In this document: piece after piece, positions 1 to 64,000 of the stretch | How positions within the stretch are numbered: the first letter of the stretch is position 1 | How the letters are laid out: the number at the start of each line of letters is the position of its first letter | Source: an uncultured Chlamydiae bacterium | Lineage (GTDB): Bacteria > Chlamydiota > Chlamydiia > Chlamydiales > Parachlamydiaceae | DNA: 64,000 nt | NCBI GenBank assembly: GCA_963754655.1 | Contig: CAVWGN010000001.1 | Span: 1,632,001-1,696,000 of the forward strand | Reading direction: 5' to 3' | Made by a program: the position numbers and the translations under genes | The notes under the pieces: model-generated | Databases searched by the model: none | What the model saw: only the letters and a program-made list of their open reading frames with translations | What the model was told of the DNA's origin: nothing

Positions 1-339
1 GTCAATTTCATCTTTTAAAGCTTGCCAAATCGTTTGCCAGATTCCAGCCTTTGTCCATCGATTAAAGCGATTATAACATGTGCTCCAAGGACCATACTTG
101 GGTGGTAGATCCCTCCAAGCGGCTCCTGTTCTTAAAATCCAAATAATGCCTTCTAAAATCTTACGATGAGGCCGACTTGGTCTGCCCCAATATCCTCGTT
201 CTTTTGGCAATAAAGGTTTTATTTTTATCCATCTTTCATTAGTTAATACTATCCTACCCATTCAAATTTCCCCCTTGTTTTATTAGAGAAAATTATAAAT
301 CATAAGAGTTATTATTTTAAATCTTTTAGGTACGCTCCC
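1..339 (-). mobile_element. IS5-family element, partial (cut by window edge); transposase ORF A starts at 261
   Basis: Near-identical to 32452-32790; ends in TIR AATCTTTTAGGTACGCTCCC followed by TAG; minus-strand ORF MGRIVLTNERW... Confidence 0.92.
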
Positions 340-833
340 TAGTACTCAACCACATTAGTTTTAGCCTATTGGGATGGTTTTAAATCCCTATGCGTTAAGG
401 TAAGAGATGGGTGTAGGCTACGTGCCGCATTCAGTCGCCACGCCGCTTCGCTCTGGGCTCTATGAGAGGGGTCATGACCCACCGTTCGGTCGCCCTCCGG
501 GCTCGGTCACGGTGGGCTAGAATCAGTCGTCCTACGGACTCTAGCGGCATTATCAAAACGCCTTGACTAGCATTCTAGCAGCACTATTATCAAACACCTT
601 ACCTAACATTCAATGACTTCTACATTGCCGCTAGAGTCCGTAGGACGACTGATTCTAGCCCACCGTGACCGAGCCCGGAGGGCGACCGAACGGTGGGTCA
701 TGACCCCTCTCATAGAGCCCAGAGCGAAGCGGCGTGGCGATTGAATGCGGCACATTGCTTAAGCTCATCTTAACTTGACGAATAGGGATTTCAAAACCAT
801 CCTATAGGCAAACACTAATGTAATCGATTACTA
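340..833. repeat. Large palindromic REP/MITE-like element A
   Basis: 128-bp GC-rich arms 422-549 and 626-753 are reverse complements with one mismatch; imperfect pairing extends out to termini TAGTACTCAACCACATTAGT / ACTAATGTAATCGATTACTA. Confidence 0.9.
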
Positions 834-931
834 TGCTAACCCATACTGCTTAAATGACGGCAAGACTTTCAATTAAACAAAATTTGTTGAATGATATTCA
901 ATCAAGAAGTTTTAAAGCTTTGATAGCGAAT

Positions 932-2134
932 TCATTGAATTTTTTGAATGATAAAATCATTAATTTTATTAGAAATCACATGTTGCTTAACTTGTTGAGA
1001 AGTCAAATCTGTAGAAGATAAATCGTGTTCAGTAATAAATGGCTCATGGTGATAAGTCAATGGTTGCGGAACAATAGAACTCACAACAATAGCATCTAAC
1101 GGCTCTTCTAAATGTTGAGGAATCGCTTGATTTAATAAAATAAGCTGAGGCTGATCTAATGGTGTAGGCTGCTTATTTAAAGGAATTTCATTTTCAGCAA
1201 GATCTAACAATTGGGGGGAATGATTTTTTTTAAATTTTTTTAAGGGGCTTTCTTCAACGGAAGAATTTGTTTCGCTTCTCGAATGTTTCTTATTAAATTT
1301 TGAATTCAGTATTTTCCAATGACGTGCACATTGCTCAGATGTTATATCAGAAAACTCCTGCGAAATGAGGGCCCATTGACCTTCTCCAAGGCGGTGAACG
1401 GCTTCTTTTAATTGATTATCTTCCTTGTCTGTCCATTTTTTGTATTTGATAGGTGTTTTTAAAATCCTCTTATACTGATGACGGCAGTGATTCTCGGTTC
1501 TACCCGACATCTCTTTGGCTATCATGGCCCACTTTTGCCCATGTTGATTGACAAGTTTTTTCAATTGCTCATTTTCTTCTTCTGTCCATTTTTCTCGTTT
1601 GATAGTAGGGTCTAAAGTTAGCTTATAGCGTTGCCTACATTGAGTATCCGTTCTACCCGGCATTTTTTTGGCTATCTTTGTCCATTTTTCTCCATGTTGA
1701 GCTACAAGGTTTTTTAATTGCTGATCTTCTTCTTCTGTCCATTTTTCGTGTTTGATAGCGGGTTTTAAAGTGTTCTTATAGCGTTGACGACACTGCCTAT
1801 TTGTTCTACCCGAAATCTCTTTGGCTATCTTTGTCCAATTTTCTCCATGTTGAGTCACAAGGTTTTTTAATTGCTCATCTTCCTCTTCTGTCCATTTTCC
1901 ATGCTTAATCGCAGGGTTCAATACACTTATCCAATGATCCATGCATTGTTGATCAGTTATACCAGGCATCTTCTCTGCAACTCTCTTCCAGTTCTCTCCA
2001 AATTCTTTTATATAATTGCTTAATTGCGTATTTTCAGCATCAGTCCATTTTTTCTTGGATTTTTCTACAGGATTTACTTCAATAGATGGTACACTGACTT
2101 GTTCAGGATAATGATTTGAAATTCCTATATTCAT
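932..2134 (-). CDS. Myb/SANT-repeat protein (five ~51-aa Myb repeats), candidate nuclear effector
   Basis: Repeated KWTEEED..L..LV..HG.KW..IA..M.GRT..QCR.RY pattern with Myb Trp spacing; low-complexity C-terminal tail with SPLKKFKK. Confidence 0.9.
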   Translation of the reverse strand: MNIGISNHYPEQVSVPSIEVNPVEKSKKKWTDAENTQLSNYIKEFGENWKRVAEKMPGITDQQCMDHWISVLNPAIKHGKWTEEEDEQLKNLVTQHGENWTKIAKEISGRTNRQCRQRYKNTLKPAIKHEKWTEEEDQQLKNLVAQHGEKWTKIAKKMPGRTDTQCRQRYKLTLDPTIKREKWTEEENEQLKKLVNQHGQKWAMIAKEMSGRTENHCRHQYKRILKTPIKYKKWTDKEDNQLKEAVHRLGEGQWALISQEFSDITSEQCARHWKILNSKFNKKHSRSETNSSVEESPLKKFKKNHSPQLLDLAENEIPLNKQPTPLDQPQLILLNQAIPQHLEEPLDAIVVSSIVPQPLTYHHEPFITEHDLSSTDLTSQQVKQHVISNKINDFIIQKIQ

Positions 2135-2568
2135 GCGACCCCTTTTTAAAATTTCATATACAATTAATAAATAAAGATAAATTAAATTGTCATTAATTTA
2201 ATTTCAATATAAATTAAAATAAAAACAAATTAAATTTAATTTTTAATATTTATAAATAATAATTCAATTAAATTCTATATATTTATTCAGTCATTGATTT
2301 ATTGAACGTCTTGCGTAATTAAATTTCAATGTCATGATTGTAAAGCTCGTCAATAAGATGGAAGTGTAGAGCCAATCTTTTTCTGCGTTTTGTGTACTTA
2401 TCACTCATTATTTTAAATGTTGCATACCTGAACAATTGATTAGAAATTCAGTTATTTGAAAAATCGAATATGAGTCTGTTGAGACATCCTGATAAAAATG
2501 CTTGCCTTTATGACTGTTTTTCTTTAAAACTCTCTCTCCGATTAAGATCAATTGAATGGAAGGAAATA

Positions 2569-4830
2569 ATGTCTGATCCAATGTCTTTGCATTTTATTCA
2601 AGCTATTGCAGGCGAACTTGCGGTTCATCCCAAGAGTGTGGAGGCTGTCCTCCAACTGTTAGAAGAGGGGAATACCATTCCCTTTATTGCTCGTTATCGT
2701 AAGGAGGCCACAGGTAATTTAGATGAATTGCAAATTAAAAACATTCAGGAACGACATCATTACTTAAAAGAATTAGAGGAAAGAAAACTGGCTATTCTTT
2801 CTTCCATTGAATCTCAAGGCAAATTGACAGATGCATTACGTAATCAAATTATGGCTTGCCAGATTAAAACCACTCTAGAAGATCTTTATCTTCCTTATAA
2901 GCCAAAACGTCGTACGCGCGCCATGATTGCAAGGGAAAAGGGGCTTGAGCCATTGGCAGAACTGATCTTACAGCAGCCTTTATCTGATTATCCAGAAAAA
3001 GCAGCACAAGCTTATGTTAATGCAGAAAAAGGAGTTGAGGATATTGCAGCAGCCTTGGCTGGTGCACGCGATATTGTAGCTGAAAAAGTAGCTGAAAATG
3101 CTTTAATACGTGCATTTGTGCGAGAAACATTCGCATCAGATGGAATCGTCGTTTCAAAAGTTCGCGCGGAAAAAGCGTCTCAATCAACGAAATTTGATCA
3201 GTACTATGATTTTAAAGAAGCGGTTAAAACTATTCCTTCTCACCGGTATTTAGCAATTCGAAGAGGGGAGCGAGAAGAGATTTTAAATTTTTCTATTGAA
3301 ATTGAGGCTGAGGATGTTTTGACCCATATTGCGAAAATGCTGAAATTAAATTCTCAATCGCCTTTTGGTGAACAATTCAGGCAGGCAATCGAGGATGCTT
3401 TCCATCGCTTAATTTGCCCGAGCGTAGAAACAGATATTCGTATTGATCTTAAAATGACTTCTGATCGAGCTGCCGTCGCCATTTTTGCTGATAACTTAAG
3501 GCATTTATTACTTGCTTCTCCTATGGGAGGACGATCTGTCTTGGCAATCGATCCTGGATTACGGACAGGGTGTAAGTGCGCTGTTGTAGATGCAACAGGT
3601 AAATATTTAGATTCTGTAACGATTTATCTTTCACAAGGCGAACAAGCTTTGCAGCAAGCGAAAAAAGAGCTTAAGCGATTAATCGAACATTATCAACCCT
3701 ATGCAATAGCAATTGGCAATGGCACTGCTGGGCGTGAAACAGAAGCTCTTGTTCGGCAATTTTTGAAAGAAATAAGCTGTTTATCCGTAATTGTTGTGTC
3801 CGTTAATGAAGCCGGAGCTAGTGTGTATAGTGCTTCGGATGTGGCTCGCGAAGAGTTTTCTGAACTCGATATTACCATTAGAGGGGCAATTTCTATTGGC
3901 AGAAGATTGCAAGATCCATTGGCTGAACTGGTCAAAATCGATCCTAAATCAATTGGAGTTGGACAATATCAACATGATGTTCACCAACCCCTTTTACAAG
4001 AAGAACTCCAGCATGTCGTTGAAAGCTGTGTGAACAAAGTAGGAGTGGATCTTAACACCGCCAGTTATTCTTTATTAACCTATGTTTCTGGCATTGGTCC
4101 TACGCTTGCTCGTAAAATTATCAAGCATCGTGAAAATTATGGAGCTTTTAAAACTCGCTCACAATTGCGTGAAATTACTGGATTTGGCCCGAAAACGTTT
4201 GAACAGGCCGCGGGCTTTTTGCGCATTCGGGATGGAGAAAATCCTTTGGACGCTTCAGCTGTGCATCCTGAACGCTATGAAGTCGTTGAACAGATCGCTC
4301 ACGATCTCCATGTTTCGTTTTCAGAGCTTATTTGCAATCCAAAACTTATTGATAACGTTGACTTTTCGCGTTATGCACGCATCGTAGGAGAGCATACTTT
4401 GGCTGACATGATTCAAGAGCTCAAAAAACCAGGACGAGATCCCCGAGCCAGTTTTGAACCTCCTTCCTTTCGCGATGATATTCTATCTCTTGAAGATCTT
4501 AAGCCTGGCATGAAGCTTGAAGGAATTGTGACAAATGTGACTGCTTTTGGCGCTTTTGTCGATATTGGCGTTCACCAAGATGGGCTGATTCATTTATCTG
4601 AATTATCTCATCAATATATTAAAGATCCTCGAGAAGTTGTTAAGACGGGAGATAAAGTTCAAGTCGAAGTTTTACAAATCGATATTGCACGCCGACGCAT
4701 TTCGTTGACAGCGCGCTTAGGACAAAAAAGGGATGCGCTGTTCTTACAACCCACTAAGCAAGAATTTTCTAAAACAAAACATAAACAGACTAAATCTAAT
4801 TTTTATTCAAATCCTTTTAATAACATTTAA
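2569..4830 (+). CDS. tex: Tex-family RNA-binding transcription accessory protein (S1 domain)
   Basis: GNTIPFIARYRKE, LAIDPGLRTGCK, SIGVGQYQHDV and C-terminal S1 (NVTAFGAFVDIG); start moved to ATG 2569 behind AAGGA. Confidence 0.93.
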   Translation: MSDPMSLHFIQAIAGELAVHPKSVEAVLQLLEEGNTIPFIARYRKEATGNLDELQIKNIQERHHYLKELEERKLAILSSIESQGKLTDALRNQIMACQIKTTLEDLYLPYKPKRRTRAMIAREKGLEPLAELILQQPLSDYPEKAAQAYVNAEKGVEDIAAALAGARDIVAEKVAENALIRAFVRETFASDGIVVSKVRAEKASQSTKFDQYYDFKEAVKTIPSHRYLAIRRGEREEILNFSIEIEAEDVLTHIAKMLKLNSQSPFGEQFRQAIEDAFHRLICPSVETDIRIDLKMTSDRAAVAIFADNLRHLLLASPMGGRSVLAIDPGLRTGCKCAVVDATGKYLDSVTIYLSQGEQALQQAKKELKRLIEHYQPYAIAIGNGTAGRETEALVRQFLKEISCLSVIVVSVNEAGASVYSASDVAREEFSELDITIRGAISIGRRLQDPLAELVKIDPKSIGVGQYQHDVHQPLLQEELQHVVESCVNKVGVDLNTASYSLLTYVSGIGPTLARKIIKHRENYGAFKTRSQLREITGFGPKTFEQAAGFLRIRDGENPLDASAVHPERYEVVEQIAHDLHVSFSELICNPKLIDNVDFSRYARIVGEHTLADMIQELKKPGRDPRASFEPPSFRDDILSLEDLKPGMKLEGIVTNVTAFGAFVDIGVHQDGLIHLSELSHQYIKDPREVVKTGDKVQVEVLQIDIARRRISLTARLGQKRDALFLQPTKQEFSKTKHKQTKSNFYSNPFNNI

Positions 4831-4881
4831 TGTGAAGGTTTGAAAATAGAATTAAAAGAATTATAGTTGCAATGTACCGTT

Positions 4882-6090
4882 CTATAACTTATGGACAAAT
4901 ATACCATTCATTACTTCTTGCTTCATCGATACATTGCTAATAGACTTTTGGCCTATCCCACAAGAGGAATCTCCACAAGCGTAAATTCCCGTGGAACTCA
5001 CGGTACTCAATTTTAATAAATTTTTGGCTGCATTAATGTCTCTATCGTGTTGTGTACTGCAACGTTGACAGACCCATTCCCTGATGTTCAGCGGCATTTG
5101 GATGGCTTTATGCTGACAATGAGAACAGATTTTTGAAGAAGAATAATACCTTGGCGCTCTTATTAGCTTCGAGCCATACCATTCTGTCTTATAGGCAAGC
5201 ATGCGTATAAATCCGCTCCATCCTGCATCGGCAATCCCTCTACTCAACCTATTCTTTTGCTGCAAAGTTTGTACATCCAAATCTTCAACAACAATAATTG
5301 ACTTGGTTTTCGCCAATCTTGTTGATAATTTATGATGGAAATCAGTGCGTTGATTGCCGATTTTTCGATGCTGTCTGGCTAACAAAAGAGATGATTTCTT
5401 ATAATTACTAGAACCCTTTTGTTTGCGACTTTGTTTTTTATTTAACACTCTTATCTTTTTAAGCGATTTATTTAAAGGCTTTGGTGAAATAGTTTTTTCA
5501 CCTTCTGAAGTTGTAACAAAAGAGGTTAGCCCGACATCAATGCCAATCGCTGGTCCTTCAACTGGCTGAGAATTTTCTATTTCACACTCTACCGTTACAC
5601 TAACATACCACCGATCTGCTTGACGAGAAACTGTAGCTGAAAGAATTCTTCCTCGTACTTCTGCACACTCTTTAAGTCGAATGATATCCAAACGAGGTAA
5701 TTGAATGGATTGCTTATTAACTTTAATGGTTCCCGTTAATCGGAAATGATCGTTGATCCCCTTTCTCTTAAATTTTGGGAATCCTCCTTTCTTACCACTC
5801 TTCTGACGGTGGAAAAAATTCTGAAAAGCTCGATCAAGATCTCTCAAAGCCTCTTGGGGCGCACATTTTGACACCTCATACATCCAAGAAAATTGTGACC
5901 CCTTCAAATTATTGAGTAATCGGTGCTGTTCAATAGCGTTAGTAGATATTCCATCTTTTTCATATTTTTCAATTCTTGCAGCAAGCCCCCAGTTATAAGC
6001 AAACCGAGCAGATCCTGCATGCTTGGCTAAGAGGATGCGCTGAGCGATATTCGGCTTTAATTCATATCGGTAAGCTCTTTTAATTAGCAT
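4882..6090 (-). CDS. tnpB: TnpB RNA-guided nuclease (IS607)
   Basis: RuvC motifs GIDVG, VVEDL, HDRDINAA and CSHC/CQRC zinc finger; start MLIKRAYRY overlaps the tnpA stop. Confidence 0.93.
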   Translation of the reverse strand: MLIKRAYRYELKPNIAQRILLAKHAGSARFAYNWGLAARIEKYEKDGISTNAIEQHRLLNNLKGSQFSWMYEVSKCAPQEALRDLDRAFQNFFHRQKSGKKGGFPKFKRKGINDHFRLTGTIKVNKQSIQLPRLDIIRLKECAEVRGRILSATVSRQADRWYVSVTVECEIENSQPVEGPAIGIDVGLTSFVTTSEGEKTISPKPLNKSLKKIRVLNKKQSRKQKGSSNYKKSSLLLARQHRKIGNQRTDFHHKLSTRLAKTKSIIVVEDLDVQTLQQKNRLSRGIADAGWSGFIRMLAYKTEWYGSKLIRAPRYYSSSKICSHCQHKAIQMPLNIREWVCQRCSTQHDRDINAAKNLLKLSTVSSTGIYACGDSSCGIGQKSISNVSMKQEVMNGIFVHKL

Positions 6091-6646
6091 TTTGCATGGT
6101 TTCCAATGCTTTTTTAGCTTTGTTCTTTGCCGATCTTCGTCCGTATAGTCTAGCACAAAAAGAAGTTAACATTTCTATCATATCTTGAACTAAATCATCC
6201 TTTAACTCAGAACCATCTGCAACTATTAATTTTCTTCCTTGTGCAGCTAATGCTGACTCCACATATTCAGCACCAAATCTCATCAATCGATCTCGATGTT
6301 CGACTAAAATAATCCGGATCTTTGGATTGTTCAATAATTTTATTAATTTAGGACGATGGCCATTGAGGCCAGAGCCTATTTCTGTTACTGTGTGAGCCAC
6401 AAGATAGCCTTTTTGATTGGCAAAAGTGACTAGCCGGCTTACTTGCCCGTTAAGATCATTTTTTTGATCGGCTGAGGACACACGTGCATAGATAGCAACA
6501 GCATTTGGCTCAAGCATTTCCTCTTTGATTAGAATTGTTCCTGTTTTTGTTTGCTCGGCAGGAACAGGGAGTTGTCCTGCTTTGAACCAGCGCCAAGCAG
6601 TCCTATAGCTTATGCCTTGTTTTTTTGCCCATTTACTTAGTTTCAT
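6080..6646 (-). CDS. tnpA: IS607 serine recombinase/transposase TnpA
   Basis: N-terminal HTH (MKLSKWAK..GISYRTAWRWF), YARVSS catalytic motif, EHRDRL. Confidence 0.93.
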   Translation of the reverse strand: MKLSKWAKKQGISYRTAWRWFKAGQLPVPAEQTKTGTILIKEEMLEPNAVAIYARVSSADQKNDLNGQVSRLVTFANQKGYLVAHTVTEIGSGLNGHRPKLIKLLNNPKIRIILVEHRDRLMRFGAEYVESALAAQGRKLIVADGSELKDDLVQDMIEMLTSFCARLYGRRSAKNKAKKALETMQNAN

Positions 6647-7512
6647 GCTAATGAAATATCAAATTCGAACATATATGTCTATAAATTTGTCAACAATTCG
6701 CAGCCCTTTTAGAAGGTTATAAACAGCTTGCAAAAATCTATCCATATCTCAGCGATTCCCACTGGGAGTTTTTTAGAGAAAAAATAAGTTATTCATCTTA
6801 CGCAAGCGAAGTCAAACAATCAGTGATATCCCTTAAATAAATAGCTTGATTTATTTAATAGCCTGAAAGGCTGCAAATAATAAGTTGTGTTGGCAATAAA
6901 AAAGATTCCCAAGATTTAGAAAATTGTCGGATGTGCTACCCATTTAGTTATGACTTTTTTTGTTATTATCAGACGTAGATGGAGAGTGTTATTTATTTAT
7001 TATCAGACCTTATAGAAGGAAGGCCTAATACAGAGAAAAATTATAGAACAGCTTTACAACCTGCGGAATGTGGGATAATACAAAATCTTTGTCAATAAAA
7101 CTGATTGCATTCGTCTCTATTGATTTTCATCCATTAATTTACTATTAGCTCTCGCAAAAATCTTTTGGCATTTATCGCCAATAACTGGTCTCGCAATAAA
7201 TTAGGAATTTTGCACAACCATTTTTGTATCGAGTTGAAATTCTTTGCCATCCCTTAATTCTTTGAAAAAACGCTCACCTAAATTCCTTTTTTTATACGAA
7301 GTTTATTGATAATGATAATCAAGTGGCGATGTTTCAACTTCCAACCGCAGTGCATCAATCTTTAATTCCTAGCGAAAAAATAAATAAATAAACATCGAAA
7401 ATTTCTTTATTTTATAAATAAAACTACAAATTTAAATAATTAATAAAATCTTAATATTATTAGTCTATTATTTAAATAGACGTGTCTTTATTTATTAAAA
7501 TAAGGCTTTAAA

Positions 7513-10500
7513 ATGAATCAAATTCCTCCTTCAAACCTTAGTTCAGCTCCTAGCCCTATTTCAGAAACTAAAAAAGAGAATTCTTTTAATAAAAAAACAG
7601 AAGATTTATCTCATTTATTTAACATAATCAAATCAACTTTTAAATCATTAACAGAAATAAAAATAAAAAGAGAAAAAATTATTAATGAAATTAGGGTATT
7701 AGATGACGAGATTAAACATATAGAAAAATCATTGAAGGATTCTAAGCAAAACACACCAGAATTAAAGAATGAACCGTCAAAAACACCTCTTGTAGGTACC
7801 TTGGTTAACGAATTTTATAATTCCACCAACAGAATTCATGATTTTAAAGTTCAAAAGAGCGAGTACGAACAAAAGCTCAAAGCTCTCCGCCTATCTCTTG
7901 TCTCTGTGGAAAAAAAGAAAATAGATAAGATATTTGAGTTAGAAAGTCAAATACGCATTCTTCTCGAAAAGGATTTTCCTGAAAAGGAGAAATACCAAAA
8001 AATTTATTTACAGAATGTTTTACCCCTTGTTCAAGAAATTAAGCAATCCCTTATTCAAAGGCCTTTCCAATTTGTCGCTCAAGCAGCAGCAGCCAAAGGA
8101 AAGGCAGCTCAGGCAGGCTTACAAGCATTAAAACAATTAGCTGAAAATAAGCCTGTTATGAAAAATGGCGGAGTCTCAACACAAGAAGTCTTTTTATTAC
8201 CCGAAGAAGGAGTTGTTTTTAAACATTCAAATGAAAGGGCAAAAGAAGAGGAACGTCTTGTTAATGATTTATTGGACTTAATGTCTAAGCAGGCAGTTGT
8301 CGGGATATTCAATATTCAACATGTATCGGCAGACAAGTTTGGTATTCAATTTTCAGAAGGACAAGCAAGGGGATTTACTGCCGATGATCTTTCTAAGTCG
8401 CCTAGTATACGCGACGGCATCGAGCAAAAATTATCGGATCATGATCGCCTACTTTTGAAAAAGCATGAGGCAACTCCGACAAAAGTAGATACAGCCTTAG
8501 AAAACTATGAGAATGTGAAAAAACAAACTTGGTTTATCAAGCCTCCAGGGAAAGATGGGGAGTGGGAATCAGTTTCCTTTAGTGATTTACAGAAGTTAAA
8601 CTTAGTTCATCAATTGCCCGCCGGTGCTCTGATTGGAACGGCTCCAGAATCAGATAAAATCCTCTCCTTTCAAGATCATCTTTTAAAAGAGACAGACTTT
8701 GCTCGTGCATTAAATTATTTACCTGCTTTGCATAGCTCACCTAACACCTTGTATTTTTCACCTGACTTAAGCAATCCAGAAATCAGAAAAGCTTATGAGA
8801 CCTGTGAAAAATATCAATGGAGATATGTAGATGAAAATGGAAAAAGCCACAAAGTTGATTTTAAAACCCTGCAAACACTTTGTCTTCAAAAAACGAAAAT
8901 GAAAGGTGTTCTACGCCCTATCCAGAATAAAGAATTGTTGCCTCATTCACAAACCTATTATTTTAACACCTTAGCAAAACAAGCATTGGATGCTAACTGG
9001 AAAGCCATTAGCCCTGAATTAATGCATGTCGACGCGACTGGCGGTCTCGCCAATTTAAAAGATATTCAAGCGAAGCCATTTATAGGCGATATGATTCTAA
9101 TGCATCAGTTGGATTCGAATACTAAAGAAGTCATCTTACAAAGATTGACTCCAGATGCTGAATTTAATGCCGTTTTAACAGGCGAAGTTCAACTGCTTGA
9201 TATGCATGCAAAGAATTTAGGGATTGCTCCTCAATCCAATGCCGAATATGAACGCTACACAAATTTTGAATTTTCAATTTCTTCTTCCCCTCCTCTCAGT
9301 TTGCAAAACTTAATTATTGGATATTTAAGAGGTTATCTCCCACCAGATACAATAATTAAGTTTGAAGAGGAAGGAAAAACGATTACCAAACCTTTAAAAG
9401 ATTTGCCTGAATTGCAGAAAGCTTTAGATGTTCACTGGCAGTTTGTTATTTTTGATACAGACTTATCTCTATCAGAAGACAATCGCTTACAGCTTCAAAC
9501 CCGTGGAGGGGTAGAAGAACATTTGATCCCTTTGCGCTCTGCTCTATTAGAAACAAATTGGAAAGATCGGCCTTTAAGTAAGAAAGCCATCCAGACTTTA
9601 ATGAATAGTGCTGAACGCGATCTTCGCGTTGCCGATTGGATCAAAAGAGCAGATGCACCCATTTATAAACAGCTTTCCCCTTCTGCAAGACAAAGTGTCA
9701 AACAACAAGTAGCTCCTCTCATTCAAGAGTATACGCTTAGTGAACCGCGAAAAAAAGATCCGGCCACTATGACAACGATAAAGAGCTTACAAGATCAATT
9801 TATCCAAAAACTTTCCGATATAACTCAACCCAATCATTTAGCGATTTGGCAAACGTTAGAGAAAGACTTATCCTCTGTTGCGGTTCGCCCAGAGGACACT
9901 TGGGAAAAAATAGCTCAGCGCTATCATCAAGATCCAATTGAATTGAGCACTTTAAATCCTCAAGGTCTTAAACCAGGGGAAAAAATCAAAATTAAATATG
10001 ATCTGACCTCTTCTGCTGCTGAAGCAGCTAAGAAAAGAGAAATGATCGCTCCTCAACTATTCCCTCGCCTCACGCAGCGGCAACAAGCTGCCTTAATAGA
10101 ACGTCAGCAGAGGCGAAGAGACTATCTCAATAATTATCAAGCTCTTTTCCAATCGACTTTAACAGGAAAAGAGCTGTTGGATCAAATCAAACAATTTGTC
10201 CAACGAGCTGAGACCCCGATGAATTCTATAGAAAAAGAAAAATTCTTTACTGATTGTGAGGCTCATGAAGCATCCATTCTCTCATCTCCAACTCGTTTAT
10301 CGAATATTAAGCAATTCATTTGCAAAATATGTCAGCCAACTTATTTTAACTTGATGAAAGTTATGTATCCTTTGCTATCCGATGCTTATGTTTTAAATGA
10401 GATTGCCTATAGAGGAGATCAAGCAACAGCTGGCCAGTCTATCGGGTCATTTAACGCGCCTTTAGAGAAGATGATCTCACATGTTAAAGCAAGTTTTCCC

Positions 10501-10587
10501 CACGATTCTATTGAAGTGCGCTTAGCTAAAAATCTAGAAGATCAAATTGGATCTATTCGCAATCCTGCCTTTTTTGGACACTGGTAG
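7513..10587 (+). CDS. Large hypothetical effector-like protein with PI3/4-kinase-like motifs and a LysM domain
   Basis: Ser/Pro-rich N-terminus, coiled coil, VVFK..EE, LLDMHAKN, IFDTD motifs; LysM-like VRPEDTWEKIAQRY...LNPQGLKPGEKIKI. Confidence 0.55.
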   Translation: MNQIPPSNLSSAPSPISETKKENSFNKKTEDLSHLFNIIKSTFKSLTEIKIKREKIINEIRVLDDEIKHIEKSLKDSKQNTPELKNEPSKTPLVGTLVNEFYNSTNRIHDFKVQKSEYEQKLKALRLSLVSVEKKKIDKIFELESQIRILLEKDFPEKEKYQKIYLQNVLPLVQEIKQSLIQRPFQFVAQAAAAKGKAAQAGLQALKQLAENKPVMKNGGVSTQEVFLLPEEGVVFKHSNERAKEEERLVNDLLDLMSKQAVVGIFNIQHVSADKFGIQFSEGQARGFTADDLSKSPSIRDGIEQKLSDHDRLLLKKHEATPTKVDTALENYENVKKQTWFIKPPGKDGEWESVSFSDLQKLNLVHQLPAGALIGTAPESDKILSFQDHLLKETDFARALNYLPALHSSPNTLYFSPDLSNPEIRKAYETCEKYQWRYVDENGKSHKVDFKTLQTLCLQKTKMKGVLRPIQNKELLPHSQTYYFNTLAKQALDANWKAISPELMHVDATGGLANLKDIQAKPFIGDMILMHQLDSNTKEVILQRLTPDAEFNAVLTGEVQLLDMHAKNLGIAPQSNAEYERYTNFEFSISSSPPLSLQNLIIGYLRGYLPPDTIIKFEEEGKTITKPLKDLPELQKALDVHWQFVIFDTDLSLSEDNRLQLQTRGGVEEHLIPLRSALLETNWKDRPLSKKAIQTLMNSAERDLRVADWIKRADAPIYKQLSPSARQSVKQQVAPLIQEYTLSEPRKKDPATMTTIKSLQDQFIQKLSDITQPNHLAIWQTLEKDLSSVAVRPEDTWEKIAQRYHQDPIELSTLNPQGLKPGEKIKIKYDLTSSAAEAAKKREMIAPQLFPRLTQRQQAALIERQQRRRDYLNNYQALFQSTLTGKELLDQIKQFVQRAETPMNSIEKEKFFTDCEAHEASILSSPTRLSNIKQFICKICQPTYFNLMKVMYPLLSDAYVLNEIAYRGDQATAGQSIGSFNAPLEKMISHVKASFPHDSIEVRLAKNLEDQIGSIRNPAFFGHW

Positions 10588-10636
10588 CATTGGTTCTTCC
10601 AAGGATACGACTCGGCAATGTGATAATGCAAAACAT

Positions 10637-11986
10637 TTAAATCATTTTTATTGCATTTTTTTTAACTTGTTGGCGTCTTTGTAACAAGGAATGAGTCTGT
10701 TTCATAGCCAGCTCAAGGACAGACGTTTCGGAAATTTTTACAAGGCGACCATTCTCTACGATTAGCTCTCCTTTTACAAAAACTTTATTTACATCAGAAC
10801 CCTTGGCTGCAAAAACGAGATTCCAAAGAACAGGATTTTCTTGATCTGTAATAATAGGCAAAAGATGAGGTTTCCAGAAATCAATAAGGACTAAATCAGC
10901 TTGTTTTCCAACTTCAATAGAACCAATTTCATGATCAAGACCTAATACGCGAGCTCCTTCTATTGTGGCCATACGAAGCATTTTTTTAGCAGGAAAAACA
11001 CTAGCATCTAACTGAGCATTTTTTTGCATAAGTGATGCAAACTTCATTTCTTCAAAAAGATCTAAATTGTTATTTGAAATGGGACCATCGGTGCCTAACC
11101 CTACTCGGATTCCCTTTTTTTGCATTAGAGAGATAGGAGCTGTACCACACGCGAGCTTGGCATTGCTGATTGGACAATGAGCCACTGCAGTCTCTGTATC
11201 TGCTAAAAGCTGAATCTCTTGATCGTTAAGCCAAACACAATGAGCAATGACCGTTTGAGGCCCTAAAATGCCTCGCTCATAGAAAAGTTCAATCGGACGC
11301 TTGCCAAAATGTTGGATAACTGCAGCAACTTCTTCCTTTTGTTCGCTACTATGAGTATGAATTCCTAGATGATGCGCTTTTGCAAAATCGGCTGCCCACT
11401 TGTATGTCTCCGGCGTACAATAGAATAAATGTTCCATTCCGAGCCACACTCGAATTCTTCCATCAGAGCTTTGATGATGCGAAAGCACTAATTTTTCATT
11501 GCTTTGTATCGATTCAAAGAAATGTTTTCCAGGTGTTGTAGCTACATAAGGCACTAAATTAACTCGAATACCGACATCATTGGCAGCTTCTGCGCATCGA
11601 TGCATAAATCGGTACATATCCATCACACACGTTGTTCCACTTTTGACTGCTTCTGTGTAACAAAGAAGTGCCGCAGCATAGGCATCTTCTTCTATTAATA
11701 CCTGATGCTCTAGTTGGTACTCTGGAAGCCAGTCCATCAATTGTCTGTTTTCAGTAAATCCACGAAGAAGACTGGAGTGGCTATGTACATCGATGAGGCC
11801 AGGGATTAGAGCCATACATCCCTTCGCATCAATCACTGGCATGTCGTTAGAAGAAAGCTGAAGGTCTTCCGATGGCCCCACATATGTAATAATTCCTTTG
11901 TGGATGACTACAGCTCCATTGGAAATCACTTGATCCTCTGAATTGACTGTAAAAGTAATTGCATTTTTAATTATATAGTTATTCAT
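10637..11986 (-). CDS. Metal-dependent amidohydrolase (MtaD/SsnA-like deaminase)
   Basis: PGLIDVHSH, HTHSSE, AHCVW, GTDG, GSIEVGKQAD motifs. Confidence 0.88.
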   Translation of the reverse strand: MNNYIIKNAITFTVNSEDQVISNGAVVIHKGIITYVGPSEDLQLSSNDMPVIDAKGCMALIPGLIDVHSHSSLLRGFTENRQLMDWLPEYQLEHQVLIEEDAYAAALLCYTEAVKSGTTCVMDMYRFMHRCAEAANDVGIRVNLVPYVATTPGKHFFESIQSNEKLVLSHHQSSDGRIRVWLGMEHLFYCTPETYKWAADFAKAHHLGIHTHSSEQKEEVAAVIQHFGKRPIELFYERGILGPQTVIAHCVWLNDQEIQLLADTETAVAHCPISNAKLACGTAPISLMQKKGIRVGLGTDGPISNNNLDLFEEMKFASLMQKNAQLDASVFPAKKMLRMATIEGARVLGLDHEIGSIEVGKQADLVLIDFWKPHLLPIITDQENPVLWNLVFAAKGSDVNKVFVKGELIVENGRLVKISETSVLELAMKQTHSLLQRRQQVKKNAIKMI

Positions 11987-12435
11987 AATCCTGTATTTAT
12001 AAAAATAATATTAATATTTCAATTCTATTTTACTAAATTTAGATGAGTTTATTCCTATTCGGGCGAGGTTCTAAGTCTTTTTTGTGCGAAAGAAAACTTA
12101 TCTTGGAAAAATCGTTCTGGCTTTAACCGTTATTTAAAATTATCGCTTTAATCTTTCTCAAAACTTGTTGTCTTTATAAGCATATCAAGAATATAGCTTC
12201 AAGAACTATTTTAAATAATTTTAATAGCCTCAAAATGATTTTATTCATCTTTGCATTTGCAATAAATATATTGTTTTGCTTATAAAATTTTATTTTATTT
12301 TATGTAGGAGTTACGCAGTTGAGAAATAATTTTCATAAATTGGATAGAGGTAAGGCATAAAATATTCACGATCGTGAGCTAACCAGATTTTATAATGAGT
12401 ATTACAGAGGTCATACTTTCTATCTCCTATTAACA

Positions 12436-12670
12436 TTGATTTTAGAGCGAACCAAGGCTGGGCTTGCTTCGGCAAGAGCTCGTGGACGGAAAGGAGGTAC
12501 TCCCTTCAAAATGACAGCTGCTAAGTTAAGGCTCGCTATGACAGCTATGGGAAACCTGAAACGAACGTTAGAGAATTATGTCTGAATTAGGGGTTACAAG
12601 ACAAAGCTTTATCGACATATTGGACCAGATGGTTCTCTTAGAAAAGCTGGAAAAAATATTAACGAATGTT
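12436..12670 (+). pseudogene. C-terminal remnant of a Pin/Hin-type serine resolvase
   Basis: Manual translation across frameshifts: ERTKAGLASARARGRKGGTPFKMTAAKLRLAMTAMG / PETNVRELC / ELGVTRQ / YRHIGPDGSLRK; no N-terminal catalytic part seen. Confidence 0.8.
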
Positions 12671-12688
12671 TAAAAACTTGGAGCAACT

Positions 12689-13363
12689 TTGTTTAAAATA
12701 TATACCCTTATAATTTTTAGTTTTATCGCAAACATCTCAGCAATAAGCAATGCAGCAGAATCTAAAACTTGGGAAAATTATTATCAAAACACATTAAACA
12801 TCAGTGATCCCCACAAAACTTTATTATTGGCACAAAAATACTTCCAACTAGAAAATAAAATAGGAGGTGTGGCTGCGGATCTTGGTGCTGGTACAGGAAG
12901 AGATACTTTATTTTTATTGCAACAAGGATGGGATGTATTAGCTTTAGACGCAGAACAACTCTCAATAGATATCATCTTAAATCGAGTAGATGTTTCATAT
13001 CTCAATAGCCTTGAAGTGATGGTAATACCATTTTCTGAAATGATCCTTCCAGCTGAGCTAGATCTTATCAATGCTAGCTATAGCCTACCTTTTTGCAAGC
13101 CTCAAGACTTCTCTCAATGCTGGAGAAAAATTATTGATCATCTGGCTATAGGAGGACGATTTTCTGGTCAATTTTTTGGGGAAAAAGATGAATGGGCAAC
13201 TAATCCTGACCTAACAATTCATTCGTACGAAAAAATGCTACAGCTATTTGAAGATCAATTTGTTATTGAATATTTACAAATTGAGGATGGTTTTATTCCA
13301 TGCGCTAATGGCAAAATGAAGCATTGGCATGTCTACCATCTAGTGGCCAAGAAAATAAGATAG
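12689..13363 (+). CDS. Class I SAM-dependent methyltransferase (TehB-like) with signal-peptide-like N-terminus
   Basis: ADLGAGTGRD motif I, VLALD, LAIGGRF. Confidence 0.8.
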   Translation: MFKIYTLIIFSFIANISAISNAAESKTWENYYQNTLNISDPHKTLLLAQKYFQLENKIGGVAADLGAGTGRDTLFLLQQGWDVLALDAEQLSIDIILNRVDVSYLNSLEVMVIPFSEMILPAELDLINASYSLPFCKPQDFSQCWRKIIDHLAIGGRFSGQFFGEKDEWATNPDLTIHSYEKMLQLFEDQFVIEYLQIEDGFIPCANGKMKHWHVYHLVAKKIR

Positions 13364-13652
13364 AAAAACTTCATATTGATTCTCGAAATTTGGCTAAAAA
13401 AAGTCTATGTGTGTTCTTTATACGAAGAAGCCATGTAATGCTTAAATGTAGCCGAAGATTTTTTAGTATTTCTAGAAGTAGGGGTATCGATAAGAAGTTG
13501 TCGCTCTTTACCTTATAAGAGTTATAGTTTGAGCGGTTGGATAGCGCTAGTTAAGATTGTTCTTCAATGCACCAAATTTGCACCGCAAGTGATAAAATTA
13601 TGTTTGATTTTATATTGATATATGATATAATGAAATAAAAAGAGTATACTCT

Positions 13653-13946
13653 GTGATTCAATCATTTGCCGACAATGCTACTGCGGATATTTTCAACGGA
13701 TTAAATTCTAAGCAGGCGAGAAAAAAATTAGATCCCTCTTTATACTCTATCGCTTGCAGAAAATTGGATATGTTGGATGCAGCAATTGATTTGAATGATC
13801 TTAAAATACCACCAGCGAATAGGTTAGAGGCATTAAAAGGCAATCTTAAAGGTAAATTCAGCATTCGCCTCAATGATCAATATCGAATTGTATTTATTTG
13901 GGGCGTCCAAGGACCAGAACAAGTAGAAATTATAGATTATCATTAG
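13653..13946 (+). CDS. higB: HigB (RelE/ParE-family) toxin
   Basis: MIQSF, DL.IPPANRLEALKG...GKFSIRLNDQYRIVF, EIIDYH. Confidence 0.9.
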   Translation: MIQSFADNATADIFNGLNSKQARKKLDPSLYSIACRKLDMLDAAIDLNDLKIPPANRLEALKGNLKGKFSIRLNDQYRIVFIWGVQGPEQVEIIDYH

Positions 13947-13966
13947 AAATCAAGAGGAATATTATA

Positions 13967-14275
13967 ATGCTCCCCAAAAATAGGCCACCAACGCATCCAG
14001 GTGAAATTTTGTTAGAAGAGTTTCTCAAACCTCTTCAGCTTTCGCAAGAACAATTTGCTAAGCATCTCGACGGATCTTGGACACAGCCTAAGATCAGCGA
14101 AATTATCAATAAGAAACGTAGGGTAACGGAAGCTATTGCTTTAGATTTTGCTGATGCATTGGGTACCTCACCTGAATTTTGGCTTAATCTTCAAAATCGA
14201 TATGACCTTTGGTTTGCACGTCAAAATCATGAGCGAATACCAATATTACCAGAGCTAAAGGTTATGGGAATATAA
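13967..14275 (+). CDS. higA: HigA HTH antitoxin
   Basis: PPTHPGEILLEEFL, GTSPEFWLNLQ; directly downstream of higB. Confidence 0.9.
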   Translation: MLPKNRPPTHPGEILLEEFLKPLQLSQEQFAKHLDGSWTQPKISEIINKKRRVTEAIALDFADALGTSPEFWLNLQNRYDLWFARQNHERIPILPELKVMGI

Positions 14276-14421
14276 GAAGAAAACATATCCTAACCAATAC
14301 CGGATATATCTAAATGATGACTTTCGAACTTACCACATGCGCCGTAAAACCCAGTCCTAAAGGACGGGGATATAAGGCGAGGCGCAAAATTTCCAAAATG
14401 CGCTTTAGCATTTTGGAAATT

Positions 14422-14853
14422 TTAATCTATTGGCGTTTTTTGATTTTCGATATATTGTTTAATGATTAAAATTGGCGCTCCGCCACAAGAGGCTGCAAAG
14501 TAACTGGGAGACCATAGCATGCCCTTCCAGTATTTTGAAGCTATTTCCGGGTGATTTTTTCTAAGAAGTCGCGAGGAGACTGATTTTAAAGTGTTGACAA
14601 GTTTAGAAATGGCGATTTTTGGCGGATAATTAATGAGCAAATTCACATGGTCGACTTCTCCGTCAAATTCTATCAGTTCAGCTTCAAACCGCGCACATAT
14701 AGAATGAAAAATGTCTTTTAGTGCAACTATGGTTTTTTGTGTGAAGACGCTTTTGCGATATTTTGTCACAAAGACTAAATGAACATGAATAGCAAAAGTG
14801 CAATGTCTGCCGTCTCTTAAATCTGTTGACTTTTCATAGACCAAAATTATCAT
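14422..14853 (-). CDS. tnpA: IS200-type Y1 (HUH) transposase, probably defective
   Basis: HVHLVFVTKYRK, LWSPSYF, IKQYIENQ; the HUH motif reads DHVN rather than DHVH. Confidence 0.85.
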   Translation of the reverse strand: MIILVYEKSTDLRDGRHCTFAIHVHLVFVTKYRKSVFTQKTIVALKDIFHSICARFEAELIEFDGEVDHVNLLINYPPKIAISKLVNTLKSVSSRLLRKNHPEIASKYWKGMLWSPSYFAASCGGAPILIIKQYIENQKTPID

Positions 14854-14859
14854 ACATCC

Positions 14860-15471
14860 ATGATGATTCGCAAAGCTTATAAATATCGTTTAAAAGAGCG
14901 CGCAGAAGTTTTGCTATTTCTTTCGCAAACAGCCAGCTCTTGCCGGCTGGTATGGAACAAAGCTTTGGCTTTGCAAAAGAGGCGCTTAGATAGCGACTTA
15001 AAAGTCTTAACATATGCAGAAGTTTGCAAAGAACTGAAATCTTGGAAACAAGAAGCTGATTTTTCTTTTCTTAAAAACGTGCCATCTCAAAGTCTTTAGC
15101 AGACCCTCAAAGGTCTCGATCGAGCGATTCGGGAAGCTTTATTAAAGAAAAAAGGCTTTCCACGCTTTAAGAAAAAATTTAAACGCGATTCTTTCCGCTA
15201 TCCACAAGGGTGCAAAATAGAAGGCGGCCGAATGTGTCTTCCAAAAATTGGCTGGGTTTCTTTTTTTCATAGCGCTCATCCAAAAGGCAAGATCAAAAAT
15301 GTCGCGATCTGTAAAAAAGGAAAGCAGTGGGATGCATCTGTTCAAACAGAATACGAAGTAGAAGAGCCGAAGCATCCTTCTTCATCAGAGGTGGGAGTTG
15401 ATTTGGGTATTTGCCGGTTTGCTACTTTAAGCAGCGGCCTTTTTTATGAACCATTAAATAGCTTTAAGAGG
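14860..15471 (+). pseudogene. tnpB: tnpB pseudogene (IS605)
   Basis: RKAYKYRL..., in-frame TAG at 15097, continues in frame to GVDLG (RuvC-I), then cut at CTAG 15472. Confidence 0.85.
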
Positions 15472-15472
15472 C

Positions 15473-15543
15473 TAGTACTCAACCACATTAGTCTTAGCTA
15501 TTGGGACTGCTTGAAAGCGCCCGGAGTTGAAGCAGTGGACTAA
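15473..15543 (+). repeat. Solo terminus of the TAGTACTCAACCACATTAGT palindromic-element family
   Basis: Same 20-mer as at 340 and 32791; continuation resembles both elements A and B. Confidence 0.8.
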
Positions 15544-15615
15544 AATTATTAAAAAAATTGAAAACAGCAATATTGAATCTCCATTAATGAAAAAGAAGGA
15601 GTCAATTTTGTAGAT

Positions 15616-15939
15616 TATTTTATTATCAGACGTTAAAAGAAAAAGAGCCTTATTTCTTCATAAGAAGTTGCAGCAGAGAATCACAAATTTAATTTGCACA
15701 TGGACGTTTAATGATAATTTCTTAGCATCAAACTAGAACAGTTTGAGAATGAAGATATTTTTCTAAAGCTTATGATGACTCTTTTTATTATCAGACGTTT
15801 ATAGAAAGTTGTTGCTTATTTATTATCAGACGTTAAAAGAAGAAGAGTCCTATTTCTTCATAACAAGTTGCAGCAGGGAAATCATAAATTTAATTGCACA
15901 TGGGCGTTAATGATAATTTCTTAGTATCAAAGTGGAACA
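15616..15939 (+). repeat. Imperfect ~125-bp direct repeat pair carrying the TTATTATCAGACGTT motif
   Basis: 15616-15740 approximately equals 15816-15939, 200 bp apart. Confidence 0.8.
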
Positions 15940-16243
15940 AAAGTGAATACAAAACTAAATCAAGCTAAATATGATGGCGAAATGGAAGGGTTTTATAGAT
16001 TGGGTCGGGAAGCCCATATAAGATAAATTGGATTTGGAAGAAAAGAGGGGAGGGGAGGGGAGCAGTACTATTTAAGGAAAAGGGGACAATAGTTTTACTT
16101 ATATTGATGTCAGCTAGGTCTCTTCTTGCTCATATTTATGTTTAATGGATTTCAGAAGGAAAGGACTTCTAAAAATGCGTGGCCTACGAGGCGGTCGTTG
16201 CATTCAGCGAAAATTGATGTCATTGGAAGATTCAATAGTGTTT

Positions 16244-16427
16244 TTACCACATGCGCCGTAAAGCCCCGTCCTTCGAGGCTGACAGAAAATTGATAATTTC
16301 TGACGTATATAATTTATTTTAAATGGTCTTGAGTATGTTATGAGGGGTTTCAAAAAATTATTTAAGGTCAGAAATTATCAATTTTCTGTCAGCCTCGAAG
16401 GACGGGGCTTTACGGCGCATGTGGTAA
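16244..16427. repeat. Palindromic element made of two inverted IS605-like left ends
   Basis: Perfect 61-bp inverted arms 16244-16304 and 16367-16427; arm start TTACCACATGCGCCGTAAA matches 14330 onward. Confidence 0.88.
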
Positions 16428-16537
16428 GCGGGCAGCTCAATACATACAGGACGAGGTGATTGAGCATATGGGTAATGGGGCTGCGAACTGTTGACAAATT
16501 TATAGACATATATGTTCGAATTTGATATTTCATTAGC

Positions 16538-17103
16538 ATGAAACTAAGTAAATGGGCAAAAAAACAAGGCATAAGCTATAGGACTGCTTGGCGCTGGTCA
16601 AAGCAGGACAACTCCCTGTTCCTGCCGAGCAAACAAAAACAGGAACAATTCTAATCAAAGAGGAAATGCTTGAGCCAAATGCTGTTGCTATCTATGCACG
16701 TGTGTCCTCAGCCGATCAAAAAAATGATCTTAACGGGCAAGTAAGCCGGCTAGTCACTTTTGCCAATCAAAAAGGCTATCTTGTGGCTCACACAGTAACA
16801 GAAATAGGCTCTGGCCTCAATGGCCATCGTCCTAAATTAATAAAATTATTGAACAATCCAAAGATCCGGATTATTTTAGTCGAACATCGAGATCGATTGA
16901 TGAGATTTGGTGCTGAATATGTGGAGTCAGCATTAGCTGCACAAGGAAGAAAATTAATAGTTGCAGATGGTTCTGAGTTACAGGATGATTTAGTTCAAGA
17001 TATGATAGAAGTGTTAACTTCTTTTTGTACTAGACTATACGGACGAAGATCGGCAAAGAACAAAGCTAAAAAAGCATTGGAAACCATGCAAAATGCTAAT
17101 TAA
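16538..17103 (+). pseudogene. tnpA: IS607 tnpA, frameshifted
   Basis: 1-bp deletion near 16598 (TGGTCAAA vs TGGTTCAAA in copy 1). Confidence 0.88.
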
Positions 17104-18299
17104 AAGAGCTTACCGATATGAATTAAAGCCGAATATCGCTCAGCGCAACCTCTTAGCCAAGCATGCAGGATCTGCTCGGTTTGCTTATAACTGGGGGCTT
17201 GCTGCAAGAATTGAAAAATATGAAAAAGATGGAATATCTACTAACGCTATTGAACAGCACCGATTACTCAATAGTTTGAAGGGGTCACAATTTTCTTGGA
17301 TATATGAGGTGTCAAAATGTGCGCCCCAAGAGGCTTTGAGATCTTGATCGAGCTTTTCAGAATTTTTTCCACCGCCAGAAGAGTGGTAAGAAAGGAGGAT
17401 TCCCAAAATTTAAGAGAAAGGGGATCAACGATCATTTCCGATTAACGGGAACCATTAAAGTTAATAAGCAATCCATTCAATTACCTCGTTTGGGTATCAT
17501 TCGACTTAAAGAGTGTGCAGAAGTACGAGGAAGAATTCTTTCAGCTACAGTTTCTCGTCAAGCAGATCGGTGGTATGTTAGTGTAACGGTAGAGTGTGAA
17601 ATAGAAAATTCCCAGCCAGTTGAAGGACCAGCGATTGGCATTGATGTCGGGCTAACCTCTTTTGTTACAACTTCAGAAGGTGAAAAAACTATTTCACCAA
17701 AGCCTTTAAATAAATCGCTTAAAAAGATAAGAGTGTTAAATAAAAAACAAAGTCGCAAACAAAAGGGTTCTAGTAATTATAAGAAATCATCTCTTTTGTT
17801 AGCCAGACAGCATCGAAAAATCGGCAATCAACGCACTGATTTCCATCATAAATTATCAACAAGATTGGCGAAAACCAAGTCAATTATTGTTGTTGAAGAT
17901 TTGGATGTACAAACTTTGCAGCAAAAGAATAGGTTGAGTAGAGGGATTGCCGATGCAGGATGGAGCGGATTTATACGCATGCTTGCTTATAAGACAGAAT
18001 GGTATGGCTCGAAGCTAATAAGAGCGCCAAGGTATTATTCTTCTTCAAAAATCTGTTCTCATTGTCAGCATAAAGCCATCCAAATGCCGCTGAACATCAG
18101 GGAATGGGTCTGTCAACGTTGCAGTACACAACACGATAGAGACATTAATGCAGCCAAAAATTTATTAAAATTGAGTACCGTGAGTTCCACGGGAATTTAC
18201 GCTTGTGGAGATTCCTCTTGTGGGATAGGCCAAAAGTCTATTAGCAATGTATCGATGAAGCAAGAAGTAATGAATGGTATATTTGTCCATAAGTTATAG
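17093..18299 (+). pseudogene. tnpB: IS607 tnpB, frameshifted
   Basis: 2-bp deletion near 17340 (TTGAGATC vs TTGAGAGATC in copy 1). Confidence 0.88.
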
Positions 18300-18782
18300 A
18301 ACGGTGTACGTTGGAAGATTTGAAGAAATGCTTCCTGGTGAACTGTTGCCTGCATTAATTCCTGAGGCTAAAGTTATTATTCTGGTTTCATCTCTCAGAG
18401 CGGGCTTGAAGGAGATTAAGGTCCGGGCTGGACTTAAGTTTCCTATTGGAGTATCTCTCAACATGCTCGGGCTTCTGGGGTATGGAGGGCGGTGGAATGC
18501 AGGAAGCACAAAAAGATGTGGTGGTACTCCTGAAGGGGATGTTGATGCTTTTATTGCTCACTTAATTAAGATAGTGGCCTATAGGCTAATTTTACATTTT
18601 GGCGCGATGGGCAAAATTAGCCAATTTTTAATTTCAAATCATGAAAATATTTTTAATTTGAATTAATTAATTCACACCTGAATTTTTTTTATTATAATTT
18701 AAAGATTTATATATGGAAAATGATTAATTTGTTATAGTATTATTCAACAATATCAGAAAAAATTATAAAAAAGAGTTTTATT

Positions 18783-20627
18783 ATGCATCCCAATTTTGCT
18801 ATTAATTTGCCATCATTTAATTTCAATACTGCTGAAGGTTCTCAATTTTCTGAGCCTCCTACAAAAAGACAAAAAACACATCATGATGAATCAGAAAAAT
18901 CTTATCAAGAATTGATTCCTGAGATATTAGCAAGTAATAAACTTCTATTAGAAGAATTACAAACCATTCGGCAGCAACAAACGAAAATGGAAGAGCGATT
19001 TGTTCAATTGGAATCCTCACAAAAGGAGATGCTTGATAAAATCTTCCAAATACAAACAAAAATTTTTAATTCCTCTCCCTCTTCTCTTCAACACCCCTTA
19101 GCTCTTTCTAACGGAATGCAAGATCTCATAGCTATCAGCCGTTATGCCGACACTTTACGCCAGCAAGGAAAACTCGAAGAAGCTGTGGCTGAATTTAAAA
19201 AAGCTTTAGCTTTACCTCAAGGACAGCAAGATCTTTTTACTGTCAGCCGTTATGCCGCAACTTTACTCTTGCAAGGAAAACTCGAAGAAGCTGTGGCTGA
19301 ATTTAAAAAAGCTTTAGCTTTACCTCAAGGACAGCAAAATCTTTTTACTGTCAGCCGTTATGCCGCAACTTTAGGCGGGCAAGGAAAACTAGAAGAAGCT
19401 GCCGCTGAATTTAAAAAAGCCTTAGCTCTACCTAAAGGACAGCAAGACCTTTTTACTGTCAGCCGTTATGCCGAAATTTTACGCTTGCAAGGAAAACTAG
19501 AAGAAGCTGCCGCTGAATTTAAAAAAGCCTTAGCTCTACCTCAAGGACAGCAAGACCTTTTTACTGTCAGGTTTTATGCCGAAACTTTACGCTTGCAAGG
19601 AAAACTCGAAGAAGCTGCCGCTGAATTTAAAAAAGCCTTAGCTCTACCTCAAGGACAGCAAGATTTTTATACTGTCAGCCGTTATGCCGAAATTTTACGC
19701 TTGCAAGAAAAACTCGAAGAAGCTGCCGCTGAATTTAAAAAAGCCTTAGCTCTACCTCAAGGACAGCAAAATCTTTTTACTGTCAGCGGTTATGCCCAAA
19801 CTTTACTCTTGCAAGGAAAACTCGAAGAAGCTGCCGCTGAATTTAAAAAAGCCTTAGCTCTACCTAAAGGACAGCAAGATTTTTATACTGTCAGCCGTTA
19901 TGCCGCAACTTTAGCCCGGCAAAGAAAACTCGAAGAAGCTGCCGCTGAATTTAAAAAAGCCTTAGCTCTACCTCAAGGACAGCAAGATCTTTATACTATC
20001 AGCCGTTATGCCACAACTTTATTCTTGCAAGGAAAACTCGAAGAAGCTGCCGCTGAATTTAAAAAAGTTTTAGCTCTACCTCAAGGACAGCAAAATCTTT
20101 TTACTGTCAGCCGTTATGCCGCAACTTTACGCGAGCAAGGAAAACTCGAAGAAGCTGCCGCTGAATTTAAAAAAGCCTTAGCTCTACCTCAAGGACAGCA
20201 AAATCTTTTTACTGTCAGCGGTTATGCCGCAACTTTACGCTTGCAAGGAAAACTCGAAGAAGCTGCCGCTGAATTTAAAAAAGCCTTAGCTCTACCTAAA
20301 GGACAGCAAGACCTTTTTACTGTCAGCCGTTATGCCGAAACTTTACGCGAGCAAGGAAAAATCGAAGAAGCTGCCGCTGAATTTAAAAAAGCTTTAGCTC
20401 TACCTCAAGGACAGCAAAATCTTTTTACTGTCAGCCGTTATGCCCAAACTTTACGCTTGCAAGGAAAACTCGAAGAAGCTGCCGCTGAATTTAAAAAAGC
20501 CTTAGCTCTACCTAAAGGACAGCAAGATCTTTTTACTGTCAGCGGTTATGCCGAAACTTTACGCGAGCAAGGAAAACTCGAAGAAGCTGCACCACTTAAT
20601 TTAATGGCACTTAATTTACAAAATTAG
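18783..20627 (+). CDS. 36-aa TPR/PPR-like tandem repeat protein, paralogue 1 (13.5 repeats), NLS-like motif
   Basis: 108-bp repeats from 19122; consensus DLFTVSRYAxTLxxQGKLEEAAAEFKKALALPQGQQ; N-terminal EPPTKRQKT and coiled coil. Confidence 0.9.
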   Translation: MHPNFAINLPSFNFNTAEGSQFSEPPTKRQKTHHDESEKSYQELIPEILASNKLLLEELQTIRQQQTKMEERFVQLESSQKEMLDKIFQIQTKIFNSSPSSLQHPLALSNGMQDLIAISRYADTLRQQGKLEEAVAEFKKALALPQGQQDLFTVSRYAATLLLQGKLEEAVAEFKKALALPQGQQNLFTVSRYAATLGGQGKLEEAAAEFKKALALPKGQQDLFTVSRYAEILRLQGKLEEAAAEFKKALALPQGQQDLFTVRFYAETLRLQGKLEEAAAEFKKALALPQGQQDFYTVSRYAEILRLQEKLEEAAAEFKKALALPQGQQNLFTVSGYAQTLLLQGKLEEAAAEFKKALALPKGQQDFYTVSRYAATLARQRKLEEAAAEFKKALALPQGQQDLYTISRYATTLFLQGKLEEAAAEFKKVLALPQGQQNLFTVSRYAATLREQGKLEEAAAEFKKALALPQGQQNLFTVSGYAATLRLQGKLEEAAAEFKKALALPKGQQDLFTVSRYAETLREQGKIEEAAAEFKKALALPQGQQNLFTVSRYAQTLRLQGKLEEAAAEFKKALALPKGQQDLFTVSGYAETLREQGKLEEAAPLNLMALNLQN

Positions 20628-20656
20628 AATTCGCTAGACTCAATTAGTCGAATTTT

Positions 20657-20690
20657 AAAAAAGCCTCTAATGCTTAATTAGAGGCTTTTT
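20657..20690 (+). terminator. Rho-independent terminator
   Basis: AAAAAGCCTCTAAT-loop-ATTAGAGGCTTTTT. Confidence 0.8.
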
Positions 20691-20829
20691 ATTTTCACGA
20701 ATTTCTTTAGAAATTAATCATCATTATCATTTCCTTTTACAAGTTGTTTTCTTTATAAATCAATGATTATAATAATGATAATTTTTTGCTAATAATTCAG
20801 GGTATTTTTAATAAAATATTTGACAATTG

Positions 20830-20984
20830 CAGCCCTTCAGGCTTGCATGACACAACTCATTCATACCCAGGGTGTTGCCCCATACGCATCAAACTAAGAG
20901 ATGAGCGTAGGCTACGCGACGCATTCAGTCGCCACGCCGCTTCGCTCTGGGCTCTAGGTGAGGGGGGTGTTGTCCTGGTCTATT
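20830..20984. repeat. Chimeric REP-like sequence
   Basis: Outer parts match the 62.4-62.6 kb REP; inner 20878-20964 matches 386-470 of element A. Confidence 0.75.
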
Positions 20985-21285
20985 ATAGCGATTTTAAAAT
21001 TATCCTAATAGTCAAAAACTCATGTAATCTACTAACGACTCTTTTTTATTATCAGACGTTAAAAGAGGTTTTGTTGATCCTCAAAAGCGGTCAGCAGATG
21101 CAAATCGAATTGTTTTGCTGCCAATATCAAACCTACCCTGACTGGAAAAATTCAAGGGTTTCCTGGAAGGGTAAGTTGGTTCAGAGAATCTCATTGAGAA
21201 TAGCTAATGCAAATGAGTTAATAAATATTATCAGACGTTAAAAGCCTGGATTTATTTTACCTAAATTCAATACGTACTGAATCCT

Positions 21286-21633
21286 TTAACTGAGAGTTTG
21301 AGAATGAAGATAGTCTTCTATTCCCTTAACCAACTTATCTAAGGCTAATAAGTACTGTTTGCATTCTCGATATTGATTTTCACTTATACTAGACTGAGAT
21401 CGCAATGTACTTAAACTTTCAAAAAGAGGATCCAAAGAAAATCGTTTCACTTGAACTGACCGACCCTTGATTAAAGTCGCAGCTAAACCTGCGTAATAGC
21501 TATCAGTTTCATTTAGGTCAGCAGTCCAATTTGTTAGAGCTTCTTCTTGACCATTAAGATGTGGAAAAGGCAATAAAAGAAACTGTTCATACAATTGCTT
21601 AAGCATTAATTGATTCATCATTTTTAACCCCAA
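21286..21633 (-). CDS. Small protein, candidate immunity protein
   Basis: Coupled to upstream toxin-like ORF; LPFP...ADL...YYAGLA pattern; true start may be the MM at 21621. Confidence 0.55.
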   Translation of the reverse strand: MGLKMMNQLMLKQLYEQFLLLPFPHLNGQEEALTNWTADLNETDSYYAGLAATLIKGRSVQVKRFSLDPLFESLSTLRSQSSISENQYRECKQYLLALDKLVKGIEDYLHSQTLS

Positions 21634-22037
21634 AAGGTAACGATTTTTCCATTTTTATCCCATGTTCCACCCTCATTCCCTTTTTTAATCTTATAGCCCT
21701 GAGAGCCATCTTTTAAAATGAAGGGCTGCCTTAAATTCTTATTTTTTTTATAAAAATTCACTGCATCTCGCGTGTATTGCAAGGATGTACGGCCATTTCC
21801 ATGTTTCTTTGTATGGTAGTCAATGGAAGCTTGATTAGTAGGAAAAGTCGACTTATACCAAAATTTTTGATAATTTTTTTGAGAGACAGAAGGAGAATGT
21901 TGTTGATGGGTATTTTTTTTAAAGTGTTGATGGGTATTTTTTTTAAAGTTTTGAGTTTGTTTTGCAATTAACTCAGTCGAAGGAGTAATGAATAACATGA
22001 CCGAAAGAAGAAATCCAAAAATAAATTTTAAATGCAT
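21624..22037 (-). CDS. Small secreted basic protein with polymorphic-toxin-like C-terminal domain
   Basis: Signal peptide; STFP...SIDYHTKKHG...GGTWDKNGKIVTFW. Confidence 0.55.
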   Translation of the reverse strand: MHLKFIFGFLLSVMLFITPSTELIAKQTQNFKKNTHQHFKKNTHQQHSPSVSQKNYQKFWYKSTFPTNQASIDYHTKKHGNGRTSLQYTRDAVNFYKKNKNLRQPFILKDGSQGYKIKKGNEGGTWDKNGKIVTFWG

Positions 22038-22271
22038 TGCTTACCTCTATATAAATAGTGAAGTGATTGATACTTCATTCATTATAAATAGCTATTAAAA
22101 AGAGTCTATGAAATATTCTTTAATTTACATTAAAGTGAAGCGCAATAAATTTTATAGTCTTTTAAATTGTCTTTATTCATTGATATTTTTTTCTAATTCA
22201 GTATGATAGAACCTTTATTCGTATTGATAATAGAATTTTTGTCCAAAGCCAAAACTTAAATAGGAATATTT

Positions 22272-24113
22272 ATGCAACAGATTGTAAAAAAAATGCTTTT
22301 TGCATTTTGCTCTTTAAATATGATCTTTAATTCTTTGCAAGCTTCTACTTTTGAGGACCATAAAAAATCTCAAATGATTCAAGACTTAGAAGTGATTAAA
22401 CATCATTTTGAAGTGGCCTATGCTCCAGCAGATTGGAAAAAGGAATATGCAGGCTGGGATTTAAATGAAGCTTTCGAACAAGCGAAGAGCCAAATTTTAA
22501 ATACCACCTCTATTACAACAAAGCAATTTCAACAAATTGTTCGAGACTTTATGAAAAGCATGAAGGATTACCATGTCGATGTCCTTTTCTTTTCAACAGA
22601 GGCTGCCTCTTTGCCTTTTAGTGTGAAAGGGGTCGAGGGGAGATATTTCATTGATTGGGTCGATCCTATTCGCCTTCCCGTCTCCTATTATGGGATATGT
22701 TCTGGAGATGAGTTACTAGAATTTGATAAGCGTTCTATTGAGGAGGTAATAAAAGAAATTATCAACGAATCTGGCAAAGCCTCAAATCCAAATACAGATC
22801 AAGGTCTTGCAGTAATGAAACTCACCTCCCGTATCGGAATGGCAGGCGATCGTGTACCAAAAGGTTCCATTCTACTCACAACTCGCTCTGTTAAAACGGG
22901 TAAAATAAATATTCAACAAATACACTGGGCTTATACAGCCGAACAGGTTAAAAATTCTTTAGATTTTCTTCAACCTCTTGATTGCATTTCTGCTCTCTTT
23001 CCGAAAATTAAAGAGAAAAAAACCAAATTTGAAATGCCAAAAATTTCGATGGCCAATCCTTTGCATGAGACTTTTGCTCAAAAACAGACTGATCGCGATG
23101 GAGGACTAGGCAGCCGCAAAAGTTTTATTCCTGCGCTAGGCGAGATTTTTTGGTCAATAGACGATCATCCAGCATCGGAAGAGAGCGAGGCACCTTTTTG
23201 GTATGCCTATGTTTATCGCACTCCACAGGGACAAAATATTGGCTATATTCGCATTCCTCACTATGTTGTCTCTTCTCTTGATATCAAAGAATTTGGAAAG
23301 ATCCTCAAAATAATGGAAGCAAATACAGATGCTTTAGTCATTGATCAATTACATAATTTTGGGGGTTTTGTTCATGTGCAATATGCCCTAGCAGGAATGT
23401 TAACGACTCAGCCCCTTAATGCTCCTTATCATCGTATAAAAATTACCCAAAAAGAAGTTTTAGATGCTTATCAAACACTTGAATTCATTAAGCTTATTGA
23501 TTGGATGATGGACTTCGCGGAATTGGATTCATCGGATTCTGATAACGGTGGGGGCGAACCTAACAATCAAGAAAACGAAGATGAAGAACCTAAAAAACAA
23601 GAGGAGGAGGATTTAGATCAGCCTGTCGGATCTAATTATCAACAGATTTTATTTGTAAAAGCTTACTGCGAATTGATCTTGGAAGAATGGAATAAGGGAC
23701 AAACGTTAACTCGCCCTACACCTATTTTAGGGATCGATAAAATTAATCCAAATCCAAAAGTTCACTATAGTAAGCCTATCCTTATGCTTATCAATGAGAT
23801 GGACTTTTCAGGTGGCGATTTTATGCCTGCTATTATGCAAGATAATCAAAGAGCTGTTTTATTTGGAACACGCACGGCCGGAGCCGGAGGCTATGTCTTT
23901 AATTTTCAATTCCCAAATACGCATGGCATTGCCCAATGTTCTTATACAGCCTCAATTGCTGAAAGAGCAAACTTGCAAAAAATTGAGAATTTAGGTGTAA
24001 CTCCAGATATTGATTATCAAATTACATTAGAAGATGTTCAGGGTGGTTATCGTGGCTATATTGATGCTGTCAACCAAGCCATCCAGACTTTATTAGAACA
24101 TTCACCAAAGTGA
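22272..24113 (+). CDS. cpaf: Chlamydial protease-like activity factor (CPAF, S41 peptidase)
   Basis: Signal peptide, YAPADWK, DYHV, IGYIRIP, DFSGGD, FGTRTAGAGG, IENLGVTP. Confidence 0.88.
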   Translation: MQQIVKKMLFAFCSLNMIFNSLQASTFEDHKKSQMIQDLEVIKHHFEVAYAPADWKKEYAGWDLNEAFEQAKSQILNTTSITTKQFQQIVRDFMKSMKDYHVDVLFFSTEAASLPFSVKGVEGRYFIDWVDPIRLPVSYYGICSGDELLEFDKRSIEEVIKEIINESGKASNPNTDQGLAVMKLTSRIGMAGDRVPKGSILLTTRSVKTGKINIQQIHWAYTAEQVKNSLDFLQPLDCISALFPKIKEKKTKFEMPKISMANPLHETFAQKQTDRDGGLGSRKSFIPALGEIFWSIDDHPASEESEAPFWYAYVYRTPQGQNIGYIRIPHYVVSSLDIKEFGKILKIMEANTDALVIDQLHNFGGFVHVQYALAGMLTTQPLNAPYHRIKITQKEVLDAYQTLEFIKLIDWMMDFAELDSSDSDNGGGEPNNQENEDEEPKKQEEEDLDQPVGSNYQQILFVKAYCELILEEWNKGQTLTRPTPILGIDKINPNPKVHYSKPILMLINEMDFSGGDFMPAIMQDNQRAVLFGTRTAGAGGYVFNFQFPNTHGIAQCSYTASIAERANLQKIENLGVTPDIDYQITLEDVQGGYRGYIDAVNQAIQTLLEHSPK

Positions 24114-24158
24114 ACAGGAATGCTGTTACATTAAGGGAGAGGTGGGACAGTTAACACT

Positions 24159-26171
24159 ATGGAACTATTTTTATTTAAAGATCTCTTGATTATCTTGGGT
24201 TTTTCTATTCTTGTTCTTTTAGTCGGATATCGTCTGCACATCCCTCCCGTCGTCGGTTTCATCTTAACAGGAGTCTTAGCAGGTCCACATGGCCTGGCCC
24301 TGGTAGGAGGAACCGAAGACGTGGAAACCCTAGCTGAATTAGGAATTATTCTTTTGCTATTTGGGATTGGCATGGAGTTTTCACTAAAAAAGCTCATGCA
24401 AATCAAACGCCTTTTTTTGTTGGGAGGTTCGCTTCAAGTAGGTCTCACTGCCTTGCTCAGTTTTCTCATTGCCAAAGGACTGAGTCGTCCTTGGGGAGAA
24501 GCCATATTTTTAGGCTGTTTACTCTCTATGAGCAGCACTGCTGTAGTTTTGGGAATTCTTGATCAAAAAGGGGAGTCTGCAAGCCCTCATGGTCGCTTAT
24601 CAATTGCCATTTTGATCTTTCAAGATATGATTGCTATTCCTATGCTTCTCTTAACCCCCCTTTTAGGTGGGGGGCAATCAGATGCACAAGGATTTAATCT
24701 TTTGCTCTTATGGCCCATTTTTAAAGGATTAATTATTTTAGCTGTTGTCTTTATCTGTGCTCAGCACATCGTTCCTAGTCTCCTTTTGCTTGTCGCCCGT
24801 ACGCGGAATAAAGAACTCTTCTTGTTAAGTGTTCTGACTCTTTGTTTTGGGGTTGCTTGGCTGACATCTAGTTTAGGTCTTTCTTTAACTATCGGTGCAT
24901 TTCTAGCAGGCTTAATCATTTCAGAATCTGAATATAGCAATGAAGCCATTACAAATATTTTTCCATTCCAAGCGCTTTTTATTAGCTTCTTTTTTGTTTC
25001 TGTGGGAATGCTGCTTAATATGGATTTTGTTATCCATCAGCCTTGGCTCATTTTAGGATTGGCCATCGCCATTTTAATCCTTAAAACATTTACAGGCGGA
25101 CTTGCGACACTTGCTTTAGGATTACCCATTCGTACTGCTGTTTTGGTTGGAATAACTTTAAGCCAAATTGGAGAGTTTTCGTTTGTTCTCGCTAAAACGG
25201 GCATTCCATATGGGCTGGGATCAGAATATTATTATCAACTTTTTTTAGCTACTTCACTTCTGACTTTAATGATCAGTCCAGTTTTAATTAATTTGTCCCC
25301 TCGTATAGCTTCTTGGATCATTCTGTTACCATTGCCTGAAAAACTACGGACTGGATTGAAAGGGCAAATAAATGAAGAGAAAATCTCCCTTACAAATCAT
25401 GTCATTATTGTAGGTTTTGGAATTAGCGGACGCAATTTAGCTCGTTCCTGCAAACTAACAGGAATTCCCTATACAATTTTAGAAATGAATCCCGATACAG
25501 TGAAAGAACAAAAGAAGCAGGGAGAACCCATTCAATTTGGAGATGCCGCTCATTTATCTATTCTTGAGCATCTTCATATTCAAGAAGCGAAAGCGATTGC
25601 AATTCTTGTCAACGATCCAATTGCCGCACGTCGGATTGTACAAATTGCCCGTCTTGCTAATCCTTCTCTTTATATTATTGTGCGTGCTCGATATGTACAG
25701 GAAATGTCTCTCATGAATAGACTTGGAGCAGATGAAGCTATCCCAGATGAGTTTGGCACTTCGGTGGAAATTTTTTCGCGTGTTTTGCGTCACTATCATG
25801 TTCCTGATGAGGAAATCAACGCTTTCATCAATGAAATTCGTGCCGACGGATATGAGATGTTGCGCAATAAAAATCCTACAGCCACAAAATTATCAGATAT
25901 TAAACTCAATCTTTCAAATGTTGAAATTGGATCTTTTCGTTTACATCCCAATTCTCCTTTGGTAGGAAAAGTTTTAGCAGAATCTCAATTGCGCAAGTTA
26001 TATGGAATGACGGTATTGTTAATCAAAAGAGACACCCAGATTTTATCTAATCCGAGTTCTGATACTCAATTAATGGCAAATGATGTCATTGTAGTAGTAG
26101 GTGAAAAAGTTCCTCTTAAGCAAGCCTCTGAACTTTTTGGTCATTTAGAAAGAGCTTCTCTAGTGACTTGA
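24159..26171 (+). CDS. CPA2/Kef-type cation:proton antiporter with TrkA-N and TrkA-C domains
   Basis: SMSSTA, FQD, SQIGEFSF; IIVGFG RCK-N domain. Confidence 0.9.
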   Translation: MELFLFKDLLIILGFSILVLLVGYRLHIPPVVGFILTGVLAGPHGLALVGGTEDVETLAELGIILLLFGIGMEFSLKKLMQIKRLFLLGGSLQVGLTALLSFLIAKGLSRPWGEAIFLGCLLSMSSTAVVLGILDQKGESASPHGRLSIAILIFQDMIAIPMLLLTPLLGGGQSDAQGFNLLLLWPIFKGLIILAVVFICAQHIVPSLLLLVARTRNKELFLLSVLTLCFGVAWLTSSLGLSLTIGAFLAGLIISESEYSNEAITNIFPFQALFISFFFVSVGMLLNMDFVIHQPWLILGLAIAILILKTFTGGLATLALGLPIRTAVLVGITLSQIGEFSFVLAKTGIPYGLGSEYYYQLFLATSLLTLMISPVLINLSPRIASWIILLPLPEKLRTGLKGQINEEKISLTNHVIIVGFGISGRNLARSCKLTGIPYTILEMNPDTVKEQKKQGEPIQFGDAAHLSILEHLHIQEAKAIAILVNDPIAARRIVQIARLANPSLYIIVRARYVQEMSLMNRLGADEAIPDEFGTSVEIFSRVLRHYHVPDEEINAFINEIRADGYEMLRNKNPTATKLSDIKLNLSNVEIGSFRLHPNSPLVGKVLAESQLRKLYGMTVLLIKRDTQILSNPSSDTQLMANDVIVVVGEKVPLKQASELFGHLERASLVT

Positions 26172-26419
26172 TGGCTTATTTCGATAATGATTGGCCTGCA
26201 TGGCATCAAATCGAGATGGATTTTCATGCGTAGGTTCTGGTTTTTCGTTCACCTGTCTTGATCAAATTTTCAACCCTGCGAACTCACAATTAAAAAATAA
26301 AAATCAATATTGCGCAATTTAAAAAAAATGATTCTTTTTGATATATTGAAACTGATTTGTTATCAAGGATTCTAAAATATTATAAAAATTATTTTTGAAA
26401 ATGGTGTTAAAATAAGTTT

Positions 26420-27361
26420 ATGGCAAAATTTCCTAAACCGCTTAATCTTCCCAAAAATGTTAAAGACACTCGGATTAAGCGCAATCAGCAAGTGAGTGAG
26501 GCAGTAAAGTTAGGAATTAAATTTCGATTATTCGTGATCGTATTTGAGTTGGTGGGTGTTTTCTTAATAAATAGTTCCTCTCTTTTTTTAGATGCCATTT
26601 CGAGTTTAATAGATGTCATATCGAGTATCTTCCTGATTATTTGCATTAAATTAGCCCAACGTCCTCCTGATCATGATCATCCCTTCGGTCATGGTCGCTA
26701 TGAACCTATGGGGGGTCTTTTATTAGGAATTCTCCTTATTGTTTTAGGCGGAGTTATGCTTTTCCAGCAAGTTCTGGGATTTTTCTACCAAGAAGTTCAT
26801 CGTCATATTCATCCTGCGGCTTGGCTATTTCCCGCTATTGCAATGGTCATTTTGGAAATTGCTTATCGCCTGTTAATCTTAACTGCTAAAAAAACCCAAA
26901 GCCCTGCTCTTGCCTCTGATGCTTATCATTATCGCATTGATAGTTTGACTAGTTTATTTGCTACTATCGCTTTAATTGTGGCAGCAATTTTGCCAGGATG
27001 GAGCGTGTTTATTGATCATATGGGTGCCATTGTCATTGCATTATTTATGATTGGAATTGGCTTGTTAGCAGCACGTGAAAATTTTCACCAACTAATGGAT
27101 AAAATTCCTGAAGCCTATTTTTTCGAACTAGTGAAGCAAGCAGCTTTAAAAGCTGCTGGAGTAGAAGGAACTGAAAAGATTCGCATTCAACGTTATGGCC
27201 CTGATGCGCATATCGATATTGATATTGAAGTCAACCCGAGCTTAACAGTCGATAAAGCCCATAAAATTAGCCAACAGGTTCGTCTTGAAATTCAAAAAGC
27301 TTGGCCTGCTGTACGCGATGTCATCGTGCATATCGAACCCTATTATGTTAATGACCACTAA
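26420..27361 (+). CDS. Cation diffusion facilitator (FieF-like)
   Basis: PPDHDHPFGHGRYE, HYRID, VHIEP. Confidence 0.9.
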   Translation: MAKFPKPLNLPKNVKDTRIKRNQQVSEAVKLGIKFRLFVIVFELVGVFLINSSSLFLDAISSLIDVISSIFLIICIKLAQRPPDHDHPFGHGRYEPMGGLLLGILLIVLGGVMLFQQVLGFFYQEVHRHIHPAAWLFPAIAMVILEIAYRLLILTAKKTQSPALASDAYHYRIDSLTSLFATIALIVAAILPGWSVFIDHMGAIVIALFMIGIGLLAARENFHQLMDKIPEAYFFELVKQAALKAAGVEGTEKIRIQRYGPDAHIDIDIEVNPSLTVDKAHKISQQVRLEIQKAWPAVRDVIVHIEPYYVNDH

Positions 27362-27444
27362 AATTAACAACTCTTGTTTTTAAAATGGATTCCAAATAAT
27401 CTTCCTACTTTAATATTCGTTGCAGAATAAGGAAAACAAAACTA

Positions 27445-28101
27445 ATGAAAAAATTACTCCAAGGAATTGTCGATTTTAGAAAAAATCTAACCGAAGAGCA
27501 TCGAACTCTTTTTGCGAAACTCGCTCTAGGACAAAAACCGAATGCCCTTTTCATTGCTTGCTCTGATAGTCGCGTTGTGCCCAATCTTTTTGCTTCTACA
27601 AATCCCGGAGATTTATTTGTTTTACGCAATATGGGCAATCTTATTCCCCCCGCCTCCTCTTCTTTTCAAGATAACAGTGCATCCGCAGCTATCGAATTTT
27701 CAGTGCTCACGTTAAGTGTGACTGACATCATTGTTTGTGGTCATTCTGAATGCGGAGCTATGCAAGCATTAGCTCAAGGTCTAAACAATTGTTCCAGCCC
27801 TCATCTCATCTCTTGGTTAACATATGGAGAAGAAGCCCTCAATAAGGTTAGAAACGGACTGGTCATCACTCCTTCATTATCAGAGCACAATCAACTTTCT
27901 CAAGTCAATGTGCTTCAACAAATGGAACATATTAAGAGCTATCCATTAGTCCAAGAACGCCTAATAAAAAATCAGCTCAGAGTACATGGCTGGTGGTTTG
28001 ATATTGCACATGCGGATGTCTATTGCTATGAGCAAGATTTGAATCAATTTGTTTTGATTGATGAAAAAGAAGCAGGTTTGATCCTAGAACGATTAAAATG
28101 A
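27445..28101 (+). CDS. Beta-class carbonic anhydrase
   Basis: CSDSR and GHSECG motifs. Confidence 0.93.
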   Translation: MKKLLQGIVDFRKNLTEEHRTLFAKLALGQKPNALFIACSDSRVVPNLFASTNPGDLFVLRNMGNLIPPASSSFQDNSASAAIEFSVLTLSVTDIIVCGHSECGAMQALAQGLNNCSSPHLISWLTYGEEALNKVRNGLVITPSLSEHNQLSQVNVLQQMEHIKSYPLVQERLIKNQLRVHGWWFDIAHADVYCYEQDLNQFVLIDEKEAGLILERLK

Positions 28102-28514
28102 CTCAATTTTCTATCAGGTGGTTTTATTTTCTTCTTTCTTTTCTTTAGATCGCCAATACGGAAATACCGCATCTGCTTGTTCTTTTTGACATCCATCCAT
28201 TAATTTAACGTGTGGGATCCCCAACGCCTAATACAGTCAGCCAACTATAAGTGCGATAGTATAGCCAATAAATTCTAACATCATTTTTCTCCTGCTATTC
28301 TATTTGCAAAGGTCACTTGTACTATTACTTAACGCATAGGAGTTAAAATTGTCCCCATAGACAAAAGTCAATATGACAGAGTGCTCGTCTATTCTTTTAT
28401 TCATTTTACTATATTTTGGCTTTGAAAGAAATCGCTGATTTATCTTAAAATTTATTGAGGAATTTTAAAGAAATTGCCGCTGGTATGGTTAAGAAAAGAT
28501 AAAAAGGATAAAGG

Positions 28515-29816
28515 ATGAATAATTTAGATCGAATTGGTTCACAATTGCAGGAAGCTTTTAGGTTACAACACCTTACTCTTACATTAAAAGAAGATCATTT
28601 TGTTGTGGAAAATTCTTCCCACGAAAAGGTAGAAAAAATTCGCCAAATTATTACTGATTTAAAGTATTGCCCTTGGATATTTAAATCAGAAAAACAAGAT
28701 AACATTACATTTACTGTCGTTCCTTATCAAATTCCTACATGTCTGTATCAAAAGCCAAACGTTGCTCATGTTATCAAATGGGCTCAGGAACACTCTGCAG
28801 AAAAGCATCTTCCTTTACTAAGGGAAATTGCTGAGGAAAAAGGATTCGAATTAGCACAGTCAATACCAAAAGAGATCTTGTTAAAAGAGCTTTGGCAAAA
28901 AAATTACCTCAAAGACAAGGAAAAAGAACTTGATAAGGAAATCCAAGCAATTTCCGATTTCAATTCCTCTATTGATTCATTGCTTACATGTCATCTGGGA
29001 GAACAAGTTTTTAAAACCCATGTTGCCAAAGCATTGATTAATGGATATCGCTTTGTTTTCATTGCTGATTATCATACGCAGCAATGTTTTAGCAGTCTCT
29101 TGCCTGATTTAATAGTAAAAATTAATCAATCTAAAGACAGTTCGCTTGCCCTTTTTGTAGAGGGTTGTGAAAGAGATTCTATTTCAGAACAAATTTTTTT
29201 TTCGAATTGTCTTAAATTCCAAGGAAAAGAATTCAACACCAAAAGTTTATTATTTGGCATCGAAAAACACGAAATTTTTCTTATTTGCGATTGGATAGGG
29301 AATATCCATCAGCTTCAAATCGAGTCACATGTTGCTTGTTTATTGCGTTATATGTTGACAAAACCAACCTATCAACTTACGTGGAACACATTGAAAAAAA
29401 ATAATACTGATCAAAATCTAAAGGATATGATTGCAGAAATTGATGTTGCAAAGCGAATAGCGTTGAAAAATCGAAGTGTTCATCCCGGTATCGAAAAGTT
29501 AAAAAAAGGCCACTTTTATCATGACAAAAAAAATTGGATTAATCTTTTTAGCAAGATGATTCATGTTGTTTTAGAAGAAATGAATTTTCCTAAAGAGATC
29601 ACAACAAAGATTCAAACCTTTCTTAAAAATCCCTCAGATAACACAGCATGTGTTAACTGTCTATTGTCCTTTAACCACCAGATTCGGGATCCTGCTATTA
29701 TAGAAAATATTCGGTCTGTCATTCAAAAATGTCCGCAGACAACAGAAATTGTGATTTTTATTGGGGGTGGACATATGTTAAATGTTATCCAAGGTCTTCA
29801 GGCACCCTTTATTTAA
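28515..29816 (+). CDS. Hypothetical protein, possible EreA/ChaN/TIKI-like fold
   Basis: FIADYH, LFVEG, IRD, IFIGGGH in the order typical of that superfamily. Confidence 0.5.
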   Translation: MNNLDRIGSQLQEAFRLQHLTLTLKEDHFVVENSSHEKVEKIRQIITDLKYCPWIFKSEKQDNITFTVVPYQIPTCLYQKPNVAHVIKWAQEHSAEKHLPLLREIAEEKGFELAQSIPKEILLKELWQKNYLKDKEKELDKEIQAISDFNSSIDSLLTCHLGEQVFKTHVAKALINGYRFVFIADYHTQQCFSSLLPDLIVKINQSKDSSLALFVEGCERDSISEQIFFSNCLKFQGKEFNTKSLLFGIEKHEIFLICDWIGNIHQLQIESHVACLLRYMLTKPTYQLTWNTLKKNNTDQNLKDMIAEIDVAKRIALKNRSVHPGIEKLKKGHFYHDKKNWINLFSKMIHVVLEEMNFPKEITTKIQTFLKNPSDNTACVNCLLSFNHQIRDPAIIENIRSVIQKCPQTTEIVIFIGGGHMLNVIQGLQAPFI

Positions 29817-29896
29817 GCATGGGAAGTGCAGCCAATGCGATGATACAGCCTCTCAAATTGATCTATTAGCGATTTTTTCATTGCAAGAGCTTTTGC

Positions 29897-31819
29897 TTAA
29901 GTCGAAATCTCAATTTTTGAGTTTACGCCGGTATCGGTATAGGGCTTCTTTTCTTTAATGCTCTCACTTCTTTTAAGATCCCTTTCTGATAAATACGCCA
30001 TGATAGGGGCGCAGAAAAAGGAGAGAATTTGATTCAATATGCTCAGCCAAATTAGAAAAATGATATCAGGCTGTCGAAAACTCACAAAAGGGAATAAGGC
30101 AGCAGCAATCAAAAGATAGATCACCCCTCCGATTATTTCTTCTTTAGAAGAAGAAAAAGCTCTCCAAAAACTAGAGGTTATTTTAAATTTATCGGTTCGT
30201 TTCCAAGATAAATGTTTAGAGAGCCAAGCTTTGTAAAAAGCCGTATTTCTTGTGTAGACAAGAGATCTTGCTGCAAGCGAGGAGAGAACGCTATCTTGCC
30301 ACTTTCCTCCTAACAGACGAATATGAACCCAATTGTTAATTATATTGTGGATAATGGTAATGGGAATTAGCCATAAAGTGATAGGGGGAAGAATAAAGAA
30401 GTGCTGATATTGAATGCTAAACCACAAACATATAGATAAAATTGGGATATTAATTAAGAGATTGAGGGCTTCGCTAAAAAATGTGGACAAGCTATGAAAG
30501 ATTTCCCCAAATTTTTGTACTAAAGTAAGCCCTGAGTGATGCCAAGGTAAATAAAGGCGCCAATGCTTTTTGAATTGCTGGACGGGGCCCGCAGACCAAC
30601 GGAAGCGCTGTTGTTTATATGATTCAAAAATTTCAGGAATTAATCCATAACCAAAAGTGCTTCTCAAATATTGACCCGTATAGCCCAAGGCATGAATCCG
30701 AACCGCCACTTCTGAATCCTCCGTCAAACACCATTCAGCCCATCCGCCTGCTTCTTCTAATGCTTTGCGGCGAATTAAACACATTGTCCCAATCGTATAG
30801 TTGACATCCCATTCATTTTGGCCAGGTAGCTCCAATTTAAAATGTGTTTGGTATTCAAAATAGCAAGCAGATAAATAGCTGCTTGATCTCCATTTTCTGT
30901 AATCTTGGCATGATTGAACGAATCCCACTTTTGGGTCTGCTAAAAACTTGATAAGACGCTTTAAGAAATCAGGTTCTACAATATAATCTGCGTCGATGAC
31001 GCTAATGACCTCGGCTTGAGGTGCAGTAAGGCGAAGTGCAACATTCAATGCACCGGCTTTCGCTCCTTCTAAATGATCAAAATGATAAAAGCGAAATTGT
31101 TTGCCCAGTTTTAGGCAGTGCTCTTCTAATGGCTTCCAAAGTTTGGGATCTTTTGTATTATTATCAATAACCAAGACCTCGAAATGAGAATATTGCAAAC
31201 TTGCCAAAGCATTGAGTGTGTCAATGACAATTTCAGGCGGTTCTGCATAGCATGGAACATGAATCGATACCCAGGGATGAAAGAAAGAGGCATGATCCGC
31301 TTCTTTCCATGCTTGATGAAGTCGTGGGAAGCGATAGTAAAGCTTGGAATACCTGGCTAGGACAATCCAGCTCCACATGGCAGTATTAACAATCATGAGA
31401 ATCACAAAAGTGATTGCTCCAGACCATAAAAAAAACGATATGACTCCATGGGTGTTCAGCGAATGATCAGTTAAATTTATCAATCCTAAAAACCAAATGA
31501 TTCCATAAAAGGAAGGCATAATTAGGCTTATCAAAAAAAATAAGCCAAATAAAGAAATTGTAGAGATGAGGCGAAAGAGAAGAAAGAGCACAATAAAATT
31601 TAACCCTACCACGGGAACTAAGGCAATAAGATTTTCAGTTAAAAACCAGGTCAGGCTACCCGCCCCTGTGTAGGCCATTAACCAGATAAGCAAAGAAAGA
31701 CGATCTGAAGACCAGCGATAAAAATAAAAGATAAGCAATAAAAACGCAGATAATGCGAACATAAAAGAAGAGAAATAAAAACCAGCTGTTGTAAAATCAT
31801 TCATCGGAAGAGGAACCAT
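29897..31819 (-). CDS. Processive GT2 glycosyltransferase (NdvB/cellulose-synthase-like)
   Basis: KAGALN, DAD, TED, QRFRW motifs with flanking TM helices. Confidence 0.88.
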   Translation of the reverse strand: MVPLPMNDFTTAGFYFSSFMFALSAFLLLIFYFYRWSSDRLSLLIWLMAYTGAGSLTWFLTENLIALVPVVGLNFIVLFLLFRLISTISLFGLFFLISLIMPSFYGIIWFLGLINLTDHSLNTHGVISFFLWSGAITFVILMIVNTAMWSWIVLARYSKLYYRFPRLHQAWKEADHASFFHPWVSIHVPCYAEPPEIVIDTLNALASLQYSHFEVLVIDNNTKDPKLWKPLEEHCLKLGKQFRFYHFDHLEGAKAGALNVALRLTAPQAEVISVIDADYIVEPDFLKRLIKFLADPKVGFVQSCQDYRKWRSSSYLSACYFEYQTHFKLELPGQNEWDVNYTIGTMCLIRRKALEEAGGWAEWCLTEDSEVAVRIHALGYTGQYLRSTFGYGLIPEIFESYKQQRFRWSAGPVQQFKKHWRLYLPWHHSGLTLVQKFGEIFHSLSTFFSEALNLLINIPILSICLWFSIQYQHFFILPPITLWLIPITIIHNIINNWVHIRLLGGKWQDSVLSSLAARSLVYTRNTAFYKAWLSKHLSWKRTDKFKITSSFWRAFSSSKEEIIGGVIYLLIAAALFPFVSFRQPDIIFLIWLSILNQILSFFCAPIMAYLSERDLKRSESIKEKKPYTDTGVNSKIEIST

Positions 31820-31950
31820 TTTTCCAAACCTTTTAAGAGAATATGAAACCTTCTTATATATTAGGTGATATAAACATTACAATATTTCCTTTAAATTTAA
31901 TTGATTTTTATACAAGCCTCTATTAACCTGAGTTTTGAGTTTTTCTCCTA

Positions 31951-32790
31951 GGGAGCGTACCTAAAAGATTAACCATTGTATAATACAAGCGATCGTCAAC
32001 ATTCCTGCATAATTTTGAGCTTTCATTTCGTATCTTATTCCAATACGCCTAAATCGTTTTATAAACTGAAAAAAATTTTCTACCAAGCAACGCTCTCTGT
32101 AGATATGTTTATCATGTTCAATTAGTTCAGCTCTTGATACTTTGCTGGGTATGACTGCTTGACTTCCCATCTTTTCTATAAAATTTCTGATTTCATTTGA
32201 GTCGTAAGCTTTATCAGCTATAACATTTTTTGGATTTTTTCCACTGAGTAAAAGCTTCATTTGAGTGCTCTCGTGTACTTGACCTTCTGTCAAGATAAAA
32301 TCAATACAACGACCTAATCCATCTGTTACTGCATGAATTTTTGTGGTTGTTCCGGCCCTTGATTTTCCCATGGCTTCTTCGGCTTTTTTTTTATCCTACA
32401 AGCATCTTGATGCGCTTCAACAATTGAGCTGTCTACAGAGTAATTTTCTTCGTCAATTTCATCTTTTAAAGCTTGCCAAATCGTTTGCCAGATTCCAGCC
32501 TTTGTCCATCGATTAAAGCGATTATAACATGTGCTCCAAGGACCATACTTGGGTGGTAGATCCCTCCAAGCGGCTCCTGTTCTTAAAATCCAAATAATGC
32601 CTTCTAAAATCTTACGATGAGGCCGACTTGGTCTGCCCCAATATCCTCGTTCTTTTGGCAATAAAGGTTTTATTTTTATCCATCTTTCATTAGTTAATAC
32701 TATCCTACTCATTCAAATTTCCCCCTTGTTTTATCAGAGAAAATTATAAATCATAAGAGTTATTATTTTAAATCTTTTAGGTACGTTCCC
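31951..32790 (-). mobile_element. IS5-family element, complete
   Basis: 20-bp TIRs GGGAGCGTACCTAAAAGATT / AATCTTTTAGGTACGTTCCC flanked by TA on both sides. Confidence 0.92.
31961..32712 (-). CDS. IS5 transposase, two overlapping ORFs joined by a probable programmed frameshift
   Basis: ORF A (WRDLP.YGPW..Y.RF.RW, VDSS) and ORF B (GKSRAG.TTKIH, ADKAYD, R..VE) overlap at an A9 run near 32384-32392; stop codon lies within the TIR. Confidence 0.88.
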
Positions 32791-32791
32791 T

Positions 32792-33518
32792 AGTACTCAA
32801 CCACATTAGTTTTGTGTATTTAGACTGCTTCAAAGCCCCCGCGGTTGAATTGGCGTAAGTGGTTCAATATTAGTAATATGGACCCAGTTACGCCAATTCA
32901 ACCCGGGGCTAGGGTGTTCATTTTGTGCAAAAAATGAGCTTTATTTTTTACAATAATTGGCATAGTTAAATTGAAAGTCGTATGTTTATGCCGTCCTTTC
33001 AGGACTCGATGTCTTTTTGATAGAACCCAGGCCTCCGCTTCGCTGCGACCTGGGCTGTAACATGACGGCCCTTCAGGCCTTAACAAAAAGATGATTTAGG
33101 GACTATAGAAGAGGGACTTAAACATCTCTTGTTAAGCCTGAAGGGCCGGCCCTTTAAGCCTTAACAAAAGGACTATTTATGGACTATAGAAGAGGGACTT
33201 AAACATCTCTTGTTAAGCCTTAAAGGGCCGGCCCTTTAAGCCTTAACAAAAGGACTATTTATGGACTATAGAAGAGGGACTTAAATCTCTTTTGTTAAGG
33301 CCTGAAGGGCCGTCATGTTACAGCCCAGGTCGCAGCGAAGCGGAGGCCTGGGTTCTATCAAAAAGACATCGAGTCCTGAAAGGACGGCATAAACATGCGA
33401 CCTTCAATTTAATTATGCCAATTATTGTGAAAAATAAAGCTCATTTTTTGCACAAAATGAACACCCACCCCGGGGCTTTAAAGAGTCTAAATACACAAAA
33501 CTAATGTGGTTGAGTACT
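32792..33518. repeat. Large nested palindromic element B with three central ~82-bp tandem units
   Basis: Outer arms 32792-32840/33470-33518, inner arms ~32912-33089/33291-33466, extra hairpin 32843-32903, tandem units 33067-33147, 33148-33229, 33230-33311. Confidence 0.92.
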
Positions 33519-33744
33519 GTTCATCTAACTTTTGCTCCTGATCCAGCCACACATAGTCATTGCACTTTTGTATCGGCTCAAATAAGTTAATTCTGACTCT
33601 AAGGAAGTTAACTGTTAAACCTCTACACTTACTTTCTTAATAATGATGAAGCCGCTTATTTAAATCAGAGTCTATTTTTGAAGGCAAGAGTAGATAATAG
33701 TAAAAGAAAGCTAATCTGGATGAGGATAAGCAACCCCTAATGGA

Positions 33745-34281
33745 GTGACTATGAAAATCTTTTCTCTCATTGGAAGTTTGCTTGATCGGCTTTGTGTAGT
33801 GGCGGGTGCATTTATTGGCAGTCAAATTCCACAATTTATGCAACAATATACACAGCGCTTAGCAGGTCATGTGGAGGCCCTTCAAAAATTGATCAATCAA
33901 TTGAGAGAAATCGCTACTCTTTCCCATAAAACTTTAGAGCAATATATTCAGAAATTTAAAGATAGCAGCGATCAAGACTTTATTCATCAAGCAGATTTTA
34001 TGCAGGGAATTCTTACGCGCTGGCAAGATCTTCACCAAGCACTCGATCATCTCACACAAAGCTCTATGTGGTTGCGGCCTTATTACTTTTTAAAGGACCT
34101 TCAACCTGAAATTGCTCATTCAACCTTTGCTTCTTTTCAAGCTGGTTTCAATTTAACCTTTGAAGGGTTATGTTATGCGGGAGTTGGAATGGTGGTGGGC
34201 TGGGCCTTCTATCAATTAATATCAAAATTTATTGCTTTTGGTTATACTCGTGCGTTGGCCATTTTTAAACAGAGCATTTAG
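33745..34281 (+). CDS. DUF2937-like membrane protein
   Basis: QIPQFMQQYTQRLAGH motif, terminal TM segments. Confidence 0.7.
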   Translation: MTMKIFSLIGSLLDRLCVVAGAFIGSQIPQFMQQYTQRLAGHVEALQKLINQLREIATLSHKTLEQYIQKFKDSSDQDFIHQADFMQGILTRWQDLHQALDHLTQSSMWLRPYYFLKDLQPEIAHSTFASFQAGFNLTFEGLCYAGVGMVVGWAFYQLISKFIAFGYTRALAIFKQSI

Positions 34282-34792
34282 CACCATTATTTTTTATGTA
34301 GGCTGGATCCTTTGCTTGCAAGAAGCTTCTGTTGATCATTCTTATTATGGAGCTTTGCTAGTTGTAAGTTTTATCGCATATTACTTGTATCATTCTTCTT
34401 GTCGAAAAGCTGATTATCTTTTACTGAGCTTGGTCTTGTTGATTGGACCTCTTTCAGATATGCTGTATGCACAATTAGGATTGCTACATTATCATCGTGT
34501 CCATCCTTCATCCACTTGGCTTCCCCCTGTATGGGTCTTTATTTTATGGGGATTATTTGGAGCAAATATTCAACTGTTTTCTTGGCTAAGAAGGCGTTGG
34601 TGGCTTGCAATACTATTGGGGGCCCTTGGAGGCCCCGCAAGCTATCTTTCCGTTGTGCGACTAGGTGGGGCAAGTCTACTTAAGCCATTACCTTTAGCTT
34701 TTATCACCATTGGTGGGACATGGGCCATTTTTCTCCCTGTTTTTATTTGGTTAAATGATTATTTAAAAAAAAAGTTTAAGCACAATCCTTAA
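34232..34792 (+). CDS. DUF2878-like membrane protein
   Basis: PPVW...LW.LF, LGALGGPASY. Confidence 0.7.
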   Translation: MLLVILVRWPFLNRAFSTIIFYVGWILCLQEASVDHSYYGALLVVSFIAYYLYHSSCRKADYLLLSLVLLIGPLSDMLYAQLGLLHYHRVHPSSTWLPPVWVFILWGLFGANIQLFSWLRRRWWLAILLGALGGPASYLSVVRLGGASLLKPLPLAFITIGGTWAIFLPVFIWLNDYLKKKFKHNP

Positions 34793-34829
34793 ACTTTTTT
34801 AATAATTAATTCTTGTTTTCGCTTTTGCC

Positions 34830-36593
34830 TCAAATTTCTTTGTGATCTTCTTTAGTCTCTTTTTTTTCAAATTTTTCATCAGTTTTTTCATCAGAAGCAG
34901 TGGCTTGCGCGCTTTCTTGCTGGCCTTCGGTTTTCTTTTCTGAACCTTTCTCTATGTTAGCAGTACTTGGAAACCAGCTACTAATATTGAAAAAACCCAT
35001 TGTTGTCTGAGATGTTGAAAGTGCTTCAGTTTTAGCAGTCACTCGCCACTTAGCTCTTTGTTGTGCATCCTGTCCTAATAGTTTAAAATGATTGTCAATA
35101 GCTTTCGTACTCTCTTGAATATTTGAAATATAGGTTTTATAAGTTGCAATAGCAGCGTCTATTATTTTCAAACGATTTGGGAGTACGTTAGATTCAAATA
35201 TTTTCTTTTCATTTTCCAAATCTTTTATTTGAGTAGCTATGTGGAAATAGGTCATACGCCTCTTATCTAGGGGATCAATATTCTCCCACTGATTACTTAA
35301 TACAATATCTTCTTTTAAAGTCGTGATGCTTTGAATAAGTTTTAAGGCCTGCTGATAATCAGTACTTAAATCTGTTAATTGAATAGGCTCTTTTGGATCT
35401 AAATTTTTTTCTTCTAATCCAAATATTTTTTTTCTATGAGCAAGGAAATCATCAATTTCATTTTGTCTAAGTTTTATCATGTCTAAACGTTTAGTGATTT
35501 CTAGATGTTCTTGTTTCCAAGCAATGGATTTAGGAGAATCTGGTGTGCTGGCCTCAAGCATAATATTTTTATCTAATAGTTCAATCTGATTTGGAAACTC
35601 TTCTTTAACTTCCTCGATAGTTTGCTTTAATGCATCCAGGCGTTGTTTGTGGTAAATATAATATTTTCTAGGCAAATCGCTGCTTACTGCTATCTCGTAT
35701 ATGTCTTTTCTAAGTGCCTCATTGCATATTGTCACTTCTTCTTTTAAGGCCACAAGATCATGCGATAGCCTGACAATTTTTAAGTAGAATTCTGAGGATT
35801 TGCTACTGCCAATCATAGAGGACTCAAGAGGAGCTTTTTCTCCATTTTTAAGATTAGAGGTTTCTTCTTCTTTAATGCCCACTGCTATTTTTCTTGTTTT
35901 TAAAGCTTCGAGCGCTTCCCATAAACGAAACTGTAGGCCATATAAATAACCAATTTCCATATTAAATAATGAAAAGCTCTTGCTGTAACTATCATTTCCT
36001 ATGATGGATTCTTTTAGAAGAGCAGATTCAAGTGAATGGTTTGCTATAGCCTGTTGTAAAGCTGTTATGCGATCTTCAAAAATTTTTTTGAATGTATTCT
36101 CATATGACAGACAAATTGTCTTGTGTTGAGTCTTTTCCTCTTCTCTTATTTTCCAAAATTTTTCACGAACATCTGCATTATTCATTTGGTCTTTTGCAGA
36201 GAGATATTTGCTATTGTTGCTGGCAAATAAGCTTTGAAATCCAGCGATGAATGACTGCTTATTTCTTAAAGTGATTTCATATTGGTTCTGAGCGTCAGGA
36301 GATAAATCATTCAATAGGTTTAAGAGTTTTTGTACCTCGTCACTAACCAATGTTGTAATATTTGAAGTTTGCTCAATTTTCATTGAAGTTGGTTGATGTT
36401 TAGCATCTAAAGAATGACTGAGTTTTGCTTGCGCTGTATTGTCCGTTTTATTTTGCAGGTCTTCGTCAGTTCTTTGTTTTTTATCTTTTACTTGTTTTAC
36501 CTTTAGCTCCTTGTGATCCTTTGTTAATCCTACCGCTTGTTGTAAAGTTGGAAAAGTTGCCTGATCTGCAGAAATCTTAACAGCATTATTCAT
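34830..36593 (-). CDS. Hypothetical coiled-coil protein, possible secreted effector
   Basis: 587-aa ORF, helical and charged, low-complexity termini. Confidence 0.65.
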   Translation of the reverse strand: MNNAVKISADQATFPTLQQAVGLTKDHKELKVKQVKDKKQRTDEDLQNKTDNTAQAKLSHSLDAKHQPTSMKIEQTSNITTLVSDEVQKLLNLLNDLSPDAQNQYEITLRNKQSFIAGFQSLFASNNSKYLSAKDQMNNADVREKFWKIREEEKTQHKTICLSYENTFKKIFEDRITALQQAIANHSLESALLKESIIGNDSYSKSFSLFNMEIGYLYGLQFRLWEALEALKTRKIAVGIKEEETSNLKNGEKAPLESSMIGSSKSSEFYLKIVRLSHDLVALKEEVTICNEALRKDIYEIAVSSDLPRKYYIYHKQRLDALKQTIEEVKEEFPNQIELLDKNIMLEASTPDSPKSIAWKQEHLEITKRLDMIKLRQNEIDDFLAHRKKIFGLEEKNLDPKEPIQLTDLSTDYQQALKLIQSITTLKEDIVLSNQWENIDPLDKRRMTYFHIATQIKDLENEKKIFESNVLPNRLKIIDAAIATYKTYISNIQESTKAIDNHFKLLGQDAQQRAKWRVTAKTEALSTSQTTMGFFNISSWFPSTANIEKGSEKKTEGQQESAQATASDEKTDEKFEKKETKEDHKEI

Positions 36594-36789
36594 AATGACC
36601 CCTTTATTTTGAATGAAGGAAAGGTTTTCCTCTCATTATCTAAACTCTGCCTTCTTAATTACATTAAAGATTGTTTTTTATTAAGAAAATTCCGCCTGAG
36701 GGGTGAAAATATTTTTAGAATCCTTAGGATGAGTTGTTTCATTCCTAAGCGACTGCCAATAGTGTTGCATGTCTTGTGATAGGAAAGGG
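36537..36789 (+). repeat. ~255-bp direct repeat, left copy
   Basis: Imperfect match to 39095-39352. Confidence 0.88.
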
Positions 36790-36997
36790 ACCTATAGAAA
36801 TGCATCCAGCTATTTTGATAATGAAAATTTAAATCAAATTCTCTATTTGTTTTTATCCATTTAGACGATCCTTTCTTAATCTCTTCGGCAAGCTTGCTCT
36901 TAATAAAATCGACATCTTATATTTGTAGAATTATAAACTTAAATATTGTAAAATTGTCTATAAAATAAATACTATAAAAGTTAGTTAAAGGATAGTT

Positions 36998-38977
36998 ATG
37001 CAATTTATACTCGTTAATTCACAAGTAATGCAAAACACTTCAAATGAGGTTTTTTTAAATAACATCTTTCCTGACGAAATTTTAGAAATTTTTTTTGATC
37101 AGGTGGTCAATCAAAAAAGGCCACTTTTAGGTGATATTTCTTCTATTTTACTCACTTGTAAGAGATGGAAAGAAGTTTTTGAGAAGAATCCTTGCATTTC
37201 ATTAGTGCAAACCCTTTTTCAACTTACAAAGAGTCCTCAGTCGTTTACTCATTCTTTCCGAGAATGTATCGCAATTGAACAAAAGAAGTCTTTTACCTCT
37301 CAGGAACTTAAATTGATCGATCGAGTCCGACAAGACTGTGTAGGAAGTTTTAGAAAGTTATTAATGGTTAAATCAGATTTGTTTTGCGCTAATAGTTTAT
37401 TTCGTTCTCTTTTAAATCACTGTTTATGGGATCCTCAATTTTGCAAAAACAGCGCCAATCAAAACATCCGACAAGTGGCTGAAGGACAATTGTCTATTTT
37501 AAACTCTCTTGCATGGGGCACTGAGGATCAAAGATTAATGGTGATCGAAAATGATTTTATCGCAAAACTTTACCTGGGGGGTCGAGATCAAGTTTGGCAG
37601 CGGGCAAAAGAATCGGTCATTTCCACACTTAAAAAATTTCCCTGTTTTAACGATAAAAAAAGAATGATGCAAGTTGCTCGCTGTTTTGGACAATCTGTTT
37701 TTGATATAGATGCAAGCCTTAAAAAAGATCGAGAAATTGTCTTGGCTGCCGTTCAGCAAAATGGCTACGCTCTTCAATATGTAGATGATAGTCTTAAAAA
37801 AGATCGAGAAATTGTCTTGTTTGCTGTTCAGCAAAATGGCGAGGCTCTTCGATATGCAGATGAAAGCCTTAAAAAAGATCGAGAAATTGTCTTGGCTGCT
37901 GTTCAGCAAAATGGCTATAGTCTTCTATATGCAGATGAAAGCTTTAAAAAAGATCGAGAAATTGTCTTGGCGGCCATTCAAAAAAATGGCGGAGTTTTTC
38001 AATTTGCAGACGAAAGCTTTAAAAAAGATGGAGAGATTATCTTGGCGGCCATTCAGAAAGATAGCTTAGTTCTTCAATATGCAGATGAAAACTTTAAAAA
38101 AAATCGAGAAATTGTCTTGATTGCTGTTAAGCAAAATGGCGGGGCTCTTCAATATGCAGATGAAAGTCTTAAAAAAGATCAAGAGATTGTCTTAGCGGCC
38201 GTTAAAGAAAATGGCTTAGCTCTTCAAGATGCAGATGATAGCCTTAAAAAAGATCGAGAAATTGTCTTGGCTGCTGTTCAGCAAAATGGCGGGGCTCTTC
38301 AATATGCAGATGAAAGTCTTAAAAAAGATCGAGAGATTGTCTTAGCTGCTGTTAATGAAAATGGCCGGGCTCTTCAATATGCAGATGAAAGCCTTAAGAA
38401 AGATCGGGACATTTTCTTGGCTGCCATTCAGCAAGATGGCTGGGTTCTTCAATATGCAGATGAAAACTTTAAAAAAGATCGAGAGATTGTCTTGATTTCC
38501 ATTCAGCAAGATGCCAACACTCTTGCAATAGCAGACACAAGCCTTAAACAAGATCGAGAGATTGTCTTGGCTGCTGTTCAACAAGATGGTCGGGCTCTTC
38601 AATATGCAGATGAAAGCTTTAAAAAAGATCGAGAGATTGTCTTGGCTGCTATTCAGCAAGATGGCGGAGCTCTTCAATATGCAGATGAAGACTTTAAAAA
38701 AGATCAAAAAGTTGTCTTGGCTGCTATTCAGCAAGATGGCTGCGCTCTTGAATATGCAGATGAAGGCTTTAAAAAAGATCGAGAAATCGTCTTGGCTGCT
38801 GTTCAGCAAAATGGCTGGGCTCTTGAATATGCAGATGAAAGCTTTAAAAAAGATCGAGAGATTGTCTTGGCTGCCGTTAGTCAAGAGGGCCAGGCTCTTT
38901 GCTTTGCAGATGAAAGCCTTAAAAAAGATCGAGAGATTGTCTGGGCTGCTGTTTTCAGCAAAATGGCTGGGCTCTAG
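36998..38977 (+). CDS. F-box-like protein with 16+ 25-aa DUF4116-type repeats
   Basis: N-terminal FPDEILEIF...ILLTCKRWKEV; 75-bp repeats SLKKDREIVLAAVQQNGxALQYADE from 37715. Confidence 0.85.
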   Translation: MQFILVNSQVMQNTSNEVFLNNIFPDEILEIFFDQVVNQKRPLLGDISSILLTCKRWKEVFEKNPCISLVQTLFQLTKSPQSFTHSFRECIAIEQKKSFTSQELKLIDRVRQDCVGSFRKLLMVKSDLFCANSLFRSLLNHCLWDPQFCKNSANQNIRQVAEGQLSILNSLAWGTEDQRLMVIENDFIAKLYLGGRDQVWQRAKESVISTLKKFPCFNDKKRMMQVARCFGQSVFDIDASLKKDREIVLAAVQQNGYALQYVDDSLKKDREIVLFAVQQNGEALRYADESLKKDREIVLAAVQQNGYSLLYADESFKKDREIVLAAIQKNGGVFQFADESFKKDGEIILAAIQKDSLVLQYADENFKKNREIVLIAVKQNGGALQYADESLKKDQEIVLAAVKENGLALQDADDSLKKDREIVLAAVQQNGGALQYADESLKKDREIVLAAVNENGRALQYADESLKKDRDIFLAAIQQDGWVLQYADENFKKDREIVLISIQQDANTLAIADTSLKQDREIVLAAVQQDGRALQYADESFKKDREIVLAAIQQDGGALQYADEDFKKDQKVVLAAIQQDGCALEYADEGFKKDREIVLAAVQQNGWALEYADESFKKDREIVLAAVSQEGQALCFADESLKKDREIVWAAVFSKMAGL

Positions 38978-39094
38978 AATAGAAAGAGCTAGATTTCAAA
39001 TCAAATGAGTACCCCCTCACCTTACACCAATGATTCAAAAAATTGAGCCTTTGATCAAAAACATTCCATGATTGAACTCAGGCATGTGCATAAA

Positions 39095-39352
39095 TTGTTG
39101 CAAAGTTGGAAAAGTTGCGTGATCTGCGAAAATTTTAACAGCATTATTCATAATGACCCCTTTATTTTGAATGAAGGAAAGGGGTTTTCCCTCTCATTAT
39201 CTAAACTCCGCCTTCTTAATTACATTAAAGAGTGTTTTTTATTAAGAAAATTTCCGTCTGCGAGGTGAAAATATTTTTAGCATGCTTAGGATGAGTTCTT
39301 TCATTCTATAAGCGACTGCCAATAGTGTTGCATGTCTTGTGATAGGAAAGGG
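39095..39352 (+). repeat. ~255-bp direct repeat, right copy
   Basis: Imperfect match to 36537-36789. Confidence 0.88.
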
Positions 39353-40230
39353 GTTAATTGATGATAAGGAATAGAAGCTCCAGGATAATGATGTTCTGTA
39401 TCAATGAAGGCTATTTTGCCACTCTTCGTAAATGGAATATTATCGGGGTACACCGAGTCAATTAATCCTTCTTCTCGAATCAAAGTATAAAGCTGTTCTA
39501 AAATTTGAGGGGATATTCTTTTTTTAAAAGCTTTTAAATTAGATTTTGTATTTAAAATATGCATATTTTCAACAATAAGAATAAAGTTTTTGCGTTTAAA
39601 GCCAGCATGATCAGGAGGCGATGGCTCTAAGGGTAAAGGGTAAATCCATTTCTGGGGGACGGCAAAATGGCAAAATGGATGCCGAGCTAAATAAGCTTGT
39701 ATGGCGCGCGCACCCTTAATTCTTTGAATCCAATTTCCCCATTCACAGACAGCTGGTTGAGTATCTAAATAAACTTTGAAGATGTATTCTTTGAAGCGTG
39801 GATGCCTGCCAATCACAAGATTTGTTGGTTTTCTCATCTTTGGTTTACTAAAGCCTGCTTTTTCGAAGCTTTCTTCCGATTGTGTAACGCGCATCTGTTG
39901 AAAGAGGTGATCAAGTTGGGATTTGATAGGATGATGGTCCGGTAAGAAATAAGGCGTGAGTTCTTCCCATAATGATAGAGGAACTAAGGGATTGTAAGGA
40001 TAGGCCTGAGCAAACTCTTTATTATCAATGGCTGATAGAGGAGCTTCTAATACCTTTTCAGAAAAAGAATTAGCAGAAAGATTGGCAATACAGCAAACTA
40101 GAAAAAAAAGACGGCTCAAAGAAAGCCGTCTGATTAAATATCCTTTTAAATGACTGGAAATGCCACTTAACAACTTAGGGTTTGACATCTCTTCGATCCA
40201 TCCTAGGTGGATTAGGCTGATTGTCGCCAT
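39301..40230 (-). CDS. Hypothetical protein with kinase-like domain, paralogous to the C-terminus of the upstream ORF
   Basis: YIFKVY, VPQKWIYPLP, DSVYPDNI, IAFIDTE; start codon uncertain. Confidence 0.65.
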   Translation of the reverse strand: MATISLIHLGWIEEMSNPKLLSGISSHLKGYLIRRLSLSRLFFLVCCIANLSANSFSEKVLEAPLSAIDNKEFAQAYPYNPLVPLSLWEELTPYFLPDHHPIKSQLDHLFQQMRVTQSEESFEKAGFSKPKMRKPTNLVIGRHPRFKEYIFKVYLDTQPAVCEWGNWIQRIKGARAIQAYLARHPFCHFAVPQKWIYPLPLEPSPPDHAGFKRKNFILIVENMHILNTKSNLKAFKKRISPQILEQLYTLIREEGLIDSVYPDNIPFTKSGKIAFIDTEHHYPGASIPYHQLTPFLSQDMQHYWQSLIE

Positions 40231-42988
40231 TGGGAATATGTCCTCCTTTAAAAGTGATTTTTCCCCAATAAGGCTTCATGTCTTTAGAAAAATAGTGCGT
40301 TAGCTTGCTGAAAGGAACTGGCCACTTATGGTGATATTCAGTATCAATTACAGCAATGCGGCCATCCTTGCAGAAAGGGATGTTAAAGGCATAAACGGAA
40401 TCATAAAGACCACATGTTTGAAGAATGCAATAAAGGCCATCCATTAACTTACGCGTCATGTTCTTTTTATACATTTTTTCATTCTTGCTATGCTCTTGGA
40501 TACGCATGTTTTCGCAAATTAAAATAAAATTTTTCTGCAAATAACGCGAACTATTTGGAGGAGCCGGATACTTAGGTAGAGGGTAAATCCATTTATGAGG
40601 AACCTTAAAATTTTCTTGCAAGTGATTATCTTTAATGCACTGACGAATCATTTGCGCTCCCTTAATGCGATGAATCCATTTTTTCCAGTCATAAAGAATT
40701 CCTAATTCTGTATCGCAATAGGCTTTAATAAAATACTCTTGGCATTCAGGATGAGAAGAAGCTGCTACGCGGCTCCAACGTCCAGGACGCCAACGTCTAA
40801 AACCTGCTTTTTTAAATTCTTCCGGAGAAAGAGTGGCTCGAGAATTACAAAAAATGCGATTCAACTTTGACCAAGCAGGATGATTTTCGGGAAGCAGATA
40901 AGGGCGAACTTGCTTCCAAACTTCTTCAGAAACCTCAGGAAACTCGTACTGATAGCGGCTTTTGTCTAATTTTTTAACCGAACGCAAGAGTGATTGTAGC
41001 TTGCTTAACTTGTTGTCATTGTGGGTGGGAATAAAGATCTGAGGGAAGGAAGTCTCTGTCCAAGGGTATGAAGAAGGAAACATTTGACGCTTGGCAAGAG
41101 TCTGATCACCCTCCTCAATGATTTGCAATACATTGCGGGGTTGGATAAGATCTTGATCGTAAACATGAATGATTTTTGAAGGCACTGAAAATTGTTCGCG
41201 CTGCCTTGCAATGATACGATAGTAAGCTAATCCGCCTTGCACTTGAATTTTAGGTTGAGTTGTAATGGCAACTAAATTGTCATTCGTTTCTTCTTCAGTC
41301 ACAACTCCATTGACAATAGCATTGACTTGTTTCTCGCAATAAATGGATGGAATAAAATCGAGTGAGTTAGATCCGAATACAAAATATTCAATAGGCTCCT
41401 CCGACTGCGCAGCATTACGTTCCCAATTCAACTCATACACATTTTCGCTAATCTGATCAAATTCTACTTCTTCTATAGCATCGGGTTTATTGACAACAAA
41501 GGCATAAGGAGCAGACCATTCTGACCATTTCCCTTGGCTACATCCCTTTGCGCGAAAATAATAAAGAGTTCCAGGATTTAAGAAAGTTTCACTAATAGGA
41601 GGTAAAGCGATGACCGAGGAAAAAGATTCAACCTGGTCAAAGTTAGATGGACTCACCTGAAAATGACTATCTAACGCAATTTGCCACCAAATCATTTCTA
41701 TGTTATCTGATGAGGATTCGAGCATGAATAAAGGAGAACAATAATCAAATGCATGGGATGGGTTACAAACACGAAGAGGAGGAGGGGTGTTTTTTACTAG
41801 CTCATCCTCTACCTCGTATTGAAACCGAACAAGCGTAGGATTTTTTTTAGTTCCGAGATGAAGCTGATTTTCCCCTTTTTTTAAAGAGGGAAATAAAGTC
41901 CAAGCACAAGTTCCTACGGCAAGCAATTGCCCCTTAGGTTTATCCGAAAACAAGATGCGTACTTGAAAGAGATGGCTTTCTGAAAAAGTATAAGATTCTC
42001 CAGGTAGCAATGTCAGTTTTTGATCTAATAACTTCATGCTGACAGTACTGTTATTCACTAATTGATGAATAGGAAACGGGGAGAGATATTCCCAATGTCG
42101 AGTCACTTGCCGCTTATCTAAATGAATTGCATGAGAAAGAGAGCATTGATGCTGAGCTAGTTCGGGGCGAATGCTCGAGGTTTCAAAAACAAGGGACTCG
42201 CCAGGAAAGAGATCAATTCCACTTGCACGAGGAGACAATTGTTCTGTTGCTAGAACAATAGGCATGGCGGAAGTAGGCTCCAGAATCTCAAAATTCGCCA
42301 ATTGCTTCCACCCTTCTTTAAAATCCACTTGTTTGGCTTGGCGTGCATGCTTGGTACGCAAAGCAAGAAATGGATCATCCATGACATCTTCAGAAGAAGC
42401 TAGCTTTTCATTATCCAATCCTAAATAGATTTGCTGATGAGTCAGATCTAAAAAATTCCATTCATCATCTAATCCGAAATCACATAGCTGTTTCCCTTTT
42501 ACATTGGCCACACGGGTCTCTATACCAAGTGCATTGCATAGCTTGAGAAATTGTTCATTAAAGGCCGCTCCACAGCAGGCACCTTTGAAATTGAGAAGAT
42601 CTAAGGGGTGGTAATTTTGTTCGCCTATTGCCTCATCTTGCACAATAGAGCGATTCCAAAGTTGATAAAGAGCTAACAAAGGATAGGGTTCTTTTGCAAG
42701 TGTGCGTGCTAAATTGTTTAAGGAGAGTGAGGGAGATTGATTGATGTAAGGAAAGCAATTCTTAATTGGCTGATCCCCCAAATTTTCAATCTTGAGTTGC
42801 TGGCAATAATGGATAAAAGAAGGCTGAGAGCCGGGATGTTCTTGTCTTTGGTCTGGAATCGACACTTGTAAATTAACAGTTTGCTTAGTCTTATGATCGA
42901 AGAAAAACTCAAGAGTTTTTGCTTCCAAACCAGAAAGGCTAAGACTGACAAGTGAAAGTATCAGAAGGGTTTTATTAATCAACTTCAC
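40175..42988 (-). CDS. Large exported multidomain protein (transglutaminase-like motif, FN3-like region, C-terminal kinase-like domain)
   Basis: Signal peptide; GACC...LCNALGIETRV; LNPGTLYYFRAKG..GKWSEWS; YFIKAY, DSVYAFNI, IAVIDTE. Confidence 0.65.
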   Translation of the reverse strand: MKLINKTLLILSLVSLSLSGLEAKTLEFFFDHKTKQTVNLQVSIPDQRQEHPGSQPSFIHYCQQLKIENLGDQPIKNCFPYINQSPSLSLNNLARTLAKEPYPLLALYQLWNRSIVQDEAIGEQNYHPLDLLNFKGACCGAAFNEQFLKLCNALGIETRVANVKGKQLCDFGLDDEWNFLDLTHQQIYLGLDNEKLASSEDVMDDPFLALRTKHARQAKQVDFKEGWKQLANFEILEPTSAMPIVLATEQLSPRASGIDLFPGESLVFETSSIRPELAQHQCSLSHAIHLDKRQVTRHWEYLSPFPIHQLVNNSTVSMKLLDQKLTLLPGESYTFSESHLFQVRILFSDKPKGQLLAVGTCAWTLFPSLKKGENQLHLGTKKNPTLVRFQYEVEDELVKNTPPPLRVCNPSHAFDYCSPLFMLESSSDNIEMIWWQIALDSHFQVSPSNFDQVESFSSVIALPPISETFLNPGTLYYFRAKGCSQGKWSEWSAPYAFVVNKPDAIEEVEFDQISENVYELNWERNAAQSEEPIEYFVFGSNSLDFIPSIYCEKQVNAIVNGVVTEEETNDNLVAITTQPKIQVQGGLAYYRIIARQREQFSVPSKIIHVYDQDLIQPRNVLQIIEEGDQTLAKRQMFPSSYPWTETSFPQIFIPTHNDNKLSKLQSLLRSVKKLDKSRYQYEFPEVSEEVWKQVRPYLLPENHPAWSKLNRIFCNSRATLSPEEFKKAGFRRWRPGRWSRVAASSHPECQEYFIKAYCDTELGILYDWKKWIHRIKGAQMIRQCIKDNHLQENFKVPHKWIYPLPKYPAPPNSSRYLQKNFILICENMRIQEHSKNEKMYKKNMTRKLMDGLYCILQTCGLYDSVYAFNIPFCKDGRIAVIDTEYHHKWPVPFSKLTHYFSKDMKPYWGKITFKGGHIPNGDNQPNPPRMDRRDVKP

Positions 42989-43019
42989 GATTTAGATCCT
43001 GCTTTAAAATTAAAAATTG

Positions 43020-43211
43020 TTATTTCTTAAACACTTGAATCAACCAACTGACTATAATTAAGGATCCTAATACAAGGATAGTACCTAAAATAGCGGCTGT
43101 TAAACTACTAAAAAACTCCTGAGTTTCGCGGAAAAAAATAAAAAAGGTCAAGATAAATACGACTAAAGAAATCATTGCTATAGTCCATTGGATCTTGGAA
43201 TTAGCTTTCAT
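43020..43211 (-). CDS. Small two-TM membrane protein
   Basis: ATG at 43211 preceded by AGGAG; two hydrophobic segments. Confidence 0.6.
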   Translation of the reverse strand: MKANSKIQWTIAMISLVVFILTFFIFFRETQEFFSSLTAAILGTILVLGSLIIVSWLIQVFKK

Positions 43212-43318
43212 TTTACTCCTATAATAAGAGAAATAAATCATAAATCCTTCTTGCCTTTTTCTGCAAAAAAGTTTTAATAATGCTATCAAATAGACATATT
43301 ATAACAAAGTAGCTTTCC

Positions 43319-44170
43319 ATGCGCTTTTTATTTGTTTTTTTGCTTCTACTCGCCATTGGCGTGGGCATCGTGTTTGCGTGGGATTCTCATTCACGCGCAG
43401 CAAATCAAAGCTTTAATAGCCAGTCATTTAAGCACGAGTTTGTCGTTATTCAGGCTCATCATTTATTAGGTTTTAATTTAGTGGACCCCGAACAAGCGCC
43501 CCATAACATTCGCGATAGTGTCATGAGAGGCTATCGTCTGATGTTGAATACTGCTTTTTATGCACCTGAATATGCTCATAATGAACTCTCCTGCACGAAC
43601 TGTCATTTCCTTGGGGGTGATACTTTAGGGGGTAAAAATGGAGGCATTGCTCTCGTAGGTGTCACAACGCTCTATCCTCAATATTCCAAGCGTGCAGGAA
43701 AAGTCATTACACTAGCAGAAAGAATTGATAATTGTTTTCAACGCAGTATGAATGGCAAGGCCCCTTCGGCGAATTCCAGAATGATGCATGACATTATCAA
43801 TTATCTTCACTGGATTTCTAAAGAGGTAGAGTCCATTAAGGATATTCCATGGCTTGGTCTTCCTGAAATTAGAAATAGCCATAAACCAAATCCTCATGAA
43901 GGACAAAAAATTTATGAGCAATCTTGTGCTGCTTGTCACCGCTCAGATGGTATAGGTGGTGGCGTGTTAGATGAAATAGAGGGAAAAAGCATTCCACCTC
44001 TTTGGGGAGATCACTCTTTTAATGATGGAGCGGGAATGAACACAATGAAAATGTTAGCTCCTTTTATCTATTTGAATATGCCTTACCAACAAGCCAGTTT
44101 AACAGAAGAGCAAGCTTTAGATGTCGCTGCTTATGTCATGGAACAAAAGCGACCTCATTTTAAAAATTAA
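43319..44170 (+). CDS. Diheme c-type cytochrome, TsdA (thiosulfate dehydrogenase)-like
   Basis: CTNCH and CAACH heme motifs; RI..CF.RSMNG; PPLWG..SFNDGAGM. Confidence 0.8.
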   Translation: MRFLFVFLLLLAIGVGIVFAWDSHSRAANQSFNSQSFKHEFVVIQAHHLLGFNLVDPEQAPHNIRDSVMRGYRLMLNTAFYAPEYAHNELSCTNCHFLGGDTLGGKNGGIALVGVTTLYPQYSKRAGKVITLAERIDNCFQRSMNGKAPSANSRMMHDIINYLHWISKEVESIKDIPWLGLPEIRNSHKPNPHEGQKIYEQSCAACHRSDGIGGGVLDEIEGKSIPPLWGDHSFNDGAGMNTMKMLAPFIYLNMPYQQASLTEEQALDVAAYVMEQKRPHFKN

Positions 44171-44211
44171 TTGTGCCCTTTCGTCATATAAGGATAGAAG
44201 ATTAAGTAAAA

Positions 44212-46668
44212 ATGCTCATTATTAAATTGATATCTACTTTTTTGACAACACTGTTTTTTCCACCCATAATGGGTCAAGAGATCAGTGGAACGCCAGGCTC
44301 TCCGAATGCTACAGAATCATGGCACACACCCTATCTTCCGCCGTCACCACCACAATTTCGGGGAATAATTCGTTTTAATGCTAATGAGTCTAAACCTTAC
44401 TGGTTGCCCACGATTGTTCCTCCAAAAGAAGCTCCCAATGTTCTCTTAATTATGACAGATGATGTGGGATATGGTGCGCCGAGCACGTTTGGCGGAATCA
44501 TTCCAACTCCTGCCCTAGATCGCATTGCAGAAATGGGTTTGCGTTATACGCAATTTCATTCCACCGCTTTATGTTCCCCAACGCGTGCTGCATTAATTAC
44601 TGGTTGCAATCATCATTCAGTCCATACAGGTGCCATTATAGAAATGGCAACGGGCTATCCAGGATATGATAGTCTAATTGGCAAGGATACGGCAACAATT
44701 GGCGAAATTCTTAAGCAAAATGGTTATGCCACTTCATGGTTTGGCAAAAATCATAATACTCCCGATTGGCAGTCGAGCCAAATAGGTCCTTTTGACAATT
44801 GGCCAATTGGATATGGGTTTCAATACTTCTATGGTTTCATTGGTGGAGATACAAGCCAGTGGCAGCCAAATTTATTCCGCAATACAACCCCTATTCAACC
44901 TTATATTGGAAAACCTAACTGGAATTTGACCACGGCCATGGCTGATGAGGCAATTCAGTACCTCAAAGTGATGAATGAAATTGATGCGAAGCAAAAGTTT
45001 TTTGTCTATTACGTTCCTGGTGGGACGCATTCCCCCCATCATGCCCCTAAAGAATGGATTGAGAAATTTAAGGGTCAATTTGATATGGGTTGGGAAAAAC
45101 TTCGTGAAATTATTTTTGAAAACCAAAAAAGATTGGGTGTCATTCTACCAAATGCCAAATTAACTCTTTGGCCAGATAGTTTGCCCAAGTGGGAAAGTTT
45201 AGGTGAAGAGGACAAGAAGCTATTTGCACGCCAAGCAGAAGTCTATGCGGCTTATCTCGCTTATACAGATCATGAGATTAACCGAGTCATTCAATCGATC
45301 GAAGAAATGGGTAAATTAGATGATACGCTGATCATTTATATTAGTGGGGATAATGGCTCCAGCCCTGAAGGCTCACTCATAGGCACTCCAAATGAAGTAG
45401 CAAAATTTAATAACGTTGCCATTCCCGTTAAAGAACAAATGAAATGGTATGATGTTTGGGGGTCTGATCTCACCTATCCCCATATGGCAGTGGGTTGGAC
45501 GTGGGCATTCGATACGCCCTTTCAATGGACGAAACAAATTGCTTCCCATTTTGGAGGCACGCGTCAGGGAATGGTCATCGCCTGGCCAAAAAGAATAAAA
45601 GATGCCGGCGGAATTCGTACTCAGTTTCATCATGTCATTGATATTGCTCCCACGATTCTTGAAGCTCTAGGCATTCCAATCCCTTTGATGGTCAATGGCG
45701 TAGCGCAGAAGCCTAGGGATGGTATCAGTATGATCTATACATGGGATAAAGAAAATGCCCATCTATCTTCGAAACGAAAAACGCAATATTTCGAAATGCT
45801 AGGAAATCGAGCGATTTATCATGATGGATGGATTGCCTCTACGACCCCACCTGTACCACCATGGGAGTTGGGATTTGGCAAATTGCCGCACGATGTCATG
45901 AATGGCTATCAATGGGAGCTTTATAATCTTAAAGATGATCCTACTCAGTTTAATAATCTTGCAGCACAAATGCCTGAGAAATTGCATGAAATGCAAAAGC
46001 TTTTTATTGCTGAAGCAGAAAAATATCAGGTTTTCCCATTAGATAACTCAACAATGCCACGCCTTCTAACGCAGCGTCCAAATCCTGGAGGAGAACGAAA
46101 TTTTTTTACATATTCAGGAACAATTTCTCAAGTCCCTCATGCTATATCCCCACATCTATTAAACAAGTCATTTATTATTACCGTAGAAATTGAAATTCCT
46201 AATCACCAGGCAGAAGGCATGCTTGTCTCGCAGGGAGGGCGTTTTGGAGGCTATGGATTTTATCTGTTAAAAGGAAAGCCTGTATTCGTATGGAATTATG
46301 TGAATTTAGAGCGCACGCGTTGGGAAGGCGAGGCACTTACACCCGGCAAACACACGCTAGTCTTTCATTTTAAATACCAAGGAATAGGCTTTGGCAAAAG
46401 AGGAGTGGGTAAATTAATGGTGGATGGTAAAGAAGTCGCTAGAAAGCGAATGAAGCGGACGATTCCCTTTATGTTGCAATGGGATGAAACATTCAACGTT
46501 GGCTTAGATACAGGAACTCCCATTGATGACCAAGATTATCAAATTCCTTTTGAATTTACTGGCAAAATTCTTAAGCTTACGATTGAATTAAAGCCACTTC
46601 AATTACATGAAGAAATGCTCAAATTGTTTATGCAAAAAAATCAGCGCAATAATGAAGCTAGCGAATAA
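44212..46668 (+). CDS. Arylsulfatase (formylglycine-dependent)
   Basis: DDVG, LCSPTRAALITG, GKNH, GDNG. Confidence 0.9.
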   Translation: MLIIKLISTFLTTLFFPPIMGQEISGTPGSPNATESWHTPYLPPSPPQFRGIIRFNANESKPYWLPTIVPPKEAPNVLLIMTDDVGYGAPSTFGGIIPTPALDRIAEMGLRYTQFHSTALCSPTRAALITGCNHHSVHTGAIIEMATGYPGYDSLIGKDTATIGEILKQNGYATSWFGKNHNTPDWQSSQIGPFDNWPIGYGFQYFYGFIGGDTSQWQPNLFRNTTPIQPYIGKPNWNLTTAMADEAIQYLKVMNEIDAKQKFFVYYVPGGTHSPHHAPKEWIEKFKGQFDMGWEKLREIIFENQKRLGVILPNAKLTLWPDSLPKWESLGEEDKKLFARQAEVYAAYLAYTDHEINRVIQSIEEMGKLDDTLIIYISGDNGSSPEGSLIGTPNEVAKFNNVAIPVKEQMKWYDVWGSDLTYPHMAVGWTWAFDTPFQWTKQIASHFGGTRQGMVIAWPKRIKDAGGIRTQFHHVIDIAPTILEALGIPIPLMVNGVAQKPRDGISMIYTWDKENAHLSSKRKTQYFEMLGNRAIYHDGWIASTTPPVPPWELGFGKLPHDVMNGYQWELYNLKDDPTQFNNLAAQMPEKLHEMQKLFIAEAEKYQVFPLDNSTMPRLLTQRPNPGGERNFFTYSGTISQVPHAISPHLLNKSFIITVEIEIPNHQAEGMLVSQGGRFGGYGFYLLKGKPVFVWNYVNLERTRWEGEALTPGKHTLVFHFKYQGIGFGKRGVGKLMVDGKEVARKRMKRTIPFMLQWDETFNVGLDTGTPIDDQDYQIPFEFTGKILKLTIELKPLQLHEEMLKLFMQKNQRNNEASE

Positions 46669-46697
46669 ATTTAAGCACCGATAACAGGAGATTTCCA

Positions 46698-47603
46698 ATG
46701 ACAACAAAACCTATCACTCTTCTTCTTGGGGTAACAGGACAAATAGGAAAATTGTTAGCAGAACATCTTAAAAAAGATGAAACAATTTCACTACGCGTGA
46801 CTTCAAGGCATCAAAATCAACTTTCCGAGCTCAAACAGTGTTATGGAGATGCTGTTTATTTTGATTTAGATGATCCTCGAACCTTTTCCAATGCACTTAA
46901 AGGAGTTAAAAGAGCTTTTTTGCTGACGGGCTATACAGTTGCAATGATCACGCAAAGTAAAACTTTTGTAGATGCTGCCAAAAAAGCAGCTGTTGAACAT
47001 ATTGTCCATTTAGGAGTATATACCCCAGAATGGGATTGTACTGATCCCCATTTCACGTGGCATCAAATGGTCGAAGTTTATATTAAACATAGTCAAATCA
47101 AATGGACTTTTCTTCACCCTAACTGCTTTATGCAAAATTTAACCGGTTTTTATTCTTTTTTAAGGGGAAATAAATTGTACTGGTGGGGTGGAGATAAGCC
47201 TTGTGGGTGGATTGCTTTAGAAGATGTGGCCGAAGCGGCAGCGAGAATATTAATTGAAGGTCCAGAGAAGCATCACGGGAAGGATTATTGGTTTTCTACA
47301 GAGTCTTTAACAATCACTCAAATGGCTAAAATAATCGCAGAAAGGCTCCATGTTGAACTTAAAGTAGAGAATCAATCCCCAGATCAATTCCTTAAAAACA
47401 TCAGCACTAATCCTAAAGAAATTGATCTCTATTTTTACGGAGTCGCTGAATCTTTTAGACAAATACTAGATGGTCGTATGAGCTATATTGGTGATATTAG
47501 GGACGACATGCCTCTTATAACAGGTCACAAAGGCATGCCTTTCAAAAAATGGGTTGATATACACAAAGAGGAGATTCTAAAAAGAATTCATCCTCTCATT
47601 TAA
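46698..47603 (+). CDS. NmrA-like NAD(P)-binding protein
   Basis: LLGVTGQIG, WTFLHPNCFMQN, IALEDVAEAA. Confidence 0.82.
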   Translation: MTTKPITLLLGVTGQIGKLLAEHLKKDETISLRVTSRHQNQLSELKQCYGDAVYFDLDDPRTFSNALKGVKRAFLLTGYTVAMITQSKTFVDAAKKAAVEHIVHLGVYTPEWDCTDPHFTWHQMVEVYIKHSQIKWTFLHPNCFMQNLTGFYSFLRGNKLYWWGGDKPCGWIALEDVAEAAARILIEGPEKHHGKDYWFSTESLTITQMAKIIAERLHVELKVENQSPDQFLKNISTNPKEIDLYFYGVAESFRQILDGRMSYIGDIRDDMPLITGHKGMPFKKWVDIHKEEILKRIHPLI

Positions 47604-47633
47604 GGATATGATCTTAAGCTCGTTTGACAACTT

Positions 47634-49574
47634 TTAACTTTTTAGATTAATAAGCTCCATTAAATTAAGCGCTGGAATTAAACTTTCGTGATAGTGGCTA
47701 ATAACAAAAGGATCTTCCTGTCCTTGAGGGAGAGCTAAAGCTTTTTTAAATTCAGCTGCAGCTTCTTGGAGTTTTCCTTGCTGATGTAAAGTTTCAGCAT
47801 AATGGCTAACAGTGAAAAGGTTTTGCTGTCCTTGAGGGAGAGCTAAAGCTTTTTTAAATTCAGCTGCTGCTTCCTCGAATTTTCCTTGCTGACGTAAAGT
47901 TTCGGCATAACTGCTAACAGTTAAAAGGTTTTGCTGTCCTTGAGGGAAAGCTAAAGCTTTTTTAAATTCAGCTGCCGCTTCCTCGAGTTTTCCTTGCTGA
48001 CGTAAAGTTTCGGCATAACGGCTAACAGTTAAAAGGTTTTGCTGTCCTTGAGGGAGAGCTAAAGCTTTTTTAAATTCAGCTGCAGCTTCCTCGAGTTTTC
48101 CTTGCTGACGTAAAGTTTCGGCATAAGTGCTGACAGCGGAAAGGTTTTGCTGTCCTTGAGGGAAAGCTAAAACTTTTTTAAATTCAGCTGTCGCTTCCTC
48201 GAGTTTTCCTTGCTGACGTAAAGTTTCGGCATAACGGCTGACAGTGAAAAGGCTTTGCTGTCCTTGAGGCAGAGCTAAAGCTTTTTTTAATTCAGCTGCA
48301 GCTTCCTCGAATTTTCCTTGCTCACGTAAAGTTTCGGCATAATGGCTAACAGTGAAAAGGTCTTGCTGTCCTTGAGGGAAAGCTAAAGCTTTTTTAAATT
48401 CAGCGGCAGCTTCCTCGAATTTTCCTTGTTGACGTAAAGTTTCAGCATAACAGTTGACAGTGGAAAATTTTTGCTGTCCTTGATGAGGGAGAGCTAAAGC
48501 TTTTTTAAATTCAGCTGCAGCTTCCTCGATTTTTCCTTGCTGACGTAAAGTTTCGGCATAATGGCTAACAGTGAAAAGGTCTTGCTGTCCTTGAGGGAGA
48601 GCTAAAGCTTTTTTTAATTCAGCTGTAGCTTCCTGGAGTTTTCCTTGATAGCGTAAAGTTGCGGCATAATGGCTAACAGTAAAAAGACTTTGCTGTCCTT
48701 GAGGGAGAGCTAAAGCTTTTTTAAATTCAGCTGCAGCTTCCTCGAATTTTTTTTGCTGACGTAAAGTTTCGGCATAACGGCTAACAGTGAAAAGGTTTTG
48801 CTGTCCTTGAGGGAGAGCTAAAGCTTTGTTAAATTCAGCTGCAGCTTCCTCGAATTTTCCTTGCTGACGTAAAGTTTCGGCATAACCGTTAACAGCGAAA
48901 AGGTCTTGCTGTCCTTGAGGGAGAGCTAAAGCTTTTTTAAATTCAGCCGCAGCTTCCTCGAATTTTCCTTGCTGACGTAAAGTTTCGGCATAACCGCTAA
49001 CAGCGAAAAGGTCTTGCTGTCCTTGAGGGAAAGCTAAAACTTTTTTAAATTCAGCTGTCGCTTCCTCGAATTTTCCTTGCTGACGTAAAGTTTCGGCATA
49101 ACGGCTAACAGTTAAAAGGTTTTGCTGTCCTTGAGGGAGAGCTAAAGCTTTTTTAAATTCAGCTGCAGCTTCCTCGAGCTTTCCTTGCTGACGTAAAGTT
49201 TCGGCATAAGTGCTGACAGCGATAAGATCTTGCTGTCTATCAAAAAGAGCTAACGGATTTTGAGCAGAAGAGGAAGAAGGATTCAAATTAAAAGGTTGTG
49301 TTTGCATTTGGAAGATTTTATCAACCATTTCTTTTTGTGTAGACTCTAATTTAATAAAGCGCTCTTCTATTTTATTTTGTTGATGCTGAATGGCTTGTAG
49401 TTGCTCTTGTAGAAGCTTATTGCTTTTTAATATCTCAGACATGAAAAACTCTTGAGAAAATCCATCTGTTTGATGATTTGTTTTTTGTCTTTTTGCAGGA
49501 CGCTCAGGAGATTGAGAATCTTCAGAATTATCTAAAGGGAATGAGGTAGAATTAACAAAAAAACTAGAATTCAT
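47634..49574 (-). CDS. 36-aa TPR/PPR-like tandem repeat protein, paralogue 2 (14 repeats plus cap), NLS-like motif
   Basis: 108-bp repeats 47715-49229 (one with a 3-bp insertion); N-terminal ERPAKRQKT, homologous to 18783-20627. Confidence 0.9.
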   Translation of the reverse strand: MNSSFFVNSTSFPLDNSEDSQSPERPAKRQKTNHQTDGFSQEFFMSEILKSNKLLQEQLQAIQHQQNKIEERFIKLESTQKEMVDKIFQMQTQPFNLNPSSSSAQNPLALFDRQQDLIAVSTYAETLRQQGKLEEAAAEFKKALALPQGQQNLLTVSRYAETLRQQGKFEEATAEFKKVLAFPQGQQDLFAVSGYAETLRQQGKFEEAAAEFKKALALPQGQQDLFAVNGYAETLRQQGKFEEAAAEFNKALALPQGQQNLFTVSRYAETLRQQKKFEEAAAEFKKALALPQGQQSLFTVSHYAATLRYQGKLQEATAELKKALALPQGQQDLFTVSHYAETLRQQGKIEEAAAEFKKALALPHQGQQKFSTVNCYAETLRQQGKFEEAAAEFKKALAFPQGQQDLFTVSHYAETLREQGKFEEAAAELKKALALPQGQQSLFTVSRYAETLRQQGKLEEATAEFKKVLAFPQGQQNLSAVSTYAETLRQQGKLEEAAAEFKKALALPQGQQNLLTVSRYAETLRQQGKLEEAAAEFKKALAFPQGQQNLLTVSSYAETLRQQGKFEEAAAEFKKALALPQGQQNLFTVSHYAETLHQQGKLQEAAAEFKKALALPQGQEDPFVISHYHESLIPALNLMELINLKS

Positions 49575-49878
49575 ATAAAACCTTTTAATATTTTTTATAA
49601 ATTTTTTTGGTAAACAATGTTGATTAAAATTTCATGACAACATCCTTGCCTGTAAGTTTGATATCTACCAAAGTTTAAAATTAAATTAACCAAAGATGCA
49701 CCAGCATGATAATGAATTCAAAATTTTTAATCTAGATCTATTTAAATTTTTGCTTAAATAAATTAAATAATTATTTGTTGATTATTTAATTAATTTGGGA
49801 GTCTCTTCTTAAAAAATATTTATAAAGGTATTCATAAAAAAATTAAATATTTGATAATTCGATTTGGTGAGTTTGCTG

Positions 49879-50811
49879 CTACCTTATCAATAACATTTTA
49901 GCATTGCGTAAAAAGCCTTGTTTGAAAAATTGGTATTTAATCAATTGATATTTCTTTTTGAAATAAGAAAGTTTTTCTAATTCTCCATAAGCTTTAAGCA
50001 AGATTTGTCTATCTAGAGGAAGGATATGGTCATAAAGGGCTAATAGGCAATTAGCCTGATGATAGGTTTGTTTAATGCAATTTGCTTTCTTCTGTGATTC
50101 CCTGGGCGATTGATTGAGAAACCGCCAAAGGCTATAGGATTTCGCGCCAGTATCATTTGAGCTATGCTGTCTATAAAGAAGAGTGGGTTGACCAATACAT
50201 TGAATATGACCCAAGCAAACAGCAATTAAAGCAATCCACCAATCATGCATGATTGCTTCAGAGGGAATGGGACAAGCTAAATTGGCAAGCGCACGATTGA
50301 AAAGCATTGTGCAACCTGTCAATGTATTTTGGGAAAGAAGTCGATTGAGAGAAACCGTATGAGGCTTTAGACCAGCAAAATTCCAAAAAGAAGGAGCAAT
50401 CTCTTTTAAATTTTGATCAACCACTTTTAAATCTGTGTGAACCAATAAGGGAAGATGAGAGCCATATTGTCTTTCTAAGGTTTTGATTTGCTCAAGGCTA
50501 ATTTCTACTTTGTTTGCAAACCATTTATCATCCTGATCTGCAAACATGAGATAAGGAGAGTGGCTTTGTTTCATCAATTCTGAAAAGTTTCCTATCACTC
50601 CAAGATGGTCTTGAGAAGAAAGAAGCGTGATTTTTTGAGAATAGGTGTTGGTCCATTTTTGCAAGATTGATAGGGTTTGATCAGACGAACCGTCGTCGCG
50701 AATCCATAAATGAATGTGAGGGTGAGTCTGAGTTAAAATAGATTCTAACTGCTCTTCTAAATAGTTAGCTCCCTGATAAGTAGCTAATAACACATCGACT
50801 TTTTCACTCAT
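49879..50811 (-). CDS. GT2 glycosyltransferase (rhamnosyltransferase-like)
   Basis: LLATYQG, RDDGSSD, FADQDDKW, MHDWW. Confidence 0.88.
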   Translation of the reverse strand: MSEKVDVLLATYQGANYLEEQLESILTQTHPHIHLWIRDDGSSDQTLSILQKWTNTYSQKITLLSSQDHLGVIGNFSELMKQSHSPYLMFADQDDKWFANKVEISLEQIKTLERQYGSHLPLLVHTDLKVVDQNLKEIAPSFWNFAGLKPHTVSLNRLLSQNTLTGCTMLFNRALANLACPIPSEAIMHDWWIALIAVCLGHIQCIGQPTLLYRQHSSNDTGAKSYSLWRFLNQSPRESQKKANCIKQTYHQANCLLALYDHILPLDRQILLKAYGELEKLSYFKKKYQLIKYQFFKQGFLRNAKMLLIR

Positions 50812-50814
50812 TCT

Positions 50815-52014
50815 TTATCCTGTTGAATGCATCAAACGTGATAGAAAATACCAAAAATAAGATTTAAATGTATGTCTAAATTGGTAGTTGAAAATCACTT
50901 GCATAATTTCTTCATTGCTCATTGTACTAAAAGAGGCCACAGATCGATCAATCAAGGAATCTTTTGATGTTTTGAATAAATGATGCATAAACTTTTCTGA
51001 AAAGAACCATTTGTAACCAAAGTATTGATGAAGGGCGTGATCATAAGAATTCAAATCTTCTACTTCTCTCTTTAAATAACTTTGAATGATACGAGCAGCA
51101 ATGCGACCGCTTGACATCGCATGACGAATACCTTCCCACCCTAAAGGATTGACAGAAGAAATGGCATCTCCAATAGCAATCATAGGTCCGCGATAGCGTA
51201 AATCTTTTTGTCGTTCCGTATAGTAAAGCGTTTTGCCATGCCTATCTTTAATTTGATAAGAGGAGCCGCAAAGTGCTAATAGTTGCTCTAAATAATGCTT
51301 ATAGGAAGGCTCATAAGGAACATAATGCTTATTCTGAAAATAGCGAATCACTCCTACTTTAAGCATAGAAGTAGAAGAGGCCATCGGAAATATCCAAGCA
51401 TAGCCTTGAGGCATCCAATGATGACCCAGAAAGAAATTGAGTGCTTTTGAATAGTTTTGATAATACCCATTCTCCACTTCAATATGATATTCAATGCCTG
51501 TTGCTACTATAACCCGATCTTTGTCATAATGTTGCTGAGCCAATACTTTTCGCTCAGTTCCCGTCGCATCAACAACAATGCTTGCTTGTACTGGATAAAT
51601 CGTAGAGGATGCCAAGTCTTTTAAATAGACTTCAATACAGTGCGAATAAATTTGATGATTTTGATACTGACAGCCTAATTGAAACTCTCCTCCCTGTTTC
51701 TTTGTTTCTTCAACTAAAAAATTCCGTAACTTATCAAAATCTATTACTGGCCCAAAAGGAGAAGCTGCCGTCCAAGTTGCTTTTGCTTTAGTGGAATTTA
51801 TACGCAGAGTGTTCCAATAAGTTCCCACAATGGAATCTGGTAGGTTAAAGTCTGCCATGATAGTAAGAGGAGCGCCTCCACTAGAATAGTTGTTTTCCAA
51901 AAAGCTTTTCGCTTTATCAGCAATAAGCACCTTAAATCCCGCTTGCGTCAATTCACGCGCACATTGCCCTCCAGCTGGACCTGCGCCAATAATAATGACA
52001 TCATATTTCTTCAT
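50815..52014 (-). CDS. FAD-dependent oxidoreductase, geranylgeranyl-reductase family
   Basis: IIGAGPAG, DATG, GYAWIFP, IGDA...NPL..EGI. Confidence 0.82.
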   Translation of the reverse strand: MKKYDVIIIGAGPAGGQCARELTQAGFKVLIADKAKSFLENNYSSGGAPLTIMADFNLPDSIVGTYWNTLRINSTKAKATWTAASPFGPVIDFDKLRNFLVEETKKQGGEFQLGCQYQNHQIYSHCIEVYLKDLASSTIYPVQASIVVDATGTERKVLAQQHYDKDRVIVATGIEYHIEVENGYYQNYSKALNFFLGHHWMPQGYAWIFPMASSTSMLKVGVIRYFQNKHYVPYEPSYKHYLEQLLALCGSSYQIKDRHGKTLYYTERQKDLRYRGPMIAIGDAISSVNPLGWEGIRHAMSSGRIAARIIQSYLKREVEDLNSYDHALHQYFGYKWFFSEKFMHHLFKTSKDSLIDRSVASFSTMSNEEIMQVIFNYQFRHTFKSYFWYFLSRLMHSTG

Positions 52015-52101
52015 AGTTATTATGGCTCATTCAAAATGTTAAAAAACACTATCAAAATTTAAAATGCATGCAGGGGTGTCTTAAACAATCCAAAGCTCAG
52101 A

Positions 52102-53121
52102 TTAAAGAGGGGGTGGGGGAGGAGAATGTTTGGAAGTAGGTAAAAGAGGGGCTTCATTTTCATATTTGCTACCTTCAATCGCTGCAATTCGATCTTCAAT
52201 AGGAGGATGAGTAGCAAAAATACGCGCCCAAAAAGAAGGGTGTTCATTGAAATAAAGATGAGAAAAGGGTTTACTACTACGTGGCATGTCAGAAATATTC
52301 GATTGGGCAATCTTTCTTAAAGCATTGGCTATTCCTAAAGGATTGCGCGTGTATTGCACTGAAGAGGCATCTGCTAAATATTCCCTTTGTCGACTGACCA
52401 TTGCCTGCAAGATAGACCCAAAAAACCATGTAATGGAACCTGCCACTAAAAAAATAATGGCAAGCACTGCAATAGGATTTCCTCCACGTCGATCTTCCTC
52501 ATTACGGCGAGAAGAATAAGCCGACCCTTCTAATAAACGTAAGCCAATATAAGTCACAATAAAAAACCCCATTACCATGGCAGCAACTCGCATTCCAACG
52601 GTCATATCACGATGATAAATATGCCCAAATTCATGAGCTAAAACACCTTGCAACTCGTCTCGATTCAATAAATTGAGACACCCTCTCGTGACTGTGACAG
52701 CCGCATTATCAGGGCTTGTTCCAGCAGCAAAAGCATTGATTTCTTCAACTTCTAAAATATATACAGGAGGAATTGGAAGAGAAGTTGCCAGAGAAATTTC
52801 TTCGACAATATTCATCAATTGCCGTTCTTTAGGATGGCGCGTATTGGGATCGACGAGTTCGGCTCCCACTGATTCTGCTACATAACTTCCTCCGGATTGC
52901 AAATAATTCATGTAATTAAAACCTGCAACCCCGAATGTAAGACCTAAAAATCCTAGTCCTACAAAAGGAATGTCTGGATTGCCATAACTATCTCCAGCAA
53001 ACATTCGCATAGCTAATTCTGCACCTGATGCTGCCACCAGCGTCAATACAATAAATATGCTCATATATAGCGCTGTTTTTGCTTTTGCGCGTCTTTGAGC
53101 TTCCCAAAAGTTCATAACCAT
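52102..53121 (-). CDS. htpX: HtpX-like M48 zinc metalloprotease
   Basis: INAFA, AHEFGH, SRQREYLAD, THPP. Confidence 0.88.
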   Translation of the reverse strand: MVMNFWEAQRRAKAKTALYMSIFIVLTLVAASGAELAMRMFAGDSYGNPDIPFVGLGFLGLTFGVAGFNYMNYLQSGGSYVAESVGAELVDPNTRHPKERQLMNIVEEISLATSLPIPPVYILEVEEINAFAAGTSPDNAAVTVTRGCLNLLNRDELQGVLAHEFGHIYHRDMTVGMRVAAMVMGFFIVTYIGLRLLEGSAYSSRRNEEDRRGGNPIAVLAIIFLVAGSITWFFGSILQAMVSRQREYLADASSVQYTRNPLGIANALRKIAQSNISDMPRSSKPFSHLYFNEHPSFWARIFATHPPIEDRIAAIEGSKYENEAPLLPTSKHSPPPPPL

Positions 53122-53181
53122 AGCACTTATCCACTCCCATGATTGTCGTTGAATTGTCGATTGGAGGGCGTTATCTCACTT

Positions 53182-53790
53182 TTAAGAGAAAGAAATTTTT
53201 GGTGCTTTTTTAACCTGTTGGTCTTCAACTTGGAAAAGTTCCACAGGATGATGTCCGAAAGTTGAGGCTAATAACGTAGCAGGAAATTCTTGCTGAGTCG
53301 TGTTATAAAGCATGACATTGTCATTATAGGCTTGTCGTGCAAAAGCCACTTTATTTTCAGTTGAGCTTAATTCTTCTTGAAGCTGTTGCATATTTTCGCT
53401 CGCACGTAATTGAGGATAATTTTCAGCCAAGGCCATCAGATTCGTGACAGCTCCTCTAACTGCTGTATCTGCAGCAGCCAACTCCTTAATGGAACTAGAG
53501 GTAGGCCCTCCACTTTGTTCAATTTGATTGCGCGCATTTTGAGCTTGATTGCGTGCATTAATGACAGCTTCTAAAGTTCCTTTTTCATAGGTCATATAAC
53601 CCTTAACCGCCTCAACCAAGTTGGGAATCAAATCATAACGACGTTGTAATTGAACATCAATTTGACTCCATGCATTCTTGACTTGATTGCGCAATTGAAC
53701 CAGTCGATTATAAATACCCATTCCCCATAATACCAAAAGAACAATGATAACTAAAATGATAATAAGCAATGTTAACATATAAAACTCCAA
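53182..53790 (-). CDS. lemA: LemA family protein
   Basis: WSQIDVQLQRRYDLIPNLV, ENYPQL, ENKVAFARQAYN. Confidence 0.92.
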   Translation of the reverse strand: MEFYMLTLLIIILVIIVLLVLWGMGIYNRLVQLRNQVKNAWSQIDVQLQRRYDLIPNLVEAVKGYMTYEKGTLEAVINARNQAQNARNQIEQSGGPTSSSIKELAAADTAVRGAVTNLMALAENYPQLRASENMQQLQEELSSTENKVAFARQAYNDNVMLYNTTQQEFPATLLASTFGHHPVELFQVEDQQVKKAPKISFS

Positions 53791-53984
53791 GGTTTTGCCA
53801 TCTTCAATTTCTATTTTACTGATTTAATATTTTATAGAAAAGATTATAAAATTTTACTGTGTTAAATATTTCAAATAAAAAATTCTTATCCTTCATGAAC
53901 ATGGGTTTATCTCTTTTACTATTTGCAATTTAAGAATGATTTCAAGCATACTATTTTCTTTACACATAAACATTAATTATAAGG

Positions 53985-54890
53985 TTGGCATTCATGTGTT
54001 GTACTTTAGATCAAGGGGTTGGAAGATTTATTGTTAGGGCGGCTGAATTTGAAGAAGATGAAACAGGAGAAAAAGTTTGTCATTTGAAGGGAATCTATGA
54101 TCGCACACCTCCAACGTTGGCCGATCGCATTTCCCGCTTTTTTCAACGTCTTGAGCTGCTTGAGAAAATAGCAGAAATTGTCGATGAAAGTTTTCATGCC
54201 TTTGGCTTCATTTTTCAACGCCATGCAAGCATGGTAGTTTATCAAACTTACCACAATTTGCATGATAGCTCACATCACATTGAGCATATTTTACATAGCT
54301 TTTGCTTTCTAGGTGATGTCACGCGGTTGATGACTGGGAAATTTTTTAAAGATGGCAATGGGACTCAATTAGATTATTTACGCAGTGCGTCTCGGGTCTG
54401 TCATGCAACGGCACATTTTCTTGCAACCATGGAATTTTTGCACGATCACCAATTGCCAGCTTTAGAGCAATTTAAAAATTCTTTTAAATATGCCTCCGCC
54501 TTGAGTTCTCTAGGATATGCCCTTTGGACTGTTTCCCTTATTTGGCAACGTCATCAGGGGATAAAAAATGAAAACTTTGCGGTTGATATGAGCATTCATT
54601 TTGGAGGATTTTTATTTGAAGCTATTCCTTTAATTAAAACAATTGATTCTTTGGCTCCTTATTCTTTCTATCTCGGCAAAGCTACTGCAATAGCAGGAAT
54701 AATTCACGCTTGGTTTGTTGTTCAAAGATTAATGACAAAGGATAGCGAAGTGATAGAAACTTATTTTATTATGCCAGATGAAAATGATGAGGATTTCTCT
54801 CCTCGTGTGGATCATTCTCACCATCATCATGTTCACGACCATTCTCATCAGCATGACCTCAAATTTCGTCCTGTGAAAGTCGTGAATTGA
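53985..54890 (+). CDS. Hypothetical membrane-associated protein with His-rich C-terminus
   Basis: 301-aa ORF, hydrophobic segments, DHSHHHHVHDHSHQH tail. Confidence 0.6.
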   Translation: MAFMCCTLDQGVGRFIVRAAEFEEDETGEKVCHLKGIYDRTPPTLADRISRFFQRLELLEKIAEIVDESFHAFGFIFQRHASMVVYQTYHNLHDSSHHIEHILHSFCFLGDVTRLMTGKFFKDGNGTQLDYLRSASRVCHATAHFLATMEFLHDHQLPALEQFKNSFKYASALSSLGYALWTVSLIWQRHQGIKNENFAVDMSIHFGGFLFEAIPLIKTIDSLAPYSFYLGKATAIAGIIHAWFVVQRLMTKDSEVIETYFIMPDENDEDFSPRVDHSHHHHVHDHSHQHDLKFRPVKVVN

Positions 54891-54956
54891 AAAAATGTTA
54901 TTCTTTGGGATGTTTCCTCAGAGGAGAGGGGACATCTTTTGGAGAACAGTCTATTT

Positions 54957-55341
54957 TTACCGATTTTGATTAAAAAAATGCTTCTTAAGAAAATTTGTGA
55001 AGGCCTTCATTTCTTCAAGATACAACTTCAACTTAGTTTCTCTTTCATTCTCAGATCTATGTGCTTGCAACTTCCATCCATGACTACTAAGTCTAATAAT
55101 ACCTTCAATCTGAATAATGACCTTCACATGATTGACGTGTAGTAAAACCTAAAATATTTAACACAATAACTGTATCTTTGATGCCTTGATCAATAGGATA
55201 ACCTAGACCATCAGTCCAAGAATCAACTTCTTCAGCTTGCTTGTCCCACAGTTGCTGCTTTGTTAAAACCTCATTACCTTCTACAATATTGAAAACAGAA
55301 AATATTATAAAAAATATAATATGAAAAATGCGTGAATACAT
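54957..55341 (-). pseudogene. Disrupted exported protein (D.LG..ID.GI...LN..G..T.QSCEGH motif)
   Basis: 78-aa ORF stops just after SCEGH; a protein-like frame (IIRLSSHGWKLQ...FTNFLKKHFFNQNR*) continues after a frameshift. Confidence 0.5.
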
Positions 55342-55385
55342 AAATAGACCTGAAGTTTTATGAGTTTTAATTTTTTTAATTTATC

Positions 55386-55493
55386 CTATTTTGCTTTTTT
55401 TCTTAAAATTCGATATACAGTGGCCTCACCTATTTCAAGCTCTTTAGCAACGTTTGCCTTAGACATGCCATTTTCCACAAGACGCAAAACCTC
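55386..55493 (-). pseudogene. Resolvase C-terminal HTH remnant
   Basis: Manual translation EVLRLVENGMSKANVAKELEIGEATVYRILRKKAK*. Confidence 0.65.
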
Positions 55494-55555
55494 TCAAGCT
55501 AAGAGTCACTGCATCAGCCTAAAGGACTGTAAGTGCGGTAGTCTGAGGACTTGTA

Positions 55556-56218
55556 TTAAAGAATAAGATCAGCGCTGGCAATAGGAAAAGAAAGCGCATC
55601 TAAATTAACAACTTCATAATCCCAGTTCGGATGGTAAGTTGAACTAGAAAAAAGTGGGCAAGAATATCCATTAGGATCATTAAAAGTATCAAGATCATCA
55701 AAAGTATTAATGATGACAATGACTCGATCGCCTTTCTTCCAACTTTTTGCATAGGCTTTCTCATCATAGTAACTAATCTTCAATATGACGTCGTTATCTA
55801 AGGTTAGAAAAATAATCTCTTCACCATCGTCTTCTTGATGGCTTATGCTGGAGATGACATATTTATTTTTATCACACCACCCAAAACGCAGTAGAGACCT
55901 TTTTTTGCCTTGCGTTTTATTGATAACACGAACAAATTCTTCCGTATCTAAATCATCCTCATCTTGAGGATAGGGTTTTTTTATAATAAGTGTATCTCCT
56001 ATATCCCACTTATCTTTCTTATCAGAAAAATATAGAGTGTAGCCATTCTCTAAAACAAAAAGACCTATGTGATTTTTTTTATAATTAAATGTATATTTAG
56101 ATTCAATTTTGCTTATTAATTTGTCTTGTTCTTTAGCTTGCAAATTATTTTGATTAAAACAAATTCCAATTATTGAAAGTAACAATATTTTGAATAATTT
56201 ATTCATATTCTTCTCCAA
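55556..56218 (-). CDS. Hypothetical exported protein with two internal W..GD repeats
   Basis: Signal peptide; L.NG..L...KWDIGD and L.N...L...SWKKGD. Confidence 0.6.
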   Translation of the reverse strand: MEKNMNKLFKILLLSIIGICFNQNNLQAKEQDKLISKIESKYTFNYKKNHIGLFVLENGYTLYFSDKKDKWDIGDTLIIKKPYPQDEDDLDTEEFVRVINKTQGKKRSLLRFGWCDKNKYVISSISHQEDDGEEIIFLTLDNDVILKISYYDEKAYAKSWKKGDRVIVIINTFDDLDTFNDPNGYSCPLFSSSTYHPNWDYEVVNLDALSFPIASADLIL

Positions 56219-56358
56219 TTTTAATTAGCCATAGCTAGTGATATAATTATTTCATATGAGGAGTCTTTCAAGCAATATTAAAAAATTATTTACGATCATT
56301 GCTATATCAGTTATAAATTAAAATATTTAAAAATAAAAGATGATTTCAAACATTTGAT

Positions 56359-59300
56359 TTAAAAGATTAAAATGTCGTAATGCCGTCCTTGTGCGGTTTG
56401 TTTGCGGTACAAGAAAATGGTCTTTTGCATTCCAGGATTTTCGATCTTTTGTAGTTGATAACTTTGTCCATTAAGACCTTCTCCATAAATAGCTAAGGTG
56501 TGGTTTTTTCTGATTTTATCTATCGAATGCTCAGCGGCACGCTCTGCAAGCAATTCCTGCTCATTCCATATCGATACCTTTTCTTCGCGATTGCTTTCTG
56601 AAAACACCCCTTTCCTAAGTTCTTCTCTCCACATAGGATTAGAAACTTGTAGGGCTATCGACCGCCATTGAGTATTGCCCTCAACAAGGAAAGCTCTTTT
56701 AATGACTTCTTCTATAGGTGTTCCATAAGCCATCGGTAAAATGCTTGCATCTGCTAGCTGAATCGTAGAGATATATTTGGACTTTGGTTTGCTCGTCTCT
56801 ACTGCTGTTAGAAGATCTTCTCTTTGGATGGTTCGGATCATTTTATTGATCTCGACTTTTATCAACTTTCGTTTATCCTTTGCTGCTTGTATATCTTTAC
56901 TCGCATTCAACTCCGATTGATAACATTGTTCCAAAATAAGATTACAGAAAAGGTGAAACTGTTGGACCACATTTACGTCCGTTCGCTGATTAAAAAAGGC
57001 ATCCATTGCTTTTTTAACTTCTCTGACAGTGCGAAGGTGTTCATCGCGAAATGTGTCGAATTTCATTGTGACAAATGTTCGAAGTGCCGCTTTATTGATC
57101 CTATTCGCCCTATCTTCAGCCTGTGCATCAACAAATGGATTCCAATTATCCGATATCCTAAAGATTTTAGATGCTTCAGGAAGATTTAATCCGACGCCTC
57201 CTGCTTTCTTCAATAAAATCAAAGCTTTGCTGATATTTGGTTGAGAAGGATTTTTAAACCATTTCAATACCTCAGTGCGCTGGTCAGTCTTAAGATCCCC
57301 GCTGAAAAGGCGTACTTCAACTTGAGGATGCCTAAATTGAATCGCTAAACGTAAGATTTCAGATTCTGCTTTGTACTCTGAAAAGAATAAACCATTTTCT
57401 CCGCCATTGACCATTTCTAAGAATACCGAAGAACTTAACAGTTTTGAAAAACGCGGAGATCTGGCAATCCATTTCTCTATCTCATTAGTGTCGCCTGAAG
57501 CAAAAAGGGTAAGGATATTCTGGATTTCAGGATCTTTTAAATTTAATGAAGATTGGTTAAGGGTTGGATCTAAAAGAATCCTATCGATAGTGTGAGAATA
57601 TGATAACTGATCGCCCTGGTTTTTATATGTGTTTAATGCTTTTGCTAATCTTTCTTTAACTAATGCTGAAATTTCTCCTTGAATTTCAATATCATTTCGT
57701 TTCGGCACAGCTCCTCCCCAATCTTGTATCACTCGAGTATCATCCCTTTTTAGTCTGTCGACCACAAAGGGAAGGATGGTGCTTCTGAAACTTTCTAAAT
57801 GAGCAAAAGATTTAATAATGAACTCAAAAATTTTGGTTTCATCTTTCTCTTCATCTGGATCTGCCAAAAATTTCACACACTTCTGAGTTTTTTCTATTTT
57901 TTCTGATAGTTCATTAAAATTGCTTTTAGAAAAAATAGATTCCGAAGGGTTTGCTAATCGCAGAAGGGTCCAAAGTTCAGAAAATCTATTTTCAAAGGGA
58001 GTTGCAGTCGATAATAGAATTTGTAGTTCTGGATTTTGTTCTTTAAGGTATTTGATGAGATTAAAGCTTGTTTTTGATAACATTGAATCAAAGGTATGCA
58101 TTCTCTGAGCCTCGTCGAAGCTTATCCCAGCTATTTGAATACCATTGAATAACTCTTTAGGGGTCTTTTTAAATACTTCATAGCTCGAAATAATGACCTT
58201 TTTTTCTGCCTCTATAGCTGCTGTAAATTCCTCCTTACTTTGGCACAACGCAATATTTCGTGACATATGATTTGTCAAAGGGACGAGGAAGGAATCTGGG
58301 ATTTTAGTATTTTTCAGTAAAAAGACTTCTTGCATCAATGCCCCTGCAAGACGTAGCTGCATGAAAAGAGGCATTGAAATCAATTTCCAATCCTTAAAAT
58401 CATTGCCTGGAAGAAGCTTTTCTAAAGGTGCTTCTGCAAAATATCTTTGCCACTCTTCTATGTCTTTATGATTTGAAAAAACTAACTCGCAAGCTTTTGT
58501 ATGCATTTGCCGTGTCAACTCTTCTGACAGACCTCCAAGTAATAGAGGAAGCTGTGCAGCCAGAATTTGTGATAATTCGCTCCAGATTTTATCTTTTGGA
58601 TTCGGCAGGACATCGTAAAGTGCTGCGGCCATCTGATGTTCATCAAACATGGCAAACAAAGGAAGATAGGCTAAAAGTTGATAAACATCCCTTTCCTCAA
58701 GAGCTTTTTTGATTTTCCTTAAGGCATTTGCCTGAAATTCTGGAAGCTGAGACTCCACTGTTTCTCTTTTCCAAAATACCCAAGCCATTGCTGAAACAAC
58801 AGCTTGATAAATAGAAACTTCCTTAAACATCTGGGGTCCAATCGATAGGGGGAGGATAACAAAAAATATCCCGCTTTTGCCGCGGCCGATCTGTTGCATT
58901 AACCATTCGTTAATGGCATAGCTTTTCCCGCTTCCCATTTGCCAAGAAAGGAGAGGAGAAATGCCTTGTTCCATTTTTTCCAACAATTTTGCCACACTTT
59001 CTGCTTGATAGGGTTTTAAAAGAGGATTTAGAGGGAAAAACTCCTGATGAGGAGGAACAACCGACATCAGGTCCAAAATAGGGTATTCCAATGGTTTTGT
59101 CGAAAAAAGGTTCTTTTTCCTTCTTAGATGATTCGAAATTTTTGAATTTACTCTTTCAAGTGAGTTAAGGCTGGTTTGGACCCAAAGGTTATTCCATCCA
59201 ATTGCTGCAAAAGAAACTGACAAACTGTCTTTGACTACTTTTGAGGTTTTAACGGCTTTTGCAATCTTTGGCGTGGAAATAATGATTTCTGGAATTGTTT

Positions 59301-61185
59301 TGAGTCGCTTGGAGATTCTTTGATCTTTAGGCTGACTAAGAGGGTCTCTTGTCCTTTTGATACCCGATTTTTTTTGTTTTGTCGGGTTGTTTTCTGAAAA
59401 ATAGGTTTGTAAAATCAGAAAAGGGGGAATTCTATCAGAGGAATTTTCCAATTCACTTTTTAAGACTTCTATACTTTCGAGAATTAAATTTTCTTGTAGT
59501 GTGCTAGGTTCCTCTTCTCTTATTTCCATTAAAGCTTGTTTGATGGTTGAGTCTTCCACAGCTTTTTCAAAGTCCATAGAAAGCCCTTCTAATAATCCAT
59601 TTTTTCCAAAATGAGCAGCCAAAAAATGGACCTTAGAGAAGTCACTTTTTTGAATAATAAAAAAGGAAGGGATTTGCTTTGGTGTTCCTGAATGATCCTT
59701 TTGAAACTTTGAAAGAGGCATATTGGCAAATTCCAACGATTTCAATTCCAACAGTATGGGAATTGCAAAGTCTAATAACTCATCCCCTAAAGGTATTGGA
59801 ATATTCGCAATGGGTTTGTTTAACCAGGTTTGATGTATGAGGTCAATGATTAATTCTTCATTCGGCTGACATTGATTCTTGAGAAAAGCTTCAGTAAGCT
59901 CTACAGGCATGTGATTCAAAAATTCTTGGATAATACTGAGGGCCAGCAACCTATTTGTAGAATGGTCTTCCAGAAATTTGGACAATGTATCGACGAGCCA
60001 GGGACATATCTTAGAGTTAAATCTCCAAGCTCCTCTTGAACTGGTAAGATGAGGGACGAGACTATCTTTATTAAGAAAAACTTTTTCGGATAATATCTTG
60101 AAAAGCTTTTCCGCATCTTGTCCTTGTTTAGGTTGTTTTTCAAGAAGAGTTTCTAAAGGCTCTACTTGTGTCTGAGTTGCTTGACTAGAGGATTCTTCCT
60201 GATTTAGGAATTGTACTGATAATGGGGACAGAGACTTTATGGCTTCTTCAAGTGAACAATTTTTAATAACAGAAGGGAAAGGACCCGATTCGCAATAAAA
60301 AATGCGTGGTCCCGAGGATTTATAAAGCTTTTGCTGAACTTTATTTTTCGAGATAATGTTATTTTCAAAGAAAAGATATTTTTTATCTTCTGGGTGAGAA
60401 TTGAGATAATTTAATAGGACTATCATGACGGCTTGATGGAGTCGGGAAGGGGTGTTAGATAGCCCACCTTTTTCATAAATTTGACAGGGTGATAGAGCGT
60501 CCGCTGTTCTATTGACATAAAAATGGAAGACAAATTCTTTATATAGAGTTCTATCTTTTATGATTTTATTCACAAAAGAGTGACATTTCTTAGATAAGAG
60601 ATTATTCAATAAGTGATTTAATATTGTCCTGAACCCAAAACTACTATAAAAAGTACTCCAAAGAGTCATTCCCTCCCAATCAAAATCCCCTAATGCCCAC
60701 TGAGTGTTTAACGACATGCCGGTTTTTTCTAACCTTTCATCCAACTCTGATAAGGTAGGAGGAGGAAAAACAACATGAAAAAAAATTTTATTATCTAAGA
60801 AAAGCTTTTCAAAATCTTCCCTTTTTTCAGGATGGTGTTGCAGATAACGTAAGAAAAAATGTGCCCCCATTCTGGCTTCTTTATCTAAATCAATTACAGA
60901 GTCAGATCCTTTTTTTTGAATTCCTGTTAACCGAAAATTCAGCGCTCCTATTGAATTTTCACCTTGAATGAAGTTTGGAATATCAGCCGATTTAGAGAGA
61001 TAATCGAGGATAAGCATTTTTGATTTTGATAAATCAATTTCCTTATTTTCCAACAAACCATTTAAAAGATCAAAAAATTGGGTCATGGATGTTTGGAAAT
61101 TAACAGAATGTTCCATTGATAGCTTAGAAATATTTTGAAAGCCTGAAATATTTCCACTAAACGAATTATAATATGAATTAATCAT
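56359..61185 (-). CDS. SNF2/SWI2-family ATPase with long N-terminal extension and OTU-like tail; candidate effector
   Basis: LKPYQ, QMGSGKS, FDEAQ, STATPFEN, AGGVGLNL, WNP..DAQAEDRANRI. Confidence 0.85.
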   Translation of the reverse strand: MINSYYNSFSGNISGFQNISKLSMEHSVNFQTSMTQFFDLLNGLLENKEIDLSKSKMLILDYLSKSADIPNFIQGENSIGALNFRLTGIQKKGSDSVIDLDKEARMGAHFFLRYLQHHPEKREDFEKLFLDNKIFFHVVFPPPTLSELDERLEKTGMSLNTQWALGDFDWEGMTLWSTFYSSFGFRTILNHLLNNLLSKKCHSFVNKIIKDRTLYKEFVFHFYVNRTADALSPCQIYEKGGLSNTPSRLHQAVMIVLLNYLNSHPEDKKYLFFENNIISKNKVQQKLYKSSGPRIFYCESGPFPSVIKNCSLEEAIKSLSPLSVQFLNQEESSSQATQTQVEPLETLLEKQPKQGQDAEKLFKILSEKVFLNKDSLVPHLTSSRGAWRFNSKICPWLVDTLSKFLEDHSTNRLLALSIIQEFLNHMPVELTEAFLKNQCQPNEELIIDLIHQTWLNKPIANIPIPLGDELLDFAIPILLELKSLEFANMPLSKFQKDHSGTPKQIPSFFIIQKSDFSKVHFLAAHFGKNGLLEGLSMDFEKAVEDSTIKQALMEIREEEPSTLQENLILESIEVLKSELENSSDRIPPFLILQTYFSENNPTKQKKSGIKRTRDPLSQPKDQRISKRLKTIPEIIISTPKIAKAVKTSKVVKDSLSVSFAAIGWNNLWVQTSLNSLERVNSKISNHLRRKKNLFSTKPLEYPILDLMSVVPPHQEFFPLNPLLKPYQAESVAKLLEKMEQGISPLLSWQMGSGKSYAINEWLMQQIGRGKSGIFFVILPLSIGPQMFKEVSIYQAVVSAMAWVFWKRETVESQLPEFQANALRKIKKALEERDVYQLLAYLPLFAMFDEHQMAAALYDVLPNPKDKIWSELSQILAAQLPLLLGGLSEELTRQMHTKACELVFSNHKDIEEWQRYFAEAPLEKLLPGNDFKDWKLISMPLFMQLRLAGALMQEVFLLKNTKIPDSFLVPLTNHMSRNIALCQSKEEFTAAIEAEKKVIISSYEVFKKTPKELFNGIQIAGISFDEAQRMHTFDSMLSKTSFNLIKYLKEQNPELQILLSTATPFENRFSELWTLLRLANPSESIFSKSNFNELSEKIEKTQKCVKFLADPDEEKDETKIFEFIIKSFAHLESFRSTILPFVVDRLKRDDTRVIQDWGGAVPKRNDIEIQGEISALVKERLAKALNTYKNQGDQLSYSHTIDRILLDPTLNQSSLNLKDPEIQNILTLFASGDTNEIEKWIARSPRFSKLLSSSVFLEMVNGGENGLFFSEYKAESEILRLAIQFRHPQVEVRLFSGDLKTDQRTEVLKWFKNPSQPNISKALILLKKAGGVGLNLPEASKIFRISDNWNPFVDAQAEDRANRINKAALRTFVTMKFDTFRDEHLRTVREVKKAMDAFFNQRTDVNVVQQFHLFCNLILEQCYQSELNASKDIQAAKDKRKLIKVEINKMIRTIQREDLLTAVETSKPKSKYISTIQLADASILPMAYGTPIEEVIKRAFLVEGNTQWRSIALQVSNPMWREELRKGVFSESNREEKVSIWNEQELLAERAAEHSIDKIRKNHTLAIYGEGLNGQSYQLQKIENPGMQKTIFLYRKQTAQGRHYDILIF

Positions 61186-61478
61186 AGATTTATTTTGTAT
61201 GTAAGAAATGAATTATTAATTTTATTTTTTAACAATATAAAATCAATGAATATTTAAAGTCAATATCTCTCTATCTATTTTATTTTAAAACAAATAATAT
61301 AAATTTCAAATTATGATATTTTCAATATTAATATAAATTAATATACATATTTGGAAAGTCAGAAATTTATGCGGATAAGCTCTAAAAGAGGAAAGAGTAT
61401 TAAACGGACGCATCCAACATAAGCTGATGCAATGAAAGCGCGCCTTGAAATAAATGAATAGCTTTGGGTAACTCTGGT

Positions 61479-61507
61479 TGCAAAAGAAGCTGGTAGCTTC
61501 TTTTGCA
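61479..61507 (-). terminator. Hairpin terminator after BON gene
   Basis: TGCAAAAGAAGCT-GGT-AGCTTCTTTTGCA. Confidence 0.6.
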
Positions 61508-61515
61508 TTTTTTTA

Positions 61516-62001
61516 TTACTGAGCAGTATCTAAATCATTGCTTACGCTTTTTACACCTTCAACATTTTTGATCATGTACTCAATTTGATTTTTCTCGTTA
61601 CTATTTGCAACTTTGCCCTTAAGAGTCACTTTTCCATCTTTTGTTACGATTTGGATGTTGTGAGCACCATCTGACAAATAGGGTGTGCTTCTCAAATTTT
61701 GCATAATGCGTGATGAAATGACATTATCAGGAACATTTTGAGTTTGAGTTTGATTACCACCAAACCAATTTGACCATGTGCTTTGATTCTGCTGAGCGCC
61801 GCTTGGATTCCCAGAAGGATAACCTGTGTTTTGATGTTGGCCTGATTGGCCGTAAGTTTGATAAGATTGAGAATATCCTGGTTGAGGTTGATTAGAATGA
61901 TTCATATCACTGGAATATTGTCCATATTGATAGTTTTGTGCGCATGCTAATGAAGTTACGCACAAACTTGAAATCGCGATAAATTTTCCGAATTTTTTCA
62001 T
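61516..62001 (-). CDS. BON-domain (OsmY-like) exported protein
   Basis: Signal peptide, Gln/Gly-rich linker, D..I...I...L...IQIVTKDGKVTLKGKV...VEGVKSVSNDL. Confidence 0.88.
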   Translation of the reverse strand: MKKFGKFIAISSLCVTSLACAQNYQYGQYSSDMNHSNQPQPGYSQSYQTYGQSGQHQNTGYPSGNPSGAQQNQSTWSNWFGGNQTQTQNVPDNVISSRIMQNLRSTPYLSDGAHNIQIVTKDGKVTLKGKVANSNEKNQIEYMIKNVEGVKSVSNDLDTAQ

Positions 62002-62385
62002 ACAATCCTCCTTAAAAGGTTTATTTTAAATGCAAATAGCTTATTTTGCCTATTTGATCTAAAAAAACACATAAATAAAATAATGTCAAATAAATCTTTG
62101 GCGATATTAATGCTTAAATATTGACGTATCTACTCAACTAGTTAAATTTCGCTAAATAGAGGATAGGATAGTTACGAATATTTTTGCAGTCTGAAAACGA
62201 TTATAGGTGCAGAGTGGTTTTTGGGCAAGCTAAAGTAAGAAACGGATCAGAATAGGGTGTAAGGGTCAGAATAAGATGTAATCTGTTATTTTCAATCTCT
62301 TTTTTATTCCTGCATAACTTATCTTTCCTCTGGAAAAGCTTAACTTATTTTCTTTCCAACAAGTTCTTTTTTTTCTTCCTTAAAT

Positions 62386-62573
62386 CAGGATGTTTTTACT
62401 AAAAATATTTAACACTTACAGCTCTTCAGGCTGCATGACACAACGCACTCATACCTTGCATCAGCCTGAAGGGCTGTAAGTGCAATAGACCAGGGCAACG
62501 CCCTGGGTGTGAGTGCGTTGTGTCATGCAGCCTGAAGGGCTGTAAGTGTTAAATATTTTTAGTAAAACACCTG
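62386..62573. repeat. Palindromic REP-like element
   Basis: Arms ~62386-62455 and ~62505-62573 inverted; CAGCCTGAAGGGCTG units and CCAGGGCAACGCCCTGG hairpin. Confidence 0.85.
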
Positions 62574-62908
62574 TTCTTAAATCACCTTCGCCATCTTCTG
62601 CTACTATTTCAACTATTGGAGCCATGCAATCTAACACTCATTAAATTTGTTGTTGATTTATTAAAATGAATTTTGTAAATTATCCTAATAAAAAAAATAA
62701 AATTAAAATTTTAGGTGACTAACTATGATTAATAATCTTCAACCTTCGCAGTGGATAAATTTAGAAAACAGTGAAGGCGAAAAATTTATACTCGATTTTT
62801 CAGTTGTCTATAACATTTTACAATATAGCCAGAGGTTTTCCGGGGGACAATTAGAATCAAATCTTATTTTTTCTTCTCTACACAATGTAGAAGCAATTCA
62901 TAGAAAAT

Positions 62909-62943
62909 AAAAAGCCTCTAATTAAGTATTTAGAGGCTTTTTT
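62909..62943 (-). terminator. Rho-independent terminator, homologous to 20657-20690
   Basis: AAAAAGCCTCTA-loop-TAGAGGCTTTTT. Confidence 0.8.
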
Positions 62944-62985
62944 ATAGATCTTTTTCAAATTCGACTAAATTAAGCCTAGCGGCTT

Positions 62986-64000
62986 CTAACTTTGCAAATT
63001 AAGCGCTATTAAATTAAGTGCTGCCGCCTCTTCGAGTTTTCCTTGCTGGCGTAAAGTGTCGGCATAACGGCTGACAGTAAAAAGATCTTGCTGTCCTTGA
63101 GGGAGAGCTAGGGCTTTTTTAAATTCAGCTGCAGCTTCCTCAAGTTTTCCTTGCCGGCGTAAAATTGCGGCATAACTGCTGAGAGTAAAAAGATCTTGCT
63201 GTCCTTTAGGTAGAGCTAAGGCTTTTTTAAATTCAGCTGCAGCTTCCTCGAGTTTTCCTTGCTGGCATAAAGTTGCGGCATAAAAGCTGGCAGTAAAAAG
63301 ATCTTGCTGTCCTAGAGGTAGAGCTAAGGCTTTTTTAAATTCAGCCACAGCTTCCCCGAATTTTCCTTGCTGGCATAAAGTTGCGGCATAACGGCTGACA
63401 GTAAAAAGATCTTGCTGTCCTTGAGGTAGAACTAAAGCTTTTTTAAATTCAGCTACAGCTTCTTCGAGTTTTCCTTGCTGGCGTAAAGTGTCGGCATAAA
63501 ACCTGACAGTAAAAAGATCTTGCTGTCCTAGAGGTAGAGCTAAGGCTTTCTTTAATTCAGCTGCAGCTTCTTCGAGTTTTCCTTGCTGGCGTAAAGTGTC
63601 GGCATAAAAGCTGACAGTAAAAACATTTTGCTGTCCTAGAGGTAGAGCTAAGGCTTTTTTAAATTCAGCTGCAGCTTCCTCGAATTTTCCTTGCCGGCAT
63701 AAAGTTGCGGCATAAAAGCTGACAGTAAAAAGATCTTGCTGTCCTAGAGGTAGAGCTAAGGCTTTTTTAAATTCAGCTACAGCTTCTTCGAGTTTTCCTT
63801 GCCGGCGTAAAATTGCGGCATAACGGCTGACAGTAAAAAGATCTTGCTGTCCTAGAGGTAGAGCTAAGGCTTTTTTAAATTCAGCCGCAGCTTCTTCCAG
63901 TTTTCCTTGCTGACGTAAAGTGTTGGCATAACGGCTGACAGCTACGAGGTCTTGCCTTCCATTAGAAAGAGCTAAGGGTTGTTGAATAGAAGAGGAAGAG
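62986..64000 (-). CDS. 36-aa TPR/PPR-like tandem repeat protein, paralogue 3 (8.5 repeats; 5' end outside window)
   Basis: Frame is open from 63999 (SSSSIQQPLALSNGRQDLVAVSRYANTLRQ...) to the stop at 62986; the ORF track shows only the last 120 aa. Confidence 0.88.
   Translation of the reverse strand, partial: SSSSIQQPLALSNGRQDLVAVSRYANTLRQQGKLEEAAAEFKKALALPLGQQDLFTVSRYAAILRRQGKLEEAVAEFKKALALPLGQQDLFTVSFYAATLCRQGKFEEAAAEFKKALALPLGQQNVFTVSFYADTLRQQGKLEEAAAELKKALALPLGQQDLFTVRFYADTLRQQGKLEEAVAEFKKALVLPQGQQDLFTVSRYAATLCQQGKFGEAVAEFKKALALPLGQQDLFTASFYAATLCQQGKLEEAAAEFKKALALPKGQQDLFTLSSYAAILRRQGKLEEAAAEFKKALALPQGQQDLFTVSRYADTLRQQGKLEEAAALNLIALNLQS

Follow-up and report, generated by a model that had tools for sequence, protein, structure and literature searches.

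TAL effectors have 33-35-aa repeats with a two-residue variable loop, an NLS at the C-terminus and an acidic activation domain, and in the PPR code it is residues 5 and 35 that give specificity and differ from repeat to repeat. The TPR consensus places small residues at positions 8, 20 and 27 and large hydrophobic ones at 4, 7, 11 and 24. In passages of Magliery and Regan (2005, PMC1261162), TPR positions 2, 5, 9, 12, 13, 33 and 34 are the most variable, and positions 2, 5, 6, 9, 12 and 13 are the ligand contacts of HOP. Highly internally conserved TPR, ANK and WD repeats are described for fungal NLRs in passages of Dyrka et al. (2014, PMC4986451), and NB-ARC-TPR genes for Ectocarpus in passages of Zambounis et al. 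(2012, PMC3341825). In the Parachlamydiaceae, the main text of Domman et al. (2014, PMC4209131) describes the expanded families NEX2 (F-box and TPR) and PEX2 (TPR and CHAT), for which it reports that no positive selection was found. Here we analyse a family of five paralogous repeat genes of an uncultured chlamydia, three of them (P1-P3) in the window (the whole stretch of 64,000 nucleotides analysed) and two (A and B) elsewhere in the genome:

18783-20627, plus strand: P1, an ORF of 614 aa
18855-18884, plus strand: NLS-like motif of P1, PPTKRQKTHH (residues 25-34), from the paralogue alignment
18900-19067, plus strand: long predicted helix of P1 (residues 40-95; DSSP), in a block of low confidence (pLDDT 43-65)
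19122-20525, plus strand: the 13 full 108-bp/36-aa TPR repeats of P1, helix A being columns 2-14 and helix B columns 18-30
47634-49574, minus strand: P2, 646 aa, built as P1, with 14 full and 1 partial repeats
49473-49502, minus strand: NLS-like motif of P2, RPAKRQKTNH (residues 25-34), from the paralogue alignment
62986-64000, minus strand, open at the window end: 3' part of P3, with 8 full and 1 partial repeats
C1:1100650-1103007, minus strand: distal paralogue with P-x-KRQK and TPR repeats
C1:1103478-1105739, plus strand: distal paralogue with P-x-KRQK and TPR repeats

A sequence-only reading of the window had noted three paralogues with 108-bp repeats and no catalytic domain, a description upheld by the ORFs, Tandem Repeats Finder, parsing and Pfam. 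Tandem Repeats Finder placed the arrays at 19096-20590 (P1; 13.8 copies, 91% matches), 47706-49237 (P2; 14.1 copies, 90%) and 63020-63941 (P3; 8.5 copies, 90%), each with a period of 108, and parsing gave 13 full 36-aa repeats in P1, 14 in P2 and 8 in P3, followed or preceded in each gene by one that is partial; the P2 array, whose repeat 7 has one residue inserted, covers 47715-49229 and that of P3 63088-63951. In the full genome P3 extends beyond the window to C1:1696293; its protein starts MHPGLSINLPSF, and this N-terminus is 83% identical to that of P1. P1 consists, in order, of a disordered N-terminus, the basic motif, the long helix, 13 full and one partial TPR repeats and a short C-terminal tail (~11 residues after the array, without an acidic domain), and its repeats are 91% identical in nucleotides and 83% in amino acids. 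Across the five paralogues the number of highly similar 36-aa repeats ranges from 8 to about 20, and all five N-termini are predicted to be disordered and are Ser/Asn/Phe-rich. Pfam detected no catalytic domain in the window genes, all matches being to TPR-type families, and nothing above cut-off in the N-terminal 85-120 residues of the five paralogues. A candidate F-box start at ELIPEIL (P1, P3) was dropped, having no Pfam match above cut-off.

Profile scores and the predicted structure assign the repeats to the TPR fold, with a 36-aa period. P1, P2 and P3 score 136.7, 160.6 and 118.0 bits with Pfam TPR_11 (cut-off 26.8) and 113.8, 137.8 and 95.3 bits with TPR_2 (cut-off 27). In the register of the TPR_2 alignment (column n = TPR position n-1), the 35 full repeats of P1-P3 carry the small consensus residues (A9 in 35/35, A21 in 35/35, A28 in 32/35) and the large hydrophobic ones (V5 in 31/35, Y8 in 35/35, L12 in 35/35, F25 in 32/35). 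The AlphaFold model of P1 (mean pLDDT 84; repeats >90) is predicted to form antiparallel helix pairs in a right-handed, TPR-like superhelix with best matches to OGT and CTPR (Z 25-30): against the OGT TPR it gives Z 29.8 with an rmsd of 3.2 Å over 342 or 4.6 Å over 388 residues, and against consensus TPR superhelices Z ~25 with 2.3-2.9 Å over 272 residues. The same predicted model fits the PPR-RNA complexes 6een (Z 20.2, 10.2 Å over 315 residues) and 5i9f (Z 20.1, 16.7 Å over 387 residues) far more loosely. The period of 36 aa exceeds the canonical 34 by two residues in the inter-repeat loop (columns 33-36); since Pfam TPR models of 42-44 positions exist, we regard this as a length variant that does not exclude the repeats from the TPR class.

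The sequence-only reading had gone further and suggested a possible TALE/PPR-like code in which the repeats might read nucleic acid or peptide, one unit each. In such a code every repeat would read one nucleotide, as in PPR or TALE arrays, or one residue of a polymer, and the variable residues would be the code. In its favour, phmmer aligned ten repeats in one stretch with the designed PPR protein dPPR-U8A2 (5i9d) at E = 1.1e-13, a value equal to that obtained with the OGT TPR, and reproduced the proposed register, in which column 1 corresponds to PPR residue 35, column 3 to residue 2 and column 6 to residue 5. The comparison of TPR and PPR HMMs proposed in that reading nevertheless put TPR far above cut-off, whereas the PPR models miss the five genes. 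PPR families are missing from the best 25 Pfam families for a two-repeat piece (the 25th at E = 0.11), as is the TAL model, which is not decisive alone, and genome-wide searches at E <=10 do not include the five genes among the 149 matches listed either for PF13041 (PPR_2; 150 of 171 candidates scored) or for PF01535 (PPR; 150 of 184 scored). The genome does encode many true PPR arrays elsewhere, in genes that reach 781 bits.

Differences between repeats concentrate on one stripe of helix A, which by alignment is the concave ligand face of known TPRs. Over the 35 full repeats, column entropy was 1.37 bits in column 1, 1.60 in column 3, 2.24 in column 7, 1.86 in column 10, 1.44 in column 13 and 1.93 in column 14. 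These six had all been named as variable before; column 6, also on that list, had been overstated, as at 0.63 bits (S in 31/35 repeats) it is not hypervariable, and columns 33 (Q/K/L, 1.32 bits), 18 (L/F/I, 1.11) and 22 (A/V/T, 0.99) had been omitted. On a helical wheel the variable columns 3, 7, 10, 13 and 14 fall within an arc of 220-340 degrees and the invariant or nearly invariant columns 5, 8, 9 and 12 within 80-180 degrees. In the P1 model column 1 caps the N-terminus of helix A, a place where D, N and S are interchangeable. The earlier assignment of the variable positions to the concave face of helix A is borne out by the TPR_2 register, in which columns 3, 7, 10, 13 and 14 are TPR positions 2, 6, 9, 12 and 13, together with the positions given in PMC1261162.

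Several of these properties bear on a code. P1 read in the PPR register has S+D or S+N at 11 of 12 repeat junctions, its columns 13-14 behave as a variable di-residue (RL 5, LL 2, RE 2 and four singletons), and P1 (K/R versus D/E, 20 versus 7 of 78) and P3 (12 versus 2 of 48) have a net basic concave face, but P2 (17 versus 14) does not. Column 6, the main PPR code position (residue 5), is however nearly fixed, leaving only column 1 (residue 35) to vary, among D, N and S. The five-residue set is distinct in 13/13 repeats of P1, 11/14 of P2 and 7/8 of P3, so that nearly every repeat has its own and there is no small alphabet. At the codon level, column 13 of P1 reads CGC 8, CTC 2, GGC 1, GCC 1 and TTC 1, and column 14 TTG 8, GAG 2, CAG 1, CGG 1 and GGG 1, in agreement with the earlier statement that in P1 the variable codons mostly change at bases 1-2 over a fixed third base. 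Over all 35 repeats, column 7 uses seven codons, each T-final, and column 10 six, with no synonymous variant in either.

Within a gene, the repeats owe their likeness to concerted evolution or recent expansion, with gene-specific synonymous codons (column 19 is GAA in 13/13 repeats of P1 versus GAG in 12/14 of P2) and nucleotide identities of 0.89-0.91 within arrays versus 0.84-0.88 between arrays. Within genes, dN/dS over the six variable columns was 2.32, 1.20 and 1.12 (P1, P2, P3) versus 0.46-0.56 elsewhere, and per-gene whole-repeat dN/dS was 0.67-1.00. Custom-built M1a/M2a codon models (fixed tree, multi-nucleotide changes ignored) gave 2dlnL values of 36.4 for P1, 21.9 for P2, 5.8 for P3 and 36.95 for all 35 repeats, and null simulations did not exceed 0.2 in 7/7 recombination-free runs or 6.9 in 6 runs under extreme recombination. 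A site-wise test singled out column 14 (p = 0.0007) and column 7 (p = 0.009), with column 10 at p = 0.06; in columns 1, 3 and 13 synonymous rates were also high and there was no non-synonymous excess. Pairwise dN/dS of the variable columns with the three genes mixed was 0.54, as pooling 35 repeats brings in between-gene synonymous differences that hide the within-array signal. A tree-free minimum-change test found 3 columns with at least 4 non-synonymous changes in P1 versus 0.29 expected (P = 0.003), and did not reach significance in P2, in P3 or in the pool of 35 repeats. Non-synonymous change exceeds synonymous change at some variable sites, and positive selection has genuine but mixed support: the per-site check suggested in the sequence-only reading comes out positive in the site models, at columns 7 and 14 and in the tree-free test of P1, but not in the tree-free tests of P2, P3 and the pool or at columns 1, 3 and 13. 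Its broader claim of diversification with gain and loss of repeats is supported by the codon, dN/dS and repeat-set comparisons.

One alternative concerns selection only and fits any localisation: young arrays would have been homogenised while helix-A surface positions merely tolerate change. This neutral account, rather unlikely in our view, draws on the same positions being the most variable in TPRs generally (PMC1261162), on an entropy profile of the older paralogues A and B that resembles that of the window genes (Spearman correlation 0.70 across the 36 columns, with 37 of 38 repeats retained), on the pooled dN/dS below 1, on the tree-free tests without significance and on the three columns without a non-synonymous excess. 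It sits poorly with a whole-repeat dN/dS of 1.00 in P1 despite 30 constrained columns at 0.50, with M2a being preferred well past the simulated nulls, and with the lack of any synonymous variant among the codons of columns 7 and 10.

Among the genomes searched, the family is confined to this one and is in that sense lineage-specific. Against 40 relatives, the N-terminus as query gave a single noise-level match (1/40; E = 0.0068, with an in-frame stop) and the repeats 2/40 matches at 29-38% identity. A word-indexed search with the N-terminus in 5.8 billion proteins (lengths 337-1075) returned 145 candidates, none at E <=0.001, and an ESM Atlas feature search with it gave no usable match. Scans of genome contigs recovered 55 loci, all generic TPR (best long match 37%), and scans of metagenome contigs 14 loci at <=36%. 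The nearest relatives, the protein P0121 (48% identity) and proteins from G002, a genome of the same genus (31-38%), all have one transmembrane segment at the N-terminus where this family has its basic motif, so the ancestral form may have been a bacterial protein anchored in the membrane and not an effector. The C-terminal 590 residues of P0121 match no Pfam family at E <=1; by eye, this part contains a candidate cysteine-protease-like motif. Parts of the locus occur in five soil-metagenome DNA runs from two studies, and no RNA run is listed with this sequence. Of four soil runs that were assembled, one covers pieces of P1 and the others only 18300-18620 upstream; the contigs were short, with no orthologous array or repeat-number variant readable. 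The open-access literature searched yielded no paper on this family or its motif.

The P-x-KRQK motif, previously noted in both complete copies, is shared by the three window genes and both distal paralogues, with K28, R29, Q30, K31, P26 and H34 invariant in 5/5. A classical monopartite NLS has a K-K/R-x-K/R core in an exposed, disordered segment; KRQK at residues 28-31 matches this core in 5/5 paralogues, and in the P1 model the motif lies in a low-confidence segment (pLDDT <50). By itself K[KR]x[KR] is weak evidence for an NLS: of 2007 crude ORFs, 121 have it within their first 50 residues and 674 have it at any position. The longer pattern P.K[KR].K.[HN]H was found in 14 of the 2007 ORFs versus 0.0 in shuffles, and nine of these 14 are genes with Myb DNA-binding repeats. 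A similar PPRKRIKQE lies at residue ~29 in a second TPR family (10 genes) of the same genome, and the metagenomic relative P0001 has K28-K29-Q30-K31 at the corresponding place. The motif's occurrence in nine Myb-repeat genes and its likeness in the second TPR family favour its interpretation as a nuclear-import signal. The coiled coil said to follow it is possible for residues 40-95 of P1, judging from the model: a long predicted helix does lie there in the three window genes (it is mostly missing from the two distal paralogues), but coiled-coil-type Pfam matches to the N-terminal region are sub-threshold only. A two-copy complex prediction for residues 36-100 scored 0.02, which has no bearing on oligomerisation either way.

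The explanation we prefer, on which we would be evenly divided, is that the genes encode proteins which an environmental, amoeba-type chlamydia translocates, probably to the host nucleus, and which bind peptides or proteins. The proteins would leave the bacterium through the type III system encoded in the genome, and the basic motif would direct them into the host nucleus. There the long groove would bind extended host peptides or proteins, like the TPR groove of OGT, as scaffold or decoy, and different paralogues and repeat sets would confer different specificities. Export and nuclear import are plausible on sequence grounds: an SctN/FliI-type type III ATPase scores 634.2 bits (cut-off 379.5; the ATPase alone was searched), and a CPAF-like protease and a DUF4116 protein belong to the chlamydial context. 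The paralogues' N-termini show neither a signal peptide nor a transmembrane segment.

Alternatively, the proteins could be TPR scaffolds or adaptors that are never exported, with the motif contacting nucleic acid, membrane or a partner inside the bacterium. Restriction of the family to one of the genomes searched, with the N-terminus giving one noise match and the repeats two at 29-38%, speaks against such an internal role, as do its multi-copy, fast-evolving nature with a diversified binding face, typical of host-directed proteins, and a motif shared with genes for Myb repeats, a eukaryote-type DNA-binding domain. We consider it unlikely, even if TPR proteins are frequent bacterial housekeeping adaptors and the nearest relatives are membrane-anchored.

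If the genes do encode host-directed nuclear binders, an environmental chlamydia would send several expanded repeat-protein families to the host nucleus by means of one short tag, and a TPR groove would diversify as in fungal and algal immune receptors, but in the attacker. Such genes would offer a tractable system for symbiont-protist arms races, a natural set of stable TPR scaffolds, close to consensus, in which the binding-face positions that tolerate change are known, and a simple motif with which to mine nucleus-targeted effectors in Chlamydiota. If they do not, this is one further lineage-specific TPR expansion. A more far-reaching version, which we regard as a long shot, is that the arrays are the natural counterpart of designed repeat-binder libraries: concerted evolution would hold the scaffold constant while the groove is reshuffled and mutated, each repeat would contact one unit of a host polymer, and repeat order would set specificity. 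A repetitive nuclear peptide, for example a histone- or CTD-like tail, could serve as the polymer, or with lower probability a nucleic acid, and the shared Pro-x-Lys-Lys/Arg-x-Lys tag would mark a nucleus-directed arsenal of TPR, Myb and F-box-like TPR families.

The one-unit-per-repeat code itself we find scarcely credible despite the phmmer match and register, since PPR models fail, the period is 36 and not 35, the main code position is nearly fixed in S, column 1 caps a helix, almost all repeats differ in their residue sets, the model fits TPR superhelices at 2.3-4.6 Å versus 10.2 and 16.7 Å for designed PPR-RNA complexes, the face of P2 is not basic, and the genome already has true PPR arrays.

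Among known structures, OGT (1w3b, 6eou) and CTPR (8chy, 9qhb) are the best matches, with a best PDB sequence match of E = 1.1e-13; both form a long unbroken TPR superhelix as predicted here, and the repeats are near-consensus, as in designed CTPRs. The family departs from them in its 36-aa period (two loop residues more), basic motif, long helix and lack of a catalytic domain, and in sequence it is no more than about 20-22% identical to OGT. With TAL effectors it shares near-identical tandem repeats (~34 aa in TAL effectors), variable residues just ahead of the inter-helix turn, a putative nuclear-import signal and a presumed type III delivery, but it has five or six variable positions across helix A instead of two, no small alphabet, no acidic activation domain and a predicted TPR geometry. 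PPR proteins (5i9d, 5i9f, 6een) resemble it in having helix-hairpin repeats of similar length and the helix B motif GKL[DE]EA..F, whereas the family fails PPR HMMs, is nearly fixed at code position 5 and has a predicted superhelix that misfits by 10-17 Å.

The fungal and Ectocarpus genes have in common with this family near-identical tandem repeats, concerted evolution, copy-to-copy differences in repeat number and a concave TPR face with variable or positively selected sites. Amino-acid identity of the repeats here (81-83%) is slightly below the 85% applied by Dyrka et al. (2014, PMC4986451); unlike these receptors, the family has no NACHT or NB-ARC (Pfam, whole proteins and N-termini), and these are bacterial genes, probably for effectors rather than receptors. 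NEX2 and PEX2, as presented in the main text of PMC4209131, are likewise lineage-specific multi-copy TPR proteins of environmental chlamydiae with a presumed action in the host, and their global dN/dS of 0.29-0.63 is in a similar range to the per-gene 0.67-1.00 found here. The family differs from them in having no F-box, CHAT, OTU or DUF294 (Pfam); that main text mentions no basic motif and no site-restricted variation, and the word 'nuclear' appears in it 0 times. The proteins look like host-directed protein binders of an ordinary TPR fold rather than carriers of a TALE- or PPR-like nucleic-acid code.

Tandem Repeats Finder and ORF analysis bore out the three long genes of near-identical 108-bp units described in the sequence-only reading, and because a search of the surrounding genome (3.16 Mb in two contigs, 38.8% G+C) added two distal paralogues on the same contig (C1, CAVWGN010000001.1), the family has five members, not three:

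18783-20627, plus strand: P1 ORF, 614 aa, containing the whole array (19096-20590, 13.8 copies, 91% matches)
47634-49574, minus strand: P2 ORF, 646 aa, containing the whole array (47706-49237, 14.1 copies, 90% matches)
62986 to window end, minus strand: P3 ORF, array at 63020-63941 (8.5 copies, 90% matches), rest of the gene found by genome search
C1:1100650-1103007, minus strand: distal paralogue, found by genome search
C1:1103478-1105739, plus strand: distal paralogue, found by genome search

The distal genes are divergently oriented, carry about 20 and 19 repeats and are more diverged than the window arrays; about 100 nt 5' of the start codon are conserved in all five genes. The window arrays yielded 35 full 36-aa repeats (13 in P1, 14 in P2 and 8 in P3), three partial terminal repeats being excluded from every count.

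Profile comparison and structure prediction, which the sequence-only reading had proposed as checks, both give a TPR fold. All three window proteins score far above the Pfam cut-offs for TPR_11 (118-161 bits versus 26.8) and TPR_2 (95-138 bits versus 27), and TPR_2 aligns protein residues 119-144 with model positions 5-30, so that column n of the repeat is TPR position n-1. In an AlphaFold model built from an alignment of the five paralogues and one metagenomic relative (mean pLDDT 84, repeats >90), residues 1-39 are disordered, residues 40-95 form one long helix of low confidence, and each repeat has helix A at columns 2-14 and helix B at columns 18-30. TPR superhelices rank top for this model (Foldseek with a VIA second look), including OGT (Z 29.8; rmsd 3.2 Å over 342 residues, 4.6 Å over 388) and consensus-designed CTPR (2.3-2.9 Å over 272), with BBS4, LGN and PilF likewise high-ranking; designed PPR-RNA complexes come in at ranks 43 and 47 (rmsd 10.2 and 16.7 Å).

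Across the 35 repeats, entropy is highest at columns 7 (2.24 bits), 14 (1.93), 10 (1.86), 3 (1.60), 13 (1.44), 1 (1.37) and 33 (1.32), where a register shift from a single-residue insertion in P2 repeat 7 adds one odd residue to each of columns 33-35. Column 6, also listed by the sequence-only reading as variable, has only 0.63 bits, with S in 31 of the 35 repeats. Helix B, described there as quiet, is so overall, columns 18 (L/F/I) and 22 (A/V/T) excepted, and the reported codon pattern, with changes mostly at the first two bases, was found in the repeats. The entropy profile of the two older, distal paralogues resembles that of the window genes (Spearman 0.70 over 36 columns; 37 of 38 repeats used, one out-of-register repeat dropped). 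Columns 3, 7, 10, 13 and 14 correspond to TPR positions 2, 6, 9, 12 and 13. In the part of Magliery & Regan (PMC1261162) consulted, the most variable TPR positions are 2, 5, 9, 12, 13, 33 and 34, all on the concave face, and HOP contacts its peptide through positions 2, 5, 6, 9, 12 and 13. Plotted on a helical wheel, the variable columns lie together in one 220-340 degree arc, opposite the invariant core columns. Thus, by TPR register and helical periodicity, on which this surface mapping rests, the proposed placement of the variable columns on the concave TPR face is well supported.

The suggestion that the arrays are PPR- or TALE-like and read one unit per repeat fared less well. Its PPR register was right: in phmmer, the designed PPR 5i9d matches a continuous run of ten repeats (E = 1.1e-13, the same as the OGT TPR match), with columns 1, 3 and 6 at PPR positions 35, 2 and 5. 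This alignment is carried by the common helix-B motif GKL[DE]EA..F. PPR is absent from the 25 best Pfam matches of a two-repeat piece. Genome-wide searches with PPR_2 (150 of 171 candidates scored) and PPR (150 of 184) each gave at least 149 matches, and none of those listed lies in the five genes. Column 6, at the main code position of PPRs, hardly varies. By the helix start in the model, column 1 is helix A's N-cap, at which D, N and S can stand in for one another. The residue sets at columns 3, 7, 10, 13 and 14 are nearly all distinct (13 in 13 repeats of P1, 11 in 14 of P2, 7 in 8 of P3), and the arrays have no small alphabet of such sets. On these grounds the family does not qualify as PPR, and a one-unit code is unsupported. 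Bacterial PPR arrays are rare; about eleven true PPR proteins are encoded elsewhere in this genome (C1:2737287-2771816, C1:1739493-1741496 and C1:2586974-2588806), with at least 149 PPR_2 matches, spaced 105 nt apart and mostly scoring 45-70 bits, compared with 0 of 14 control genomes above the cut-off. One of them (L093) reaches 781 bits in 18 stretches, and most of the proteins terminate in LITGKGLHS, a conserved tail that matches Smr best in Pfam (19.5 bits, below the 25.7 cut-off). For a modular RNA code, this PPR cluster is a better prospect than the TPR family.

Nucleotide identity between repeats is higher within a gene (0.89-0.91) than between genes (0.84-0.88), and synonymous codons are gene-specific (at column 19, GAA in all 13 P1 repeats and GAG in 12 of 14 P2 repeats), which points to concerted evolution or separate recent expansions. 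The N-termini of P1 and P3 are 83% identical, yet the genes have 13 and 8 repeats; repeat number therefore changes fast. Within genes, Nei-Gojobori dN/dS at the six variable columns is 2.32 (P1), 1.20 (P2) and 1.12 (P3), compared with 0.46-0.56 at other columns and 1.00, 0.75 and 0.67 for whole repeats, but falls to 0.54 at the variable columns when genes are pooled. In our own codon site models (GY94, F3x4 frequencies, fixed iqtree topology, one branch scale), M2a was favoured over M1a (2dlnL 36.4 in P1, 21.9 in P2, 5.8 in P3 with p = 0.056, and 36.95 for all 35 repeats, where omega2 is 3.9 on 18% of sites and columns 3, 7, 13, 14 and 18 have posteriors >0.9). Null simulations on the P1 tree never exceeded a 2dlnL of 0.2 in seven recombination-free runs, or 6.9 in six runs in which each column had its own tip permutation. 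A site-wise alpha/beta test singled out columns 14 (p = 0.0007), 7 (p = 0.009) and 10 (p = 0.06); synonymous rates are high too at columns 1, 3 and 13. A tree-free minimum-change count was significant in P1 (three columns with at least four non-synonymous changes versus 0.29 expected, P = 0.003) but not in P2, in P3 or across the pooled repeats. Non-synonymous change is thus raised at part of the face, and positive selection is likely at columns 7 and 14 and probably also at columns 10 and 13, although the case is not closed. The earlier proposal of a diversifying, shufflable repertoire is supported in part.

K28, R29, Q30, K31, P26 and H34 are invariant across the five N-termini, within a diverging, disordered segment; the long helix is mostly deleted in the distal paralogues. 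We take this basic motif to resemble the c-Myc and NF-kB p50 signals. The bare core K[KR]x[KR] is weak evidence alone, since 121 of 2007 crude ORFs carry it in their first 50 residues, but the extended motif P.K[KR].K.[HN]H occurs in 14 ORFs versus 0.0 in 20 shuffles: the five TPR genes and nine Myb-repeat genes, the latter all with EERPLKKFKKNH after the array. Of the Myb genes (5-13 tandem repeats each; Pfam Myb up to 686 bits in 13 stretches), one lies in the window and the others at C1:1211906-1228922 and C1:2583469-2584401. Because Myb arrays are eukaryote-type DNA binders, the tag they have in common with the TPR family is the best, if indirect, support here for a putative nuclear-import signal. 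The genome encodes a type III ATPase (634 bits). That the TPR proteins may be secreted and enter the nucleus, as proposed earlier, is plausible. Site-restricted variation is also seen in another array family (L100, L101), whose ten genes at C1:2326093-2351354 encode 422-854 aa; it has PPRKRIKQE at about residue 29, ahead of a near-identical 36-aa TPR-like array whose repeats (VPA.VL..SAFVKKELKQY.EADALYAQAIAKYG.Q) score as TPR_10/TPR_12; by eye an F-box-like stretch follows PPRKRIKQE, with no Pfam detection at E <= 1e-5.

The window also holds a CPAF-like protease (PDZ_4 and S41), an SNF2 helicase and the following:

932-2134, minus strand: Myb-repeat gene, 153-bp DNA repeats at 1406-2052
4882-6156, minus strand: second TnpB
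16588-18299, plus strand: IS605/IS607-type pair (serine-recombinase resolvase and IS605-type TnpB), directly upstream of P1
21286-22037, minus strand: two overlapping small ORFs, 137 aa (hydrophobic N-terminus) then 115 aa
33066-33312: 82-bp unit x3.0, 91% matches, in a stretch with no ORF of at least 150 aa
36998-38977, plus strand: DUF4116 repeat protein, 648 bits in 12 stretches; 75-bp DNA repeats, 16.9 copies

The DNA at 18300-18620 recurs in other soil-metagenome contigs, as expected of a mobile element end. The small ORFs, without a Pfam match at E <= 1e-8, could be a secreted protein and its partner, and the DUF4116 N-terminus (FPDEILEIFF...CKRW) is presumably F-box-like.

The TPR-family N-terminus had no match in a 5.8-billion-protein index and only one, at noise level, in 40 related genomes. 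The repeat region matched 20,563 TPR proteins (E <= 0.001, 1.84-billion library), only two of them close, both metagenomic and 48% identical: P0121 (ENA; 1250 aa, about 17 near-identical 34-aa TPRs, no Pfam match in its C-terminal 590 aa) and P0001 (513 aa, 36-aa repeats), which has K28 K29 Q30 K31 in the same place as the TPR-family motif. A same-genus genome encodes transmembrane-anchored 34-aa TPR proteins (L095, L098) with the same YAETLRQ core, 31-38% identity and N-termini that start similarly by eye (MNSI...). Since P0121, L095 and L098 bear a single N-terminal transmembrane helix in place of the basic motif, the repeat module is joined to different front ends in relatives; of the genomes searched, this one alone has the basic-motif form. 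For Parachlamydiaceae, the part of Domman et al. 2014 (PMC4209131) consulted describes further TPR expansions, which come with F-box or CHAT domains and show no positive selection. From the consulted parts of PMC4986451 and PMC3341825, the closest known phenomenon is seen in NLR-type receptors of fungi and algae, with their highly internally conserved TPR arrays; the chlamydial protein differs in having no nucleotide-binding domain, in being bacterial and in being probably directed at the host.
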